Assembly: GCA_965237905.1 (NCBI GenBank)
Contig: OZ250172.1
Coordinates: 1,216,001-1,280,000, forward strand
Direction of reading: 5' to 3'
From: Nitrospinaceae bacterium
GTDB lineage: Bacteria; Nitrospinota; Nitrospinia; Nitrospinales; Nitrospinaceae
DNA length: 64,000 nt
The notes under the pieces are model-generated. The model saw only the letters and a list, made by a program, of their open reading frames with translations, was not told the DNA's origin and did no database searches. Positions 1 through 64,000 of this stretch are shown here, one piece after another. Every line of letters begins with the position of its first letter. Position 1 is the first letter of the stretch. The position numbers and the translations under genes are program-made.

Positions 1-935
1 ATCGCCACCCCTTGCAACAAGTCATCGCACAGAGTCTGCATGGCGCGATCAATCTGAACCCGGTAATCGTTTTTTGTGGCGCGTTTGATGAACGTCGGAA
101 TCTGCGAGTCGAGCGCTTCCTTGATCTTTCCGGCCAAGTCCTGCGCCTCGCTCAAACCCTGGCTCAGCAGTTTGGATATGAGTCCGGAAAAGAACCGACC
201 GTTGCCGACCAACCCCATGTTCGCCTGGGTCGCGGCGGGCAGGATGCACCGAATCACGTCGCACGCCGCACTCCGCATAGTGAAGCTGTAAGCGATGCGG
301 TGCACCCGGCGCTCGTTATCGTCTGCCAGATCATTCAGCCCGGCCTTTTCGGTGCCGCCATTGCGTTCCACTTCGATTTGAAATTGCTCCGCCGGTAATC
401 TTTTTCGGAACAGCTCCTGCATCGGTTCGACCATAGACGCATAAGTCTCAAAGATAAAATCCATGGTCTGCACATAGGGGTCTTTCAAATCGGATGCCAT
501 GATGTTGGCGGGACACACATAGCGCCACCGCCCTTCCCTCTGCTGGTCGTAAAGTACGTAGCGGGTGGACTCTTCGATGGGGGATCCACCGATTCGGCAG
601 TCCTCGATAATTTTTGTCATGAGGTTGGAGGTTTCTTCGATGCACAGGGGGGCGACCGCCAACTCCGCCACCGACTCGTCGCCGAACTTGTTGACAACGC
701 GGTCGATCATTTCACTGCCCTTGACGTCGTTGGGAGTGCCGTCGGGATTGAGGAATTCGCGTACCACCGTTTCCTTGAATCCGGTCGGAGCCCGGCTGTA
801 ACGCGCCAGCGCCGCGCCGATCACCTCAGGGTTGAGGTTCTTCAGAGAAAACACTTTCGCCTCCACGTCCGTCAGGTAAGGGACGAGGATGGTCTTCTCG
901 CGGTCGGTCAGTTCATCGGTTCGTTTGGGTTTCAT
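1..935 (-). CDS. thyX: FAD-dependent thymidylate synthase (ThyX-like, long form), 3' end beyond the window edge
   Basis: Not in the ORF track because it has no stop. Manual translation from ATG at 935: MKPKRTDELTDREKTILVPYLTDVEAKVFSLKNLNPEVIGAALARYSR...KFGDESVAELA...IEDCRIGGSPIEESTRYV...IRCILPAATQANMGLVGNGR, motifs typical of long ThyX-like proteins. Confidence 0.75.
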   Translation of the reverse strand, partial: MKPKRTDELTDREKTILVPYLTDVEAKVFSLKNLNPEVIGAALARYSRAPTGFKETVVREFLNPDGTPNDVKGSEMIDRVVNKFGDESVAELAVAPLCIEETSNLMTKIIEDCRIGGSPIEESTRYVLYDQQREGRWRYVCPANIMASDLKDPYVQTMDFIFETYASMVEPMQELFRKRLPAEQFQIEVERNGGTEKAGLNDLADDNERRVHRIAYSFTMRSAACDVIRCILPAATQANMGLVGNGRFFSGLISKLLSQGLSEAQDLAGKIKEALDSQIPTFIKRATKNDYRVQIDRAMQTLCDDLLQGVA

Positions 936-1836
936 GGCTGGGATCTTTGGCGCACCGGAAACCGGTGTCGTTGAAACGGACTTCAGGACGGCTCCAGCGG
1001 CGGAATGCGCTGTGCAGGGTGTCCGCGTAATTCACCCACGATCCACCCCGCACCACTTTGAACTTTCCGGACTTCGGCCCTTTCGGATTATCTCGAATTT
1101 TTTCTTTGTAATAATGCCTGTCGTACCAATCGGCTACCCATTCCCAGACGTTTCCAGCCATGTCATGCACTCCATAAACCGAAGCGCCATTGGGATAACT
1201 CCCCACATCGGTCATGGTGGACACGCCCCGCCACTTCCTTTGGTAGGTGGCCTTGCCGGGTGGAGCGCTGTTGCCCCAGGGATATATGTTTCCCAAGGGA
1301 CCGCGTGCGGCCTTTTCCCATTCCGCCTCGGAGGGCAGACGCTTACCGCGCCATTTGCAATAAGCGACGGCGTCGTGCCAATTCACCTGAGTCACCGGCT
1401 GGTTGCGAATTTTTTCAGGAAAACCTTTTCCCTTCCACAAATTGCCTTGGCGGCAAGCCTTTGTTTCGCAGGTATCATCCAGGGCTGGACGGTGCCCGGT
1501 AGCCTTCACAAACTCCAGATACTTCTGGTTGGTGACTTCGTAAATATCGATCCAGTATTTGTCCACATAAACAGTATGCCGGGGCATTTCATCCTTGAAC
1601 CACCAGAGGGTGCAGGCCTTGTCCACCCGGGTACACGTCTTCAGGATCCGGCTCACCTGTTTGAAAGACAATCCCATTTTGAACCGGCCCGATGGAATTT
1701 CCACCATATCCGAAAAACCGCGATTGGAATCGACCGGTGCTTCCGCGGCGTCTGCCTGGATAAAGGACGGTGCTCCCAGAATAAAAAATGAAACCAGGAG
1801 CATCCAAAGAACCATATTCTGGGTACGGCTGACCAT
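913..1836 (-). CDS. Secreted formylglycine-generating-enzyme (FGE-sulfatase) domain protein
   Basis: Signal-peptide-like N-terminus; motifs YEVTN, PVTQVNWHDAVAYC, RLPSEAEWEKAARG, DMAGNVWEW, RGGSW, GFRCA. Start uncertain (ORF is open to 1941). Confidence 0.88.
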   Translation of the reverse strand: MVSRTQNMVLWMLLVSFFILGAPSFIQADAAEAPVDSNRGFSDMVEIPSGRFKMGLSFKQVSRILKTCTRVDKACTLWWFKDEMPRHTVYVDKYWIDIYEVTNQKYLEFVKATGHRPALDDTCETKACRQGNLWKGKGFPEKIRNQPVTQVNWHDAVAYCKWRGKRLPSEAEWEKAARGPLGNIYPWGNSAPPGKATYQRKWRGVSTMTDVGSYPNGASVYGVHDMAGNVWEWVADWYDRHYYKEKIRDNPKGPKSGKFKVVRGGSWVNYADTLHSAFRRWSRPEVRFNDTGFRCAKDPSHETQTNR

Positions 1837-1885
1837 CAACAATAATAAAATCTTCCTGCGATGAATGGAGTTATGGGAAAGAAAC

Positions 1886-2431
1886 TTATTCGATGCCGGA
1901 ATCTCCGGAACCTTCTTTAAACCGGGCCATCTCCTTGCCATGAATATAGAACAGACAAAGACCCAGAATCATGTTTACGGTGTAAAGCATTTCAACTCTC
2001 ATATGGTAACGATCAAATTGCAGTTGCAGGCGTGTATCCGCGGGATTGGCTTTTTTTTGTTCATCCATGGTATGCATTTGAGGGCGCAAAATACTGCCGA
2101 TATACAACGCGAGTACCACCATGATGGCCAGAAACACTTCCTTGGTATACTTTCTTTTGGTCACCACGGGCTCCACGTACCCGGCCCATCCCTTGCGTGC
2201 GGCCAGAAACTTGATCACCACCGCCAGAACCATCAACCCTACACACCAGTAAATGATCTGACCATTAAAGAGATCCATGATCCTGCCGACCACCTCACTT
2301 TGCTTGGGTTGTTCAAGATTTCTGCGTAACACGCTTTCGACCAGTATCCCCAGCAAAAACATCCCGCTGACCCAGAGGGACAGCGAAAACAGGTACAGCC
2401 AGTTGGAAAAATAGATGAGACGTTTCATCAT
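1886..2431 (-). CDS. DUF4149-like membrane protein
   Basis: 181 aa with four hydrophobic segments and an FDRYH motif before the last TM helix. Confidence 0.65.
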   Translation of the reverse strand: MMKRLIYFSNWLYLFSLSLWVSGMFLLGILVESVLRRNLEQPKQSEVVGRIMDLFNGQIIYWCVGLMVLAVVIKFLAARKGWAGYVEPVVTKRKYTKEVFLAIMVVLALYIGSILRPQMHTMDEQKKANPADTRLQLQFDRYHMRVEMLYTVNMILGLCLFYIHGKEMARFKEGSGDSGIE

Positions 2432-2469
2432 TGAACGGATCTGTTACGACCCGCCTCCCCTCTCAAGAT

Positions 2470-2778
2470 TTACCGGTTTCCGGAAACCCGCTTGCGCAAT
2501 TCCTTGAAACTGTCCTCGATGTCTTTGGCCTGTTGCCTTTTCTGCCGCTCAACCTCCGGCAAATCGCCCCCGAACCAAGTTTTGACCGTCGTTCCCGTCT
2601 TGTACCGGTTGACGGAATTGAGGATGGACAAATAAACGACCCCGTACAAAACGGCGAAGGTATAAAGAGCCCACGGAATGAAGGATCTGAGCCGTTTTTG
2701 TTCCTGAGGCGGCTTACTCTCCCACCAGGCCACAAGGTCACGCCATTTGGATATCAACTTTCGCATACCATTTCCCAC
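2470..2778 (-). CDS. Hypothetical single-TM membrane protein
   Basis: 102 aa ORF with one TM segment and a charged C-terminus, co-oriented with the downstream genes. Confidence 0.55.
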   Translation of the reverse strand: MGNGMRKLISKWRDLVAWWESKPPQEQKRLRSFIPWALYTFAVLYGVVYLSILNSVNRYKTGTTVKTWFGGDLPEVERQKRQQAKDIEDSFKELRKRVSGNR

Positions 2779-2957
2779 ACAGCGGAAACTTTCCGAATCT
2801 TAAAACCAACTATTTGACCCGGCTCCGCTTAACTGGGCCATCATAGCAAAACCCCTATGGGGATACAAGCAAGCGCCACCCGGTAGCGCGGGGTTTGTGA
2901 TATAGTTGCCCCGTTTACCCATTGTTTGAAACAGTTAACTATCGCACGAGGTTTCCC

Positions 2958-4217
2958 TTGATCGAAATTCAACCCGCCTCGGCCATCCGTGCCACCGTGG
3001 CGGCACCGCCCTCTAAAAGCTACACCAACCGTGCCTACATCGTGGCAGCGCTGGCAGACGGCACCGTGCGCCTGGAAAACCCGCTGTTCAGCGACGATAC
3101 CCGTTACATGCGGGAAGCCCTGCTCCAGTTCGGCGTCCCGGTAGTGGAGGAAAAACAAGCCGCGGTGGTTCAGGGCCAGGGCGGAAAACTGAAGGTTCCC
3201 GACCAGGAAGTCTTTATCGGCAACGCCGGGACCACCATGCGGTTTCTGACCACCTTTGCCACTCTCGCTCCGGGATTGACACACCTGACAGGAGACGAGC
3301 GCATGCAGGAAAGACCCATCGAGGACCTGCTGACCTGCCTCCGGCAGATGAATCTGAAAGTCGAGTCCACCAAGGGAAACGGATGCCCCCCTATTGAAAT
3401 TCATGGTGGAAAACTGCAGGGTGGATCGGTCACACTGGCCGGGGATAAGAGCAGTCAATACCTCACTTCCCTGCTCCTTTCGGCGCCCTATTTTCAAAAC
3501 GATACTGTTATCAACATCGAAGGCAAACTGACCTCCAAGTCCTATGTCGACATCACCCTCGACATCATGCAGACCTTCGGGGTGTCTGTACTCAATGAGT
3601 TTTACCGAAAGTTCACCATCCCTGCGAGCCAGCGCTACCGGGCCCGGTCCTACGCCGTGGAAGGTGACGCCTCCAGCGCCTCCTATTTCTTTGCGGCGGC
3701 GGCGGTTACAGGAGGGGAAGTATCAGTCACTAATCTCAACCCGGACAGTGTCCAGGGAGACATCCATTTTCCGGGCGCGCTCGAACAAATGGGTTGCGAA
3801 GTAAAACACTCCGGCGAAAAAATTACGGTTTTTGGAAATCCTTTGCGCGGAATCACCATCCATATGAACGACATGCCGGACGTGGTGCAGACTTTGGCGG
3901 TGGTGGCGTTGTTCGCCGAAGGGAAAACCACGATGACCGGAATCAGTAACCTGAGAATCAAGGAAACCGATCGGATTGCCGCTTTGGCGAACGAACTCAC
4001 CCGGCTGGGTGCCTCTGTCGAAGCGGGGGATGACTTCATCATTATCGAGCCGGGGACACACCAACCCGCCGAGGTGGAAACCTACGACGACCATCGCATG
4101 GCGATGAGTTTCGCGGTGGCCGGCCTCGGCATCCCGGGAGTGAAAATCAAAAATCCCCGGTGCGTCGACAAATCGTTTCCAGATTTCTTCGAACGCTTTC
4201 AGGAACTCTATGGGTGA
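2958..4217 (+). CDS. aroA: 3-phosphoshikimate 1-carboxyvinyltransferase (EPSP synthase)
   Basis: Motifs [57 protein letters not shown] start at 2958 after GAGG. Confidence 0.97.
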
Positions 4218-6330
4218 CCCAAAATACACCAATCAACTGATTCACGAGAAAAGTCCCTATCTTCTGCAACACGCCCACAATCCCGTGAACTGGCACCCGT
4301 GGGGCGATGAAGCCTTTGCCCTCGCCAAAAAGGAAAACAAACCCGTGCTGGTCAGCATCGGCTACGCCACCTGCCACTGGTGCCATGTCATGGAACGGGA
4401 ATCGTTTGAAGACCCGGAGCTGGCGGAGTTTCTGAACGCCAACTTCTACGCCATCAAAGTCGACCGCGAAGAACGGCCGGACGTCGACGGCATTTACATG
4501 AAAGCCATTCAGGCGCTGGGCCAGCAGGGCGGCTGGCCCCTTAACATATTCGTCACCCCGGACGGCGTTCCCTTTTACGGCGGCACCTATTTCCCGCCTA
4601 TGAAAAAGTTCAATCTGCCGTCTTTTGCCGATGTGCTCCGCTTTCTCGACAATATATGGAAAAACGATCAGGCGAAGATTGCCAAACAGACTGAAGGCCT
4701 GATCACCTATCTCAAAAACTCCGCCATGCAGGAACCGAGTGGCGAATTGGATTCGCTCGGTTTTCACGGCGAGGACAAGGCCCGCCAATTGTACGGCGAT
4801 CAGTACGATACCCTGCACCACGGCTTCCGCTTTCAACCGCAGAACAAGTTTCCCCCGTCGATGGGGCTATCCCAGCTTCTCAGGCACCATCACCGCACTG
4901 GCGACGCACTCAGCCTGGAGATGGCGGAGAATACCTTGAAGGCCATGAAGCATGGCGGCATCTACGATCAAATCGGTGGCGGCCTGGCACGCTACAGCAC
5001 CGATTATCACTGGCTGGTACCGCATTTCGAAAAGATGCTGTACGACAACTCACTGTTCGTCACCGCTCTGATTGAGGCCTACCAGGTCACGGGCAATTCA
5101 GAATATGCGGAATATGCCAACGACCTGCTGGAGTATATCGACCGAGATATGACGCATTCCGATGGCGGGTTTTACAGCGCCGAGGACGCCGACAGCGAAG
5201 GCGTGGAAGGAAAGTTTTATGTATGGTCGCAGGGCGAAATCGAACACCTGCTGGACCGTCAGACTTCCAGCATCGTTATTCCCTTTTACAACGTCACCCA
5301 ACCGGGCAACTGGGAGCACAACAATATTCTGAACGTCACCCGTTCTCCCGAACAACTGGCGCAAGAGCAGGGTCTGGATGTGGCAGTGGTCCGTGAGAAG
5401 ATCGCCAAGGGCGGGAAAATCCTGCTGGAAGCGCGAAGCAAGCGCATCCGCCCCCTGTTGGACGACAAAGTGCTGACCTCGTGGAACGGCCTGATGATCT
5501 CCGCCATGGCACGAACCGGTCGCGTGCTGACCGATGACGACCGCATCGTCACAGCGGAAAAAGCTCTGGCGTTTATCTGGCAACACCTGCACACCGATGA
5601 AGGCAAGCTGTTAAGGCGGTGGCGCGACGGTCAGGCGCGGTACGACGGCTATCTGTTCGATTACACCTCCATCGCCGTGGCCTGTCTGGAACTGTACGAG
5701 GCGACCTACAATCCCGATTATATCGACAAGGCGGCGGAGCTGATGCAGACGGTCGAAGAAAAATTCAAAGCCACGCACGCTTATTACGAAACTGCAAGCG
5801 ACAGCGAAGATTTGATCGTGCGGCAGATTTCCGGTTACGACGGGGTCGAGCCCTCCGGCAACAGCAACGCCGCTCTGGCTTTGCTAAAGTTGTCGGCTTA
5901 CAAACTCGACTTGGACCTGGAGAAACGGGCAGAAAATATTTTTGTGGCGTTTCATGTTGAAATGATGGAATACGGCCTCAACTCGCCGTTCATGATGCAA
6001 ACGTTGCACCTGTACTTGTCCGGGAAAAAAGAAGTGGCCATTGTCGCGCCGCGCGATCACGCATCCGCCGACGACATGCTGAAACTCATCCGCACCGGGT
6101 TCTTCCCGAATGCGGTGTTTGCGTTTGCCTGGGAGGACGCTCCTGAGAAACAACGCATTCCTCTCCTGGCCGACAAAAAGGTGGTGGATGGAAAAGCCAC
6201 GGCTTATGTCTGCGAACACGGCACCTGCCGTGCGCCAGTGACTTCCGCCGGAGAATTGAAGGCCCTGCTGGACGACTACCGCTCCCCTGACGGGGACCGG
6301 GCAAAGCCCGGAGCAAATTTAAAACCTTAG
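4210..6330 (+). CDS. Thioredoxin-domain protein, YyaL/SSP411 family
   Basis: [67 protein letters not shown]; overlaps the aroA stop. Confidence 0.93.
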
Positions 6331-6507
6331 AACTGCGCCCTACGACCATCGCTTGCCGTTAACCGTCAGCCAGTTCCCTCCCCCGGTAGGGGGCCGCATT
6401 TGGTTTTGGCTTTCAATTGGGGGGTATGCTAGACTTTTGCATCCCATCAGCGGATGCCCGGTTTTTGCTGATTATCCAATTTTTCACCCACTCTCCAGGT
6501 TTCGAAT

Positions 6508-7509
6508 ATGCGTACAGAATTGATCGAATCGATGATAAATGCAGGGCTTGCCGGCCAAGGCATTTCACGCGAGCAGGCGTTGGAGCTCGGCACCCTGGAC
6601 CATAAAGAACTGGATACCCTGTTCGAGGGCACCAACCGGGTGCGCGACCGGCACATGGGTAATGCGGTTAAAATCTGCTCGATCGTCAACGCCAAGTCCG
6701 GAAAATGCCCGGAGGATTGCGGGTTCTGCGCCCAGTCGTCGAAATTCGAGACCGACTCACCGGAATACGGCTTGATGAAACCCGAGGAAATTCTCGCCGC
6801 CGCGAAGGAAGCCGAAGCCTTCGGCTCCAACGAATTTTCCATCGTCACCTCCGGCACTGCCATGACCGACCGCCAGGAACTGGACACCCTGATCGAAGCC
6901 ATCAAAATGATCAAGGCAGAAACCAAAATCGAAGTGTGCTGTTCATTGGGATTGATGAGCACCGAACATCTGAAAGAACTGAAAGCGGCGGGACTCGACC
7001 GGTTCCACCACAACGTCGAAACCGCGGCCAGTTATTTCGAAAACATCGTCACCACCCATTCGTATCAGGATGAGGTGCAGGCCATCCGAAATGCGAAGGA
7101 AGCAGGACTGCACGTCTGCGTCGGCGGTATCTTCGGGATGGGCGAAACCTACGAGCAGAGGGTCGAGATGGTGTTCGACGTGAAGGATCTGGAAACCGAT
7201 TCCTATCCCATCAATTTCCTGAAACCCCTAAAGGGCACGGCGGCGGAAAACATGGGCTATATTGAATTGTACGAAGCACTCCGCACCATCGCCCTGCACC
7301 GGCTGGTGATGCCCCACATGGACCTGTTCGTATGCGGTGGCCGGGAGGAAGTGTTCGCCGACCAGCAGGAGAAATTATTCGCGGCCGGTGCCAACGGCAT
7401 CCTGGGCGGCAATTACCTGACTACCAAGGGGCAGGATCCCCAACGGGATATTGAAATGATCGAAAACCTCGGCTTGGTTCCGGTTCTGGAATCGGCTTCC
7501 TCCGCCTGA
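6508..7509 (+). CDS. bioB: Biotin synthase
   Basis: NAKSGKCPEDCGFCAQS radical SAM motif, HHNVET, CVGGIFGMGE, PINFL, GNYLTT. Confidence 0.95.
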   Translation: MRTELIESMINAGLAGQGISREQALELGTLDHKELDTLFEGTNRVRDRHMGNAVKICSIVNAKSGKCPEDCGFCAQSSKFETDSPEYGLMKPEEILAAAKEAEAFGSNEFSIVTSGTAMTDRQELDTLIEAIKMIKAETKIEVCCSLGLMSTEHLKELKAAGLDRFHHNVETAASYFENIVTTHSYQDEVQAIRNAKEAGLHVCVGGIFGMGETYEQRVEMVFDVKDLETDSYPINFLKPLKGTAAENMGYIELYEALRTIALHRLVMPHMDLFVCGGREEVFADQQEKLFAAGANGILGGNYLTTKGQDPQRDIEMIENLGLVPVLESASSA

Positions 7510-7524
7510 CTCCAACCCGATTCC

Positions 7525-7558
7525 AAAAAAAAACGCCCCCGGGAAAACCCGAGGGCGG
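7525..7558. terminator. Intrinsic terminator between convergent bioB and trxA
   Basis: A-tract followed by GC hairpin CGCCCCCGGG-AAAA-CCCGAGGGCG; the U-tract reads on the minus strand. Confidence 0.7.
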
Positions 7559-7572
7559 AACAATCCAAATTT

Positions 7573-7899
7573 TTATATATTTTCGTCGATGATCTTTTTG
7601 ATTTCAGCTTTGGATTTGACCCCGACCAACTGCTGAACGACCTGTCCCCCCTTGAACAACAGCAGGGTAGGAATGCCGCGAATTCCATATTTAGTGGCAG
7701 TAGCCGGGTTGTCATCCACGTTCAGCTTGCCCACCAAGACTTTGTCCGCATACTCACCGGCAATCTCCTCCACTGTGGGGGCCAGCATTTTACAGGGTTG
7801 ACACCACTCCGCCCAAAAATCGATCAAGGCAGGCTTATCACCCTGGAGTACAGAAGACTCAAACTCAGCGTCAGATACAGTGACGATTTTTCCCGACAT
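7573..7899 (-). CDS. trxA: Thioredoxin
   Basis: DFWAEWCQPCK, KYGIRGIPTLLLFK; AGGAG RBS upstream of ATG 7899. Confidence 0.93.
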   Translation of the reverse strand: MSGKIVTVSDAEFESSVLQGDKPALIDFWAEWCQPCKMLAPTVEEIAGEYADKVLVGKLNVDDNPATATKYGIRGIPTLLLFKGGQVVQQLVGVKSKAEIKKIIDENI

Positions 7900-8151
7900 A
7901 AAAACCACTCCTTTAAAAAGATGTGACTGGACCCGATGGCATGATCAGGGTTTGAAAACTACCGTGGGGGGAACTTCCCAGAAAAGATAATAATAGCATC
8001 AAGCTACTCAATTTAGCTGTTTTTTTCAAGGATGTTTTTGACGCTTTTTGATATTATCAATGCCAGCCGTAATCAAACCCCGATTAAAAAGGGTTTTTTT
8101 GCTTTACGATTTTAGATGGTATTTTCATCGCAAAGATTCAGGAGTCTGTAA

Positions 8152-8625
8152 ATGCCCAATTTAATCAGTTGGTTCGCCTATGATGAAATGATGAATCCCG
8201 AGGTTATCCAGAAATCGGGCTTGGAATACGAGACGGCCTTCAGTGTATCCCTTTCGGCTTATAAACTGGTATTCAACAAAATCCCTGTGGATAACGGCGG
8301 CAAAGAAAATCTGGGCCTGCCCAACATCGAGCCCATCCCAGGTAATCTGGGGATGATGGAAGGTGTGCTGTATGAAATGCTGGAAGAAAACCTGCCGAAA
8401 CTCGATGCCCTGTACCATCACCCGAAAGAGTACCAACGCAGAAAAATGCGCTTCACCAAGCACGATTTCACCTTCGTCAATGGAATTGTCTATATCGCCC
8501 AGAAAGAACGGACGCAGAAAGGTCTGATGCCCAGCAAAGATATGCTTAAAGTCTATAAAGGATGCCGCAAGATCCTGACCAAACTTTATCTATCGAGACT
8601 GCTGATCCGCCCCGCCATCGAATAA
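8152..8625 (+). CDS. Gamma-glutamylcyclotransferase (GGCT/AIG2-like) fold protein with degenerate motifs
   Basis: WFAYDEMMN (compare YFAYGSNL), YKLVFN, EGVLYEM, LD..., PSKDML pattern; AGGAG RBS. Confidence 0.65.
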   Translation: MPNLISWFAYDEMMNPEVIQKSGLEYETAFSVSLSAYKLVFNKIPVDNGGKENLGLPNIEPIPGNLGMMEGVLYEMLEENLPKLDALYHHPKEYQRRKMRFTKHDFTFVNGIVYIAQKERTQKGLMPSKDMLKVYKGCRKILTKLYLSRLLIRPAIE

Positions 8626-8654
8626 GGAACCGGAAACGCCGCCAGGAATGAAAC

Positions 8655-9419
8655 ATGAATACTGCTATGCGGGCGCTGGTCCGGCCACCCTCCCAAAATT
8701 TTATCAACGCCCTCTCGGAACATCCGCAGGCAACGTCCATCAATTTTCAAAAAGCCCGGCAACAGCACGCGGCCTATTGCGAGGCGCTTAAAACTGCCGG
8801 GCTGGCCGTGGAAATTCTGGAACCACTGGACGCTTTTCCAGACAGCGTATTTATCGAAGACAACGCGGTGATTCTGGAAGGCCGGGCTATCCTCTGCTCG
8901 ATGAAGGAAACCAGCCGCCAGGGGGAAATATCATTTTTAGCGGACACTCTCCAGTCGCGCCTGCCGGTGGTGCGACTGCAGGCACCGGTGTTCATCGATG
9001 GCGGCGACATCCTGCAAACGGAAGACACTGTATTCGTCGGCCTCTCCCAACGCACCCATAGGGAAGCAGTGGAAGCCCTGCAATCCCTTACGCCCAAACC
9101 GGTGGTGCCGGTTCATGTCAAACAGGGACTGCATTTAAAAACCTCGGTCAGTGTCTTGGGAAACCATTTGCTGATCATCCAACCCTCACAGGTGGACACC
9201 GAACCACTCAACGGGTATGAATGGATTGAGGTGGATGAAGAGGAAGCCTATGCGGCGAATTGTTTAACGATGGGAAAAAACGTAATCCTGCCCGCCGGAT
9301 TCCCCAAACTGGAACAACGCATTCAGGAGCACGGTTTTTCAACCTTGCCGGTGGACATGAGCGAATTCCAAAAAGCCGACGGCGGTGTGACCTGCCTCAG
9401 TCTTGTAATAGAGGAATAA
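8655..9419 (+). CDS. Dimethylarginine dimethylaminohydrolase (amidinotransferase superfamily)
   Basis: FPDSVFIED, DGGDIL, VGLSQRT, LHLKT, ANCL, MSEFQKADGGVTCLS with the catalytic Cys. Confidence 0.9.
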   Translation: MNTAMRALVRPPSQNFINALSEHPQATSINFQKARQQHAAYCEALKTAGLAVEILEPLDAFPDSVFIEDNAVILEGRAILCSMKETSRQGEISFLADTLQSRLPVVRLQAPVFIDGGDILQTEDTVFVGLSQRTHREAVEALQSLTPKPVVPVHVKQGLHLKTSVSVLGNHLLIIQPSQVDTEPLNGYEWIEVDEEEAYAANCLTMGKNVILPAGFPKLEQRIQEHGFSTLPVDMSEFQKADGGVTCLSLVIEE

Positions 9420-9420
9420 A

Positions 9421-10547
9421 TTATTCCGGCAATTCCTGCTTAAGAGGTTTAGTGTAGCCCACTAACTCGACATAGCCTTTGCCTTTTACGGGTTTACCGT
9501 TCACTGTACCCGACACGTTCACACTGCCTTCCCAATAAGAGGTGGAGATCGAGCGCAGGTGATGCAGTTCCTGATTCGCCATCTCCGGCTTCACCTTCAA
9601 ACGGATGCCATGCTGCGGGACTTCCAGTGTCCAACCGGCGGGGTATAGGGTGCCTGACTGTTCGCTGGCCCATTGTCCCTCGGATTGAATAGAATACTTG
9701 TTGAGAACCAGATGCGTTCCCCTGCCATCCGCGTCGACCCACGTACCGCTGGAATTTTTTTCAATCGCTCCATTCTTTTTTCGAATCTGATAGAGCATGA
9801 GCTCGGTGTCATTATCGAGCTGAACCGAAAACCAGTCCCATCCGATCTGCGCATCACTCAATTGATTGCTGGAAAACTCGTGATCCATCCAGCTCAGGCC
9901 TTTCACCTGATAGGTTTTGCCCTTCAGAGTCACCTGCCCTTCCGTCCGCATGCGCGTGAAGGTAAAGTAATGCGAAGCGTTGCCTGACGCTTCGCCCTTC
10001 TGGCTCACCCCATCCCTGCCATGAATAACGAGTGGCTTTGATGGCGTGAGCTTCAAATCGAACGCCACCTCCCCTTCCCGCGCTTTGAGATGATGCGCTT
10101 GTCCGCTTTCCGTGAGAGACCAGTTTTCATTCCATACTTTTAATTGATCCGATTCAGCACCGGCCTGTCCCAGTCCCGCACGGTTGATACGTTCAAAGAA
10201 ATGAAATTTTTCGTTCTCAATATCCGAAAGCGTCATGTGCGCAAAATAGATGTGGCCGATTTTCCATTGGGAGGGATTATTCACCTTGTCCTTCTTGTCC
10301 AATGCAACGCGGAAAAACGTGAGTTGGTATCCGAAGGACCGGCCAGTGACATCCTCAAGGTGGCCGGTGTAATCCACCACTCGATGCGGAAATCGTTGTG
10401 CGAATAAAAGTCACGGGGGAATCGGTACTCATAACCGGGAAGCGCCGGACGAAAGGAGGACAGGGATTGCGTTTCCTGAGAAACAACGGGCGCCGCCATA
10501 AAAATCAACAATAGCAAGCCCGCGACCCGGATCGTGCCTTTAAACAC
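9421..10547 (-). pseudogene. Lipocalin-like AttH/CrtC (carotenoid 1,2-hydratase family) secreted protein split by a 1-nt frameshift; pseudogene or sequencing error
   Basis: N-terminal frame (GTG 10547, AGGAG RBS) reads ...FPRDFYSHNDFRIEWW; the C-terminal frame continues YTGHL...GYQLTFFR...WMDHEFSS...GWDWF...YWEG...GYVELVGY. One base is missing at 10373/10374. Confidence 0.8.
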
Positions 10548-10554
10548 GCGACTC

Positions 10555-11910
10555 CTATTCACCGAACAGCTCGCGAACTTTGGCAACGCGGTAGCTGAAA
10601 ATTTTCTCCAGATCCTTCTTGACGAAAAAATACGCCACCGTATCGCCGGGAACGCCGAAAGGAAGCCGGTATAACGCATGATCGCGAATCAGGGTGCCGC
10701 CATCCTGTTCGATGAAAGTATGGGTATGGTGCCATTTTTTGTAAGGACCGCGCATTTGCGTGTCGCTGAAATGGATCACCGGGTTCCATTCGCCGATCAA
10801 CGATTGCCAGCGAAACGGAATTCCGTGCAGTTGCAGTTTATAGTCAATGAGCGTTCCGGCCTGCAGGGGATTCGTGGTTGAACCCAGCACCTTAAACCGT
10901 AGATGCGGCGGCGTTACCAACTCAAGATTTTGGGCGTCACCAAAAAAGTTGAAGACTTCCTCGATGGGCCGGGGCACCCATTGCTCCATCAACAATTCAT
11001 GGTCCTCCCGTCCGCAGATATCCTCCAAAGCCGCCTTCAACTCCGGAAACACGAATTCGTATCCGGCCGTTTTTCGGGCAATCACTCGCTGGCTGGTGAG
11101 GACCACCTGGGACGCTTCTCCCATAATGATCTTCAAAACAAATCCCGGCACCGGAAACAGATGGGGGCGTTTGAGAACAGCCGCCAACGTCTGGGTGAAC
11201 TCCACACTGGGCACTGGCTGAGGACTGACCGCATTGAGCGGGCCGTTGACCGTATCCGTTTCGATAGCGTGAAGAATGAGACCTGCCAGGTCGCGCACAT
11301 GAATCCAACTCATCCATTGCTTGCCCGATGCGACTTTTCCGCCAAAGCCCATACGAAACGGCGGAAGCATGGGTTGCAGGGCGCCGCCATCGTGGCCCAG
11401 CACAACGCCGATCCGCAGGGACACTACGCGAATCCCGGATTCCTCCGCCTGTCGGGCCGCTTCTTCCCATTGCCGGCACAAGTCGGAGAGAAATCCCTCG
11501 CCCGGTTCAGCTGACTCATCCAATGATTCGTCCCCCCGGTCCCCGTAGTAACCGATCGCCGAAGCGCATACGAATACTTTAGGTTTGTGATCCAACTCCT
11601 GCATAACTGCAACCAGCTGGCGGGTAGATTCGGCGCGCGATTTTATGATTTCTTTTTTGCGGGAAGCAGTCCAACGATTGATGATATTCTCACCCGCCAG
11701 ATGCACAACCGCATCGACGCCTGCGAATGCTTCACGCGGCGGTGGCTGGTCCGCGCCTTGCCAGAAAAATACCGGACAGGCGATAGGCAGACGCACCGGC
11801 GCTTTTTGGGCATCGCGGGTCAACACCACGATTTCGTGCCCCCGGTCTCTTAAATAGAGGATCACCTGCCGGCCGATAAACCCGGTGGCACCTGTAACCA
11901 GAATTTTCAT
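10555..11910 (-). CDS. TIGR01777/YfcH-family NAD-dependent epimerase fused to a C-terminal SRPBCC domain
   Basis: MKILVTGATGFIG, VHLAGENI, CASAIGYYG, GKQWMSWIH; C-terminal FNFFGDAQNLELVTPP...GPYKKWHHTHTF. Confidence 0.88.
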   Translation of the reverse strand: MKILVTGATGFIGRQVILYLRDRGHEIVVLTRDAQKAPVRLPIACPVFFWQGADQPPPREAFAGVDAVVHLAGENIINRWTASRKKEIIKSRAESTRQLVAVMQELDHKPKVFVCASAIGYYGDRGDESLDESAEPGEGFLSDLCRQWEEAARQAEESGIRVVSLRIGVVLGHDGGALQPMLPPFRMGFGGKVASGKQWMSWIHVRDLAGLILHAIETDTVNGPLNAVSPQPVPSVEFTQTLAAVLKRPHLFPVPGFVLKIIMGEASQVVLTSQRVIARKTAGYEFVFPELKAALEDICGREDHELLMEQWVPRPIEEVFNFFGDAQNLELVTPPHLRFKVLGSTTNPLQAGTLIDYKLQLHGIPFRWQSLIGEWNPVIHFSDTQMRGPYKKWHHTHTFIEQDGGTLIRDHALYRLPFGVPGDTVAYFFVKKDLEKIFSYRVAKVRELFGE

Positions 11911-12046
11911 CGAACTTCTTTCAGAAGCATTTTGAAGGGCCTTGTTTTAAAAGTGGAAAAACATCATAATGAGCCGTCTTGAATATTCTTTTTCCCACGC
12001 ACTCGTGCAGGGAGCTTAAACAAACTCTCTTTACAAGGAGATTTCC

Positions 12047-12274
12047 ATGCCCTATCAGGAGTCACCCCACTATATCGATGAAACCCCCGGAAACAAGTAC
12101 TATTGTACCTGTGGTGAGTCGGCAAATAAACCTTACTGTGACGGTTCGCATGAAACCAAAAATACCGGCAAATCGCCCATGGAATTCCAAGTGGAAAGCG
12201 CTTGCCGTATGGTCATCTGCGATTGCGGCAAAAGCAAGACCTCGCCCAGATGTGATGGCTCCCATAAAGAGTGA
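12047..12274 (+). CDS. Double CDGSH iron-sulfur domain protein (CISD3/MiNT-like)
   Basis: CTCGESANKPYCDGSH and CDCGKSKTSPRCDGSH; AGGAG RBS. Confidence 0.92.
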   Translation: MPYQESPHYIDETPGNKYYCTCGESANKPYCDGSHETKNTGKSPMEFQVESACRMVICDCGKSKTSPRCDGSHKE

Positions 12275-12380
12275 GTCCGGTTCATTTCGGCAGATGATTC
12301 ACCCATCTCATTTTTAAAAACTAATTGACCCGCCTGCGGGCGGCTTCTGGAGATGCATCCGGCCGCCCCGATTTCTCCTT

Positions 12381-13670
12381 ATGAATCGACGCATTGAAAT
12401 TCTGACCCGCGCTCAGTTGATCGTTTTAATAGTGTTCACCATAGCGGGTCATTTTTCGATCAGCATCACGCACATTTGCGGTTTTCTGGGAAGCGGGTTA
12501 TGGCTTTATAAAACCCATGTCACCCGCTCCTGGAACCAACTGCGTTGGCCGTTGTGGATTCCGTTTGCGGGTTTCGCGCTGGCCAGCATTCTTGCCGTCA
12601 TTACGGCCCTCGACCCTCTCCGGAGCTTCGAGCATTTGAAGCGGCTGTTTGAGATGGGTATCTTCTTCCTGATTCTGAATTCGCTCTCGGATCCCACCCT
12701 GAAAGCAAGTTTGCATGCTCTGCTCAATAAGTTCAAAGAAACCCGGCTGGGACAATTCTGTTTGGGAAAACCCGAGGCGGTGACTACCCTCTCGTCCCGA
12801 AACTTTTTTATCGGGTTAATTGTATTCAGTGCCTCCCTGTCTGCGGTGGCCGGAATCATCCAAGTGGCGATGAAAGGTCTTTCGATCCATCATCGGATTT
12901 CAGGGACATTGAGCATTTATATGACTTTCGCTGGACTTCTGATGCAGGCCGCCCTGGTGACTGCCGCGTACCTGTTGTTTCGCAACGAAAAAAACAAATG
13001 GATGTGGTCGGCTCTGCTGTTAATGGTCGTCGCCTTGGCCTTAACGCTGACCCGCCAGGCATGGTTGGGTTTCGGTTCGGGACTTTTAATTCTGCTGGCG
13101 TTTCGTAAACCGATTTGGGTAATCTTATTGCCCGTCTTCGCGACGCTGGTGTTTTGGATATCCCCTCCCCCCATCAAGGAACGAGTGGAAAGCATCGCCC
13201 ATCTGGATGATGTCACCTTTCAGGAGCGTCTTTCCATGTGGCGGTTGGGATGGAAAATTTACAAGGATTATCCAGTGACCGGATGCGGGTTTCACTGCCT
13301 GCTGAAGGTAGGCACGGATTATCCGGAGCACAAAGAAATTTCCCGCGGCCACCGCACGCTTCATAGCAATATCGTGCAGTTGGCGGTCGACACCGGCACC
13401 GTGGGAGTGTTGGCCTGGCTCTTTTTATGGCTGAGTTATTTTATCGCGTTGGGACGAAAATTAAATTCCGGTGATGACCCTCCAGACCGCTGGGTGGTGC
13501 TGGCCAGCCTCAGCGCGGTGATCGCGTTCCTGGCCGGAGGCTTGTTCGAAACCAACTTTTACGATTCGGAAGTGATCATGCTAACTTATTTCCTAATGGC
13601 GCTCCCTTTTGTGGACCCTAATAAAAAACCCATTGCACCTGCGGCAACCAAACCGCCAAATCATTTTTGA
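12381..13670 (+). CDS. O-antigen ligase family membrane protein (WaaL/Wzy_C)
   Basis: Multiple TM helices; LTLTRQAW, ERLSMW, PVTGCG, LHSNIVQLAVDTG. Confidence 0.85.
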   Translation: MNRRIEILTRAQLIVLIVFTIAGHFSISITHICGFLGSGLWLYKTHVTRSWNQLRWPLWIPFAGFALASILAVITALDPLRSFEHLKRLFEMGIFFLILNSLSDPTLKASLHALLNKFKETRLGQFCLGKPEAVTTLSSRNFFIGLIVFSASLSAVAGIIQVAMKGLSIHHRISGTLSIYMTFAGLLMQAALVTAAYLLFRNEKNKWMWSALLLMVVALALTLTRQAWLGFGSGLLILLAFRKPIWVILLPVFATLVFWISPPPIKERVESIAHLDDVTFQERLSMWRLGWKIYKDYPVTGCGFHCLLKVGTDYPEHKEISRGHRTLHSNIVQLAVDTGTVGVLAWLFLWLSYFIALGRKLNSGDDPPDRWVVLASLSAVIAFLAGGLFETNFYDSEVIMLTYFLMALPFVDPNKKPIAPAATKPPNHF

Positions 13671-13810
13671 GTTTTTCACTCAAATAGATTTTAATAATGT
13701 GATATATTTGGAGGCGTTAAGATTTTGATTTGGCAAACCAACTCCCCTCTTTCCCGCAGCACTAATTCTTTTTTGGACCTAAGCTCCATTTAACTATCGA
13801 GAATACTTCA

Positions 13811-14551
13811 ATGCATCGAATTGAACAAACTGTTTTTAATTTAGTCAAAAAATATTTCCCCGACCCCAATATTTTATTGATGGAACTATGTCCTGGGCAG
13901 GGAGAACTTTCCCGGGCATTACTGGATTCCAATTATAAAAACCTGGAAGCTTTGGATATCAATCCTGAAAACTTTAAAGCAGTCGGAATTAAATGTCACA
14001 AGGGTAATTTGGGAGAAAATTTACCGTTTGAAAATGAAAGTTATGATCTGGTGATCGCGGTCGAGGGCATCGAACATTTGGAAAACCAATATCATTTTGT
14101 GAATGAATGTAATCGTATTTTAAAGCCTGGAGGCATTCTGATTGTCACCACCCCGAATATTGTCAGCTTCGCATCCCGTATTAAATTTTTGTTCACGGGA
14201 TTTTATTCCCTATGCACCAGACCGCTTAGCGAATTTAAGAAGGACTGGGTGGCCGAACATATCGCTCCCCTCACCTTCTGGCAATTCAGACATATACTTC
14301 ATACCAACGGAATGTTTATTCAGGAAATTCAAACCGACCATATCCGCAGAAGTTCCCTGGTCGGCCTGATTTTCTATCCCCTTTCTTACCTGGTCACTTA
14401 CCTGAACGTCACCAGCCGTAGCAATGAGATCGAACCCAAACAATTAAAGGTGAACAAAGACATCAACAACCAGATGCATAACTTGAGCCTGTTTTTAGGC
14501 CGCACGATGATTGCTGTGGCTAAAAAAGAGGACCATGATTACATCAAATGA
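13811..14551 (+). CDS. Class I SAM-dependent methyltransferase
   Basis: MELCPGQG motif I variant, LPFENESYDLV, EGIEHL, RILKPGGILIVTTPN; lower GC than its neighbours. Confidence 0.85.
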   Translation: MHRIEQTVFNLVKKYFPDPNILLMELCPGQGELSRALLDSNYKNLEALDINPENFKAVGIKCHKGNLGENLPFENESYDLVIAVEGIEHLENQYHFVNECNRILKPGGILIVTTPNIVSFASRIKFLFTGFYSLCTRPLSEFKKDWVAEHIAPLTFWQFRHILHTNGMFIQEIQTDHIRRSSLVGLIFYPLSYLVTYLNVTSRSNEIEPKQLKVNKDINNQMHNLSLFLGRTMIAVAKKEDHDYIK

Positions 14552-14567
14552 CTTTTCAAGGATTGGA

Positions 14568-15320
14568 TTATTGAAAATGATTTTTTCGGTTGGCTTCGTA
14601 CAGCTTGAGGTATTTTAAATAAGTGGCTAGCCCCTGACAGAACGCGATGTGAAAACCCTCGTAACCGTCCAGGATTCCTTTACGGATCACATACCCTTTA
14701 AAAAATGCCGCCATTCCCCGCGAAACAGCCTTCCAAGGCGATGACTTGAGCTTTCCCTGATTCTGCTCGGCAAACAACGTCGAATAAAATTGAAGTTTGG
14801 TCACCAAACTCCCGGCACTGTCGTAAGGATAATGCTTGAGGGCGCCGTTCAGATCGGTAATGCCCATCCCTTCTTTCACCATCACGCTTTCATGGACTTG
14901 ATTGTCGTTGAGACCCGTCCGCTGTTTATTATACAAACGCAGAATTTTGTCGGGATACCAACCGCATCCTTTGATAAATTTGCCGCGGTAATAGGAATGG
15001 CGGGAAAATCGATATACCTGACTGTCATCCAAGGATAGCGATTGGATTTCCGAAGACAACTCAGGAGTCACGACCTCGTCGGAATCGACGGACAATATCC
15101 AGTCGTGCTTTGCCAACTGGGCGGCCTGATTTTTGGTGGGACCGAATCCGGCGAACTCCCGCTGTTCGATGCGGACATTTTGAAAACGGCGGGCGATCTC
15201 CATCGTCCGGTCCGTAGATCCGGTATCGATGAGCAACACATCGTCAAATGATGCCAACGATTGCAGGCACTCTTCGATATATTGTTCGCCGTCTTTAACG
15301 ATAATGGCAACGCTGATCAT
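14568..15320 (-). CDS. GT2 glycosyltransferase (WaaE/KdtX-like)
   Basis: IDTGSTDRT, GFGPTKN, WILSVDSDE, WYPDKILRLY, VHES, GILDGYEG. Confidence 0.9.
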   Translation of the reverse strand: MISVAIIVKDGEQYIEECLQSLASFDDVLLIDTGSTDRTMEIARRFQNVRIEQREFAGFGPTKNQAAQLAKHDWILSVDSDEVVTPELSSEIQSLSLDDSQVYRFSRHSYYRGKFIKGCGWYPDKILRLYNKQRTGLNDNQVHESVMVKEGMGITDLNGALKHYPYDSAGSLVTKLQFYSTLFAEQNQGKLKSSPWKAVSRGMAAFFKGYVIRKGILDGYEGFHIAFCQGLATYLKYLKLYEANRKNHFQ

Positions 15321-15386
15321 AGGAACCTATCGAACAGAAGTGATTTAATATGTTAACCGCTCTTGGGAAATGAGCCAAGTACTGAC

Positions 15387-16262
15387 TCAAAAGGGAAGCC
15401 GCGCCCTCAGTCGCGCCCATTTCAGCGCCAGCGTTTCCTCCGGTTCCACCAGAGGACCGTCGAAGGAATTCCCGATTTGCAGGTAATACTTCGTAAACTT
15501 CGAGCTGGGGATTCCCCATTTTTCCCGGAACTGCCGGCGTCCGTCATTTTTGACGACACGCCCGGTGGATTTGCACATGAAATGGAAGACCCGGCTCTGG
15601 CCGCATCCTTTAAACAGGCGCACCCCCGCCTCCCATAGCTTGTGTGAAAAGTCGGGATCGGAGTACATGCCCGGAGAGAATTCGACGCTGTAGCCCCCCA
15701 CTAGATCCCATAACTTTTTGGGGATAACATTAGGAGGCCAGGTACCCCCCTGCCAGTCCCCTTTCGGAAAATCCATGCACTGTTTTTTCAGAGCGTCTTC
15801 CTTGAAATTTTCAATCGAGTCACCGAAGGCATCGGAAACGATCACGCACCGGTTCCCGGTATCTTTCGGTTCGATGATGGTACTGGAAATGAAAAACTGC
15901 GCGTGATCCAATGCCTCGATCTCTTGCCACAAAAAATGATCCCAGTCCGGGCAGACGTACATGTCGTCGTTCATGTAAACCAGGTAATCGGTTTTGACCA
16001 GCGTGGCGGCGGCATTGACCGCATAACAGACGCCCACGTTCTTCGCCGAAGAGGAATGGTCCAGCTTCTGCTCCCCGGCCCAGGCCAGCGTTCCGTCCGA
16101 TCCCTCATTCACATGAAGAATGATCTGATGCCGGTACCGGGAATTTTTGCGGATGCTGTCAACGCATAACCGGACATAGGAAAGATTATTCCATGTGGGA
16201 ATAACGATCGAAAAACGGGCTTCGGAGTCCGGTGAATATTCTTTAAACTCGATGCGTTCCAA
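15387..16262 (-). CDS. GT2 glycosyltransferase
   Basis: FSIVIPTWNN, YMNDDMYV, GGYSVEFSPGMYSDPDF; TTG start. Confidence 0.88.
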   Translation of the reverse strand: MERIEFKEYSPDSEARFSIVIPTWNNLSYVRLCVDSIRKNSRYRHQIILHVNEGSDGTLAWAGEQKLDHSSSAKNVGVCYAVNAAATLVKTDYLVYMNDDMYVCPDWDHFLWQEIEALDHAQFFISSTIIEPKDTGNRCVIVSDAFGDSIENFKEDALKKQCMDFPKGDWQGGTWPPNVIPKKLWDLVGGYSVEFSPGMYSDPDFSHKLWEAGVRLFKGCGQSRVFHFMCKSTGRVVKNDGRRQFREKWGIPSSKFTKYYLQIGNSFDGPLVEPEETLALKWARLRARLPF

Positions 16263-16296
16263 ATCACTTTCCTTATAAAAACATTTTCAGGCTTGA

Positions 16297-17808
16297 TCAG
16301 CGAATCCGCTTATTGTTTTCTCCGGAGAAATCGTAACGGATCTGGTCGCGGACTCGCATGGAAGTGAAGTACGCGTAAGGTCCTTCGGACTGGATCAGGT
16401 AGAGTTGACCCGGAGACCCTTCATCCAGTTTTTTAAATTCGCCGATGCGGCTCAACCAAGTGGACCGCGGGTTTTCCTCAAGCGAAGCCATGATCTGCTC
16501 CGGCTGGTTGACTGGGTCGGCCAACCAACGGTCCGAATAAAACAAAATCGAATTTCTGGGATGCCAAAGCGGCAACCGGTAATTCCCCAGGAACGTTTGT
16601 TCGGGCGTGTTCAGGCGAATAGACGGGGCCAGCAAACGCACCTCCCAACTGTTGCGCCTGAGGCTGGCGGCCTGCTTCAATTCGATGGGCGTGACATTGA
16701 TCACCAGCGCTGTCATCATCACTACTCCCACCAACCAGGGCAACATTTTATCTTTCCAGTCCGGGAGCAACCAATTGCCGAGAGTCTTCGACACGATAAT
16801 GGCCAGGGCCGGAAACACCGGAAGCATGTAACGAAAGTATTGGGCGTTGCCCAGACTCAATACGACCAGTATGATCCCCACCCAAAGCAAAACCAGCAGG
16901 TAACCGTCTTTGTTATCCCCCGTTTCCGCAACCGCCCTTTTACCGAACTGCCAGCAACCGACCACAGCAAAGGGAAGCCAGGGCCAGTAGTTTCCGAAAA
17001 ATCCCTTCAGGTACCCCAAAAAATAAAAAGAACTCGCATTCGGGGTGGCGGGATCGCCATGCAAAAAACGCTCCCAGATGACCCATCCAAAATGCTGGTG
17101 GACAAACCGGTCACCGTACTCCATCCAGTTGATGATGTGCCAGGCGCTTCCCAATCCCAGTGCAATCACCACACCGGCGACAAAATTCGGGTTGACGATC
17201 GTTTTCCATCGCCGGGTTAATGCCAGTACCCCCAAGGCGATCAACAACGGGAACAATCCCAGAACACTTTTGGTCAGAATAGCGCCGGCGGTGCTGAACC
17301 CAAATGCCAGATACCAGCGGGGATTCTCCCGGGCCAGGAAAAAACAATACAAGGCCAGCGTCACAAAAAATGTCAGGGCAATATCCGTCATTCCCCGCCG
17401 GGAATAATCCAGAAAGTAACCCGGAAAAATCAAAACAACGCCCGACAGAAATGCCACCCAAGGGTCCTTGAACAGCTTCTCCGACAGCCGGTAGGTAATA
17501 TACACCGTTCCCGTTCCCAAAAGACCGGTCACCAACACGGCGGAATACCCGGACACCTCGAACACTTTGAAAGCGAGAGCGGTCAACCACAAGGGCAGAG
17601 GGGGTTTATCGAAATCGGGTTGACCGTTAAAGGTGTTGAGCCAGAGACTGCCGCCGGTCAACAGCTCCTTCGCTTTTTGAGCGTAGAAACTGTCGTCAAA
17701 ATTGAGAAGGCCCATGTCCGTCTGCCGCCCCAGAAAAATGAGAAGCGAGGAGTACAGCAGAAAAACGATTTGGAACGTTCTGTCTTTTAATACAGAGATC
17801 GCATTCAT
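16297..17808 (-). CDS. ArnT/PMT-like GT-C glycosyltransferase (GT39/GT83)
   Basis: DDSFYAQKAKE, FDKPPLPLW, LTKSVLG, RYMLPVFPALA; many TM helices. Confidence 0.87.
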   Translation of the reverse strand: MNAISVLKDRTFQIVFLLYSSLLIFLGRQTDMGLLNFDDSFYAQKAKELLTGGSLWLNTFNGQPDFDKPPLPLWLTALAFKVFEVSGYSAVLVTGLLGTGTVYITYRLSEKLFKDPWVAFLSGVVLIFPGYFLDYSRRGMTDIALTFFVTLALYCFFLARENPRWYLAFGFSTAGAILTKSVLGLFPLLIALGVLALTRRWKTIVNPNFVAGVVIALGLGSAWHIINWMEYGDRFVHQHFGWVIWERFLHGDPATPNASSFYFLGYLKGFFGNYWPWLPFAVVGCWQFGKRAVAETGDNKDGYLLVLLWVGIILVVLSLGNAQYFRYMLPVFPALAIIVSKTLGNWLLPDWKDKMLPWLVGVVMMTALVINVTPIELKQAASLRRNSWEVRLLAPSIRLNTPEQTFLGNYRLPLWHPRNSILFYSDRWLADPVNQPEQIMASLEENPRSTWLSRIGEFKKLDEGSPGQLYLIQSEGPYAYFTSMRVRDQIRYDFSGENNKRIR

Positions 17809-17867
17809 GGATGGGCTGTCATTCCCGGAAACGGTTAAATACCAGATTCATCAACCGGGCGCACGCA

Positions 17868-18770
17868 TCATAGCCAACGGGAACGCCATCTTGCAAACAT
17901 TAAATCCAGGGTCTCCTCCGGTTCCTCCAGCGGCCCCTCAAACGGCGAAGTCAGCCGGAGATAGTCCCGGACAAACCGGGAGCTGGGGAGTTTCCATTTG
18001 CGGGCGAACTGTTTCCGGCCGTCGTTGCGTTTGACAATTCTCCCCGTGCTTTTGGCCTGGAAATGAAAAATGCGGCTTTGGGCAATCCCTTTGAAGTGGC
18101 GGACCCCGGCCTGCCACAGCTTCATGGAAAAATCGGGATCGGAATACAAACCGGGGGTAAATTCCACGCTGTAGCCCCCCACCAGATCCCAAATCTTTTT
18201 ATGCACCAGAACACCCGCCCCACCGGCACCATTCCAATCCGGCCGGGACAGCAATTGCGGGCTGCGTTCCAGAAACGCACTTTCCTGAAAATTATCCGGA
18301 CTGTCACCGAATTCAGCACAGACAGTGACATTGGGATTGGTTCCTCCTCTGGGCTCGATCAATGCGGAGCCCAGTAAAAAATAAATATGATTCAGCCGTT
18401 CGATCTCCTCCCACAAATACAAATCCCAATCCGGGCCGACATACATATCGTCATTGATGTAAACCAGGTATTCGGTTCGCGCCAGAGACGCGGCGGCGTT
18501 CATGGCAAAACAGATGCCCACATTTTCTTTCGAACAGGAATAATCCAGCCGCTCCCGCTCCGCCCATTCACGGGTTCCGTCCGCGCCCTCGTTGACGTGA
18601 AGAATCACTTGATGGGGAAACCGCGAGTTCTTTTGGATACTACGCAGACAGAATTGGAGATACTTCAGATTGTTCCAAGTGGGAATGAGAATGGAAAACC
18701 GCGCATCGGGGGCGGAATCAAAAGTTTTATATTCTATGGTTTGCATGGCAGGCACACGCTGATGAATCAC
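17868..18770 (-). CDS. GT2 glycosyltransferase, paralog of 15387-16262
   Basis: FSILIPTWNN, YINDDMYV, GGYSVEFTPGLYSDPDF; collinear with the paralog. Confidence 0.88.
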   Translation of the reverse strand: MIHQRVPAMQTIEYKTFDSAPDARFSILIPTWNNLKYLQFCLRSIQKNSRFPHQVILHVNEGADGTREWAERERLDYSCSKENVGICFAMNAAASLARTEYLVYINDDMYVGPDWDLYLWEEIERLNHIYFLLGSALIEPRGGTNPNVTVCAEFGDSPDNFQESAFLERSPQLLSRPDWNGAGGAGVLVHKKIWDLVGGYSVEFTPGLYSDPDFSMKLWQAGVRHFKGIAQSRIFHFQAKSTGRIVKRNDGRKQFARKWKLPSSRFVRDYLRLTSPFEGPLEEPEETLDLMFARWRSRWL

Positions 18771-18812
18771 ACCCGCATCCCAGCGGATTCGAAAATAAAA
18801 GTGGGGGCAATT

Positions 18813-19091
18813 TCAGGATTCGAGGTACCGGTTCAAGCGGGAACGCTGTTCCTCGGTGGCATCCGGCTGGAACAGAAAACCAAACGTCTCCAAACGCCAG
18901 ACCAACATATCCAGCCCCTTTAACACGCTAAACCAGTAAAACAGGGCTGAAACGGGATTTTTACGATTGATGTCGTTGCGGCAGAATATGACATCAAACA
19001 CCTGTTTGCGGGACCGGCGAAACAACGACGCGTTGCCGCGTTCCCTGACAATCCGGATCAAACGAAACAAATTAATAATAGGTCGAATCAA
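18813..19091 (-). CDS. Small hypothetical protein
   Basis: 92 aa ORF filling the gap upstream of the GT cluster; no recognisable motif. Confidence 0.4.
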   Translation of the reverse strand: MIRPIINLFRLIRIVRERGNASLFRRSRKQVFDVIFCRNDINRKNPVSALFYWFSVLKGLDMLVWRLETFGFLFQPDATEEQRSRLNRYLES

Positions 19092-19240
19092 TTCCGAGTC
19101 CTTTCAATGCTCCGGCAGGATTCGCCAACCCCGCCTGACAAAACTTTACGAATGGCTCCCTTATATTATATGATGAACCCCATTTGGTAAAGAGAACAAT
19201 CCGTTGCCCGATTACCACCCAATCTCAAGGAATAACCGTC

Positions 19241-21100
19241 ATGAATCTAAACGCGTGGGACGAACGCGCCCGCAACACCATTCAAATGGGGTCCGACCGG
19301 GTGCAATGGCACATGGGCTTTATGAAAGAGATGGTTCGCATCGACAGCCGCAGTTTCAATGTGAATGAATTTGAAGGCGACCGGACCACGCCGACGGACA
19401 TGAAGGAAATCCTGAAACTGGCCCAAGAGTATCTGCAAAGTATCGGGTTCCCCATGATCCACATCAACGCCCCGCCTCCCGGCCCTGAGCGATCCACTCC
19501 TATTTTGATGGCGGAGATTGTTGCGGGAAACAACAAACCGACCCTGCTGATGTACGCTCATCTTGACAAGCAACCTTACATGGATGACGCACGTTTCAAA
19601 AAATGGGACGGGCACCCACCGACCGAACTTCGGTGGAACGCAGATGGTACCCGTGCTTACGGCAGGGGAGCGGCAGACGATTTGAGCGGCGTGGTAGCCA
19701 TCGGCATGGCGGTCGATGCGTTGTTGCGATCGATCGAATTTGATGCGAAAAACCCGGAACCCGGTCTTCTTGAACAACTGCCCTGCAACATCAAGGTCAT
19801 CTTCGAAACCGAAGAAGAGTCCGGGTCGCACACGCTGATCCCGCAGATTTTACAAAACAAGAAATTCTTTGAAACTTCAGATTGCGTCATCATCACCGAC
19901 GTCACCAACCCGGACACGGGTATCCCCGGACTGACCACCTCGCTGAGAGGCGTCATTCAAATGAACGCTCATATGAAAACCACCGAGGCACACCCGGCTA
20001 TCGATGAGCAAACCGCTCTGTACAAAGTGCTGGCAACCTTGATCCACGACGATCATTCCCTCGCCGTGACGGACATCTCTAAAGGAGATGCCCCCATCAC
20101 CGAAGAAGAGCACCAGGGTTATGAAAAAATTCCAACGACTCTCGCGGCCTTGCGCGCACAAGCTGGCTTACTGAACGAAACTCAACTGACTGTTCCCTCC
20201 AGCAAAGTGGACATTATTGAAGCGGAATTGCGGACCTCCTACGCCAATGTACGGCCGGGGCATCGCGTAGCAGGTGGCGTGGTGTTTGGCATCGCCGGGG
20301 CTCGTTTTCATTTTCACACCGAAGGGCTGACCCATCGAGAGGGTTTTATCCGATGGCTGGAAGAAACGTTCAAGACTTACAACCGCTTCGGATTAAAAAT
20401 CCGGCTCAGAGAGCTGGAAGCGTCTGATAACCTGACCTTGGAACTCATTCTGCAATCGGCGGACAAGGATCCGCACTCGGGCATGTTCGGTGGCCCGTTT
20501 CCCGTTCCCGAACTGCAACTGGCGCACATGGTGGATCGTCTGATCGGGTGGGATGGCAAGCTGGCTACTGTCGGATGGCAGGAATTTTTCGAATCCGGCG
20601 GAGGGATCCGGAAAATCTCCCTCCGTGCTTTGCATGTAGAACACGACGGGTCGGCTCGAACCTTCGATGACCTATCCGCCCGGGCACTGGTCGAAATCCG
20701 CCTGGCGCCGGGTCATCGGGAAACTACTGCAAATGATCATTTGAAACATCATTTAATCAAAAATGTTCCCGCCGGATTTTCCCTGAAACTGGAGGAAGAC
20801 AAAGGCGGGCCGCCCTGGATGACCGGCATCGACCATCCGGCCTTTTCATTAATGCTGGAATCGCTGAAAACCGGTTACGGCCATGAACCTTGCCTGTACG
20901 GGTGCGGGGGCTCCATCCCGTTCGTCGCCAAACTGATGGACTCCCTGGGGAACATCCCTCCGCTCTGCCTGGGGGCCTACGACCCCGATTGCCGTATGCA
21001 CGAGCCAGGGGAAAGCCTTTCCATGGTCGATCTGCTGGGATGCGCCCGCTCCATCGTTCATTTCATGCTTTCCTCTCCCCGGGCTTTTTCGCAGAGGTAG
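19241..21100 (+). CDS. M20/M25/M40 family metallopeptidase with an enlarged lid region
   Basis: YAHLDKQP, YGRGAADD, ETEEESGS, GGSIPFV, MHEPGE; start at ATG 19241 after AAGGA. Confidence 0.85.
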   Translation: MNLNAWDERARNTIQMGSDRVQWHMGFMKEMVRIDSRSFNVNEFEGDRTTPTDMKEILKLAQEYLQSIGFPMIHINAPPPGPERSTPILMAEIVAGNNKPTLLMYAHLDKQPYMDDARFKKWDGHPPTELRWNADGTRAYGRGAADDLSGVVAIGMAVDALLRSIEFDAKNPEPGLLEQLPCNIKVIFETEEESGSHTLIPQILQNKKFFETSDCVIITDVTNPDTGIPGLTTSLRGVIQMNAHMKTTEAHPAIDEQTALYKVLATLIHDDHSLAVTDISKGDAPITEEEHQGYEKIPTTLAALRAQAGLLNETQLTVPSSKVDIIEAELRTSYANVRPGHRVAGGVVFGIAGARFHFHTEGLTHREGFIRWLEETFKTYNRFGLKIRLRELEASDNLTLELILQSADKDPHSGMFGGPFPVPELQLAHMVDRLIGWDGKLATVGWQEFFESGGGIRKISLRALHVEHDGSARTFDDLSARALVEIRLAPGHRETTANDHLKHHLIKNVPAGFSLKLEEDKGGPPWMTGIDHPAFSLMLESLKTGYGHEPCLYGCGGSIPFVAKLMDSLGNIPPLCLGAYDPDCRMHEPGESLSMVDLLGCARSIVHFMLSSPRAFSQR

Positions 21101-21228
21101 ATTTACACCCCGCCTTAAAATAGTTTTTGGACTTTTTTTGGGGTTTCGCAATCGCTCAAATTCCTTTAGACTAATTACATAAAGAAAACGAGCCTATTAT
21201 AACTTCATAAAATTCAATACGGAAGCGG

Positions 21229-22194
21229 ATGACCACCGATACCAGCTACAGAAAAATCAATCTCGAGTTCTTAAACGATAGCGGGGATGACCCTTTCGAT
21301 GTTTTCTATAAAACCCGCAGTTATGGCACCGTCAAATATGTCCGTTTCGCCACCTCCAAACCCGAACACCACGAGAAAGTAGTACGCCTGCTGGAATCGG
21401 GTGACCCCTTGGAGGATTTTTATATTCATGAAGGCGATCTTTTCAAATACTACCGCCAGGCCACCATGACACTTCGCAAAATCGTGTCGAATCCCAAAGT
21501 ATCTTTCGAGCAAAAAGCTAGGAAAGTTTACGACGTATCCAAAAACATCATGAAAGAATTTTTCGAAAATAACGCTTCGGAAAAAGTGCTTCGCACCTCG
21601 GATGAAGTGATGGAAATTATGGAGGAGTGTTTTCAAGATTATGACGTTGGCTTTTACGGCATTTCCAAAATCACCAACAAGGATTATTACACGTATACCC
21701 ACAGTGTTAATGTCGGATTGTACTGCATGACCTATGGCGTCAAAATTCGAATGAATCATGACGAGGTCCGCACGCTGGGACTCGGGGGCATGCTCCATGA
21801 CGTGGGCAAATCCAAGGTCTCCAACACCATACTCAATAAAAAAGGTCTGCTGACACCCCAGGAATTTGAAGTTGTCAAAGACCACGCACCTCTGGGCGGA
21901 GAGATCCTTGACGAAATGCACTGCTATAGCAATTCGATAATCGACATGGCCACCCAGCATCATGAAAAATACAAGGGAGGAGGCTATCCCCGGGGCATTG
22001 TCGGGGATGAAATTTCCTTCTTCGCACGAATCTGCAAAGTCATGGATGTCTACGACGCCCTCACCACCCGGCGCTCCTACAAAAAAGCCATGAATCCTTT
22101 CGACACTCTGACCCTCATGAAAAAGCAGATGTCCAACGAATTCGATGCAAAAATTCTCGACAATTTTATCCAGTATATGGGCCCTGAGATATAA
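21229..22194 (+). CDS. HD-GYP domain phosphodiesterase (c-di-GMP)
   Basis: YTYTHSVNV, LHDVGK, HHEKYKGGGYP, DVYDALTTRRSYK. Confidence 0.92.
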   Translation: MTTDTSYRKINLEFLNDSGDDPFDVFYKTRSYGTVKYVRFATSKPEHHEKVVRLLESGDPLEDFYIHEGDLFKYYRQATMTLRKIVSNPKVSFEQKARKVYDVSKNIMKEFFENNASEKVLRTSDEVMEIMEECFQDYDVGFYGISKITNKDYYTYTHSVNVGLYCMTYGVKIRMNHDEVRTLGLGGMLHDVGKSKVSNTILNKKGLLTPQEFEVVKDHAPLGGEILDEMHCYSNSIIDMATQHHEKYKGGGYPRGIVGDEISFFARICKVMDVYDALTTRRSYKKAMNPFDTLTLMKKQMSNEFDAKILDNFIQYMGPEI

Positions 22195-22269
22195 ACTCAG
22201 GATATAATACCCCGTCCTCCCTCACTATCCAGGAATGATTCCATTGCCCCAGGAAACGCGGACAAGCGT

Positions 22270-24204
22270 ATGACCACTGCAGGAATACATGATTGCATCC
22301 CCGGCCCGGACGATGCCTTGTTGATCGTCGATGTGCAAAATGATTTTCTTCCCGGCGGCAGTCTGGCGGTCCCGCAGGGAGATGATGTGGTCCCGGCACT
22401 CAACCGCTATTCTGCCGCGTTTCGCACACGCCACCTGCCCATTTTCGCGAGCCGTGACTGGCATCCCTCCAACCATTGCTCATTTACCGAACAGGGAGGT
22501 CCGTGGCCTCCGCACTGTGTCGTGGAGACCAAGGGAGCACAATTCGCTTCCGGCCTGGATGTCAACGAGGCCGTCATCATCAGCAAAGCCACCGAACCGG
22601 AAAGCGATGCCTACTCTGCTTTTGAAAATACCGATCTCGATCAGCGTTTGAGGCAAGCCGGTGTCAAACGTCTATTTGTCGGGGGACTGGCGACGGATTA
22701 CTGTGTGCTTAACTCCGTGCGCGACGCGGTCCGCCTCAAATATTCGGTGATACTGTTGGAAGACGCCATCCGCGCAGTTAACGTACAGCCCGAAGACGGT
22801 TCCAAGGCAATGGAGGAAATGCTGGGGCTGGGTTGTCAGTCCGCCACCGTTGAGTCCGTGGTCCTCACTCCATCCAAAACTCCCGCCGTCCTGACCGACC
22901 TGTATCAGTTGGCCATGCTCAAGGCCTATCACGACCGGGGCATGAACCAAACGGCTGTCTTCGAGTTTTATATCCGCAACCTTCCCGCCCAACGCAACTT
23001 CTTAATGGCCGCCGGGTTGGAACAGGTTCTGGAGTATCTGGAAAACCTTCGGTTCACTCAACAGGAAAGGGATTGGTTGAAAAGCTCCGGCAGGTTCCCC
23101 GCGGACTTTGTGGATTCTCTTAAGGATTTCCGGTTCACAGGGGATGTCCACGCCTTACCGGAAGGCACAATCTTCTTCGCCAATGAACCGGTGTTGAGAA
23201 TCACCGCCCCCCTGCCGCAGGCGCAACTGGCGGAATCCCGTATCATCAATATTCTGCAAATGCAGATTATGGCGGCCTCGAAAGCGGCGCGCATGGTGTT
23301 AACCGCTCCCGGTAAAACGCTGTTGGATTTCGGACTGCGCCGGGCACATGGAGCGGAAGCGGGTTTGTTCGTCGCGCGCGCCAGTTATCTCGCAGGGTTT
23401 AACGGCTCGGCTACCGTCCCCGCCGAACCTTTTTACGGCATCCCGGTGTTCGGCACCATGGCGCATTCCTACATACAGACGCACTCGGATGAAGCTACCG
23501 CATTCAAGGATTTCGCTCACTCCTGGCCCGACACCGCGATTTTTCTACTGGATACCTATGACACCGTACAGGCCGCTCACAAAGTAGTGGCGTTGGCCCG
23601 CGATCTCAAAAAGGAAGGCATCTCGATTCACGGGGTGCGGCTGGACAGCGGCGATTTGGTTCAACTGGCGAAGCAAGTGAGAACCATTCTGGATGAAGGA
23701 GGACTCAGGGACACCAAAATTTTCGCCAGCGGCAATCTCGATGAATACGCTCTCGAACAATTGATTGCCAAGCAAGCGCCGATCGACGGTTTCGGCATCG
23801 GTACCCGCCTCGCGGTTTCCGAAGACGCGCCCACTCTCGAATGTGTTTACAAAATGCAGGAATATGACGGGCAACCGCGACGCAAACGCTCTCAGGGTAA
23901 AGCCACCTGGCCCGGCAAAAAACAGGTGTTCAGAACCTTCGACGCCCAGGGCAAAATGCAGGAAGATCATTTGGCGATGGAAGACGAATCACTCCCCGGC
24001 GAACCTCTGCTGAAACCCTGCATGCGGCAAGGCAAACGATTGAGTCCTCCAGCGCCCCTGGAGCAATGGCGCACGCATGCCGCCCGGCAACTGGACCAAT
24101 TGCCGGAAGCCTTTCGTTCCCTCGACTCCGTACCGCCTTACCCCGTTCACATCTCCCAAAAAATCCGCGACCTGGCCGACCGTCTGGACCAACAATCACT
24201 TTGA
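22270..24204 (+). CDS. pncB: Fused nicotinamidase (PncA) and nicotinate phosphoribosyltransferase (PncB)
   Basis: N-terminal VDVQNDFLPGGSL, DWHP, WPPHCV, GLATDYCV; C-terminal LTDLYQLAM, DFGLRRAHG, GTMAHSY, LLDTYD, GVRLDSGD; one uninterrupted ORF. Confidence 0.93.
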   Translation: MTTAGIHDCIPGPDDALLIVDVQNDFLPGGSLAVPQGDDVVPALNRYSAAFRTRHLPIFASRDWHPSNHCSFTEQGGPWPPHCVVETKGAQFASGLDVNEAVIISKATEPESDAYSAFENTDLDQRLRQAGVKRLFVGGLATDYCVLNSVRDAVRLKYSVILLEDAIRAVNVQPEDGSKAMEEMLGLGCQSATVESVVLTPSKTPAVLTDLYQLAMLKAYHDRGMNQTAVFEFYIRNLPAQRNFLMAAGLEQVLEYLENLRFTQQERDWLKSSGRFPADFVDSLKDFRFTGDVHALPEGTIFFANEPVLRITAPLPQAQLAESRIINILQMQIMAASKAARMVLTAPGKTLLDFGLRRAHGAEAGLFVARASYLAGFNGSATVPAEPFYGIPVFGTMAHSYIQTHSDEATAFKDFAHSWPDTAIFLLDTYDTVQAAHKVVALARDLKKEGISIHGVRLDSGDLVQLAKQVRTILDEGGLRDTKIFASGNLDEYALEQLIAKQAPIDGFGIGTRLAVSEDAPTLECVYKMQEYDGQPRRKRSQGKATWPGKKQVFRTFDAQGKMQEDHLAMEDESLPGEPLLKPCMRQGKRLSPPAPLEQWRTHAARQLDQLPEAFRSLDSVPPYPVHISQKIRDLADRLDQQSL

Positions 24205-24469
24205 TAAGTTCAGCATTCTACTGTTTTTAAATGGATTATAAGACCCTCAAGAAGTAGAAAGAACTACATGCAAGGCATAATACTGGATAAAATTCACAAA
24301 CTTTTCACTGTGGACATCCAATTTAATTGATTATCATCATAATTCCTATGTATCATAACGCCCAGAGAAAAGAATAAAGGAAACTGTTTAAAAAACTATA
24401 ATCCGGGTTTTTACCGTTAATTTTGGTTTTACTTTTCATAGTTTCCGCTAACTCACAAGGGGAATCAAA

Positions 24470-24841
24470 ATGGTTGGCTTCAATAGTCCTCTAGATAATC
24501 CAAAGGAAGAAAACGAATATCTAAAAAAGGTAATCGGACTTTTACAAAAGGAAAATAAATCTCTGCAAGAGGAAAACGAATCTCTAAAAAAAGAAATAAA
24601 AGATTCTAAAGTGATGGTTTTTGAAAATAATATGTACTGGAAATTGAAAAAAGATGGAAGCAAAGAAGGACCATTCTGCCCAATTTGTTTTGATTCCGAC
24701 GAAAAACAGATTCGGCTGATCCGTACAGCCGAAAGCTTCTCTAGTGAAGCCGGATGGGATTGCAAACGGACAGGGTGTCTTTTTAACCAAATTGTTCAAA
24801 AAAAATTGGACTACAACATTCCAGACCTTAAGCGTATATAA
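24470..24841 (+). CDS. Hypothetical coiled-coil plus Cys-motif (putative Zn-ribbon) protein
   Basis: Heptad ENxxL repeats, then YW...GPFCPICFD...WDCKRTGC; low GC; GGGGA RBS. Confidence 0.7.
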   Translation: MVGFNSPLDNPKEENEYLKKVIGLLQKENKSLQEENESLKKEIKDSKVMVFENNMYWKLKKDGSKEGPFCPICFDSDEKQIRLIRTAESFSSEAGWDCKRTGCLFNQIVQKKLDYNIPDLKRI

Positions 24842-24918
24842 CAGTAGAATGTTCTATTGATTTATCGCACAAACAACGCACAAGACCTTTTCCGGATTTT
24901 ACCGCTAGGGGGAATTAA

Positions 24919-25314
24919 ATGTTTACCTACAGAGAATCAAAGGAATTTTTAAAGGATTTGTCGGGACTTCTAAAGAAAATACCTCTTGTAAATCAAATTT
25001 GTTTAAATCTTAGCCATACACAAGAACTCGAATCCATAAGAAAGGAAAATGAATATCTAAAAAATCAAATGAATAGTTCCAAATCGCTTTATTATGATCG
25101 TCATTTCTTCTGGAAAATCGGAAAAGACGGGATGAGGATAGGCCCATACTGTCCACGCTGCTGGGATACGGAACAAAAAGAGATTGAGTTGATTGTTAAT
25201 CCAGGAAACGAATTTGATGATCCCGGTTATCTTTGCCCTGTTAAAGAATGCCCTTTAAGTAAAGTAGGTGCAGCACACGGTCCAATATCTACGCCTCAAA
25301 TAAGAGAACAATAA
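24919..25314 (+). CDS. Hypothetical coiled-coil plus Cys-motif protein, paralog of 24470-24841
   Basis: KENEYLK, FW...GPYCPRCWD...YLCPVKEC; low GC; GGGGGA RBS. Confidence 0.7.
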   Translation: MFTYRESKEFLKDLSGLLKKIPLVNQICLNLSHTQELESIRKENEYLKNQMNSSKSLYYDRHFFWKIGKDGMRIGPYCPRCWDTEQKEIELIVNPGNEFDDPGYLCPVKECPLSKVGAAHGPISTPQIREQ

Positions 25315-25389
25315 ATAGCATTTAAAACTCATTATAATAAAGGCGCTCATACCAACTGAGTTACTCCCTCTAAAGTCTCCGCCATAGGC

Positions 25390-25405
25390 TGTCAATTCCT
25401 TGACT
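25390..25405. promoter_or_regulatory. Putative bEBP enhancer (FleQ-like GTCA-N6-TGAC box)
   Basis: TGTCA-ATTCCT-TGACT about 160 bp upstream of a sigma-54 site. Confidence 0.5.
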
Positions 25406-25558
25406 GAAGAGCACCCCGGTCCACCCAGGTGTCAAGTTTAGTGAACGGCGCACCCCTCAAAACCGAGTGTCCCTGCGGCCAGGCCATACCTGAAAGTCCA
25501 ATCAAACAAAGGATTTGCTATCTGCCCACCGCTCCCGCCTGCACCTCCTGCGCCGTAT

Positions 25559-25574
25559 TGGTATCAAATTTGCT
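25559..25574 (+). promoter_or_regulatory. Sigma-54 (-24/-12) promoter
   Basis: TGGTATCAAATTTGCT with GG-N10-GC spacing, about 40 bp before ATG 25614. Confidence 0.75.
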
Positions 25575-25613
25575 ATTCTATTAACAATTGAATTCATCCA
25601 CAGGAATTTCCTG

Positions 25614-28142
25614 ATGACGCATCGACATATCATCCGCTATTTGGTTGGGTTGGCAGGCCTCGGACTGATGATTCTGCTCAATCCCCAGTCTATGGTGGAA
25701 AGCCGGGAAGCCATCACGCAGGTGGAGGACTACCGTCTGGGCAGTCATCCGCAATCCACCCGCATCATCATCCAACTGAGCCAGGACAACCCTTACCGTG
25801 TCCTCACCAATTACGCCGATCAAAAAGTGGTGGTGTGGATTCGCAACGCCACACTGAAACCTAAAGTTCAGTCAATCACTTTTAGAGACAAGCATCTCAG
25901 CCAAATCCAGGTTGATCAAATCAAAAATAACGTCAAGTTCACCTTGCGGTTGAAAAGCAGGAACACGCGGTTGATTCATTTCGTGAATCACCAACCCGAA
26001 CGAATTGTGATCGAATTGAAACCTAAAAGCGCAGTAACCCAACAAGCTTCCCGTAAAGATAAAAAACAGGCTTTGAATTCCCGGAAAAAAATCATCAAGC
26101 AGGTCGCCCGTAAAAATAAAAAACAAACAGCAATGTCTTCATCGTCTGCCTCCCGCTTGACTCAAAAAAAGTTCGGGAGCCTCCCTCAGGCCGACTCGGA
26201 ACAAGAACTTAAAAGCGGGCGAGAAGATTATCAAAAGGCGCTGAAACTGTTTCAAAATAAAAACTACGTGGATGCGCTGAATACTTTTCAACAGTTTCAG
26301 CAGAAATACCGGGAAAGCCCTTTTCTTGTGAACGTCTCCTACATGATCGCCGAGGCGCAATACAATCTGGCGAAACGGGACCCCTATCCCAATTACGAGG
26401 AAGCCCTGGCCGCGTACCAATACGCCATGCGGACTTATCCCAATTCGCAATTTTACGATCACGCCCTTTTCAAAACCGCTTCCATTTATGAGGACATGGA
26501 TTACACGCTGGAAGCCCGAACGATGTATGAAAAAGGAACGCGGAAAGATAAATCCAGCCGTTACAATGCCGCGCGGGAAACCGGCTTGGGACTCATGCTC
26601 ATCGAGGAGGACAAGCTGGAGGAAGCGTACGAAACGTTTCAGATTCTGCTCCGGAAATCTCCACAAAACGCGGACGCCAAAAAGGGGCTCTTCCGGATCG
26701 CAAAACGCTATTACGAAGCACGGGATTATAAAAAAGCGCTGAAAATTTTCGAGGATGTGATCAAACGCTGGCCCGACGAATTGAACGAGCAACCGGAAGT
26801 TAATTTCTACATCGGTGAAATCCATTTCAACCGGAAACAATACGCGCAGGCGCGGCGGTTTTATTTCAACCTGGTCAACCTGGCACCGGAATCCCCCAAC
26901 GCGCACCGAGGATTGAACCGCATTGGCGACACTTATCTTCTGGAAAACAACGGCATGCCCGCGCTGACGGTATTCAATAAATCGCACAGTATCAATCCCG
27001 ACAGTGCGGAATCCCAATACGCGCAAATCCGCCTTGCCGATGTCGGCATCCGGTTCCCGGCCCTGCCGGTCAAGGACCTAATGTTCCAAGTATCCCCTTA
27101 TTACCATCCGTACCGCACCTATGAGGAGGTTGCTAAAAATCCGCAGTCGAGGGACATTTTGGCGGAAGCCACGTTCAGCCGGGGATCAGCCTATTACCGG
27201 GAGCAACGCTACCTGGAGGCCATCGAACAGTTCAAACGCCTGCTTCCGTTCGAGGCCGACTCAAAATTCCACCGGTGGGCAAAGAAATACCTGCAGTTGT
27301 CCATGGTGCAACTGATCGATCAATACGCAAAACAAAACGGCCACCTGCCGGTTCTCTACGCCTACGCCGATTATCTGAATTTGGGAATCGGCGAATTGAA
27401 CCGTGTTCAAACACAATTGCAGATCGGGGAAAGTTACAAGGCCATCGGCCTGAACTCGGAAGCGCTCAAGTTTTTCGAAAAGGTCAAGTTCGCCGATGTC
27501 AACGGCGCCTACACTGATCGCCTGTTCCTGGACCTGGGGGAAATTCACCTCAACGAAAATCATTTCAAGGAAGCCGAGCGCGTCACTCAAACTTTTGTCA
27601 ATACCTATAAGAACAGCCCGCGTCTGCCGGAAGCCAAAATCATTCTGGCCCGCGCTTATCTCGGCCAAAAGCAATACGACCGGTCGATTAAAATTTTCAA
27701 TCAATTGCTCGATTCCAAAAATGTAGAAGTCGCTAAAATTCATTACCTCATCGCGGAAACCTGGTTCGCCCGGGAAGATTTGCGCAACGCCGCCCGCGCC
27801 TACCGCAAAGCCATCGACAGCTACGACCGCGCCATTCGCAATCCACCGGACTATGTGCAAAGCGCTTACTATAAATTGGGCATGACACTGTACATGCAGG
27901 GTCAGTCCGAGAAATCACTGGATGCCCTCATGGCAGGAAGAAAGCTGTTTCCCGATCACCGCCTCAAAAACTGGGCGGATTACCTGATCATCGACAATCT
28001 GGACCGCCTCCACAAAAAAGACCAGGCCGAATCCGAACTCCAAACCCTGGTGGCGGAAAGCCGGGACGATCTTCTGCAAAAGGCCGCTCAATCTCACCTG
28101 AAAGTGATCGACTGGGAAAAACGGTTAAAAGAACTTCTATAA
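25614..28142 (+). CDS. Large exported AMIN-like plus TPR-repeat protein at the head of the flagellar regulatory operon
   Basis: Signal/TM segment, DYRLGSHPQSTRIIIQL...PERIVIEL (AMIN-like), then many TPR helices (e.g. EVNFYIGEIHF, SAYYKLGMTLY). Confidence 0.8.
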   Translation: MTHRHIIRYLVGLAGLGLMILLNPQSMVESREAITQVEDYRLGSHPQSTRIIIQLSQDNPYRVLTNYADQKVVVWIRNATLKPKVQSITFRDKHLSQIQVDQIKNNVKFTLRLKSRNTRLIHFVNHQPERIVIELKPKSAVTQQASRKDKKQALNSRKKIIKQVARKNKKQTAMSSSSASRLTQKKFGSLPQADSEQELKSGREDYQKALKLFQNKNYVDALNTFQQFQQKYRESPFLVNVSYMIAEAQYNLAKRDPYPNYEEALAAYQYAMRTYPNSQFYDHALFKTASIYEDMDYTLEARTMYEKGTRKDKSSRYNAARETGLGLMLIEEDKLEEAYETFQILLRKSPQNADAKKGLFRIAKRYYEARDYKKALKIFEDVIKRWPDELNEQPEVNFYIGEIHFNRKQYAQARRFYFNLVNLAPESPNAHRGLNRIGDTYLLENNGMPALTVFNKSHSINPDSAESQYAQIRLADVGIRFPALPVKDLMFQVSPYYHPYRTYEEVAKNPQSRDILAEATFSRGSAYYREQRYLEAIEQFKRLLPFEADSKFHRWAKKYLQLSMVQLIDQYAKQNGHLPVLYAYADYLNLGIGELNRVQTQLQIGESYKAIGLNSEALKFFEKVKFADVNGAYTDRLFLDLGEIHLNENHFKEAERVTQTFVNTYKNSPRLPEAKIILARAYLGQKQYDRSIKIFNQLLDSKNVEVAKIHYLIAETWFAREDLRNAARAYRKAIDSYDRAIRNPPDYVQSAYYKLGMTLYMQGQSEKSLDALMAGRKLFPDHRLKNWADYLIIDNLDRLHKKDQAESELQTLVAESRDDLLQKAAQSHLKVIDWEKRLKELL

Positions 28143-28199
28143 TCTTCTATAATGAATACAGGCACAAAATTTCCGCAAACCCGTGCGCGTGATAAATTT

Positions 28200-29456
28200 A
28201 TGGAAGACCCGACCCAGGAAGACAAAAAGCAAAAGGAGTTGGAGGTCCTCAGGGCCGCGTTTCAGGCCTTCAACGAAACCACCCAGCACCTGCAAAAATC
28301 CTACGAAACCCTGCAGGAACGGATCAAAGATCTCAACCTGGAGTTGGAAAAGAAAAATGTAGAGCTGGAAAGCAATCTCCAGGAAAAGGAGAAAGTCAAA
28401 AACTATCTCCACAACATTCTGGAGAGTCTGACCAGCGGCGTGATCGTGGTCGATGAAAACCAAACCATCACCACCCTCAGCCAAACCGCAGGAGCGATCC
28501 TGAACCTGTCGCCGGAACAATGCCTGAACCAGCCGCTGAAGAAAGCGGTGCCGCACCCGGTCTTCCCGACTCTGGTGGAACGCCTGAAAGAATCGAAAAA
28601 AAACAACCTGATCCAGGATGAGGAATTGAAAAATGCCAAAGGGCGCCGGATCAAAATCCGTGTGTCCGCCTCACCCGTGCACGATCCGGCAGGCGCACAA
28701 CTGGGCACCGTGCTCATCGTGCAGGACATCACCGAACTCAAACAACTGGAAGAAGAAGCCGAGCGCAACGACCGCCTGCGCGCCATGGGGGAAATGGCCG
28801 CCGGCATCGCCCACGAAATCCGCAACCCGCTGGGGAGCATCGAACTGTTCGCCTCGATTTTGAAAAAGGATTCCCAGGGCGATACGGAAAAAATGAAACT
28901 GGCGGATCACATCGTCTCCGGCGTCAAGAACATGGACCGCATCATCTCCAGCCTTCTGCTGTTCGCAAAATCGCCGGAACCGTCACGCCAGCAATGCAAC
29001 ATCAACGATCTGTTACGCGGCATCCTGAAATCCAGCACCGACCTGCAATCGCCCGACAACATCAACATCCAGTGCGACTTCTGCAAGGAGGACCCACTGG
29101 CGCAGGGCGACAAGGAGCTACTGCAACAGGTGTTTCTCAATTTCATTCGCAACGCGGTGCAAGCCATGCCGAAGGGCGGCGATCTGAAACTGCGTATCGA
29201 GAAAAACAAATCACCGGACAACAATACCTACTACCGCCATTTCATCACCACCACCATTTCCGACACCGGCATCGGCATCTCATCCGCGGACCAGGAAAAC
29301 ATCTTCAACCCATTCTTCAGCACCAAGGACAAGGGCACCGGATTGGGACTAGCCATCGCGCACAACATCGTCAAGGCGCATCAGGGCACCATCGACGTTG
29401 AAAGCCAAAAAGGCAAAGGCACCACGTTTATCGTCAACCTGCCGGGATGGGAATAA
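28200..29456 (+). CDS. PAS sensor histidine kinase (FleS/FlgS-like)
   Basis: Coiled coil, PAS (ILESLTSGVIVVD...VQDIT), AHEIRNPL, N box, DTGIG, FFSTK, GTGLGL; an alternative start at 28152 is possible. Confidence 0.88.
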   Translation: MEDPTQEDKKQKELEVLRAAFQAFNETTQHLQKSYETLQERIKDLNLELEKKNVELESNLQEKEKVKNYLHNILESLTSGVIVVDENQTITTLSQTAGAILNLSPEQCLNQPLKKAVPHPVFPTLVERLKESKKNNLIQDEELKNAKGRRIKIRVSASPVHDPAGAQLGTVLIVQDITELKQLEEEAERNDRLRAMGEMAAGIAHEIRNPLGSIELFASILKKDSQGDTEKMKLADHIVSGVKNMDRIISSLLLFAKSPEPSRQQCNINDLLRGILKSSTDLQSPDNINIQCDFCKEDPLAQGDKELLQQVFLNFIRNAVQAMPKGGDLKLRIEKNKSPDNNTYYRHFITTTISDTGIGISSADQENIFNPFFSTKDKGTGLGLAIAHNIVKAHQGTIDVESQKGKGTTFIVNLPGWE

Positions 29457-29463
29457 GGGAACT

Positions 29464-30846
29464 ATGACCGATCACGCTTCCAAAAAAATTCTGATCGTCG
29501 ACGACGAACCGGAAATGCGCATCGCCATCACCGAAGCGCTGAAGCGCGAAGGCTACCAGACCGATTCGGCGGAGAACGCGCCCGAGGCCCTGCACCGTCT
29601 CGAAGGTGAGGAATTCGACCTGGTCATCTCCGACGTGAAAATGCCGAAGATGAGCGGGCAGGAACTGCTCCGCGAAATCAAAGAGCAGTCGCCCAACACC
29701 CTCGTCATCATGATGACCGCCTACGGCACCATTGACAACGCGGTGGAATCCATGAAGCAAGGCGCGTTCGATTACCTGCTCAAACCATTCTCGATTGAAA
29801 TACTGGCGGGCACGGTCAACCGCGCTTTTTTGAGCGACCCGGCGCCCTCTGCCGCACCTGTAGCAGGCAGGGAATCCACCGCCAAAAAGAAAACTACGGA
29901 GCATGGCAAAATCGTCACGCAAAATAAAACCATGCTGGAGATGGTGAAGTTCGCCGAGAACATCGCCTACAGCAAATCCACCGTGCTGATCTCCGGCGAA
30001 ACGGGGACGGGCAAGGAAATGGTGGCGAAGTACATCCACCAATGCAGTCCGCGCGCCGACAAATCGTTTCTGGCGGTCAACTGCGCCGCCCTGCCGGAAG
30101 GTTTGTTGGAGTCGGAACTGTTCGGCCACGAGAAAGGCGCGTTCACCGGCGCCATCGCCAAGAAGGACGGCAAGTTCGAGCTGGCGCACAAGGGCACGCT
30201 CCTCTTGGACGAAGTCACCGAAATGACGCCGCCGCTGCAGGCCAAGCTCCTGCGCGTTTTACAGGAACACGAAATCGACAAAGTCGGCGGACGCGAACCG
30301 ATCCCCATCGACGTGCGCGTGATCGCCACCACCAACCGCGATCCCAAACAGCTAATCGAAGACGGCAAATTCCGCGAGGATCTGTATTACCGGTTGAACG
30401 TCATTCCCATCAAACTGCCGCCCCTGCGCGAACGCATGGAAGATTTACCGGCGCTGGCCGAACACTTCATGAAAAAACACAGCCGGGAAAATGGAAAAAA
30501 GATTTCAAGCATCACGCCGGAGACGCTGACGCTTCTCAACAAATACCAGTGGCGCGGCAACGTGCGCGAACTGGAGAACATTATCGAACGCGCCGTGCTG
30601 ATTTGTCAGGGCGACGCCATCGAGCCCGCCAACCTGTTCATGGAAGAGGGCGTAACCGCCCCGGAAACTGGCAATGAAAATGCACTTGGGAGCTTTCGCG
30701 GCACGATTTACGAAATGGAACGCGAACTCATCTTCAAAACCCTGGAAGAAACCGGCAACAACAAAACCAAAGCCGCCGAAGTCCTCGGCATCAGCATCCG
30801 CACCCTCCGCAACAAACTGAACGAATATAAAGAAAAAAGTGATTAA
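29464..30846 (+). CDS. Sigma-54-dependent response regulator (FleR/FlgR-like)
   Basis: REC domain, GETGTGKE, ESELFGHEKGAFTGA, FREDLYYRLNV, WRGNVRELEN, Fis HTH ending ISIRTLRNKL. Confidence 0.93.
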   Translation: MTDHASKKILIVDDEPEMRIAITEALKREGYQTDSAENAPEALHRLEGEEFDLVISDVKMPKMSGQELLREIKEQSPNTLVIMMTAYGTIDNAVESMKQGAFDYLLKPFSIEILAGTVNRAFLSDPAPSAAPVAGRESTAKKKTTEHGKIVTQNKTMLEMVKFAENIAYSKSTVLISGETGTGKEMVAKYIHQCSPRADKSFLAVNCAALPEGLLESELFGHEKGAFTGAIAKKDGKFELAHKGTLLLDEVTEMTPPLQAKLLRVLQEHEIDKVGGREPIPIDVRVIATTNRDPKQLIEDGKFREDLYYRLNVIPIKLPPLRERMEDLPALAEHFMKKHSRENGKKISSITPETLTLLNKYQWRGNVRELENIIERAVLICQGDAIEPANLFMEEGVTAPETGNENALGSFRGTIYEMERELIFKTLEETGNNKTKAAEVLGISIRTLRNKLNEYKEKSD

Positions 30847-30850
30847 TGGA

Positions 30851-30879
30851 TGTCGCCCTGAGCCTGTCGAAGGGTGACA
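30851..30879. repeat. REP-like palindromic hairpin
   Basis: TGTCGCCCT-GAGCCTGTCGA-AGGGTGACA; a degenerate reverse-complement copy lies at about 63677-63692. Confidence 0.5.
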
Positions 30880-30922
30880 CAGTCCCCTCCGCCGGGAGGC
30901 GGTAACCAAGATTGCCGGGTGG

Positions 30923-30938
30923 TGTCAAAAGCGTGACA
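30923..30938. promoter_or_regulatory. Putative bEBP enhancer TGTCA-N6-TGACA
   Basis: TGTCA-AAAGCG-TGACA with perfect inverted arms, about 140 bp upstream of a sigma-54 site. Confidence 0.55.
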
Positions 30939-31073
30939 TTTTTTACCGGCCACAAGGCTCGCACCTTGAGACAATTTTTTAAATCATCTATCCGAATGAT
31001 TCGGACCTCTTTATTTATGGTGGTTTACGCTGTTTCCACCGATTTCTCCCCTATTCCCCCACCCCGGCAAGTT

Positions 31074-31089
31074 TGGTATAGAACTTGCT
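31074..31089 (+). promoter_or_regulatory. Sigma-54 (-24/-12) promoter of the flgC-fli operon
   Basis: TGGTATAGAACTTGCT with GG-N10-GC spacing. Confidence 0.8.
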
Positions 31090-31169
31090 CTAATTTACTC
31101 TAACTCCCTGAAATGTAGGGAATTCCGACGTTCTGGACCCAAACTGAAGCCCTTTGGAGGGGGACCCTT

Positions 31170-31604
31170 ATGGATTTTTTGACATCGATGCAGATCGGCG
31201 CGTCCGGCCTGACCGCCCAGCGCCAGCGCATGGACACCATCGCCAGCAACCTGGCCAATATCGAAACCACGCGCACGCCGGAGGGCGGGCCGTACAAGCG
31301 CAAGGACGTCGTGTTCGCCGCCCTGCCGCTCGATCCGTTTTCAACAACGTTCAACGACGCCATGGCCGACCAGGTACGCCAGGTCACGGTGACTGAGGTG
31401 GTGGAGGATCAATCGCCGCCCACCATGATCTACAACCCGAATCACCCGGACGCCAACACAGAGGGCTACGTCGCCATGCCCAACATCAACCTCATGGAGG
31501 AGATGGTCAACCTGATCAACGCCACCCGCTCGTTCGAGGCGAACGTGCAATCCATCAACGCCGCCAAGTCGATGGCGCTGAGGGCGATCGATCTCGGACG
31601 ATAA
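31170..31604 (+). CDS. flgC: Flagellar basal-body rod protein FlgC
   Basis: ASGLTAQRQRMDTIASNLAN, GGPYKRK, YNPNHPDA..GYVAMPNIN, RSFEANV. Confidence 0.96.
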   Translation: MDFLTSMQIGASGLTAQRQRMDTIASNLANIETTRTPEGGPYKRKDVVFAALPLDPFSTTFNDAMADQVRQVTVTEVVEDQSPPTMIYNPNHPDANTEGYVAMPNINLMEEMVNLINATRSFEANVQSINAAKSMALRAIDLGR

Positions 31605-31647
31605 CGGACCTTTGATGACTCAATCTTAAATGGAACCCGGCTCGCTT

Positions 31648-33231
31648 ATGGAAAACCTACTGCAATTCATTCAAAACCTGTGGCGGAAATTTCTCACCCT
31701 CTCCCCTGTCAATATGGCTGTGGCTTTGGGAGGGGTGGCGCTGGCCGTCGGCGCGCTGGTCTCCATTTCGCTGTGGGTCCAGTCACCGGATTACCAACTG
31801 CTGTACGCCAATCTTTCCGATCAGGATGCCGCCGGGGTGGTCGAACAGTTGAACACGCAAAATATTCCGCACAAGCTGACCAACCAGGGACGCAATGTGG
31901 CTGTCCCGTCCAACAAGGTGCATGAAATCCGCCTCAGTCTCGCCAGCCAGGGGTTGCCGGCGGGAACGGAAGTGGGCCTCGAGTTATTTGAAGAAACACC
32001 GCTGGGCATGACGGAATTTGTGCAGAAACTTAATTTTCAACGCGCGTTACAGGGCGAATTGGCCCGCACCATCAAGTCCATCGAAGCAGTGGAACAGGCG
32101 CGGGTGCATCTGGCGCTCCCCAAGGAAGAATTATTTATCAAAGAAAAACAGAACGGCAAGACTTCGGTGATGGTGAAACTGCATCCCGGCCGAACGCTTT
32201 CGCAAAGCCAGATACAGGGCATCGTACATCTGGTATCGAGCAGTGTCTCGGGCATCCCAGCCGGCAACGTGGTGCTCGTGGATCCCAAGGGCAACCTGCT
32301 CTCGGGAAACAAGGCGATATCGAACGATGTCATGCTCAATGCATCCAACTACAAGCACAAACGTACAGTCGAAAACGAGTTGGAGCAACGCATCGCGTTG
32401 ATGCTGGAAGAAGCGTTGGGCGCGGGCAAAGTGATCGCCCGGGTGAACACTGACATGAATTTCGACAAGGTGGTGCAGACCGAAGAACTTTATGATCCCG
32501 ACTCGCAGGTGGTGCGCAGTGAACAAACCAGTACCGAGTCCATGATCGGCACGGCGCCGCCCAGCGGCGTTCCCGGTGTGGAATCGCTGGTACCGGGAGA
32601 AGAAGGCACACCCGAACCCACCGAAGGCAAGGCCCCCACGCGTAGCAAAGAAAAAGAAACGTTGAACTTTGAAATCAATAAAGTGGTCAAACAGACGTCG
32701 CAGACCACCGGAAAAATCAAACGATTGTCGGTGAGCGTATTGGTGGACGGCACCGTGACCGGGACTCCACCGCAATACCAGCCCCGCACCAAAGAGGAAA
32801 TGGCAAAGTATCTCGAACTCGTGAAAACCTCGATCGGCTTCGATGAAAAACGCGGTGACCAGATACAACTTGAAAATGTGCGGTTCGACAAATCGTTGGA
32901 ATTGCAACAGAAAGAAGAAATGGCGGTCGACCGCTGGATCGAGCAGGGCTACGAAGTTGCAAAATGGGTTCTGGGTGCTATATTCGTACTGTGGTTTCTT
33001 TACAAGATTTTGTTGCCTCTGGTGCGATGGGTCACCACCAGCGTTGACAGGGTTCCCGGTCAACTGGGGGCGCCGACGCCGGAGCAAATGGAAGCCATGG
33101 AAGAGGAAATGCGATTGGCCCGGCAATCCCAGGAGAACGTGGAAATCCGTAAATCGGTCGGTGACTTTGTGGATACCGATCCAAAATATGCTGCAGCCCT
33201 CGTCCGGAAATGGATGAGAGAGCGCACCTGA
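31648..33231 (+). CDS. fliF: Flagellar MS-ring protein FliF
   Basis: LYANLSDQDA, GMTEFVQKLNFQRALQGELARTI, ARVHLALP, VVRSEQ, RLSVSVLVDG, GFDEKRGD; start 31630 or 31648. Confidence 0.95.
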   Translation: MENLLQFIQNLWRKFLTLSPVNMAVALGGVALAVGALVSISLWVQSPDYQLLYANLSDQDAAGVVEQLNTQNIPHKLTNQGRNVAVPSNKVHEIRLSLASQGLPAGTEVGLELFEETPLGMTEFVQKLNFQRALQGELARTIKSIEAVEQARVHLALPKEELFIKEKQNGKTSVMVKLHPGRTLSQSQIQGIVHLVSSSVSGIPAGNVVLVDPKGNLLSGNKAISNDVMLNASNYKHKRTVENELEQRIALMLEEALGAGKVIARVNTDMNFDKVVQTEELYDPDSQVVRSEQTSTESMIGTAPPSGVPGVESLVPGEEGTPEPTEGKAPTRSKEKETLNFEINKVVKQTSQTTGKIKRLSVSVLVDGTVTGTPPQYQPRTKEEMAKYLELVKTSIGFDEKRGDQIQLENVRFDKSLELQQKEEMAVDRWIEQGYEVAKWVLGAIFVLWFLYKILLPLVRWVTTSVDRVPGQLGAPTPEQMEAMEEEMRLARQSQENVEIRKSVGDFVDTDPKYAAALVRKWMRERT

Positions 33232-33247
33232 TTTAAGAAAATCAATT

Positions 33248-34261
33248 ATGGCAGAACCCAAAAAATATACCGGCCCCGAAAAGGCGGCCATTTTTTTAAT
33301 GTCTCTGGGCGAAGAAGGAGCGGCCAAAATTCTGGCCGAGATGGAAGAGCGCGAAATCCAGAGCATCGGCAACTACATGTCCACCATCGGCGAAGTGGAA
33401 ATGGCCACGATAGACGAAGTCTCCCGCGAATTCTACAAGGGCATGGCGATCGGTGGAGGTGGATTGGGTATTTCCGGTCTGGATTTTTTGAAGACCACCT
33501 TGATGCGCGCCCTCGATCCGGCCAAGGCCACGGAAATCCTGAACAACATCACCGCTCCCGGCGAAGACTTGGGCGGCGGGCTGGATACGGTCCGCATGCT
33601 CGAGCCGAAAGTGATTGCCCTCTTCCTGGCCAACGAACATCCGCAAACCGCCGCCATCGTTCTGGCGCATCTGGAAACCTCGGTGGCGGGGGCGACGCTG
33701 AGAGAAATGCCCGAGGAGTCGCGCATGGAGGTTGTTTTTCGGCTGGCCACTCTCGAACGTGTGTCGCCGCAGGTCTTGCGGGAATTGGATCAGGCGCTGC
33801 AATCCGAGTTCCGCTCCTCTGGAGCCGTGTCCGGAAGCAAAATGGGTGGCGTGGAAGCCGCCTCCCAGATCATGGGAACCATCGACCGCGCCACCGAGTC
33901 GTCCATCCTCACGGCCATGGATGAGGTGGATCCGGATCTCGCCAACGAAATTCGCAACCTCCGCTTCACCTACGAGGATATTCTGAAAATCGACGATCAC
34001 GGTGTTCAAATGATGCTCAAGGAAATCAGCCAGGAAGACCTGCTGATTTCCCTCAAAACCGCCAGCGAAGAATTGATGGAAAAAATATTCTCCAACATGT
34101 CGGAGCGGGCCTCCACCATGTTGAAGGAAGATTTGGAAGCAATGGGCCTCACCAAGGTCACCGAGGTGGAACGCTCCCAGCAGAAAATCGTCTCCGTCAT
34201 CAAACGTCTGGAAGATGAAGGCCGCATCATTGTAGGGGGAGGAGGAGAAGAACTTGTCTAA
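33248..34261 (+). CDS. fliG: Flagellar motor switch protein FliG
   Basis: GPEKAAIFLMSLG, EHPQTAAIVL, MGGVEAA, NMSERA. Confidence 0.96.
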   Translation: MAEPKKYTGPEKAAIFLMSLGEEGAAKILAEMEEREIQSIGNYMSTIGEVEMATIDEVSREFYKGMAIGGGGLGISGLDFLKTTLMRALDPAKATEILNNITAPGEDLGGGLDTVRMLEPKVIALFLANEHPQTAAIVLAHLETSVAGATLREMPEESRMEVVFRLATLERVSPQVLRELDQALQSEFRSSGAVSGSKMGGVEAASQIMGTIDRATESSILTAMDEVDPDLANEIRNLRFTYEDILKIDDHGVQMMLKEISQEDLLISLKTASEELMEKIFSNMSERASTMLKEDLEAMGLTKVTEVERSQQKIVSVIKRLEDEGRIIVGGGGEELV

Positions 34262-35063
34262 AGACTTCAGCAATTTTATTCCCGATCAATATTCCGAAGA
34301 CCAGACCGGCGTATCCCAGAAATTTAATCTGGATGAATATGTACTCAAGGCAAAAGCCTTGAAGTCCGAGTTCATCCATGATCTGGAGCATCAGAGGGAA
34401 ATCGATCAGTCCAATATCTTGAAAGCTAAAGAAGGCGTGAATGAACTCTTCTCCGATACCATGCAGAAAATGAAAGACGAAGCGGCGAAAATTCAGGAGG
34501 AAGCCCGGGAGCAAGGACATCAGGAAGGCCAGGAGAAAGGTTTTCAGGCAGGCGAACAGGCGGTAATGAAGCACTTCGAATCTTCTCTGGAAGCTTTAAA
34601 AATTCTCGTCGATGAATTATCGGAGATTAGGAAAAAAACCTACCCCCTGCTGGAACGCGAAATAGTGGAAATGATCACGACCCTCGCCCGGAAAGTGGTC
34701 CGCACGGAACTGAAAGATAAAGAAGGCCGTATCCGTGAAATCGTTCGCATGGCAATCGAATCCGTGCTGGACCGGGAATCGCTGATCATCAAAATCCATC
34801 CGGACGACCACAAGGAACTGGAAGACTACGGGCAGGAACTCATACAACTGTTCCATGAAATTAAAAACGTGGAGTTTGAATCCCATGCTTCCGTTCCGCG
34901 CGGACATTGCGTGGTGGAATCGAATTTCGGTACCGTTGAAGCAGGCCTGGACCACCTCGACGAGCACATCGAAAGAATTTTGCACCTGGCGCCCCCTCCC
35001 CCGTCGGCCACGGCCCGGCCGGGTGAAACCGATGAGCCTGGGGAACCGAGGCCTTCCTCCTGA
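34254..35063 (+). CDS. fliH: Flagellar assembly protein FliH
   Basis: AREQGHQEGQEKGFQAG GxxxG repeats, IHPDD, GHCVVESNFG; position between fliG and fliI. Confidence 0.88.
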   Translation: MSKDFSNFIPDQYSEDQTGVSQKFNLDEYVLKAKALKSEFIHDLEHQREIDQSNILKAKEGVNELFSDTMQKMKDEAAKIQEEAREQGHQEGQEKGFQAGEQAVMKHFESSLEALKILVDELSEIRKKTYPLLEREIVEMITTLARKVVRTELKDKEGRIREIVRMAIESVLDRESLIIKIHPDDHKELEDYGQELIQLFHEIKNVEFESHASVPRGHCVVESNFGTVEAGLDHLDEHIERILHLAPPPPSATARPGETDEPGEPRPSS

Positions 35064-35071
35064 GGGAAATC

Positions 35072-36400
35072 ATGAGCGAAACCATCAATTTAAAAAAATA
35101 CCAATCCTTCGTTGACAATGTTTCTTTCGTCAAAAAAAGAGGACGGGTCAACCGCGTGACGGGTTTGATCATCGAGGGCGACGGTCCCCCCGTGTCCCTG
35201 GGCAGTCTGTGCACCATCGTTTCCAATCAAAGAGACAAGAGGGTAGACGCTGAGGTGGTCGGTTTCCGCGATAATACAATATTACTGATGCCGCTGGGAG
35301 AAATGACCGGCATCGAACCGGGAAGCATCATCGAGTCGAAAGACGAATCCCCGCTAATCAACGTCGGCGACGGTTTGCTGGGACGTATTCTGGACGGCAA
35401 CGGCAATCCACTGGATGGCAAAGGCCCGATTCCTATGGGAACCGATTACCCGATTTTCGGCACCTCGGTCAACCCACTCGAAAAAGACCGGGTCCGGAAA
35501 CCATTGGACGTCGGCATACGCGCCATCAACGCCTTGCTGACCTGCGGCAAGGGCCAACGTCTCGGAATCATGGCCGGCACGGGAATCGGCAAGTCGATTT
35601 TGTTGGGCATGATCGCCCGCAACACTTCGGCGGATGTCAACGTGGTCGCACTGATCGGCGAGCGGGGACGGGAAGTTAAAGAATTTATTGAGGAGAATCT
35701 GGGCGGGGAAGGATTAAAAAAATCGGTAGTGGTGGCCGCGGCTTCGGATCAACCGCCGCTGGTACGTCTCCGGGGTGCGTTCATCGCCCACACGATCGCC
35801 GAGTATTTCCGCGACCAGGGCAAAGATGTTTTGTTGATGATGGATTCGGTAACCCGCTTCGCACTGGCGCAGAGGGAAATCGGACTATCCGTTGGCGAAC
35901 CCCCGACCACACGCGGATTCACGCCTTCGGTATTTTCCCTGCTCCCCAAGTTGATGGAACGCGCCGGCACTTCTTCCGGAAAGGGAACGATCACCGGACT
36001 CTATACCGTTCTGGTGGAAGGCGACGATTTGACCGAACCCATTTCGGATTCGGTGCGGGCCATCCTGGACGGCCATATCGTTTTGTCGCGGCGGCTGTCT
36101 TCGCACAATCATTACCCGGCTATCGACGTGCTGGAAAGCATCAGCCGGTTGATGATCGATGTGGTTTCCAAAGAGCAAATCGATCTGGCCATGCAGTTCA
36201 AAGATATCCTCGCGACCTACCGCGAAGCGGAAGACCTGATTAACATCGGCGCTTACGCGCAGGGGAGCAATCCCAAGATCGATCTGGCCATTCAAAAAAT
36301 TGAAGCGTTCAACCAGTTTTTACAGCAGGGTATCGGGGAATCCACTTCCATGCAGGACAGCATCAGCGGACTCCAAAAGGTTATGGAGGGCGGATCATGA
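35072..36400 (+). CDS. fliI: Flagellum-specific ATPase FliI
   Basis: AGTGIGKS Walker A, IGERGREV, MDSVTRFA, GEPPTTRG, DGHIVLSR. Confidence 0.96.
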   Translation: MSETINLKKYQSFVDNVSFVKKRGRVNRVTGLIIEGDGPPVSLGSLCTIVSNQRDKRVDAEVVGFRDNTILLMPLGEMTGIEPGSIIESKDESPLINVGDGLLGRILDGNGNPLDGKGPIPMGTDYPIFGTSVNPLEKDRVRKPLDVGIRAINALLTCGKGQRLGIMAGTGIGKSILLGMIARNTSADVNVVALIGERGREVKEFIEENLGGEGLKKSVVVAAASDQPPLVRLRGAFIAHTIAEYFRDQGKDVLLMMDSVTRFALAQREIGLSVGEPPTTRGFTPSVFSLLPKLMERAGTSSGKGTITGLYTVLVEGDDLTEPISDSVRAILDGHIVLSRRLSSHNHYPAIDVLESISRLMIDVVSKEQIDLAMQFKDILATYREAEDLINIGAYAQGSNPKIDLAIQKIEAFNQFLQQGIGESTSMQDSISGLQKVMEGGS

Positions 36401-36834
36401 CCTTTCGATTTGAAACCTTGTTGAGGTTACGCAAAAATGCGGAGAATCTGGAACAAAGGAAAATGGCGGAGATGCAAAATCATCTCTACGCGCGGCAAAA
36501 CGAATTGCAGGATTTAAATTTCTCCGGCACAAAAAACAAGGAGGAACTGCAGAACCGGCTCCAGCAATCCATTCCCGGCAGGACTTTGGGTCTGTATGAT
36601 CGTTATTTTCAATCCTTGGGTATCCAATCCGGCCTTCAAGAGCAGATCATTTCAGAAACCGGCGAAAAGGTTGAGGCCAAGCGGTCGGAACTGGTTGAAG
36701 CGATGAAAAAGCGGCGTGTTCTGGAAATCCTGAAGGATCGGGACATTTTAAAGAAGAAACGCAAAGTACTTAAAGATGAAATCGCGTTTATGGACGAAAT
36801 TGCTTCGACACGATGGCAGATGAGAAACTTATGA
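36397..36834 (+). CDS. fliJ: Flagellar export chaperone FliJ
   Basis: FRFETLLRLRK start, coiled coil, MDE near the C-terminus; ATGA overlap with fliI. Confidence 0.85.
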   Translation: MTFRFETLLRLRKNAENLEQRKMAEMQNHLYARQNELQDLNFSGTKNKEELQNRLQQSIPGRTLGLYDRYFQSLGIQSGLQEQIISETGEKVEAKRSELVEAMKKRRVLEILKDRDILKKKRKVLKDEIAFMDEIASTRWQMRNL

Positions 36835-37394
36835 AATATTTTTCCTTTAAACTCATTACCGGTCTCACCTGCGCGTGCGCCCTGCTGGCAGGATCGTGGA
36901 CCTATGCGCAGAATGCTCAAACCGCACCGGAGCCAACGCCGCAAGCGCAAACGGAACCTCCGCAACTACCGACCCAGCCCGCTTCCGTTTCTCCGGAGAC
37001 GTTACGGCTTCTGGAAATGATCGAGCGTAAAAACCGGGAATTGAAAAAACGGGAAGAGGAATTACTCCTTAAAGAAAAAAATCTCGAAGCACTTGAGAAA
37101 AAGGTTCTTTCAGATCTTCAAAAAATCGAGGAGGCCCTGGCGCGCAGTGAGGAAATGGTAGGCATTAGAAAGGACCTTATCGAGAAAAACGTGAAGGCTC
37201 TGGTCAAGGCCTACTCCAACATGAAACCGGTGCAAGCCGCGGCGTTACTGGAACGCATGGACGAAGGCACCGCCATTATCATCATTTCGCGCATGAAAAG
37301 CCGGGTGGCGGGAAAAGTGCTGGGGGCCATGAATACGAGGATCGCCAAAAACATCAGCGAGAAAATCGCCGGCAAAAAAAGCGATCAAAATTAA
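36831..37394 (+). CDS. MotE/YlxF-family flagellar protein (MgtE N-domain-like)
   Basis: Signal peptide, coiled coil, LVKAYSNMKPVQAAALL...AGKVLGAM; ATGA overlap with fliJ. Confidence 0.8.
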   Translation: MKYFSFKLITGLTCACALLAGSWTYAQNAQTAPEPTPQAQTEPPQLPTQPASVSPETLRLLEMIERKNRELKKREEELLLKEKNLEALEKKVLSDLQKIEEALARSEEMVGIRKDLIEKNVKALVKAYSNMKPVQAAALLERMDEGTAIIIISRMKSRVAGKVLGAMNTRIAKNISEKIAGKKSDQN

Positions 37395-37426
37395 AACGCT
37401 TCGCTTCCCCGATGGGTCCACCTCAA

Positions 37427-38062
37427 TCATACAAACTCTTCCGGTGAATCCATGCCGGGCACGACCATTCCAAACGACATAAGATACTTGATCCCTTCTT
37501 CCCGCGTCATTTTCAACGGAATGATCTGGTCGCGCGGCAGGATCAGCATGAAACCGAGCGTCACGTTGGGAAGAAGAGGAAGAAACACGTTGACCATATC
37601 CTCACCCGTCCGGCTACTCACCTCCCCGTGCTCATCGCAGGACACCAGGCCGATCATCCGTGAAGACGGATGCGGATAATGCACCAAAACCATTTGCTCA
37701 AAGGGAGACTTGCCGGGCCGGGAAATAGCAACAACCACTTTCTGGATGGTCATGTAAATCCCCCGAACAAACGGAACCTGGTGCATTAGATAATCCCAGG
37801 CGCGTACCAATTGCTTCCCGAAAAAATTGGCGGTCACCAGGCCTACTACAAAAATAAAAAAACAAATCAACAGGAAGCCCAGTCCTGGAAGATGGAAGTC
37901 CGCAGGCAGGGGAATTTGCAAGCGGAGAATGACCCAGGTCACCACCGGCGCCATGAGCGCATCCAGTTTGCCGATGACAAACGCCATGACGATATAGGTC
38001 AGGGCAATGGGGATGATCACCAGCAGTCCCGCAATCATACTCTGCTTTATAAAATTCTTCAC
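37427..38062 (-). CDS. DUF502 membrane protein
   Basis: AGLLVIIPIALT, PGLG, VPFVRGIY, VFLPLLPNVTLGF; GTG start at 38062. Confidence 0.85.
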   Translation of the reverse strand: MKNFIKQSMIAGLLVIIPIALTYIVMAFVIGKLDALMAPVVTWVILRLQIPLPADFHLPGLGFLLICFFIFVVGLVTANFFGKQLVRAWDYLMHQVPFVRGIYMTIQKVVVAISRPGKSPFEQMVLVHYPHPSSRMIGLVSCDEHGEVSSRTGEDMVNVFLPLLPNVTLGFMLILPRDQIIPLKMTREEGIKYLMSFGMVVPGMDSPEEFV

Positions 38063-38238
38063 AGTACTCTCGGCAATAAAGAAAACGATTGAATACCCAA
38101 CGGCAACCCGTCCGGGTGGATGGCCGAAGTATCCTGGCAATTCAGTATATTTTAAGCGAAGGCAGGAGTTCTGTCAAAACCAGTGTGCCGCTGGGCGGCA
38201 AAAGGTGACAAAGTGAGGTAAGGTCGTGGGAGGTCGGG

Positions 38239-39372
38239 CTACGCCATTTCACACAGCTTGTCAGGAGAGGAAATCACCGTGGAACTCGGTACATTTTTTT
38301 TCGGGGATTTCTCGGTCGGCTGAGGATACCGGAATACCTTGCCTTCAAAGTTTCGAACCATGATTTCGCGATCGTTATACTCCACCACCGTATCGGGCAA
38401 TAGCCGGACCTTACCACCGCCGCCCGGGGTATCGATCACAAAATAAGGCACACCCATGCCGGAAGTGTGACCCTGCAATCCACGGATGATCTCAAGTCCC
38501 TTTTCAATTCTAGTCCGAAAATGGTCCGTCCCCACCGTCATATCCGCCTGGTACAGGTAATACGGCTTGATGCGAATCTTGAGCAGTTTGTGCACCAGCT
38601 CCTTCATGATCTCCACGTCGTCATTCACCCCTTTGAGCAGAACCGTCTGACTGCCCAGCGGAATACCGGCGTCGGCCATTCGGTTGCAGGCCAGTTCCAC
38701 CTCCGGCGTGATTTCAGCAGGATGATTGAAATGCAGGTTGGCGTAAAGCGGATGAAATTTTTTCAGCATCTCACACAAAGCGGGGGTGACGCGTTCCGGC
38801 AACGTGCCGGGAACACGGGTCCCGATACGGATAATTTCCAGATGCGGTATCTCCCGGAGCGCCCCCAGGATGCGTTCCAACTCCTTGTCGGGCACCAGCA
38901 GAGGATCGCCGCCGGACATGATCACGTCGCGTATCTCCGGATGCTGTGCAATATATTCGATGCCCTGGCGCAAGGTTTCGCGGGTGACGATCCCCGGAAA
39001 ACCGATTTTGCGTTTGCGGGTGCAAAACCGGCAAATGACCGGACACTGATTGTTCAGCATCAACAACACGCGGTCGGGATAGCGGTGGACCAGTTCGGGA
39101 ACGGGCATGTCCTCTTCTTCATTGAGAGGATCGGTATCCAAAGATTCTTCAGCGCTTAAAAAATCATCCAGCTCTTCGGCAGTGGGCACCACCTGCTTCC
39201 ACAAAGGATCGTTCTCTTCCTTGATCTGATTCAGAAAATAAGAATTAATCCGAATCGGGAAAATCTCCGAAACCTTCTGGAGCTTTTCCATGTATTCTTT
39301 GGATCCGGATACAAAGGGCAGGTCTTCCACTTTTACGACACTATCGCTCAGTTGTTTTTGCCAGCGCTCCAT
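38239..39372 (-). CDS. KamA-family radical SAM aminomutase (lysine 2,3-aminomutase-like)
   Basis: LVHRYPDRVL, CPVICRFCTRKR, SGGDPL, IRIGTR, HFNHP, SQTVLLKGVND, PYYLYQ, DTPGGGGK with the PLP lysine. Confidence 0.93.
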   Translation of the reverse strand: MERWQKQLSDSVVKVEDLPFVSGSKEYMEKLQKVSEIFPIRINSYFLNQIKEENDPLWKQVVPTAEELDDFLSAEESLDTDPLNEEEDMPVPELVHRYPDRVLLMLNNQCPVICRFCTRKRKIGFPGIVTRETLRQGIEYIAQHPEIRDVIMSGGDPLLVPDKELERILGALREIPHLEIIRIGTRVPGTLPERVTPALCEMLKKFHPLYANLHFNHPAEITPEVELACNRMADAGIPLGSQTVLLKGVNDDVEIMKELVHKLLKIRIKPYYLYQADMTVGTDHFRTRIEKGLEIIRGLQGHTSGMGVPYFVIDTPGGGGKVRLLPDTVVEYNDREIMVRNFEGKVFRYPQPTEKSPKKNVPSSTVISSPDKLCEMA

Positions 39373-39392
39373 ATTGAACCTTTATATGTAAA

Positions 39393-39632
39393 TTAGGATG
39401 AGATGGAATAGGTCTTTTTGAGATGGTCAATGATGTCATACTCGTCGTCGAGCACCACGTCGCCATCGACCAGGACCGGGACAGTGGTTTGACCGGATAC
39501 TTCGTGGACTTCTTTCCTTAAATGGTGAGGCCAGGGGACGTCGATTTTTTCATACTCGATTTTAAGGTTCGCCAAAACTTCCCGCACCATGGCGCAATAA
39601 CCGCATCCGTCAATATTATAAAGTTTCATCAT
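39393..39632 (-). CDS. Glutaredoxin-like protein
   Basis: CGYC active site, SGQTTVPVLVD cis-Pro motif. Confidence 0.88.
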   Translation of the reverse strand: MMKLYNIDGCGYCAMVREVLANLKIEYEKIDVPWPHHLRKEVHEVSGQTTVPVLVDGDVVLDDEYDIIDHLKKTYSISS

Positions 39633-39635
39633 CGT

Positions 39636-41051
39636 TTAAGCTTGGCTCTCCAGCCCGGTCGCACAAGGCACCATGACTGCATCCACCATTCCATGAATTT
39701 TCTTTTTGTCGTGCGGGCACAGGGTAGCCAGAATACCTCCCAGCCGCGCCTGATTCTCCACCACAAAATAATAGGGCGTCAACCGCGCCCGACTCTCCAT
39801 GGTATCCATGGATTGCGTTTTTGAATTCCAGAAAGCGGCTTCGATCCGCTTGCCTTTGTGAAATTCCTGTAAAACATAGGGCTGATACGGAAACTCCGCG
39901 AGCGCCCGATCCAGGGTCTTGCCCCAATCCTCACTCGACACGTCATGCCCCATCACCACCCCCCGGCTCCCCCACGCTTCCGGAGAAAATCCCGAGGGCT
40001 TGATCACCAATTCCCGCTCTTTCTGAGTCAGGGAATACAGGTCCTGCCATTCATTGATAGGATTCCCTTTGATCCTCAAATTGGGAATCACCGCATGGGG
40101 GGGCAACGGACGGTTGTCCAACACCCATGTGTTTGGAATTAGATGAGCCAAGAGCGCAAAGGTTTCAACTCCCAGCGCTTTTTCCCACCAGGAAATGAGC
40201 GCCGGATGGTGCAACAGGGCAAAACTCAGCTTTTCTTCCAGATGCGGCTTGTAGGGCGGGGTAGTCCGAACGCGGCCCTTTTTATTGCTGAACATCAATA
40301 ATTCCACTTTGGGAATGTTTTTCAGATCAAACAACTCATAAAACCGGTACAGCACCTCGATGGGCACCTCCCGTCCCGCATCCATGACAAACAATCCCTC
40401 TTCCTTGAACAGAATCTCGCGCGGATGCACCACATAAACGGGTAAACCCCTCTTTTTCAGAATGTCTCCCAGGAAAACCATTTCGCTCCAGTAATCCCGA
40501 GCCTCATCGGAAACAACAATGGCGGTGGCACACTCTTTCTCTCCGGCGACGGATTCGACCATTTGATAAAACAGCGAAGGAATGCCGCCCTCCGCCGATC
40601 CGATAATTTTCCGGTCGTCCCGGGCATAGAGGTTCATCAATTGCGAAGTGAGTCCGAAGCCCCCGGGCACCGCATCCAGTTCCGTCACAGCAAATCCATC
40701 TTCCTTGACAATCACATCAGGTCGAATGATGCCCGGAAGCTGGGATTTGAACCGCTTCATGCGGCTGTATTCCACCAACTCAGCGGGCTTGCCCCGGTCC
40801 ATGTAGTCGGCCACCCAGGCAGGCACCCTGCCCTTCACACTGTCGAAATACAATTGATTGAGCGCGGAATAAAATTTCAAAAGATGCTGGCCGAGGTCCT
40901 GAAAAAAAGCCGCATCATTGGGAGACAGGTGAAACGGATCGGGAGAAATGCGCCAGGTGTTGTCGCCGTCGTCCGCCTGTGGGGAATACAGGCCGGACTC
41001 CATCAATGAGTTCTGAATATCGGCGCAAATGTGATCGGGGCTGGCAATCAT
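39636..41051 (-). CDS. Uncharacterised GspS / circularly permuted ATP-grasp-like amide ligase
   Basis: IRPDVI...TELDAVPGGFG, LYRFYELFD, EEKLSFALL, VIKPSG..WGSRGV, YVLQEF resemble motifs of the glutathionylspermidine/glutathione synthase ATP-grasp fold. Confidence 0.65.
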   Translation of the reverse strand: MIASPDHICADIQNSLMESGLYSPQADDGDNTWRISPDPFHLSPNDAAFFQDLGQHLLKFYSALNQLYFDSVKGRVPAWVADYMDRGKPAELVEYSRMKRFKSQLPGIIRPDVIVKEDGFAVTELDAVPGGFGLTSQLMNLYARDDRKIIGSAEGGIPSLFYQMVESVAGEKECATAIVVSDEARDYWSEMVFLGDILKKRGLPVYVVHPREILFKEEGLFVMDAGREVPIEVLYRFYELFDLKNIPKVELLMFSNKKGRVRTTPPYKPHLEEKLSFALLHHPALISWWEKALGVETFALLAHLIPNTWVLDNRPLPPHAVIPNLRIKGNPINEWQDLYSLTQKERELVIKPSGFSPEAWGSRGVVMGHDVSSEDWGKTLDRALAEFPYQPYVLQEFHKGKRIEAAFWNSKTQSMDTMESRARLTPYYFVVENQARLGGILATLCPHDKKKIHGMVDAVMVPCATGLESQA

Positions 41052-41256
41052 AGTTTCAGGTTAACATGAATGAGTCAACGAGTCAGGGGAAACGGGTCTG
41101 TCCTGTCTTATAAGGATGCAGGCTTCGCTATAAAGTTGCAGAAAACGACAACCCTCTTTGCTCACAACACCACTAGCTCCCTCGGGGATAAAACCTTTCA
41201 TGTGCCGTATCAAACAATGCTATAATCCGAGGCATTATAACGTAATTGAGGCCCTC

Positions 41257-41946
41257 GTGAAAAATCCTGACCGGCCCCCGACATCTCTGAAAACCATCGC
41301 GCTGTTCCCCCTGCCCAATTCCATTTTTTATCCCGGCACCGTTCTGCCGCTCCATATTTTTGAGGACCGCTACCGGCAAATGGTGGGCGACGCCATCGAC
41401 TCCGGCCAATGGATCGGCATGGTGCTCCTGCAACCGGGATATGAAGAAGAATACGAAGGATCGCCGGACATCAACCCCGTCGGCTGTGCCGGAAGCCTCG
41501 AACAATGGAACAAACACGACGATGGCAAATACGATATCGTCCTGCGCGGGCAAAGCCGGTTCCGCATCGTCCGCGAAGTGGGGGACACCCTCTACCGCCA
41601 GGCCGAAGTCGAATTGCTAAACAACGTCAGCGATCAACCCATCGACCCTACCGCCGACTTGTACAAACAATTGATCGGGAAATTCCACGCCTTCACCAGT
41701 CAACTGCCGCTCGACAACGCGCAGAAAGTGGAAATGGACATGCAGGATTGTAAAACATTGGGAGAGGCAGTCGACCGCGTCGCCTACTTTTTCGATCAGC
41801 CCTTGAACGACCGGCAACATTTCCTGGAAGAACGGGACGTGATCAAACGCTGCCAGCAAGTCCACGAACTGATCGACCTCAAACAACGCATCGTCCAGCA
41901 GTCCTCCATCTTCTCCAAAAAAGGCATCGACTCCCGTCTCAATTAA
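41257..41946 (+). CDS. Lon protease N-terminal substrate-binding domain protein
   Basis: LFPLPNSIFYPGTVLPLHIFEDRYRQM, DGKYDIVLRGQSRF; extended -10 TGCTATAAT at 41218-41226 supports GTG 41257. Confidence 0.88.
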   Translation: MKNPDRPPTSLKTIALFPLPNSIFYPGTVLPLHIFEDRYRQMVGDAIDSGQWIGMVLLQPGYEEEYEGSPDINPVGCAGSLEQWNKHDDGKYDIVLRGQSRFRIVREVGDTLYRQAEVELLNNVSDQPIDPTADLYKQLIGKFHAFTSQLPLDNAQKVEMDMQDCKTLGEAVDRVAYFFDQPLNDRQHFLEERDVIKRCQQVHELIDLKQRIVQQSSIFSKKGIDSRLN

Positions 41947-41961
41947 CCGGCGTGCAGTAGA

Positions 41962-43578
41962 TTAAATCCGTCCCGCCATGCCGCCGTAGGCGATGCCGGT
42001 GAGATCGGCCATGTCTTTTTTCCAGGCGGTGAGGTCGCCTGCATTGAACTGGTTGAGGTGAGTGTGACCGCAGGCCCGCGCCAGGACTTTCATCAACTCC
42101 ACCGACGCGTTAAAAAAATTACCGAGCTGTTGGGAGGATTTCTCCATATCCAACCGTTGCCGCAGATGTTCTTTCTGGGTGGCAATGCCCACCGGGCAAT
42201 TGTTGGTATGGCACGCCCGCATGCCGATACAACCGATCGCCTGGATCGCCGCGTTGGAAATGGCAATGGCATCGGCGCCCAGAGCCAGCGCTTTTGCGAA
42301 GTCGGCGGGGACCCGCAGACCACCGGTGATGACCAGCGTGATGTCCTTGCGGTCCAGCCGGTCCAGATAATGCCGCGCGCGTGCCAGGGCCGGAATGGTG
42401 GGAACGGAAATGTTATCGCGAAACAGGAGCGGCGCGGCACCGGTACCCCCGCCGCGTCCGTCCAAAATAATGTAATCGACGCCCACTTCCAACGCCGCGT
42501 CGATGTCGTCTTCAATATGCTGGGCCGACAATTTGTAGCCGATGGGAATCCCACCCGTCGCTTCGCGCACTTCGGCAGCGAATGCCTTGATGGGTTGAAT
42601 GTCTTTCCAGTCCGGAAACCGCGGAGGAGACACCGCTGGTTCGCCTTCTTTGAGACCGCGCACCTGGGCGATCTTACCCTTCACTTTTTCACCCGGCAGG
42701 TGACCGCCGGTTCCGGTCTTCGCGCCCTGCCCGCCCTTGAAGTGAAACGCCTGACACCGTTGAATCTTGTCCATGGAATACCCGAACCGGCCCGACGCCA
42801 GCTCATAAAAATAGCGGCTGTTGGCCGCCTGCTCTTCGGGCAACATCCCGCCTTCGCCACTGCAGATGCCGGTCCCCGCCTGCTCCGCACCCATCGCCAG
42901 TGCCACCTTGGCTTCTTCCGACAACGCACCGAAACTCATGTCCGACACGAATAGCGGAATTTTCAGCGTCAGCGGTTTCTTGGCGTTGGGACCAATGACC
43001 ACTTCCGTGCCTACCGGGTCATCGTCCAACAAAGGCACCGTGGCCAACTGAGCGGTCACAAACTGAATGTCATCCCACAAAGGAAGCTCGTCGCGCGGCA
43101 CCCCCATCGCCGCAACACTGCCGTGATGCCCCAGCTTCGATAACCCCTCTTTCGCCAACTGCTGGATAAAATGGTTGTGCGGCTCTGCATCGGTGCCCCC
43201 GGTATCGGCATACAGCCCGAGATAGGCGTTGCGGTCAAATGGTTGCGGATGCTCTTTTGCCCATTCAGCGATCTCCTCTTCATCCACAAACACGGCTCGG
43301 TTCTCCAACCATGAGGAAAATTTGGGGAGCACTTCTTCGTGGCTGTACTCGCTGACGCCGGTGTCGTACCGGAAATCCCATCTATGAACGCCGCAAATCA
43401 AATTGGTTCCGGACACAAACCCGTCGCTCAACAACGCACCTCGGTGCGGACAGCGGCCATAGAATACGGAAACCTCTTTGTCATACCTGACGATCACCAG
43501 GTCCACATTCGACACCAGCGCATACGCCGGCACCCGGTCTTTAAGAGCGCTCCACTGCGCCACTTCCACTTTTTGCAT
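41962..43578 (-). CDS. Rieske [2Fe-2S] domain fused to an FMN-binding glutamate-synthase-like domain
   Basis: CPHRG...CGVHRW Rieske ligands; MSFGALS, SGEGG, GQGAKTGTGGHLPG, DGRGGGTGAAP, CIGMRACHTNNCPVG. Confidence 0.9.
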   Translation of the reverse strand: MQKVEVAQWSALKDRVPAYALVSNVDLVIVRYDKEVSVFYGRCPHRGALLSDGFVSGTNLICGVHRWDFRYDTGVSEYSHEEVLPKFSSWLENRAVFVDEEEIAEWAKEHPQPFDRNAYLGLYADTGGTDAEPHNHFIQQLAKEGLSKLGHHGSVAAMGVPRDELPLWDDIQFVTAQLATVPLLDDDPVGTEVVIGPNAKKPLTLKIPLFVSDMSFGALSEEAKVALAMGAEQAGTGICSGEGGMLPEEQAANSRYFYELASGRFGYSMDKIQRCQAFHFKGGQGAKTGTGGHLPGEKVKGKIAQVRGLKEGEPAVSPPRFPDWKDIQPIKAFAAEVREATGGIPIGYKLSAQHIEDDIDAALEVGVDYIILDGRGGGTGAAPLLFRDNISVPTIPALARARHYLDRLDRKDITLVITGGLRVPADFAKALALGADAIAISNAAIQAIGCIGMRACHTNNCPVGIATQKEHLRQRLDMEKSSQQLGNFFNASVELMKVLARACGHTHLNQFNAGDLTAWKKDMADLTGIAYGGMAGRI

Positions 43579-43659
43579 TCAGGTTCTCCATGATTAAGGT
43601 TTGGAATACAGCGATCATGATTAGATCGGTCCAGCAGGCTTGAAATTACTTTTAATTTT

Positions 43660-44550
43660 TTAACCCGTTGTAGATTTTTTGAAGCGGACAATTTTCCATC
43701 CCTGCAGGGCGAGAAGATACCCGTTACCCAGGAAGATTACCAGAACCAGGAACAGTTCCAGTTGGTTCAATAAAGACAATACGATCAGCAACATGGTGTT
43801 GGTACAGACGCACAAGGGACCCATTTGGGTAAGAAAGGTTTTATCGGCAACCCAGCGTTTTTTATGCTCCTCGTTTTCCCGGTAATCCGCCATCTCGCGG
43901 CTGACACGGTCCAGCGCCGCGATCAGCGCATCCTGCCAGCCGTAGACGATATTGTGAAACCGTTGCAGAAAATGAACCCAGGGAGAAGTCTCGCCCGACT
44001 TCACCGCTTGGCGATCTTTTTCCGTTATCGTTTCATTCGTACGATTTTTCTGGTAGGACCCCACCCAGTCGGTATAGCTGACGTAATAATAGACCCAGTA
44101 ACTGCACTGCAAGAGACTGCTGACTAGCGCCATGAGTCCCACTAACAAGATGGGACCGGGACTCGAAGAATCCTGCGCCATCCGAAAGGTGATGGCGCCA
44201 TACACCAGCACGGAAACGATAAAATCAGAAAACGAATCGAGAAAACGGCCGAGACGCGACTCCTCCCCTCTCAGACGCGCCAGGTTGCCGTCGACATTAT
44301 CGAGAAACAATTTTCCATATAAGAAAATTGCGCCCCATATCAGCGCCGTCTCTGTACCCGAAACATAAAACACAGCGGCGATAAGACCCATCCCCAGCGC
44401 AACCATCGTCAATTGGTTGGCGGAAATCGATAACGGATACAAGAGGCGCACCACCCAGCGGTTGGGAAAATACCACCACTCATTCACATCGAAGAACCGA
44501 CAGCCCTCCGGCAGTTTTTCCATTTTGCGAAAGTCGATGGGATCGGCCAT
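43660..44550 (-). CDS. CDP-alcohol phosphatidyltransferase family protein
   Basis: ISANQLT and DNVDGNLARLRGEESRLGRFLDSFSD signature; likely start ATG 44550 after GGAGA. Confidence 0.88.
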   Translation of the reverse strand: MADPIDFRKMEKLPEGCRFFDVNEWWYFPNRWVVRLLYPLSISANQLTMVALGMGLIAAVFYVSGTETALIWGAIFLYGKLFLDNVDGNLARLRGEESRLGRFLDSFSDFIVSVLVYGAITFRMAQDSSSPGPILLVGLMALVSSLLQCSYWVYYYVSYTDWVGSYQKNRTNETITEKDRQAVKSGETSPWVHFLQRFHNIVYGWQDALIAALDRVSREMADYRENEEHKKRWVADKTFLTQMGPLCVCTNTMLLIVLSLLNQLELFLVLVIFLGNGYLLALQGWKIVRFKKSTTG

Positions 44551-44566
44551 GAACGGTCTCCCGGCG

Positions 44567-46285
44567 TCAGCAGATGCCGCAGATTTTGCAGGTGGCGGTG
44601 TCGCACACGGGGGTGTGCTTGTGACGCAGAGCGCGCTGGTAATCCTGCCAGAGAAATTTCGGGAAGTATCCATGATCGACGATATCCCACGGCAAGTGAT
44701 CGTCTTTTTCAAATTGGCGGTATGCCGCATGATCGGGGTGCGGTTCGGCTTTTTGCAACGCGGCTTTTTCGTCGTGGCCGTTGGCAAGATACTCCTGAAA
44801 GAACGACAATACCCGCCGGTCGCCCCGCGATAAATAAGTCTGCAGATACGCTTCGTTGGGCGACCCGAAACTGAGCTCAATGTTCGGCAATTTACCCAGG
44901 GCCTTGCGCACTTTCATGAATCTCTTTTTCAGCACCGCCACACTTTCCATCGGGTGCCATTGAAACGGCGTGCCCGGTTTCGGGATCAGCGGACTCAAAC
45001 CGATGGTGACCGTACCAATGTTGCCGCGTTTGCGGCAGGCCTCCACATACACCTTTTGAACATTTTCGATCAGGCGGAGGAACTGATCGATATCGTCATC
45101 CGTTTCCGTCGGCAGGCCGATGATCGAATAGATTTTGAGATGCAGGATGCCCTTTTCGGTCAGGAAGCGGCACTTGTCGATGACAAAATCGTCGCTCGCC
45201 GATTTGTTGATGACGTCGCGCATACGCTCTGACGGCGCATCGATTGCCACCGTCAAGGTTTTCTGCCCACTCTTAATGATCAGGTCGACCAGCTCGTCAG
45301 TCAGCGTTTCCATACGCAGGGAGGAAAATGAAAGCTTCTTGCCCTCCGCCACCAGCCGCCGCGCCAGACCCAGCAGTTGCGGATGATCGGTCACCGACGG
45401 ACCCACCAAGCCAATAGTCGATGCCTCCTTTCCCTGATTGATCAATACCCGCTCCAGCGAATTATAGGTCTGCGTCAAATCCGGTTCGCGCGGTGGGCGG
45501 TAGATGAATCCGGCGGTGCAGAAGCGGCATGCCCAGATGCACCCGCGCGTCACCTCCATCAACGCCATGTTCTTGAATGCGGTCGCCTCCTCGTGTAGTT
45601 CCGAATGCGTGCACAACTCCGGCGAACCTTCCGGCACCCATTGACGTTCCACGCGCTCGGCCACAAAGGGTTCGGCTTTGAGTGCCGTTTGCTTTGCCTC
45701 GTTATAAACCGGCTCGTAATATTTTGGGACATAGATACCCGGCTGTTGCGCCAGGTCCTTTAATAGTTCGCGCGGGTCGTTCCATGGGGAATGCGTGACG
45801 TGCTTGAAAAACCGTTCCGCCATGCCTTCACCCTCGCCGATGAAGCACAGGTCGAGAATATCCGCCAGCGGCTCCGGGTTGATGAACAACGCCGATCCCC
45901 CGGCAGTAACCAACGGGTATTGCGGTCCGCGTTGTTTGCGGTCCAGCGGAATGCCGAAATAATCGAGAATCAATACCGTGTTCAGGTAATCCGGCTCGAA
46001 GGAGATGGAAAACGCGATGAAGTCGAAGTCCATCGGCAGTCGACCCAGGTCGTGCGAGCGCAGTTGATCCGACTTCAGGGGTTGCGTGGTCGGGTCCCAT
46101 CCCGTCGGCAGGCTGAAGCGGTCGCAGGTCACTTCGTCGATGGCATTCAGCAGGCTGTACACCCGCTGAAATCCGAGATTGGCCAGGGCCACATCGCTGG
46201 TACTGGGGTAGATCAGCAACACGCTGACCGGGCGAATGGCGCCTGAAATCTCGCTTAATTGTTCCTCTAGGGCTGTTTCCATCAT
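44567..46285 (-). CDS. Radical SAM protein, TIGR03960/YgiQ-like, with a Cys-rich C-terminus
   Basis: NLGFQ, FSISFEPDY, NPEPLAD...GEGE, EVTRGCIWACRFC, PKPGTPFQW, LPWD, CDTATCKICGIC. Confidence 0.85.
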   Translation of the reverse strand: MMETALEEQLSEISGAIRPVSVLLIYPSTSDVALANLGFQRVYSLLNAIDEVTCDRFSLPTGWDPTTQPLKSDQLRSHDLGRLPMDFDFIAFSISFEPDYLNTVLILDYFGIPLDRKQRGPQYPLVTAGGSALFINPEPLADILDLCFIGEGEGMAERFFKHVTHSPWNDPRELLKDLAQQPGIYVPKYYEPVYNEAKQTALKAEPFVAERVERQWVPEGSPELCTHSELHEEATAFKNMALMEVTRGCIWACRFCTAGFIYRPPREPDLTQTYNSLERVLINQGKEASTIGLVGPSVTDHPQLLGLARRLVAEGKKLSFSSLRMETLTDELVDLIIKSGQKTLTVAIDAPSERMRDVINKSASDDFVIDKCRFLTEKGILHLKIYSIIGLPTETDDDIDQFLRLIENVQKVYVEACRKRGNIGTVTIGLSPLIPKPGTPFQWHPMESVAVLKKRFMKVRKALGKLPNIELSFGSPNEAYLQTYLSRGDRRVLSFFQEYLANGHDEKAALQKAEPHPDHAAYRQFEKDDHLPWDIVDHGYFPKFLWQDYQRALRHKHTPVCDTATCKICGIC

Positions 46286-46357
46286 ATAATCGAAAGAATT
46301 AATCGGAAATAGCATCATACTCTAAAACTTCCTTGCGGACCAGAGCCCGCGGCACTT

Positions 46358-47464
46358 ATGAACTCAAATCCCCCACAATCCGATCCTAACGAGCGGATGA
46401 AGTCCTATCTGGGAAAGATCGCCACTGGACCCAAAATGAGCAAGGATCTCACCCGGGACGAGGCGGAGGATGCTTTGTTGGTGATTTTAAACGGTGAAGT
46501 ATCGAGCGAACGCGCGGCGGTGTTCCTGATCGCCGCCCGTATGAAACTGGAAACCGTGGAAGAGAATATCGGCTACTGGAAAGCGCTCGATGCCACCACC
46601 GTCAACCAGGAGATGAAATTCGACAAGCTGGTACAAGTCGCCGAGGCGTTCGACGGATTTGAGCGGACGCCCATTTTCACGTTTTACACGATTCCCCTGC
46701 TGACGGAAATGGACCTGCCCGCTTATGGCCATTCAGCTTTACCTCTGCCGCCCAAGTGCGGCATCACGTTCGAGGACCTGCTGGTGAACCATTATGGGGT
46801 TTCAGCGGACCACACCTTTGATCACAGAAAAGCGCTCATCGAGAAATTCGGGTTCGGTTACCTCAGCACGCAACAGAGCCATCCGAAACTGGACGCCTTA
46901 AAATCCCTGCGTACCGAAATCGTAAAACGTCCCATGCTGGCCACGATGGAAAAAATGCTGATGCCGTTGCAGGCGAAGAACAATTACCTCGCCACCAATT
47001 ACTTTCATCCGGGATATGAAGAATCCATGCTGGCTGTCGCCCCGTTGGGCGGTTGGGACATCGCCGTGGTCGGTAATGGGATGGAGGGTTCCATATTATA
47101 TGGCGTGCACAAGACCGCCAAACTGTTCATCCATCTGAATAAGATCGGGGTGCAGGAGAAAAAACTGGATGTCAGCCGCGAGTTGGAGCCCTCAACCGCT
47201 CAACAGATTCAGGAAGCGTTTGAAGCGTTGAAAAAAATCCCCGCGAGCCGGGAGAAAGTGGCCGAACTCGGGGAACAGGCGCTCCAGGGCAAAGGCGGAC
47301 CCACCGCACCGCTCATCGCCTGGCAAGCCGCGACGCTGGGATATCTGTTCGGCCGCTTCCAGGACGTGCCCAGCGGATACGAAACTGCCCACAGCCTTCT
47401 CAACTCCGGCAACTGTTATCAGAAATTGATGGGGTATTTGGAAGAATGTAAAAGGAAGGATTAA
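46358..47464 (+). CDS. Anthranilate-phosphoribosyltransferase-like (YbiB/TrpD2) protein
   Basis: KIATGPKMSKDLTRDEA, AVFLIAARMKLET, RPMLATMEK, YFHPGY, GMEGS. Confidence 0.75.
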   Translation: MNSNPPQSDPNERMKSYLGKIATGPKMSKDLTRDEAEDALLVILNGEVSSERAAVFLIAARMKLETVEENIGYWKALDATTVNQEMKFDKLVQVAEAFDGFERTPIFTFYTIPLLTEMDLPAYGHSALPLPPKCGITFEDLLVNHYGVSADHTFDHRKALIEKFGFGYLSTQQSHPKLDALKSLRTEIVKRPMLATMEKMLMPLQAKNNYLATNYFHPGYEESMLAVAPLGGWDIAVVGNGMEGSILYGVHKTAKLFIHLNKIGVQEKKLDVSRELEPSTAQQIQEAFEALKKIPASREKVAELGEQALQGKGGPTAPLIAWQAATLGYLFGRFQDVPSGYETAHSLLNSGNCYQKLMGYLEECKRKD

Positions 47465-47470
47465 AAAACT

Positions 47471-48196
47471 TCAAACACTAACAGGCGATGCTTCCGGCAT
47501 TTCGTCCCAGGTTCGACCCTCAAGCTCTCGGCCGGCTTTTTTCTTCTGGACGCCACCCCATTGCTTGAAGAAGAATGGGACACCTTGTTTTTCACATTGA
47601 TTTTTGATTCCCAAGACCCATTCTTCTTTCATAGGCCGGGCTCCGGGACCGCTTTCCCCGCCAACAATGACCCAATCGATTTTCTTCAAGCTGAACCGGC
47701 CTATGGGCCCGAGCAACGGCTCGACGGATAAAAACCGCACGTTGGCTGGAACCTTCCTGAGATGATTGACCCGCCACAGAGTATCCCGGTTTTCGACGGA
47801 AACCCCCATCCACACGTTTTTGGGCCAGTTCAGTTTGGGAGCTAACTCTTCCAGGCGCTCCGCTCGCTTGGTCAACACTTGAAAAATATGCCAGTCAGCC
47901 TTGGCCATTACCTCAAATACCTCTTGGATATAAGCTAAGGGCACTTCTTCATGAAACAGATCACTCATGCTGTTGACGAAAATGGTGCGCGATTTTTTCC
48001 ATAAAAGCGGCTGCTCCAGACGCTTGGGCCAAAGCTTAAGGTCAAACCCCTGCTCATAGGGATGCCCCGGTATACCCCGCCACCGCTCGGCAAAGGTTTC
48101 GGCATAACAGTGCGCACAACCCGGACTGATTTTGGTACACCCCGTCACCGGATTCCACGTCGAATCCGTCCATTCAATTGTGGAGTTTTGACTCAC
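47471..48196 (-). CDS. DUF5131 / phage Gp37-Gp68 family radical-SAM-like protein
   Basis: IEWTDSTWNPVTGCTKISPGCAHCYAE, IFVNSMSDLFH, FQVLTKR, WMGVSVE, FLSVEPLLGP, WVIVGGESG, FFFKQWGG. Confidence 0.93.
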   Translation of the reverse strand: MSQNSTIEWTDSTWNPVTGCTKISPGCAHCYAETFAERWRGIPGHPYEQGFDLKLWPKRLEQPLLWKKSRTIFVNSMSDLFHEEVPLAYIQEVFEVMAKADWHIFQVLTKRAERLEELAPKLNWPKNVWMGVSVENRDTLWRVNHLRKVPANVRFLSVEPLLGPIGRFSLKKIDWVIVGGESGPGARPMKEEWVLGIKNQCEKQGVPFFFKQWGGVQKKKAGRELEGRTWDEMPEASPVSV

Positions 48197-48353
48197 AACT
48201 CTATAATTTTCAATAAATTAAAAGATTTAATCTTGTTTAACATTAATAATAGCATTATAGCTGAAAAATTTAACATGATAAAGATATTGCCCTATAATTC
48301 AATTCGGCAACCCAATATGATGCCCAATTTTACTTTTACAAAACTTCGATCTT

Positions 48354-49505
48354 ATGAAACCTGCTGATTATTACAAAGGAAGAGAACAAACCTATTTAAA
48401 GCACTTTTTCTTAGAACATTATTTAGAAAAGGTGGCTCATAAAGTAGGCTTTTATAATCCCAATTTTACGTATGTTGACGGATTTTCAGGTCCCTGGAAA
48501 TCAGAAGATGAAGATTACCAAGATACTTCTTTTGGGATCGCTTTAAATCAATTGCGGATTGCAAGAAAGAATCTTGAAGCACACAAAAGGTATTTAAATT
48601 TAAAATGCCTTTTTATTGAAAAGGGACGGAAAGCCTATCAAGAATTGGAAAAGCAGATCAAAAGTGTGGATGACTTGGAAGCAAAATCCATTCATGGCCG
48701 CTTCGAGGACCTAATACCTGAAATTAAAAATTTTATCGGAAATTCTTTTTCTTTCACATTTATTGATCCCACAGGTTGGACCGGTTTTGCGCTTAATAAA
48801 ATTCAACCCATCTTATTAAACCAAGGAGAGGTTTTAATTAATTTCATGTTTGGTTTTATAAATCGCTTCATAAATTTTCAAGACCAAAAAAATATCGAAA
48901 CTTTTAATAATTTATTTGGAAGCTCGGACTGGAGGGATGAATTAGAAATCGAAATAGCTGGCGGAAAGTCTGACGAGGAGGCCATTTTAACTATTTATTT
49001 AAATCGATTAAAGAAAATTGGAAATTATCCTTTTGTGACTTATACCAAGATATTAAAACCTATTACGGAAAAATCTTTTTTTCATTTAATTTATGGAACC
49101 CGAAATTTGGAAGGACTCAAAGTTTTTAGTAAGATCGAAGAAAAATTATTTAAAGAACAAACGTTTGTCCGAGGTGAAGCTAAACAAAGAAAGCGGGTTG
49201 AAAAAACCGGTCAAGGGGAATTATTTGGATCCGATTTCTTGTCTGAGAATTCCAGACTACTGATTAACGACCGAAATAACAATTTACAAAACGCTGAAAT
49301 TGATCTAAGAAAATTTATTTCAGAGAAAAAATCAATTAAAGGCCAAGAAGTTTTGGGTAGATTTTTAGAGTATCCTTTTGTTTGGGAAAACGATATTAAT
49401 GAGTGGGTAATTAAGAAACTTAAGAAATCAGGTTCGATTGAAATCCCTAATATGAGCCTTCGAGAGCGAACTTTAAAACCTCATCATCAAATTTTAAAAA
49501 AATAA
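48354..49505 (+). CDS. tcmP: Three-Cys-motif partner protein TcmP (methyltransferase-like fold)
   Basis: QTYLKHFFLEHYL, YVDGFSGPW, FIEK, FTFIDPTG, EVLINFM, FHLIYGTRN; adjacent to DUF5131; strongly AT-rich. Confidence 0.85.
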   Translation: MKPADYYKGREQTYLKHFFLEHYLEKVAHKVGFYNPNFTYVDGFSGPWKSEDEDYQDTSFGIALNQLRIARKNLEAHKRYLNLKCLFIEKGRKAYQELEKQIKSVDDLEAKSIHGRFEDLIPEIKNFIGNSFSFTFIDPTGWTGFALNKIQPILLNQGEVLINFMFGFINRFINFQDQKNIETFNNLFGSSDWRDELEIEIAGGKSDEEAILTIYLNRLKKIGNYPFVTYTKILKPITEKSFFHLIYGTRNLEGLKVFSKIEEKLFKEQTFVRGEAKQRKRVEKTGQGELFGSDFLSENSRLLINDRNNNLQNAEIDLRKFISEKKSIKGQEVLGRFLEYPFVWENDINEWVIKKLKKSGSIEIPNMSLRERTLKPHHQILKK

Positions 49506-49517
49506 ACCTGACATTTA

Positions 49518-50165
49518 CTAGTTTTTTTTCAACATCGGTTTGAGGTATTGGAAGACGGTTTGGGTGACGATGGCATAGCCGTTGGCGAGGGGGTGAACGC
49601 CGTCAGGTTGGGTGAGTTCGGGACGCGCCGCGACGTTCTCCAAAAAAAACGGTATGAGCGGAACTTCATATTGTTTTGCCAGCAGGATAAACGACTCCCG
49701 GAAATCCTTACTGTATTCGGCACCCAGGTTGGGGGTGATCTCCATCCCCGCCAACAGAACCTTCGCGCCTTTTTTTTGGCAGATTTCGATGATCGTCCCC
49801 AGGTTTTTGCGCATCTCGCTGATCGGCAGACCGCGCAGGCCGTCGTTGGCGCCCAGTTCGAGGATGACGATCTTCGGCTCATGCTGTAACACCCAGCTGA
49901 TGCGCGCCACGCCGCCAGCCGTGGTGTCGCCCGATACCCCGGCGTTGACCACCTTATAATGGTACCCTTTCTCATCCAGAAGCCGTTGCAGACGAGCGGG
50001 ATAGCTGCCCCGCATATTCACGCCGAACCCGGCGGTGAGGCTGTCTCCGAAGGCGAGAATCACGGGTTCGCCGTATCCAGTGGAAGCATTCATCAAGATC
50101 ACCCCAAATAAAAACACGGAAAAAAGGTTTGTAAGTAGACGTCGGACTCTGTAACAATATTTCAT
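49518..50165 (-). CDS. tesA: SGNH arylesterase / acyl-CoA thioesterase I
   Basis: FGDSLTAG, NAGVSGDTT, LELGANDGLRG, DGVHP; divergent from ybbA; start uncertain. Confidence 0.9.
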   Translation of the reverse strand: MKYCYRVRRLLTNLFSVFLFGVILMNASTGYGEPVILAFGDSLTAGFGVNMRGSYPARLQRLLDEKGYHYKVVNAGVSGDTTAGGVARISWVLQHEPKIVILELGANDGLRGLPISEMRKNLGTIIEICQKKGAKVLLAGMEITPNLGAEYSKDFRESFILLAKQYEVPLIPFFLENVAARPELTQPDGVHPLANGYAIVTQTVFQYLKPMLKKN

Positions 50166-50188
50166 AAGCCTACTCTCACGGAAACCCA

Positions 50189-50875
50189 ATGATCGGAATC
50201 CGACAACTCACCAAATCCCTGCACGGCGGCGGCCACCGGGTGGACATTCTCACCGGCATCGACCTGACCATTCCCGACGGCCAGTTCGTCGCCGTGACCG
50301 GTCCTTCCGGAAGCGGCAAGACCACCCTGCTCAGCCTGATCGCCGGGCTGGACGCGCCCACCGGCGGATCGATCGTGGTGGATGGTGAGGATATCACGAA
50401 ACTGAACGAAGATGAACTGGCCCTCCTGAGGGGCCGCCGGTTCGGTTTCGTCTTCCAGAACTTTCATCTCATCCCCACGCTGACTGCCATCGAGAACGTG
50501 ATCCTTGCGGCGGAGCTGACCGGCGCTTCCGGCGCGCATAAGAAATCCGAGGACCTGCTGGGTGTGGTGGGACTGGGCGACCGCCTGCACCATTACCCGT
50601 CGCAACTTTCCGGCGGCGAACAACAGAGACTGTCGCTGGCGCGCGCGTTCATCAACGAACCGGATATCGTGCTGGCGGACGAACCAACGGGCAATCTCGA
50701 TTCCAAAAACAGCGGGCGTATTCTCGATCTCATCACCGAACTGCACCGGGTGAAGCAGGCGACCATCATTCTCGTCACCCACGAGCCGCACGTTGCAGAA
50801 CGCACGCAACGCATCTTGACCATGGCCGACGGTCAAATCGTGACTGATACCCCGACTTCTGCGAGCGCGCGATGA
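50189..50875 (+). CDS. ybbA: ABC transporter ATP-binding protein (YbbA-like)
   Basis: GPSGSGKT, LSGGEQQR, LADEPTGNLD, VTH. Confidence 0.9.
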   Translation: MIGIRQLTKSLHGGGHRVDILTGIDLTIPDGQFVAVTGPSGSGKTTLLSLIAGLDAPTGGSIVVDGEDITKLNEDELALLRGRRFGFVFQNFHLIPTLTAIENVILAAELTGASGAHKKSEDLLGVVGLGDRLHHYPSQLSGGEQQRLSLARAFINEPDIVLADEPTGNLDSKNSGRILDLITELHRVKQATIILVTHEPHVAERTQRILTMADGQIVTDTPTSASAR

Positions 50876-53442
50876 CCACCGGCAAGCTGACCCTCCGCCA
50901 ACTGTTCGCGCTGGCGTTTGCCGAAACCCGCGGCGCAGGCAAGCGGTTTTTGTTTTTCGTCATCTGTCTCGCCATCGGTGTCGGCGCGGTGATGACGATC
51001 AAAAGCGTCTCGGACATCATGGAGCAAGCGATCCTCGGGGAATCGAAAAGCCTGCTGGCGGCGGATATCGAAATCAAAAGCAGTTGGCCGCAAAGCGAAG
51101 CCGACCGGGCTTACCAGAAATCCGCCCTGCCGGAATCCGAGTTTCAGCTTGTGCGCGAGGTACACGCCATGGCACGCTTCCCTTCCAATAAAGAAGGGCA
51201 CAACGGATCCCTGCTGGTGGAGTTGAAATCCGTTCCGACGGAACCGCCCCTGTATCCTTACTATGGAATCCTCAAAACGAAATCTGCGCTTCCAATTAAC
51301 AAGCTGTTGTTCGGAAGCGGGGCGCTGGTGGAACCGAATTTCTTGTTAAAGACTAAACTGAACGTCGGCGATTCGTTTCAACTGGGATCGGTCACCGCAC
51401 GCATTGCCGGAGTCATCGAAGGCGAACCGGATCGTATTTCGCTGGCGTTCAGTCTGGGTCCGCGGGTGATCGTGTCCAACGAAACCCTGGACCGATCCCA
51501 ACTCATCCAGCCCGGAAGCCGCATCACTCACAAAACATTGATCCGCGTGCCCAAGAGCATGGACCCGGAAAATGCCGTAACTCTGCTGGAGTTCGGGCTC
51601 AAGGACAAAGGCACATCCATCCGCACGTACCGCGACGTGGCGTCCAACCTCACCCAATCCGTCGACCGCATGGGAAAATATCTCGGATCGGTCGGGGTGA
51701 TCGCGTTGTTGATGGGCGGCATTGGTATTGCGATGATCATCCGCACCTTCATGGCGCAGAAGCTGGACACCATCGCCATTCTCAACTGCCTGGGTGCGAC
51801 GTCGCGCACGGTGTTTAAAGTATATCTATTACAGGCGGTTCTGCTGGGACTGATCGGAAGCGGATTGGGGGTCGGCATCGGTTACGGATTGCAATACCTG
51901 CTTCCTTCAAAAATGTCCGGGTTGTTGAACCTCCAGTTCGAACCGGGGTTTCTCTGGGTGCCGGCGGTCCAGTCTCTCAGTATGGGTTTGTTGACCACGT
52001 TGTTATTCACTCTGTGGCCGTTGATCCGCGCAGTGCAGACGCGTCCCTTGCGGTTGTTCCGCCACATCGCAGAGGAAGAGGAATTGTCGAAGGGATCGCG
52101 CCGGGAACGATGGGCCATGAGCGCCCTGTTTGCGCTGGGCCTCGCGGCCATTATTTTCTGGCAGGCGGAATCGGTCGAGCGCGGCATGGTGTTTCTGATT
52201 TCACTGGGGGTATCGGCGGGTCTCCTGGCAGGTATCTCGGCTCTGCTTCTCAAGGCGCTCCGCACACTGCCGCCGTCGAAACGCATGACACGGCGTTACG
52301 GTCTGGCCAATTTGTACCGGCCGAACAATCAGGCGGTATCGATCATCACTGCGCTGGGCATTGGCATCATGCTGGTGCTGTCGATCCGGCTGGTGCAAAT
52401 GGACATGATCGCCATGCTCAACAAAAATACCGATATCAAGCCGCCGAATTTTTTCTTTATCGATATTCAGAGGAGCCAGACCGAAACGCTCCAAAAAGTG
52501 GTCCACCAAACCGCGCCGGACGCCACACTGGAACTGACGCCCCTGGTGCGGTCCCGGTTTCATAGTATCGACGGACGCAAGGCGGAGAACTGGCAATACG
52601 AAAATAGGCACGATGAGGAATGGTTGATCAACAGGGAGTTCAGGATAACTTACATGATGGAACTGCCGAAACGGGACAACAGCATTATTGAGGGACGCTG
52701 GTGGAGCAAAGAGGAGGCTCAACTTTCGCAGGTGTCGCTGGAAGAGGACGTGGCCCAGCGGCTGGGCGCCACACTGGGATCGCAACTCATCATGAATATC
52801 CAGGGCCTTCCCATCACTGCGGAAGTGACCAGCATTCGCAAAGTGAGCTGGCGCAACATCCGCACCAATTTCTACATGATTTTTTCGCCCGGAGCGCTGG
52901 CGCAGGCGCCGGTGACCTATGTCGGCACGGTCAGCCTCGACAAGACACGGGAGATGGCCCTGCAGGAGGCAGTGGTGGATGCTCTGCCGAACATCACCGC
53001 GTTCGGCACGCGCGACATCGTCGATACGGTGGAGTCGGTGGTCAACAAACTACTGACACTGGTGGACTTTATGTCGGGCTTTGCGATTATATCCGGTTTG
53101 TTTATTTTATCGGGAGCCATTGCATCGACCAAGTTCCGGCGGTTGAAGGAATCAGCCATTCTGAAAACCCTGGGGGCGAAGCGCAGTGTGGTGGCGTCGA
53201 TTCTGGGTTATGAATACGCCATGCTGGGGGTGATTGCCGCAACTATCGGTGTCCTGCTTTCGTCGGGGCTGTCGTGGGCGGTGATGGAATACATCGTGAA
53301 ATCCGACTGGCACTTGAGAGTCGTTCCTCTGGCATGGGCCCTAGTGACGGCGATCATCCTCACCACCGTTACCGGCATCGTGAGCAGTCTCGACGTTCTG
53401 CGCAACAAACCGGTTCAAACCCTGCGCAAGGTAGACGCCTGA
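50872..53442 (+). CDS. ybbP: ABC transporter permease (YbbP-like, duplicated FtsX domain)
   Basis: CLAIGVGA, LLAAD, YPYYG, EPDR...LGPRV, PNFFFIDIQ; conserved tesA-ybbAP layout. Confidence 0.88.
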   Translation: MTTGKLTLRQLFALAFAETRGAGKRFLFFVICLAIGVGAVMTIKSVSDIMEQAILGESKSLLAADIEIKSSWPQSEADRAYQKSALPESEFQLVREVHAMARFPSNKEGHNGSLLVELKSVPTEPPLYPYYGILKTKSALPINKLLFGSGALVEPNFLLKTKLNVGDSFQLGSVTARIAGVIEGEPDRISLAFSLGPRVIVSNETLDRSQLIQPGSRITHKTLIRVPKSMDPENAVTLLEFGLKDKGTSIRTYRDVASNLTQSVDRMGKYLGSVGVIALLMGGIGIAMIIRTFMAQKLDTIAILNCLGATSRTVFKVYLLQAVLLGLIGSGLGVGIGYGLQYLLPSKMSGLLNLQFEPGFLWVPAVQSLSMGLLTTLLFTLWPLIRAVQTRPLRLFRHIAEEEELSKGSRRERWAMSALFALGLAAIIFWQAESVERGMVFLISLGVSAGLLAGISALLLKALRTLPPSKRMTRRYGLANLYRPNNQAVSIITALGIGIMLVLSIRLVQMDMIAMLNKNTDIKPPNFFFIDIQRSQTETLQKVVHQTAPDATLELTPLVRSRFHSIDGRKAENWQYENRHDEEWLINREFRITYMMELPKRDNSIIEGRWWSKEEAQLSQVSLEEDVAQRLGATLGSQLIMNIQGLPITAEVTSIRKVSWRNIRTNFYMIFSPGALAQAPVTYVGTVSLDKTREMALQEAVVDALPNITAFGTRDIVDTVESVVNKLLTLVDFMSGFAIISGLFILSGAIASTKFRRLKESAILKTLGAKRSVVASILGYEYAMLGVIAATIGVLLSSGLSWAVMEYIVKSDWHLRVVPLAWALVTAIILTTVTGIVSSLDVLRNKPVQTLRKVDA

Positions 53443-53456
53443 ATGAGGCAACGAAC

Positions 53457-53759
53457 TCAAAACTCCAGGGCAACCTGATCCCCTTCCACCTGCACCTTAT
53501 AGCTTTCGACTTTGGCCTGGGGATTGTTCTGGCATTGGCCACTGGTCACATCATACTGCCATCCATGCAGGGGACAGGTGATGATGTTTCCCTCCAGCTG
53601 GCCGGAACCCAGGGAGCCGCCTTTGTGCAAGCAGGTATCTTCCGTAGCACACCACTGTCCGCCCGCGTTGTAAACCGCGATCTCCTTGCCTTCCACCGTG
53701 AAGGTTTTGCATTGACCCTCGCCTATATCGGAAATTTTACATACCTGATGTAAAGCCAT
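53457..53759 (-). CDS. Rieske-type [2Fe-2S] ferredoxin
   Basis: CLHKGGSL...CPLHGWQYD; start ATG 53759 after GAGGA. Confidence 0.9.
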   Translation of the reverse strand: MALHQVCKISDIGEGQCKTFTVEGKEIAVYNAGGQWCATEDTCLHKGGSLGSGQLEGNIITCPLHGWQYDVTSGQCQNNPQAKVESYKVQVEGDQVALEF

Positions 53760-53936
53760 TATTCGATTCCTCAAAAGGGTTTGAATATCCATTTTCAAAT
53801 GAAACGGAACCATTTTAATATTTCTCTCTCTTAATAAAAATAAGATTCGATTGAATCGCCATGAAGTCGAATTTGTCAAACGATTGAGAATGTTATAAAA
53901 TTCGGAGTCAACATTGAATTTCAAGGATTATCGCCC

Positions 53937-54590
53937 ATGCCCTTGGATCGATTCCCTGTATTGACGAAAAGATTTCCCCGATCTTCCTTTAAGGTCCTAT
54001 TCTGTTCTTTCTTCTTGGTTTTATTGGGGTTGTGGCCAGGAGACTCCCCATGGCTTTGGGCCGACCCCAGGGATTATATTCATGAGCCCTATGAAGCGCC
54101 GCCGTATGTCCCGCCCCCGCCTCGCCAATCGAAAGTCCAACTGACGGACAATCAAGACGGCACTATCACCGACAATCACGGGTTGATGTGGACGCAGAAG
54201 GACAGCTATGCCGATCTGGAACAATGCCTGAACTGGTACCAATCGTATGACTATGTGAAGAAGCTGAAGACGGGCGGGCACAGCGACTGGCGCATGCCCA
54301 CCACGATGGAGCTGTACGGCATTTACGACGACACGATTGAAAATGTCCTGGCGTGGGACCACGACCCCGAAAATCCCCTGCACCTCGACAAACGGTTCGC
54401 GGACGGCGCAGCCTACTGGTACTGGTCAGGAGAAAAAGAGGATACGGATCTTACGGACTGTTGTGCTCCGGCCTTTTATTTTGTGAAGGGATTTTCCAAC
54501 GTGCGGCGGCTGTCCATGTGCTTAAACGGCGGCGTGCGTGCCGTACGAAACGCCGGACAGGGGAAACCGGAAGTCAGGAAACTCAAATGA
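53937..54590 (+). CDS. Secreted DUF1566 (Lcl C-terminal) domain protein
   Basis: DNQDGTITDNHGLMW, GGHSDWRMPT..EL, YWYWS, VRAVR. Confidence 0.85.
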   Translation: MPLDRFPVLTKRFPRSSFKVLFCSFFLVLLGLWPGDSPWLWADPRDYIHEPYEAPPYVPPPPRQSKVQLTDNQDGTITDNHGLMWTQKDSYADLEQCLNWYQSYDYVKKLKTGGHSDWRMPTTMELYGIYDDTIENVLAWDHDPENPLHLDKRFADGAAYWYWSGEKEDTDLTDCCAPAFYFVKGFSNVRRLSMCLNGGVRAVRNAGQGKPEVRKLK

Positions 54591-55195
54591 GATCACACTG
54601 GCAAACAGCAAAACGCGCTATCATGGTATTCTGCTTTTTGTTCTCGTTACTTACGCCCGCTGGCTGCGGCCCTGATGTGGATGAATCAACAATGCGAACA
54701 GATCATATCGAGTCTACCTATGACGGCGTACCTTGCAATGTCTATTTCTTTACCTCATGGTCGACCTACAGCCATCCAGTGCGGCCTCAAGACCCGCTCG
54801 ATCTCGAAGATGCGCTGAACCGGGAGGGCTACTACCGTGCCTGGATGGTCGGCGAGTCTGGAAAAGAGCTGTTCGTGTTTTTCGAAGCGGTTAGTAACAA
54901 CCGGCAGGAAACGCAAATTGCTCCCGAAGAAGAGCAAAGTGATCTGGCGGTAGGTTTTGTCATGTGGCGCGCGCAATACGACGGCGGGACCCTGACCAAA
55001 GGCCCCCGAATCAGCTATGGCGATGCGCTCCGCGAAAATGCGTTTCTCGTTCAACAGACCGGGTCGGGGAAAAACCTGAATCTCATCACCCAGACTGTCC
55101 AACTCAGTTATCGCTACATCTACCAGCCTGACGGCACCCTGAAAAAAATCATCATCACCAATCCGGACGGCAAGGTTAGCGAGCTTGACTATTAG
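54587..55195 (+). CDS. Hypothetical lipoprotein
   Basis: ATG overlaps the upstream stop (ATGA); hydrophobic signal ending PAGC. Confidence 0.65.
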   Translation: MRSHWQTAKRAIMVFCFLFSLLTPAGCGPDVDESTMRTDHIESTYDGVPCNVYFFTSWSTYSHPVRPQDPLDLEDALNREGYYRAWMVGESGKELFVFFEAVSNNRQETQIAPEEEQSDLAVGFVMWRAQYDGGTLTKGPRISYGDALRENAFLVQQTGSGKNLNLITQTVQLSYRYIYQPDGTLKKIIITNPDGKVSELDY

Positions 55196-55218
55196 AAGCG
55201 GTCGAGAAAATCCCATTT

Positions 55219-56661
55219 TTATGTGGCGTGGCTTGCGGGGAGATGGATCCGGAAGGTGCTGCCTTTACCGACTGAGCTGTCCACGCTCACGCTTCCGCCG
55301 TGCACCTGGGCGATGTGCTTGACGATGGCAAGGCCCAGTCCAGTGCCTCCCATTTCGCGGCTCCGATCCCTATCCACCCGGTAAAACCGTTCGAACAAAC
55401 GGGGGAAATGTTCCTTTTCGATGCCCCGGCCTTCATCGATCACCGCCACCGTGATTCCTCCCTCGCCAGCCACAACATCAACACGGACCTGCGTCGAGGG
55501 AAGGCTGTACTTGATGGCGTTGTCTACGAGATTGATCACCGCCTGCTCCAACAACTGCGGGTTGATCCGGGCCGTGACGCTCTCGGGGCAATCCAGCTCC
55601 ACGCGAACGGTTTTCTCGGAAGCCTTGGGAGCACACGCCTGGATCGCCATTTCCAGGACAGGCTTCAATCCGCTTTCCTCGATAATAATTTCCACTTTCT
55701 CTGAATCCTGCTCCAGTTGAGACAGACTGAGCAGGTCGTCGATGATAGCATTGAGACGGTCCGTTTGACTGGCCACGATCTCTAAAAACCGCTTGCTGTC
55801 TTCGGGTTTATCCAAAGCGCCGCCCAACAGGGTTTCGACGAATCCTTTAATGGAGGTGATGGGCGTTTTGAGTTCGTGAGAAACGTTGGCGACAAAATCG
55901 CGGCGTATGGTCTCCAGTTTACGTAGCCGATGAATACGGTCGTCCAGTTGGGCGGCCATGGTGTTGAGTGCTTCGGCGAGGCGGATCACGTCGTCGGGAC
56001 CTTCCACACGAATGCGCGAATCCAGTTGTCCGGACGCAAACCGTTCAGCGTTATCTTTCATCTCCGAGAGGGGACGGCTGATCCTCCGGGAGATATAGAG
56101 GCTGACGGGGGTCGCGGCCAAAGCGATCAACAAACCCGCCAGGATTATTTTCCACAGCATCCCCTTCAATGTTTCATCGATCACGGTCAAACGCACGGAG
56201 AGACGCACCACCCCCGCCAATTGCCCGTTGTGATCAACAGGAAGAGCCACGTACATCAAATTGGCGTTGAGGGTTCTACTGGTGCGGACCGAGGACCCCG
56301 TTTTCCCCGCTAAAGCTTCCTTCACTTCCGGACGGTCAGCATGATTATCCATGCGATCGGGATTTTCGTCGGAATCCCCGACCACGGTTCCGTCAGGAAG
56401 AATTAACGTGATCCGCTGTTCACCGGGTTGTCCCAGCGTTTCCGCCAGACGTTTCAGCGCCGGGATATTGACAGAAGCGAAGTGGTGAGACACCTGATGC
56501 TGGATCAAGCGGGCACGGGATTCCAAGTCGGCTGAAGTTTGTTCATTATAGAAATGGTGGAGGGCGCTGACCGTGTACCCTCCGATCGCCCCGAGGGACA
56601 ACAGAGTGATCAGCAGATAGGAAAGATAAAGCTGTCTGTGCAAAGTTCTTTTGAACATCAC
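55219..56661 (-). CDS. PhoR-like HAMP sensor histidine kinase
   Basis: Two TM segments, MDNHADRPEV, HAMP, RRDFVANVSHELKTP, NLVDNAIKY, FERFYRVD, GGTGLGL. Confidence 0.88.
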   Translation of the reverse strand: MMFKRTLHRQLYLSYLLITLLSLGAIGGYTVSALHHFYNEQTSADLESRARLIQHQVSHHFASVNIPALKRLAETLGQPGEQRITLILPDGTVVGDSDENPDRMDNHADRPEVKEALAGKTGSSVRTSRTLNANLMYVALPVDHNGQLAGVVRLSVRLTVIDETLKGMLWKIILAGLLIALAATPVSLYISRRISRPLSEMKDNAERFASGQLDSRIRVEGPDDVIRLAEALNTMAAQLDDRIHRLRKLETIRRDFVANVSHELKTPITSIKGFVETLLGGALDKPEDSKRFLEIVASQTDRLNAIIDDLLSLSQLEQDSEKVEIIIEESGLKPVLEMAIQACAPKASEKTVRVELDCPESVTARINPQLLEQAVINLVDNAIKYSLPSTQVRVDVVAGEGGITVAVIDEGRGIEKEHFPRLFERFYRVDRDRSREMGGTGLGLAIVKHIAQVHGGSVSVDSSVGKGSTFRIHLPASHAT

Positions 56662-57347
56662 GCTTCCTGAAACCGGTACCCCACCCCCCGTACCGTTTCA
56701 ATGTAGGTGGAACAATGATCCAATTTCCGGCGCAGGCCGACGATCTGGAAATCTACGGAGCGGTCGGTTACGGCATGGTCCTCCCCCCGAACTGCATCCA
56801 CGATCTGCCCGCGGGTAAACACCCAGCCGGGCCGGGTGGCGAGGGTCTGGAGAATACGGAATTCGGTGAACGTTAGATCGAGTTTTTTGTTCTCCAACAA
56901 CGCTTCATGGCGGCCGGGATGGATGACCAGATCGCCGATTTGAATCACATCCTTACCCTCCGGTATGGGAGAGCGTTTGCGGCGGAGTACTGCCTTCACC
57001 CGGCTCAACAGAACTTTAGGGCTGAACGGTTTGATCACATAATCATCCGCTCCCAATTCCAGTCCCGTGACGATGTCCGTCTCGTCCCCTTTGGCGGTGA
57101 CCATAATGACGGCAATACCCTGGGTGGCGGCGTCCCGTTTCAATTCCTTACAGACGTCCAGGCCGTCGAGACCGGGGAGCATCAAGTCGAGGAGCACCAA
57201 GTCAGGATTCCCGGTGCGGGCGGCTTCCAACCCTTTCTCTCCGCTGAGGACACAGCTGACCTGATAACCCTCTTTGGCTAGGTTGTACCGGATGAGTTCC
57301 TGGATATTTTCCTCGTCTTCCACGACCAGGATTTTTTCGGTGGGCAT
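56658..57347 (-). CDS. PhoB/OmpR-family response regulator
   Basis: VVEDE, LLDLMLPG, GADDYVIKPFSP, IETVRGVGY; GGAGG RBS before ATG 57347. Confidence 0.92.
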   Translation of the reverse strand: MPTEKILVVEDEENIQELIRYNLAKEGYQVSCVLSGEKGLEAARTGNPDLVLLDLMLPGLDGLDVCKELKRDAATQGIAVIMVTAKGDETDIVTGLELGADDYVIKPFSPKVLLSRVKAVLRRKRSPIPEGKDVIQIGDLVIHPGRHEALLENKKLDLTFTEFRILQTLATRPGWVFTRGQIVDAVRGEDHAVTDRSVDFQIVGLRRKLDHCSTYIETVRGVGYRFQEA

Positions 57348-57490
57348 GACCGCCTCCCTGTTTTCGGTTATTAATTTACCATTGAACAACAGGAATGTTA
57401 GATTTTAATTAGGAAGGGCCGCTGAGTCCTATCTTGCGGGCGAAAAAGGAGGATGAAAAAAAGATCTTCTGATTCAGGAGAAGCAAAGGT

Positions 57491-59767
57491 TTATTCAACA
57501 GCTCTCTCAGAATCCTCTGTAATGGATGGGGTATCCGGCTGGACATTGGCCAACGGCAGTTCAATGGAAAAGCAACTGCCCTCCCCGGGAACGCTTTCAG
57601 CCTGAACGGAACCGTTCATCATGGCCATCAGGGATTGGCAAATGGTCAATCCGATTCCGGTACCCTCAATATTCGAGGATTCATGTCCCAAGCGTTCAAA
57701 CGGTTCAAACAAATGTTTCAATTGGTTCTCGGGAATTCCGAGTCCGGTGTCTTTGACCATCAACTGATAGGTATTGTGGGCGGTTTGCCTTCCCTCCAGA
57801 ACCACGGTGCCATTGGGATGATTGTATTTGATGGCGTTGGAAAGCAGATTTGCCAATACCTGTTTGAGTCGCAAAGGATCCACCCACACCTCAACAAAAT
57901 CATTCTCTGCAATGTTATTGATCATTTCAATCTTCTGCTCCAGCGCCATCGGCAAAAACAGGTTGAATGTCTTATGGACTAACGGCGCCAAAAGAATATT
58001 ATTGCTGTGCAGGGTCATCCGTCCGGATTCGATATGGGACAAATCCAAAATATCGTTGATCAACTCCAGCAAATGTTTTCCAGAATCGATAATGTGATCA
58101 ACGGATTCTTTATCATCCGGACTCAGACTTTGGCCCTTCATTTGCATGAGTTGACTGAAACCCAGAATGGCGTTCAAGGGGGTGCGGAGTTCATGACTCA
58201 TCTGTGACAGAAATTCGGATTTTGCCTTACTGGCCTTTTCGGCGTACTCCTTGGCTTCAACCAAATTATTTTCCACATTACTCCGCTCCAACTCGGCATA
58301 GGCCCGGGAAGCAAAGATCGCTAAAATCATATAGTTGATGGGAGCATCTTGAATCGGCTGGTCATCCATGATCCCCAAATGACCCAAAAAATTACCGGAA
58401 AAATCCAAAATTGGGATACTTTGATAACCTTCGATATTGAATTCTCGTAGCAACCGGTCTTCGGGATAAAACTGTTGCACCCACTTCGGGAAACTGCTCC
58501 ATTCCCCTTGGATCATTTTCTCACAAGGAGTATTGGCGATTTCGTAGGTGATGCTTTCGGAGTAACCTTTACCGATCCAGAATGCCAGGGTTTGAACCAA
58601 CCCTTTTTCGGGGTCCACCAACTTATTCACAAAAGCATATTTTACTTTGAAGGCAAGGGCCAAATGGTTGACTAGAGACTTGAAAAATTCTTCGCCCGTC
58701 GCTGAAGAAGTGCCGTGAACAACAAACTTCAATTGGTTGAATAATTGCCTGTATTGGTTTTCACTTTCACGGAGGGCGGACTCGACCTGTTGCCGTTCGG
58801 TCAGTTCACCTTTTAACTCCCGCGTTCGGCGATTCACCTGATGGGTCAAAGACCGGTTCCAGAACAATACGCCCGCCACCCCCAATAGGCCCAATACCAC
58901 TGCCAGGGAAATCGCAATCTCCTTGAACGTTTTTGCAGGAGGCCGCTCCAGTGCGATCCATTTGGTGTAGATCGCTTTCCGCTCTATAGGAGTGATCTGT
59001 GCCAACGCCTTGTCGAGAATCCGGTTCAACTCAGGCCAATCGTTGCGTGAGGCAAGAGCCCACTGATACGCATACCCGGATTCTCCAGAGATGCGCAGGT
59101 TGGTAATCCCCCCTTGCTCGATGTAGGTGGTCGCCAGGGCAATATTGGCAACCATGGCATCCACCAATCCAACCGACACTTTCTTCAAACCCGTTTGAAT
59201 ATCCGGAACCACATCCAACTGGATATCAGGATATTCGTTCAAGACGTGGTCATGAATCCCGTAACCCGAGATCACCGCAACCTTCATGCCGCGTAGAGTG
59301 TCCAGCGATAACTTTTCGGTCACTTGTTTCCGAACGAGGATAACGGCAGGAAGTTTCAGAAAGGGCTGGGTGAAGTGCATATATTCCAGGCGTTGGGGCG
59401 TGGGTACGGCGGCTCCCCATAAATCCACCTCTCGGTTTTGGGATTTTTTCAATACTTCATCCCAGTTTTCCAGCTGGACTTTCTTGAATGTCACTCCCAA
59501 CTTTTTTTCAATCAATGCAATATAATCCGCGGCGATACCGACGTACCGCCCTTGCTCGTCAAAATATTCTATGGGAAGGAATTGGGGATCGGGCGCCAGG
59601 CGAATTTCGGGATGCTCAGCCAGCCAGTTCTGCTCCTCATCAGTCAGAATCGAAAAATTCTGCCCTGAAGAAATCTGCGGTAGGATTAAAGAATAAAGAA
59701 GGAGGACGCCCACCAGAAATACACAGCGCCTCACTCCCTTAAAATATTTCAGCAATGTCGCACGCAT
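57491..59767 (-). CDS. Sensor histidine kinase with a periplasmic solute-binding domain and a GAF-like domain
   Basis: LTDEEQNWLAEHP SBP domain, TM, TGEEFFKSLV...NTPC GAF, SHELRTPLN, NLLSNAIKYN, EGTGIGL. Confidence 0.88.
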   Translation of the reverse strand: MRATLLKYFKGVRRCVFLVGVLLLYSLILPQISSGQNFSILTDEEQNWLAEHPEIRLAPDPQFLPIEYFDEQGRYVGIAADYIALIEKKLGVTFKKVQLENWDEVLKKSQNREVDLWGAAVPTPQRLEYMHFTQPFLKLPAVILVRKQVTEKLSLDTLRGMKVAVISGYGIHDHVLNEYPDIQLDVVPDIQTGLKKVSVGLVDAMVANIALATTYIEQGGITNLRISGESGYAYQWALASRNDWPELNRILDKALAQITPIERKAIYTKWIALERPPAKTFKEIAISLAVVLGLLGVAGVLFWNRSLTHQVNRRTRELKGELTERQQVESALRESENQYRQLFNQLKFVVHGTSSATGEEFFKSLVNHLALAFKVKYAFVNKLVDPEKGLVQTLAFWIGKGYSESITYEIANTPCEKMIQGEWSSFPKWVQQFYPEDRLLREFNIEGYQSIPILDFSGNFLGHLGIMDDQPIQDAPINYMILAIFASRAYAELERSNVENNLVEAKEYAEKASKAKSEFLSQMSHELRTPLNAILGFSQLMQMKGQSLSPDDKESVDHIIDSGKHLLELINDILDLSHIESGRMTLHSNNILLAPLVHKTFNLFLPMALEQKIEMINNIAENDFVEVWVDPLRLKQVLANLLSNAIKYNHPNGTVVLEGRQTAHNTYQLMVKDTGLGIPENQLKHLFEPFERLGHESSNIEGTGIGLTICQSLMAMMNGSVQAESVPGEGSCFSIELPLANVQPDTPSITEDSERAVE

Positions 59768-59853
59768 TAAATAAGTATCTCATAGTTGTCATAAAAACCA
59801 AGAGGCTCACAGACCAATTAGGGTGATCTTGAAGACCCAAACTTATAGAGGTT

Positions 59854-60468
59854 TTACTCGGGTGAGGCGGCGCCACCGTACATATATGAAAAAATTTTCG
59901 GGCCTTCCATATAAAAACGTTTATAGCCCAAGATTTTAAAACCCGAACTTAGAATCAAACGGTCGATTTCGCGGTTCACGTGGCACCCCCCGGCAAACCA
60001 TTTCTGTATGGGATTCCAAATGTTTTGCAGTCGGGCGACACCGCGGTCTGGACTGAGCCCATGCTCGAGAAAATAAAACTTTCCATTCGGCCTCAAAACG
60101 CGGCGGATTTCTTTTAAAGCGGCTACGGGATCAGGAATGGTGCACAGGGTCCAGGTACTCACCACCGCATCCACCGAATGATCGGGTAGCGCAAATCGAC
60201 TGCCCTTCAACTCGACAAACTCGACAGGAAAGGGCGCGCGCCGAATTCTTTTTTTGGCCAGTCGACGGCCCAGTTGTGAGGGATCCAGCGCATACAGGTG
60301 GGTGACCCGGCTGGTATAATGAGGCAGGTTCAATCCTGATCCGAAACCGACTTCCAGCACTTTACCCCCAACATCTTTCAGATATTGCTGGCGGAGCTTG
60401 CTGAACCGCGGCCAGCATAGGGTCCAGTTGATGCCGCGGGGGAGGATTTGATCTTCGTAAAATCCCAT
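59854..60468 (-). CDS. Class I SAM-dependent methyltransferase
   Basis: VLEVGFGSGLNL, VVSTWTLCTIPD, RRVLRPNG..FLEHG, GGCHVNR. Confidence 0.9.
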   Translation of the reverse strand: MGFYEDQILPRGINWTLCWPRFSKLRQQYLKDVGGKVLEVGFGSGLNLPHYTSRVTHLYALDPSQLGRRLAKKRIRRAPFPVEFVELKGSRFALPDHSVDAVVSTWTLCTIPDPVAALKEIRRVLRPNGKFYFLEHGLSPDRGVARLQNIWNPIQKWFAGGCHVNREIDRLILSSGFKILGYKRFYMEGPKIFSYMYGGAASPE

Positions 60469-60533
60469 AATAGATTACAGTTTGAGAATCTCTCTTTGCT
60501 CGAAGATTTTATATTTGGATTGCACATCTTACC

Positions 60534-61583
60534 TCAATTGAGCTGCGCTTCAAAAAAAGTAACAATTTTTTCACTGGCTGAAAAGTCGCGACTCATGGCG
60601 CCAGCCCGGTTTGAAGAGTTGTAACCACCGGGCCAGGTATGGCCGCCACCCTCCACCTGAATATGCACCAAGGGCGCAGCACATCCTCCAAAGGAAATCT
60701 TATAGGACTGTGTGCCATCATTGGGATCGTTATCCGGCAGGAGCAGAGTGGCGAATGTGTCAGCACAAGCATTGTTGGCCTTCCGGACGGTAAGGTTGTC
60801 ATTCACCCCCAGGAAATTACGGGTTTCGCCAAATACACAAGTTTGCCGGCCACCCTTATAGGGCCAACAGGGATCTGCTGTGCCATGAATATGTAAAGTG
60901 GGAATAGCAACAGCTCCAGAACAACCTTGAACCACCCCAAACTGATTGTTCCCCGACACAGGAGCAATGCCAGCTACTTCATTGGGAAGTTCACAGGCTA
61001 AACGATAACTCATAGACGCACCATTAGATCCACCAGTCAAAAATATTTTATTAGAAGAAACCCGGACTTTATTTTTCAGACTCGAAAACAAATCTCGAAA
61101 GTATTGAGTGTCATCAATTCCTTTCCTACATGCGTAACCGCTGATGCAGGCATAGCCGTTAGCACCCCCGCCCGCGTTCCAGGTCCGAACATTGGGGATT
61201 AGAGGGCGTCCCGTGCCATTAGGGTAAACCACAGCAAAACCTCTGGAAGTGCCATACTTGGAAAGACAAAAGGGACTGGATAAATCGCCGTCCGGACAGG
61301 TCATCTTCTCGGCTCCTTCCTTGTTACTCCCTCCACCATGGAGAACCACAATGGCCGGAAAATCGCGGTCAGTGCCAACCGGCAAATACACATCAAACTT
61401 CCGCTTCGCCCATTTGTCCATTGCACACTCCAAGTGATTCAGCCCCACTTCCGCACAATTCACTTCGGACCGAAAGATATTATCCCCTCCTCTCGAGCCA
61501 CCAGAACTCCCTGCTGTAGACTGGCAGCCCAAAAGTGCAGCCGCACCTATACTTAAAAATGTGTAAGAAAATAGCCTTCTCAT
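60534..61583 (-). CDS. LpqC/PHB-depolymerase-like alpha/beta hydrolase lipoprotein
   Basis: LLGC lipobox, VLHGGG, VVYPNG, WNAG, GGSNG nucleophile, IHGTADP, GGGHTWPG. Confidence 0.85.
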   Translation of the reverse strand: MRRLFSYTFLSIGAAALLGCQSTAGSSGGSRGGDNIFRSEVNCAEVGLNHLECAMDKWAKRKFDVYLPVGTDRDFPAIVVLHGGGSNKEGAEKMTCPDGDLSSPFCLSKYGTSRGFAVVYPNGTGRPLIPNVRTWNAGGGANGYACISGYACRKGIDDTQYFRDLFSSLKNKVRVSSNKIFLTGGSNGASMSYRLACELPNEVAGIAPVSGNNQFGVVQGCSGAVAIPTLHIHGTADPCWPYKGGRQTCVFGETRNFLGVNDNLTVRKANNACADTFATLLLPDNDPNDGTQSYKISFGGCAAPLVHIQVEGGGHTWPGGYNSSNRAGAMSRDFSASEKIVTFFEAQLN

Positions 61584-61758
61584 ACTCTCAGTGTAAGGTG
61601 AATCAGCTGTCGGAAAAAGCGAAAAGCAAGAGGAGGGATTATCGTGGGGGCTTGCTGGAATACGTCGGCAATAGGAACGTTTGAGGCGGAAGCGCCGGGC
61701 TTCCGCCCCAAGTCCTAATGAGATGATGTTAAGAAACCGTTCGAACCGTCGTGTTTGC

Positions 61759-62754
61759 TTAACGGACCCGGCGGACTACTTGCGGGTTTTTGGGGCCTTC
61801 CACGATCAGGTGTCCGATGGCTCCTTTGGCCACGCGAAAAATACTGTGGTCCACCAACAAATAGCTCCCAGGATAATCCACTTTGAATTCCACAATGGTG
61901 GCTCCGGCGGCAGGCACCAGGGTGGTTTGGATGTTTTTTTGGAGGTCGCCACCAATGCCGCCCTCTGCATAGACCCGATCGAAAATTTCCCCGATGATGT
62001 GAAACGACGAAACGCTGTTCGGACCGATATTGCCGAAATAAATTCTAACTTTCTCCCCTATTTTGGCTTTAAGAGCATTTTTGTCCAATAGCGCCCCGGC
62101 CTTGCCGTTAAACACCACGTAAGTGGGGTTTTCATCCAGGCCTCTTTGTATATCGAATTCCGCCGTCCCATTTTCAGGCTCAGTGGTAAAGAATTCGCTC
62201 TGCATCACGTAATATTCCCGGTCCACTTTGGGCAGGCCACCCTTCGGTTCTACCAGAATCAGACCATACATGCCGTTGGAAATATGATCCACAATCGAAC
62301 CGGCGGCGCAATGATACATATAAAGCCCCGGAGCCACGGCCGTGAACGCAAAGGTCTTCTTTTCGCCGGGGGCCACCGTACTCAAAGCCGCTCCCCCATG
62401 GGCGCCGTTGACCGCGTGAATATCGATGTTGTGGGATTGGGAATTACTCTTCGGATTGGACAAATGGATTTCAACCGTGTCGCCGACACGCACCCGCGCC
62501 ATCGGACCCGGAACCGTTCCGTTATAACTCCAGTAGCCGTACTTCACGCCATCGGATATTTCCGATACGTACTCTTTGGCTTGCAGTTTAACAACCACGG
62601 TAGTGGGCGCACTGCGTTTCAAAGGCGGCGGGACATTCGGAGCGGTGGTCAATGGAGCCGTCTCCCTGGCAAAACCGCTGGTGGCACTGAGAAGACCCAA
62701 CCCCATCAGCAAAACCAAAATATTCAAACTTTTTACTTTATGGAAAATACCCAT
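61759..62754 (-). CDS. nirK: Copper-containing nitrite reductase
   Basis: Signal peptide; HNIDIH, YMYHCA..DHISNGMYG, SSFHIIGEIFD and LVDHS Cu ligands. Confidence 0.94.
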   Translation of the reverse strand: MGIFHKVKSLNILVLLMGLGLLSATSGFARETAPLTTAPNVPPPLKRSAPTTVVVKLQAKEYVSEISDGVKYGYWSYNGTVPGPMARVRVGDTVEIHLSNPKSNSQSHNIDIHAVNGAHGGAALSTVAPGEKKTFAFTAVAPGLYMYHCAAGSIVDHISNGMYGLILVEPKGGLPKVDREYYVMQSEFFTTEPENGTAEFDIQRGLDENPTYVVFNGKAGALLDKNALKAKIGEKVRIYFGNIGPNSVSSFHIIGEIFDRVYAEGGIGGDLQKNIQTTLVPAAGATIVEFKVDYPGSYLLVDHSIFRVAKGAIGHLIVEGPKNPQVVRRVR

Positions 62755-62792
62755 CGTTTTTCTCCTTAAAAAAGAAGCCTTCCTAATAAATA

Positions 62793-62940
62793 GATAAGAA
62801 GAGATTCTTATCGAGTCATCAATTTTAAAATCCTGTAAATAACTGATTTTAAATAGAAATTAGCTATATACTGATAAAAAGATATTTTTATCTTTTATTT
62901 AAGACCACTATAGAGTATGATATTATAGATGTCAATATCT
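62793..62940. promoter_or_regulatory. Repeated palindromic operator candidates between nirK and the Rrf2 gene
   Basis: GATAAGAA-GAGA-TTCTTATC (62793-62812); GATAAAAA-GATA-TTTTTATC (62873-62892) overlapping AAAAGATA-TTTT-TATCTTTT (62877-62896); AGATG-TCAA-TATCT (62927-62940). Confidence 0.6.
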
Positions 62941-62970
62941 TTTTATCCTTTATTGGGACTCTAAAAAATT

Positions 62971-63399
62971 ATGATTTCTCAAACATCAGAATATGCGCTT
63001 CGGGCCGTGGTCAGTCTGGCCCAATCCCCGGAGCAACCGCATACCGCCACCGAGATCGCCAAATTGACCAAGGTGCCTGAACATTATCTTTCCAAAGTCT
63101 TGCAGGCGCTGGCCAAAGGCGGAATTGTGCATTCGCAAAGAGGATTGCATGGCGGATATGTGTTGGCCCACGCACCGGACCGGTTGCCCTTGCTGGACGT
63201 GATCAACGCCGTCGATCCCATCCGGCACATTGAAAGCTGTCCGTTAAAACTGGAAACTCACGGCACACACCTGTGCCCATTGCACAAAAAAGTCAACCGG
63301 TCGATCAGTCTCATTGAAGAACTGTTCAGAGGCTCGACGATAGGGACGATCCTGGCGGAACCGACCCAGAGCATACCGCTGGTTGAATCCAGCAGATAA
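62971..63399 (+). CDS. Rrf2-family transcriptional regulator
   Basis: EYALRA, YLSKVLQAL, SQRGLHGGY, LLDVINAVD, CPL...LCPLH. Confidence 0.92.
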   Translation: MISQTSEYALRAVVSLAQSPEQPHTATEIAKLTKVPEHYLSKVLQALAKGGIVHSQRGLHGGYVLAHAPDRLPLLDVINAVDPIRHIESCPLKLETHGTHLCPLHKKVNRSISLIEELFRGSTIGTILAEPTQSIPLVESSR

Positions 63400-63422
63400 T
63401 TTGGGGAAGGCGTACAAAAAAT

Positions 63423-63458
63423 AAAAAAGAGCCGGCCCGGTTGGGCTGACTCAAAAAA
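63423..63458. terminator. Intrinsic terminator between the Rrf2 gene and tRNA-Asp
   Basis: A-tract plus hairpin GAGCCGGCCCGG-TTGGGCTGACTC; the U-tract reads on the minus strand. Confidence 0.6.
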
Positions 63459-63459
63459 G

Positions 63460-63536
<77 letters not shown>

Positions 63537-63623
63537 GCGGTCGTTTTGTTTGAGAGGGCATTTTCCCCCAAGCAGGTTTGTTTTGCAAGAAGACCATTAC
63601 ATATCTATAAAAGCAGAAGGAAG

Positions 63624-63653
63624 AATCCCCCCGACCCCCTTTACAAGGGGGAG
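63624..63653. repeat. REP-like hairpin in the tRNA spacer
   Basis: AATCCCCCCGACCCCCTTTACAAGGGGGAG, with a partial copy CCCCTTTACAGG at about 63762-63773. Confidence 0.4.
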
Positions 63654-63779
63654 AAAAGCGAAATCCAACGACCCCTCCTTCGACAAGCCCTGAACAAGTT
63701 TTACAAGAGGGACATAAAACCGGGTCCAGCGTCACGCTGGCCGGGCGTTGCCCGGCCCCCTCCCCTTTACAGGAAAAAA

Positions 63780-63855
63780 TGGTGGGCTGAACAGGGCTCG
63801 AACCTGTGACCCTCGGCTTGTAAGGCCGATGCTCTCCCAACTGAGCTATCAGCCC
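63780..63855 (-). tRNA. tRNA-Val (TAC)
   Basis: Reverse complement GGGCTGATAGCTCAGTTGGGAGAGCATCGGCCT-TAC-AAGCCGAGGGTCACAGGTTCGAGCCCTGTTCAGCCCACCA. Confidence 0.96.
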
Positions 63856-64000
63856 AAATTTTTCCTCTCGGGTCGGGAAACCCTTAAAAAGAAGGTTGAA
63901 GTATAGTAACCGCTCCCCATCCCTGTCAAGGAGTTTAATTGTTAAACCCCTAGTTAGCGAAACTCACGTAAATAGAGGGCTTTACCACCTGCAAAAAGAT

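Follow-up and report, generated by a model that had tools for sequence, protein, structure and literature searches.

An unannotated ATP-grasp ligase encoded with a predicted lysine 2,3-aminomutase in Nitrospinota: a candidate pathway to a beta-lysyl thiol

Among described systems, those closest to the operon reported here are of two kinds. The first makes beta-lysine. In EpmA/EpmB, an aminomutase (EpmB) makes beta-lysine and a ligase (EpmA, a paralog of lysyl-tRNA synthetase) transfers it to an amine; AblA and AblB deliver N-epsilon-acetyl-beta-lysine. The second kind is a group of ATP-grasp ligases that includes eukaryote-type glutathione and homoglutathione synthetases, the peptide-spermidine ligases YgiC and YjfC, GspS, and Cp1B of E-64 biosynthesis. 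None of the bacterial low-molecular-weight thiols glutathione, gamma-Glu-Cys, bacillithiol, and mycothiol is known to carry a beta-amino acyl cap. Verrucomicrobia and other major lineages are described as groups for which no low-molecular-weight thiol is documented or even predicted (PMC6282198).

Here, the window is a 64,000-nt stretch from a Nitrospinaceae bacterium (GCA_965237905.1, contig OZ250172.1, positions 1,216,001-1,280,000, forward strand). A sequence-only reading of it had described three close minus-strand genes that might join a beta-amino acid to a thiol, amine, or protein acceptor. The genes lie where that reading placed them, in the order ligase, glutaredoxin, KamA, with intergenic gaps of 3 and 20 nt. 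They encode an unnamed 471-aa ligase (39636..41051), a 79-aa dithiol glutaredoxin-like protein (39393..39632) with CGYC, SGQ, TVP, and an acidic D63 at the GG/ES site, and a 377-aa KamA-type radical SAM/PLP 2,3-aminomutase (38239..39372), all on the minus strand. The usual partners of KamA (efp, epmA, ablB, kamDE) are, as had been said, absent from the flanking genes scanned. A sigma-70-like site (41234..41263, minus strand, 10/12 matches), some 180 nt upstream of the ligase gene, is a possible operon promoter, such sites being no more frequent than chance (4 observed, 3.0 expected). The DUF502, LON-N, and flagellar neighbors of the trio represent local synteny only.

The ligase and the aminomutase

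The ligase carries its motifs at the expected places (RPD at 110, TELD at 123, PGG at 129, VIKP at 349, GSRGV at 361, LQEF at 394). Sequence and profile searches nevertheless found no Pfam, NCBIfam, or PDB sequence match, with no Pfam family even at E 0.1; this holds for the glutathione synthetase families (PF03199/PF03917) and for the GspS/YgiC/YjfC family (PF03738), to which one distant homolog (P0267) gave a weak match below cut-off. Profile comparison with E. coli YgiC and GspS was not significant (E 0.08 and 0.12), and the long homologs (n=20) show no fusion with an informative domain. The unannotated family has at least 5,082 proteins. A viral origin was considered and dropped, as searches of phages, plasmids, and viral contigs turned up no relative.

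Structure was more informative. With a model of the ligase (pLDDT 91), Foldseek returned human glutathione synthetase at E 1e-16 and homoglutathione synthetase as its third match, while VIA-align gave Z scores of 26.0 for YgiC, 25.0 for Cp1B, and 24.6 for GspS. The ten top rows of that comparison span Z 21-26, against 8.6 or less for classical ATP-grasps. The best matches by structure are thus the synthetases of glutathione and homoglutathione, together with YgiC, Cp1B, and GspS. On this predicted model, the protein is a circularly permuted ATP-grasp of the glutathione-synthetase/GspS fold, as the sequence-only reading had proposed.

The catalytic motifs are those of the superfamily, with one change. 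R110-x-D112 and E124-x-D126 are kept in 64, 64, 63, and 62 of 64 diverse homologs; the superfamily pattern is R-x-D with E-x-N, so that the first three residues are retained and the Asn has become D126 in 62 of the 64. The same homologs conserve an acidic pocket (E183, E190, E239, D242) and hold R423 and H453 invariant. By motif mapping to the human numbering, the residues that bind the gamma-glutamyl carboxylate appear to be replaced (R267 by F237, Q220 by E190), as does human R450, by A442. By motif, the four catalytic positions match R139, D141, E163, and N165 of Cp1B, whose substitution abolished or cut activity (PMC12568646).

The aminomutase has its CxxxCxxC at 110 (C110/C114/C117) and PGGGGK at 316, with K321 as the PLP lysine, again as first read. 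It exceeds the TIGR00238 cut-off (304 bits against 199) and passes no equivalog cut-off. The best equivalog is lysine 2,3-aminomutase (TIGR03820, AblA/KamA) at 434 bits, under its cut-off of 525, followed by the glutamate (385) and arginine (332) aminomutase models; the protein is shorter than TIGR03820 enzymes and lacks their C-terminal zinc cysteines. Against the Clostridium subterminale enzyme (PDB 2a5h, E 4e-114), R119, D277, D314, and K321 align to R134, D293, D330, and K337, of which we take the first three to be the substrate residues, with lysine-binding roles. EpmB is a poor fit: the protein scores 246 bits against the EpmB cut-off of 369 and stands well apart from E. coli EpmB in a tree made by a quick method with long branches flagged. 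We predict a lysine 2,3-aminomutase that converts L-lysine to beta-lysine, and the sequence case for lysine as substrate is strong. Beta-lysine is favored over beta-glutamate, both acidic residues being kept, and arginine may be compatible with the sequence. The genome has one more KamA-like gene (C1:2450257-2451423), which was set aside, as it lacks the two Asp residues and PGGGGK.

Coupling of the two genes across genomes

Of the 66 Nitrospinota-type loci fetched, 58 extend at least 500 bp beyond the ligase on its downstream side, and the trio is intact in all 58; it is therefore not a product of chance, and the co-conservation that the sequence-only reading had named as a check is seen. Of the other genomes of the order, 101 in number, 96 have the ligase. 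Verrucomicrobiota and Poribacteria carry the ligase and KamA genes unlinked; KamA is present in 58/58 ligase-bearing Verrucomicrobiota (one match fragmentary) and in 56/56 ligase-bearing Poribacteria. Both genes persist in two genomes of only 0.9 Mb. Ligase and KamA genes lie near housekeeping genes.

Against such coupling, a KamA-family gene is common in Verrucomicrobiota even without the ligase (121 of 143 ligase-less genomes). Within the ligase-rich lineage of that phylum, the 11 ligase-less genomes all lack KamA, they interleave with ligase-positive genomes on a recA tree, and both genes are missing from otherwise intact neighborhoods. At least four KamA clades adjoin the ligase, every one with both acidic residues.

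The trio is common to marine nitrite-oxidizing bacteria, and the two-enzyme module is near-universal in the sampled Nitrospinales and Poribacteria and common in Verrucomicrobiota. We found no prior publication on this pairing, although a mention in subscription journals or supplements is possible. It might be argued that the genes are unrelated neighbors, or that arginine or glutamate is the substrate of the aminomutase; the protein does fall under every equivalog cut-off, with the glutamate and arginine models scoring 385 and 332 against 434 for lysine. The first is countered by the recruitment, more than once, of KamA from different clades and by the loss of both genes together where they are unlinked, and the second by the two retained lysine-binding Asp residues, making both very improbable. 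That the product is some beta-lysyl amide we consider highly probable, and much likelier than the more specific proposal that this amide is a thiol.

Candidate acceptors of beta-lysine

One possible acceptor is a protein. For roughly half of bacterial EF-Ps, no modification is known (PMC11388002), and none of 42 ligase-bearing genomes has an EpmA match over cut-off, against 5 of 26 without the ligase. Together with the retention of both genes in 0.9-Mb genomes and near housekeeping genes, this would suit a ligase that replaces EpmA non-orthologously, placing beta-lysine on EF-P or another protein. The EF-P sequences argue otherwise. Among 31 ligase-bearing genomes, 18 have Asn at position 34, 8 have Arg, and only 5 have Lys; sister genomes share an identical EF-P loop whether or not they carry ligase and KamA; and no efp adjoins the ligase in the loci clustered. 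In the genome itself, the loop is PGNKR, with Asn at position 34, and epmA was not found, the best genX match being a 504-aa lysyl-tRNA synthetase-type ORF under cut-off. The account in which an EpmB-type KamA, with efp and epmA elsewhere, explains the locus does not hold. A replacement of EpmA is improbable, and EF-P modification is unlikely to be the purpose of the pathway. An apparent Arg-Thr EF-P loop signature of ligase-bearing genomes was rejected as ancestry, being unchanged in double-negative sisters.

The acceptor might also be a small molecule without a thiol. Here, the ligase would make a beta-lysyl-polyamine, an oligo-beta-lysine polycation, an osmolyte dipeptide, or an aminolipid or envelope head group, and the glutaredoxin would either take no part or guard the oxygen-sensitive KamA cluster. 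Two of the top three folds by Z, YgiC and GspS, use spermidine; YgiC, the closest, is annotated as a peptide-spermidine ligase, and the fold is no less compatible with a polyamine acceptor. Gene neighborhoods point the same way. The third gene in four Proteobacteria/Acidobacteria loci does not encode a glutaredoxin; it encodes a DedA membrane protein with a fused domain that is probably a permuted NlpC/P60 amidase or acyltransferase (the single-sequence model of this domain, with pLDDT 47, was set aside). An MprF-type LPG_synthase_C gene stands divergently in 25 metagenome loci, and ligase-less Nitrospinota pair KamA instead with D-Ala-D-Ala-ligase-like ATP-grasp genes. However, an amidase partner is also in keeping with breakdown of a thiol conjugate, as in bifunctional GspS, and a non-thiol amide leaves unexplained two patterns described below: the replacement of Gly by Asp in Grx3- and Grx4-type glutaredoxins whose genes are unlinked, and the complementary distribution of BshC. 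This alternative is a serious one, if rather unlikely.

The first pattern lies in the glutaredoxins. That of the operon is of the dithiol type by its CxxC, its cis-Pro (TVP), and its Pfam matches (Glutaredoxin 7e-14, GST_N_3 1e-13), and it is the sole GST_N_3 match in the genome. It lacks the GG glutathione-binding motif, with DD at the site; of 93 aligned operon homologs, 69 have D at the second position and 24 have E. Acidic residues at this site are normal for GST-N-type proteins, so only Grx3- and Grx4-type cases discriminate. The monothiol Grx4 of the genome reads GDTD, kept in 120/120 of its closest homologs, against GGCD in 5/5 of the solved homologs listed. Among glutaredoxins of ligase-bearing genomes, Asp occupies that position in 25 of 29 top matches and in 10/10 further proteins, Grx3-type ones included. 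Glutathione is bound in part through the GG motif (PMC4765768).

The second pattern concerns thiol synthesis. Profile searches of the genome (96% complete) found no GCS2, Glu_cys_ligase, GshB, or BshC, the GCS2 and Glu_cys_ligase controls being positive; PF08886 GshA gave no match, its control being silent too. BshC is present in none of 7 ligase-bearing genomes and in 2 of 3 Poribacteria that lack both ligase and KamA, those two perhaps being close kin; the third (G370) has no BshC match. One genome, G029, gave weak partial matches to GCS2 and GshB. The ligase-bearing genomes tested appear to lack glutathione and bacillithiol synthesis.

These observations suggest the following pathway. KamA would convert L-lysine to beta-lysine, which the ligase would activate with ATP as an acyl-phosphate (we hold beta-lysine to be the acyl donor with moderate confidence) and join to cysteine or to a cysteine-containing dipeptide. 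The product would be a cationic low-molecular-weight thiol, used by the glutaredoxin in place of glutathione, in which the beta-amino acyl bond would shield cysteine from peptidases much as the gamma-glutamyl bond does in glutathione. We give this cationic glutathione substitute a probability of roughly 0.5, because of the fold, the catalytic residues, the coupling to KamA, the lack of a known thiol pathway, the remodeled glutaredoxins, and the two gene arrangements, differing in KamA clade, that both include a neighboring glutaredoxin gene. The uncertainty sits in cysteine as the acceptor and in the redox role, which stand at about even odds.

Could beta-lysine be the acceptor, in the role that beta-alanine has in homoglutathione, with some acyl-cysteine as donor? 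The third Foldseek match, homoglutathione synthetase, does take a beta-amino acid as its acceptor (PMC12568646). Yet no gamma-glutamyl-cysteine ligase was found in the genome, and the donor pocket of the ligase is acidic. Moreover, the glutaredoxin change sits, by the geometry that we assume, at the N-acyl end of the thiol. This arrangement is less probable even than replacement of EpmA.

The first proposal, that a ligase joins a beta-amino acid to a thiol, amine, or protein, is thus supported by sequence and model and can be narrowed: a low-molecular-weight thiol is the best-supported product among those options, and EF-P as target is unlikely. The glutaredoxin, to which it gave the recycling of the conjugate, is not an obligatory part of the system, as many lineages have ligase and KamA without an adjacent one. 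Five such genomes (G139, G166, G229, G253, G310) lack any strong glutaredoxin match, as do their double-negative relatives. Glutaredoxin presence was discarded as a marker, since PF00462 matches in 72 of 76 genomes.

Significance and comparison with known systems

It is conceivable, at somewhat less than even chances, that a bacterial redox thiol of a new class, beta-lysyl-cysteine (or beta-Lys-Cys-X), is common to Nitrospinales, Nitrospira-like bacteria, Poribacteria, and a large lineage of Verrucomicrobiota; it would be made by a radical SAM aminomutase and one ligase, with glutaredoxins, including the iron-sulfur Grx4, remodeled for its cationic end. If so, bacterial groups without a known protective thiol, Verrucomicrobia among them (PMC6282198), would gain one, and a large unannotated family would gain a function. 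The presence of lysine aminomutase in many genomes that lack EF-P lysylation or lysine fermentation would be explained. The finding would also bear on how the main marine nitrite oxidizers handle oxidative stress.

Glutathione, gamma-Glu-Cys, bacillithiol, and mycothiol offer the precedent for the predicted role, that of cysteine set on a protective amide and served by dedicated redoxins. The eukaryote-type glutathione and homoglutathione synthetases (8fbz, 2hgs, 1m0w, 5oes, 3kal) share the permuted fold over the whole length of the ligase (TM about 0.6) and the R-x-D and E-x-N-type motifs; the ligase differs in its 13-15% identity, its lack of a Pfam match, its coupling to KamA, and a genome without a gamma-glutamyl-cysteine ligase match. 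YgiC/YjfC and GspS (7uka, 7uk6, 2io7) are among the best by Z, and GspS carries an amidase, as some relatives of the ligase pair with a papain-like amidase domain; here, identity is 11-12%, with no fused amidase and no ygiB partner. Cp1B (9cjn) has the same fold and the same four catalytic positions, and shows that an enzyme of this fold can couple one small acid with an L-amino acid, although it belongs to fungal secondary metabolism and has E-x-N where the ligase family has E-x-D.

On the beta-lysine side, EpmA/EpmB follow the logic proposed here, but no ligase-bearing genome searched gave an EpmA match over cut-off, the KamA is distinct from EpmB, and the EF-P has Asn34. The KamA is of AblA type, but the operon has no acetyltransferase to stand for AblB. 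The clusters of KamA, Ddl-like ATP-grasp, and GNAT in ligase-less Nitrospinota also set a KamA beside an ATP-grasp enzyme, drawn from a different branch of the superfamily.

A conserved gene set and its surroundings

The genome that carries the window (3.09 Mb in one contig, 96% complete, of Nitrospinaceae type) holds three minus-strand genes, which encode a ligase (39636..41051, 471 aa), a glutaredoxin (39393..39632, 79 aa), and the aminomutase KamA (38239..39372, 377 aa). The gaps of 3 nt and 20 nt, and all the motifs quoted by the sequence-only reading, are present in the sequence. Upstream lies a divergent LON-N-domain gene. The downstream DUF502 gene has a promoter-like site of its own. 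Another such site stands about 180 nt before the ligase, in a region holding four in total against 3.0 expected.

Across the order, the proposed unit held together. The ligase is found in 96 of 101 other genomes, and the trio is intact in all 58 loci (66 were fetched) with enough downstream DNA. The one weak match among 18 genomes outside the order turned out to be a different permuted ATP-grasp. Among 60 metagenome loci from outside Nitrospinales with downstream DNA, many of them mutually close kin (probably Nitrospira), 37 have KamA and 28 have both KamA and the glutaredoxin. In four proteobacterial or acidobacterial loci, the third gene encodes a fusion of DedA with a probable permuted NlpC/P60 domain, scored weakly (L066:6685-7902, L067:6731-7990, L069:6726-7937, L070:6641-7933). 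Members of this small family of 22 homologs lie either between KamA and the ligase or next to them. The gene set is real, conserved, and, as far as the titles and abstracts searched show, undescribed.

Other neighbors were also recorded. In most Nitrospinales loci, the operon has a stand-alone LON substrate-binding-domain gene (41158-41946) running divergently from it. A fusion of a Rieske and an FMN glutamate-synthase domain (41962-43578) is found at its present site in the closest relatives only. A two-ORF segment of low GC (47471-49505, about 40%), presumably a DUF5131-like radical SAM-type protein and a three-Cys-motif partner-like protein, is probably an acquired module. Some DedA-fusion loci lie near integrase-like genes. 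In L066, a divergent cyclodipeptide synthase is found as well, together with an SSF transporter. Nitrospira-like loci (L156:5019-6524 and 24 similar) have a CxxCxxCC and LPG_synthase_C (MprF-type) fusion divergent from the ligase, and a tandem dCTP-deaminase-like gene after KamA. An RlmI-like 23S rRNA methyltransferase gene (loci L376, L387, L090, L243) is the neighbor of KamA in three genomes, which represent two phyla, and of the ligase in one.

Joint presence and joint loss of ligase and aminomutase

In the Verrucomicrobiota, the two genes are unlinked. The ligase occurs in 58 of 201 genomes; KamA lies within 1.5 kb of it in none of 30 loci fetched, and all 58 genomes have a KamA match elsewhere, and one of these matches is fragmentary. 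KamA-family genes also occur in 121 of 143 ligase-less genomes, many of them probably EpmB, because efp stands beside epmA in 12 of 20 such genomes fetched. The informative set is a ligase-rich lineage of 64 genomes (grouping inferred from sampling order and checked with a recA tree of 30), where 53 have both genes, 11 have neither, and none has one alone. On that tree, several forks of which are open, the 11 double-negatives interleave with positives (G154 is sister to G253, support 93; G226 and G271 stand beside G229), which suggests that ligase and KamA were lost more than once. Compared with G310, genomes G175 and G187 lack KamA between genes otherwise adjacent; in G154 and G187, the ligase is missing upstream of the same sigma-factor gene (this neighborhood ends at a contig edge in G175, and G226 and G271 have no sigma match). 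Two 0.9-Mb genomes still carry both genes.

In Poribacteria, the ligase occurs in 56 of 61 genomes, all 56 with KamA; of those without it, three lack KamA and two have KamA only, every KamA-less genome (3/3) being ligase-less. These counts include kin that are not independent, and many incomplete genomes. Such joint presence and loss implies that beta-lysine is a substrate of the ligase, with a probability of about 0.88. That the pattern is coincidence, or reflects some other substrate, is scarcely credible.

KamA itself would very probably make beta-lysine. The protein scores above the KamA family cut-off; among equivalog models lysine 2,3-aminomutase is best (434 bits), yet below its cut-off, followed by glutamate (385) and arginine (332). 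In an alignment with the solved Clostridium enzyme, its R119, D277, D314, and K321 fall on R134, D293, D330, and K337. The two Asp contact the amine of the lysine side chain and are different in the glutamate enzyme. In a quick tree, the KamA genes that adjoin the ligase belong to at least four clades, all of which keep both Asp. A second KamA-like gene (C1:2450257-2451423 of the same contig, outside the window) is 34% identical and lacks both Asp and PGGGGK; the ORFs upstream of it are presumably threonine dehydrogenase-like and 2-amino-3-ketobutyrate CoA ligase-like. In most Nitrospinales, too, the KamA family has a second match, with a similar score. In ligase-less Nitrospinota and one Verrucomicrobiota (loci L393, L397, L399, L401), KamA is accompanied by D-Ala-D-Ala-ligase-like ATP-grasp genes (one or two), and at some loci by a GNAT acetyltransferase as well; this would be a second, unrelated beta-lysine ligation cluster.

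The EpmB model gives 246 bits, no epmA above cut-off was found in the genome, and EF-P position 34 is Asn. The ligase might, of course, modify a protein, and EpmA and the ligase do exclude each other (EpmA in 0 of 42 ligase-bearing versus 5 of 26 ligase-less genomes). EF-P residue 34, however, is Asn in 18, Arg in 8, and Lys in 5 of 31 ligase-bearing genomes, and is the same in double-negative sisters. This makes EF-P a poor candidate target, and protein modification unlikely.

The EF-P loops of Verrucomicrobiota and Nitrospinales (L249-L278, L309-L337) are unusually varied (PGNK, PGNL, QGRQ, PPRM, PPNN); in most cases, Lys34 and epmA are both lacking.

The predicted ligase fold and donor pocket

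The 471-aa protein has no sequence match in Pfam, NCBIfam, or PDB. Of 8,000 candidates that were scored, at least 5,082 are homologs (1,041 at 50% clustering). By language-model features, its neighbors are circularly permuted ATP-grasp, glutathione synthase, and GspS clusters. An AlphaFold2 model (32 sequences, pLDDT 91) resembles the glutathione synthetases of human, plant, and yeast, with a best E of 1e-16; VIA-align gives YgiC at Z 26.0 (rmsd 3.4, 342 aligned), Cp1B at 25.0, GspS at 24.6, and classical ATP-grasps at 8.6 or less. The predicted structure thus agrees with the earlier assignment to a GspS/glutathione-synthase-type ATP-grasp.

By motif, R110, D112, E124, and D126 correspond to Cp1B R139, D141, E163, and N165, on which activity depends according to PMC12568646. 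They are kept in 64, 64, 63, and 62 of 64 diverse homologs, E183, E190, E239, and D242 in 61, 62, 60, and 58 of the same, and R423 and H453 in all 64. In a by-eye motif alignment with human glutathione synthetase, Phe237 and Glu190 appear to take the place of the residues holding the gamma-glutamyl carboxylate. These replacements would make the donor pocket acidic, and thus suited to a free amine. Beta-lysine comes close to gamma-Glu-Cys in length. With Mg-ATP, the ligase would then plausibly form beta-lysyl-phosphate, the side-chain amine lying in this pocket. That beta-lysine acts instead as acceptor is quite improbable.

A proposed thiol product and the glutaredoxins

Profile searches of the genome gave no match for GCS2, Glu_cys_ligase, GshB, or BshC (in the PF08886 search the control was silent); another genome, G029, matches GCS2 and GshB weakly and in part. 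Of 7 ligase-bearing genomes, none has a BshC match; of 3 double-negative Poribacteria, 2 have one. PMC6282198 lists Verrucomicrobia as a group with no thiol either documented or predicted.

The genome's monothiol Grx4 (C1:2570438-2570767, outside the window) has CGFT instead of CGFS and GDTD instead of GGCD. In glutaredoxins, the GG motif holds the gamma-glutamyl carboxylate. PMC4765768 names GG as glutathione-binding. At this motif, all 120 closest homologs have GD, whereas the 5 solved homologs shown all have GG. Among the 29 best glutaredoxin matches from ligase-bearing genomes, Grx3-type included, 25 have Asp at this site as well, as do all 10 further glutaredoxins from such genomes. In the ligase-less Poribacteria G370 and G326, the best match carries Gly at this site but is of another subfamily; the best match of G330 ends before it.

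An iron-sulfur carrier-like ORF lies near the Grx4 gene; no glutathione synthesis was detected in this genome. A CGWS monothiol glutaredoxin family (L471, L475, L478, L479, L489-L494, L497, L498) is common to Verrucomicrobiota and Poribacteria, and is kept even in 0.9-Mb genomes.

The lack of matches to the thiol genes searched for, the GD of Grx4, the Asp in other glutaredoxins, and the BshC pattern together point to a thiol product. Against this, five double-positive genomes lack a strong glutaredoxin match, and an acidic residue at the GG site is normal for GST-N-type proteins, the operon's own glutaredoxin among them. A polyamine acceptor would fit the ligase fold equally well, and a non-thiol beta-lysyl amide is a possible, if less likely, product. 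For the thiol, cysteine or a Cys-dipeptide would attack beta-lysyl-phosphate to give a cationic, peptidase-resistant thiol, a step that we hold at even odds. Glutaredoxins would employ the thiol in disulfide reduction and Fe-S handling. The trio would then work much as the glutathione pathway does, in a one-step version, while belonging, by the tests run, to none of the glutathione synthetase, GspS, and EpmAB families.
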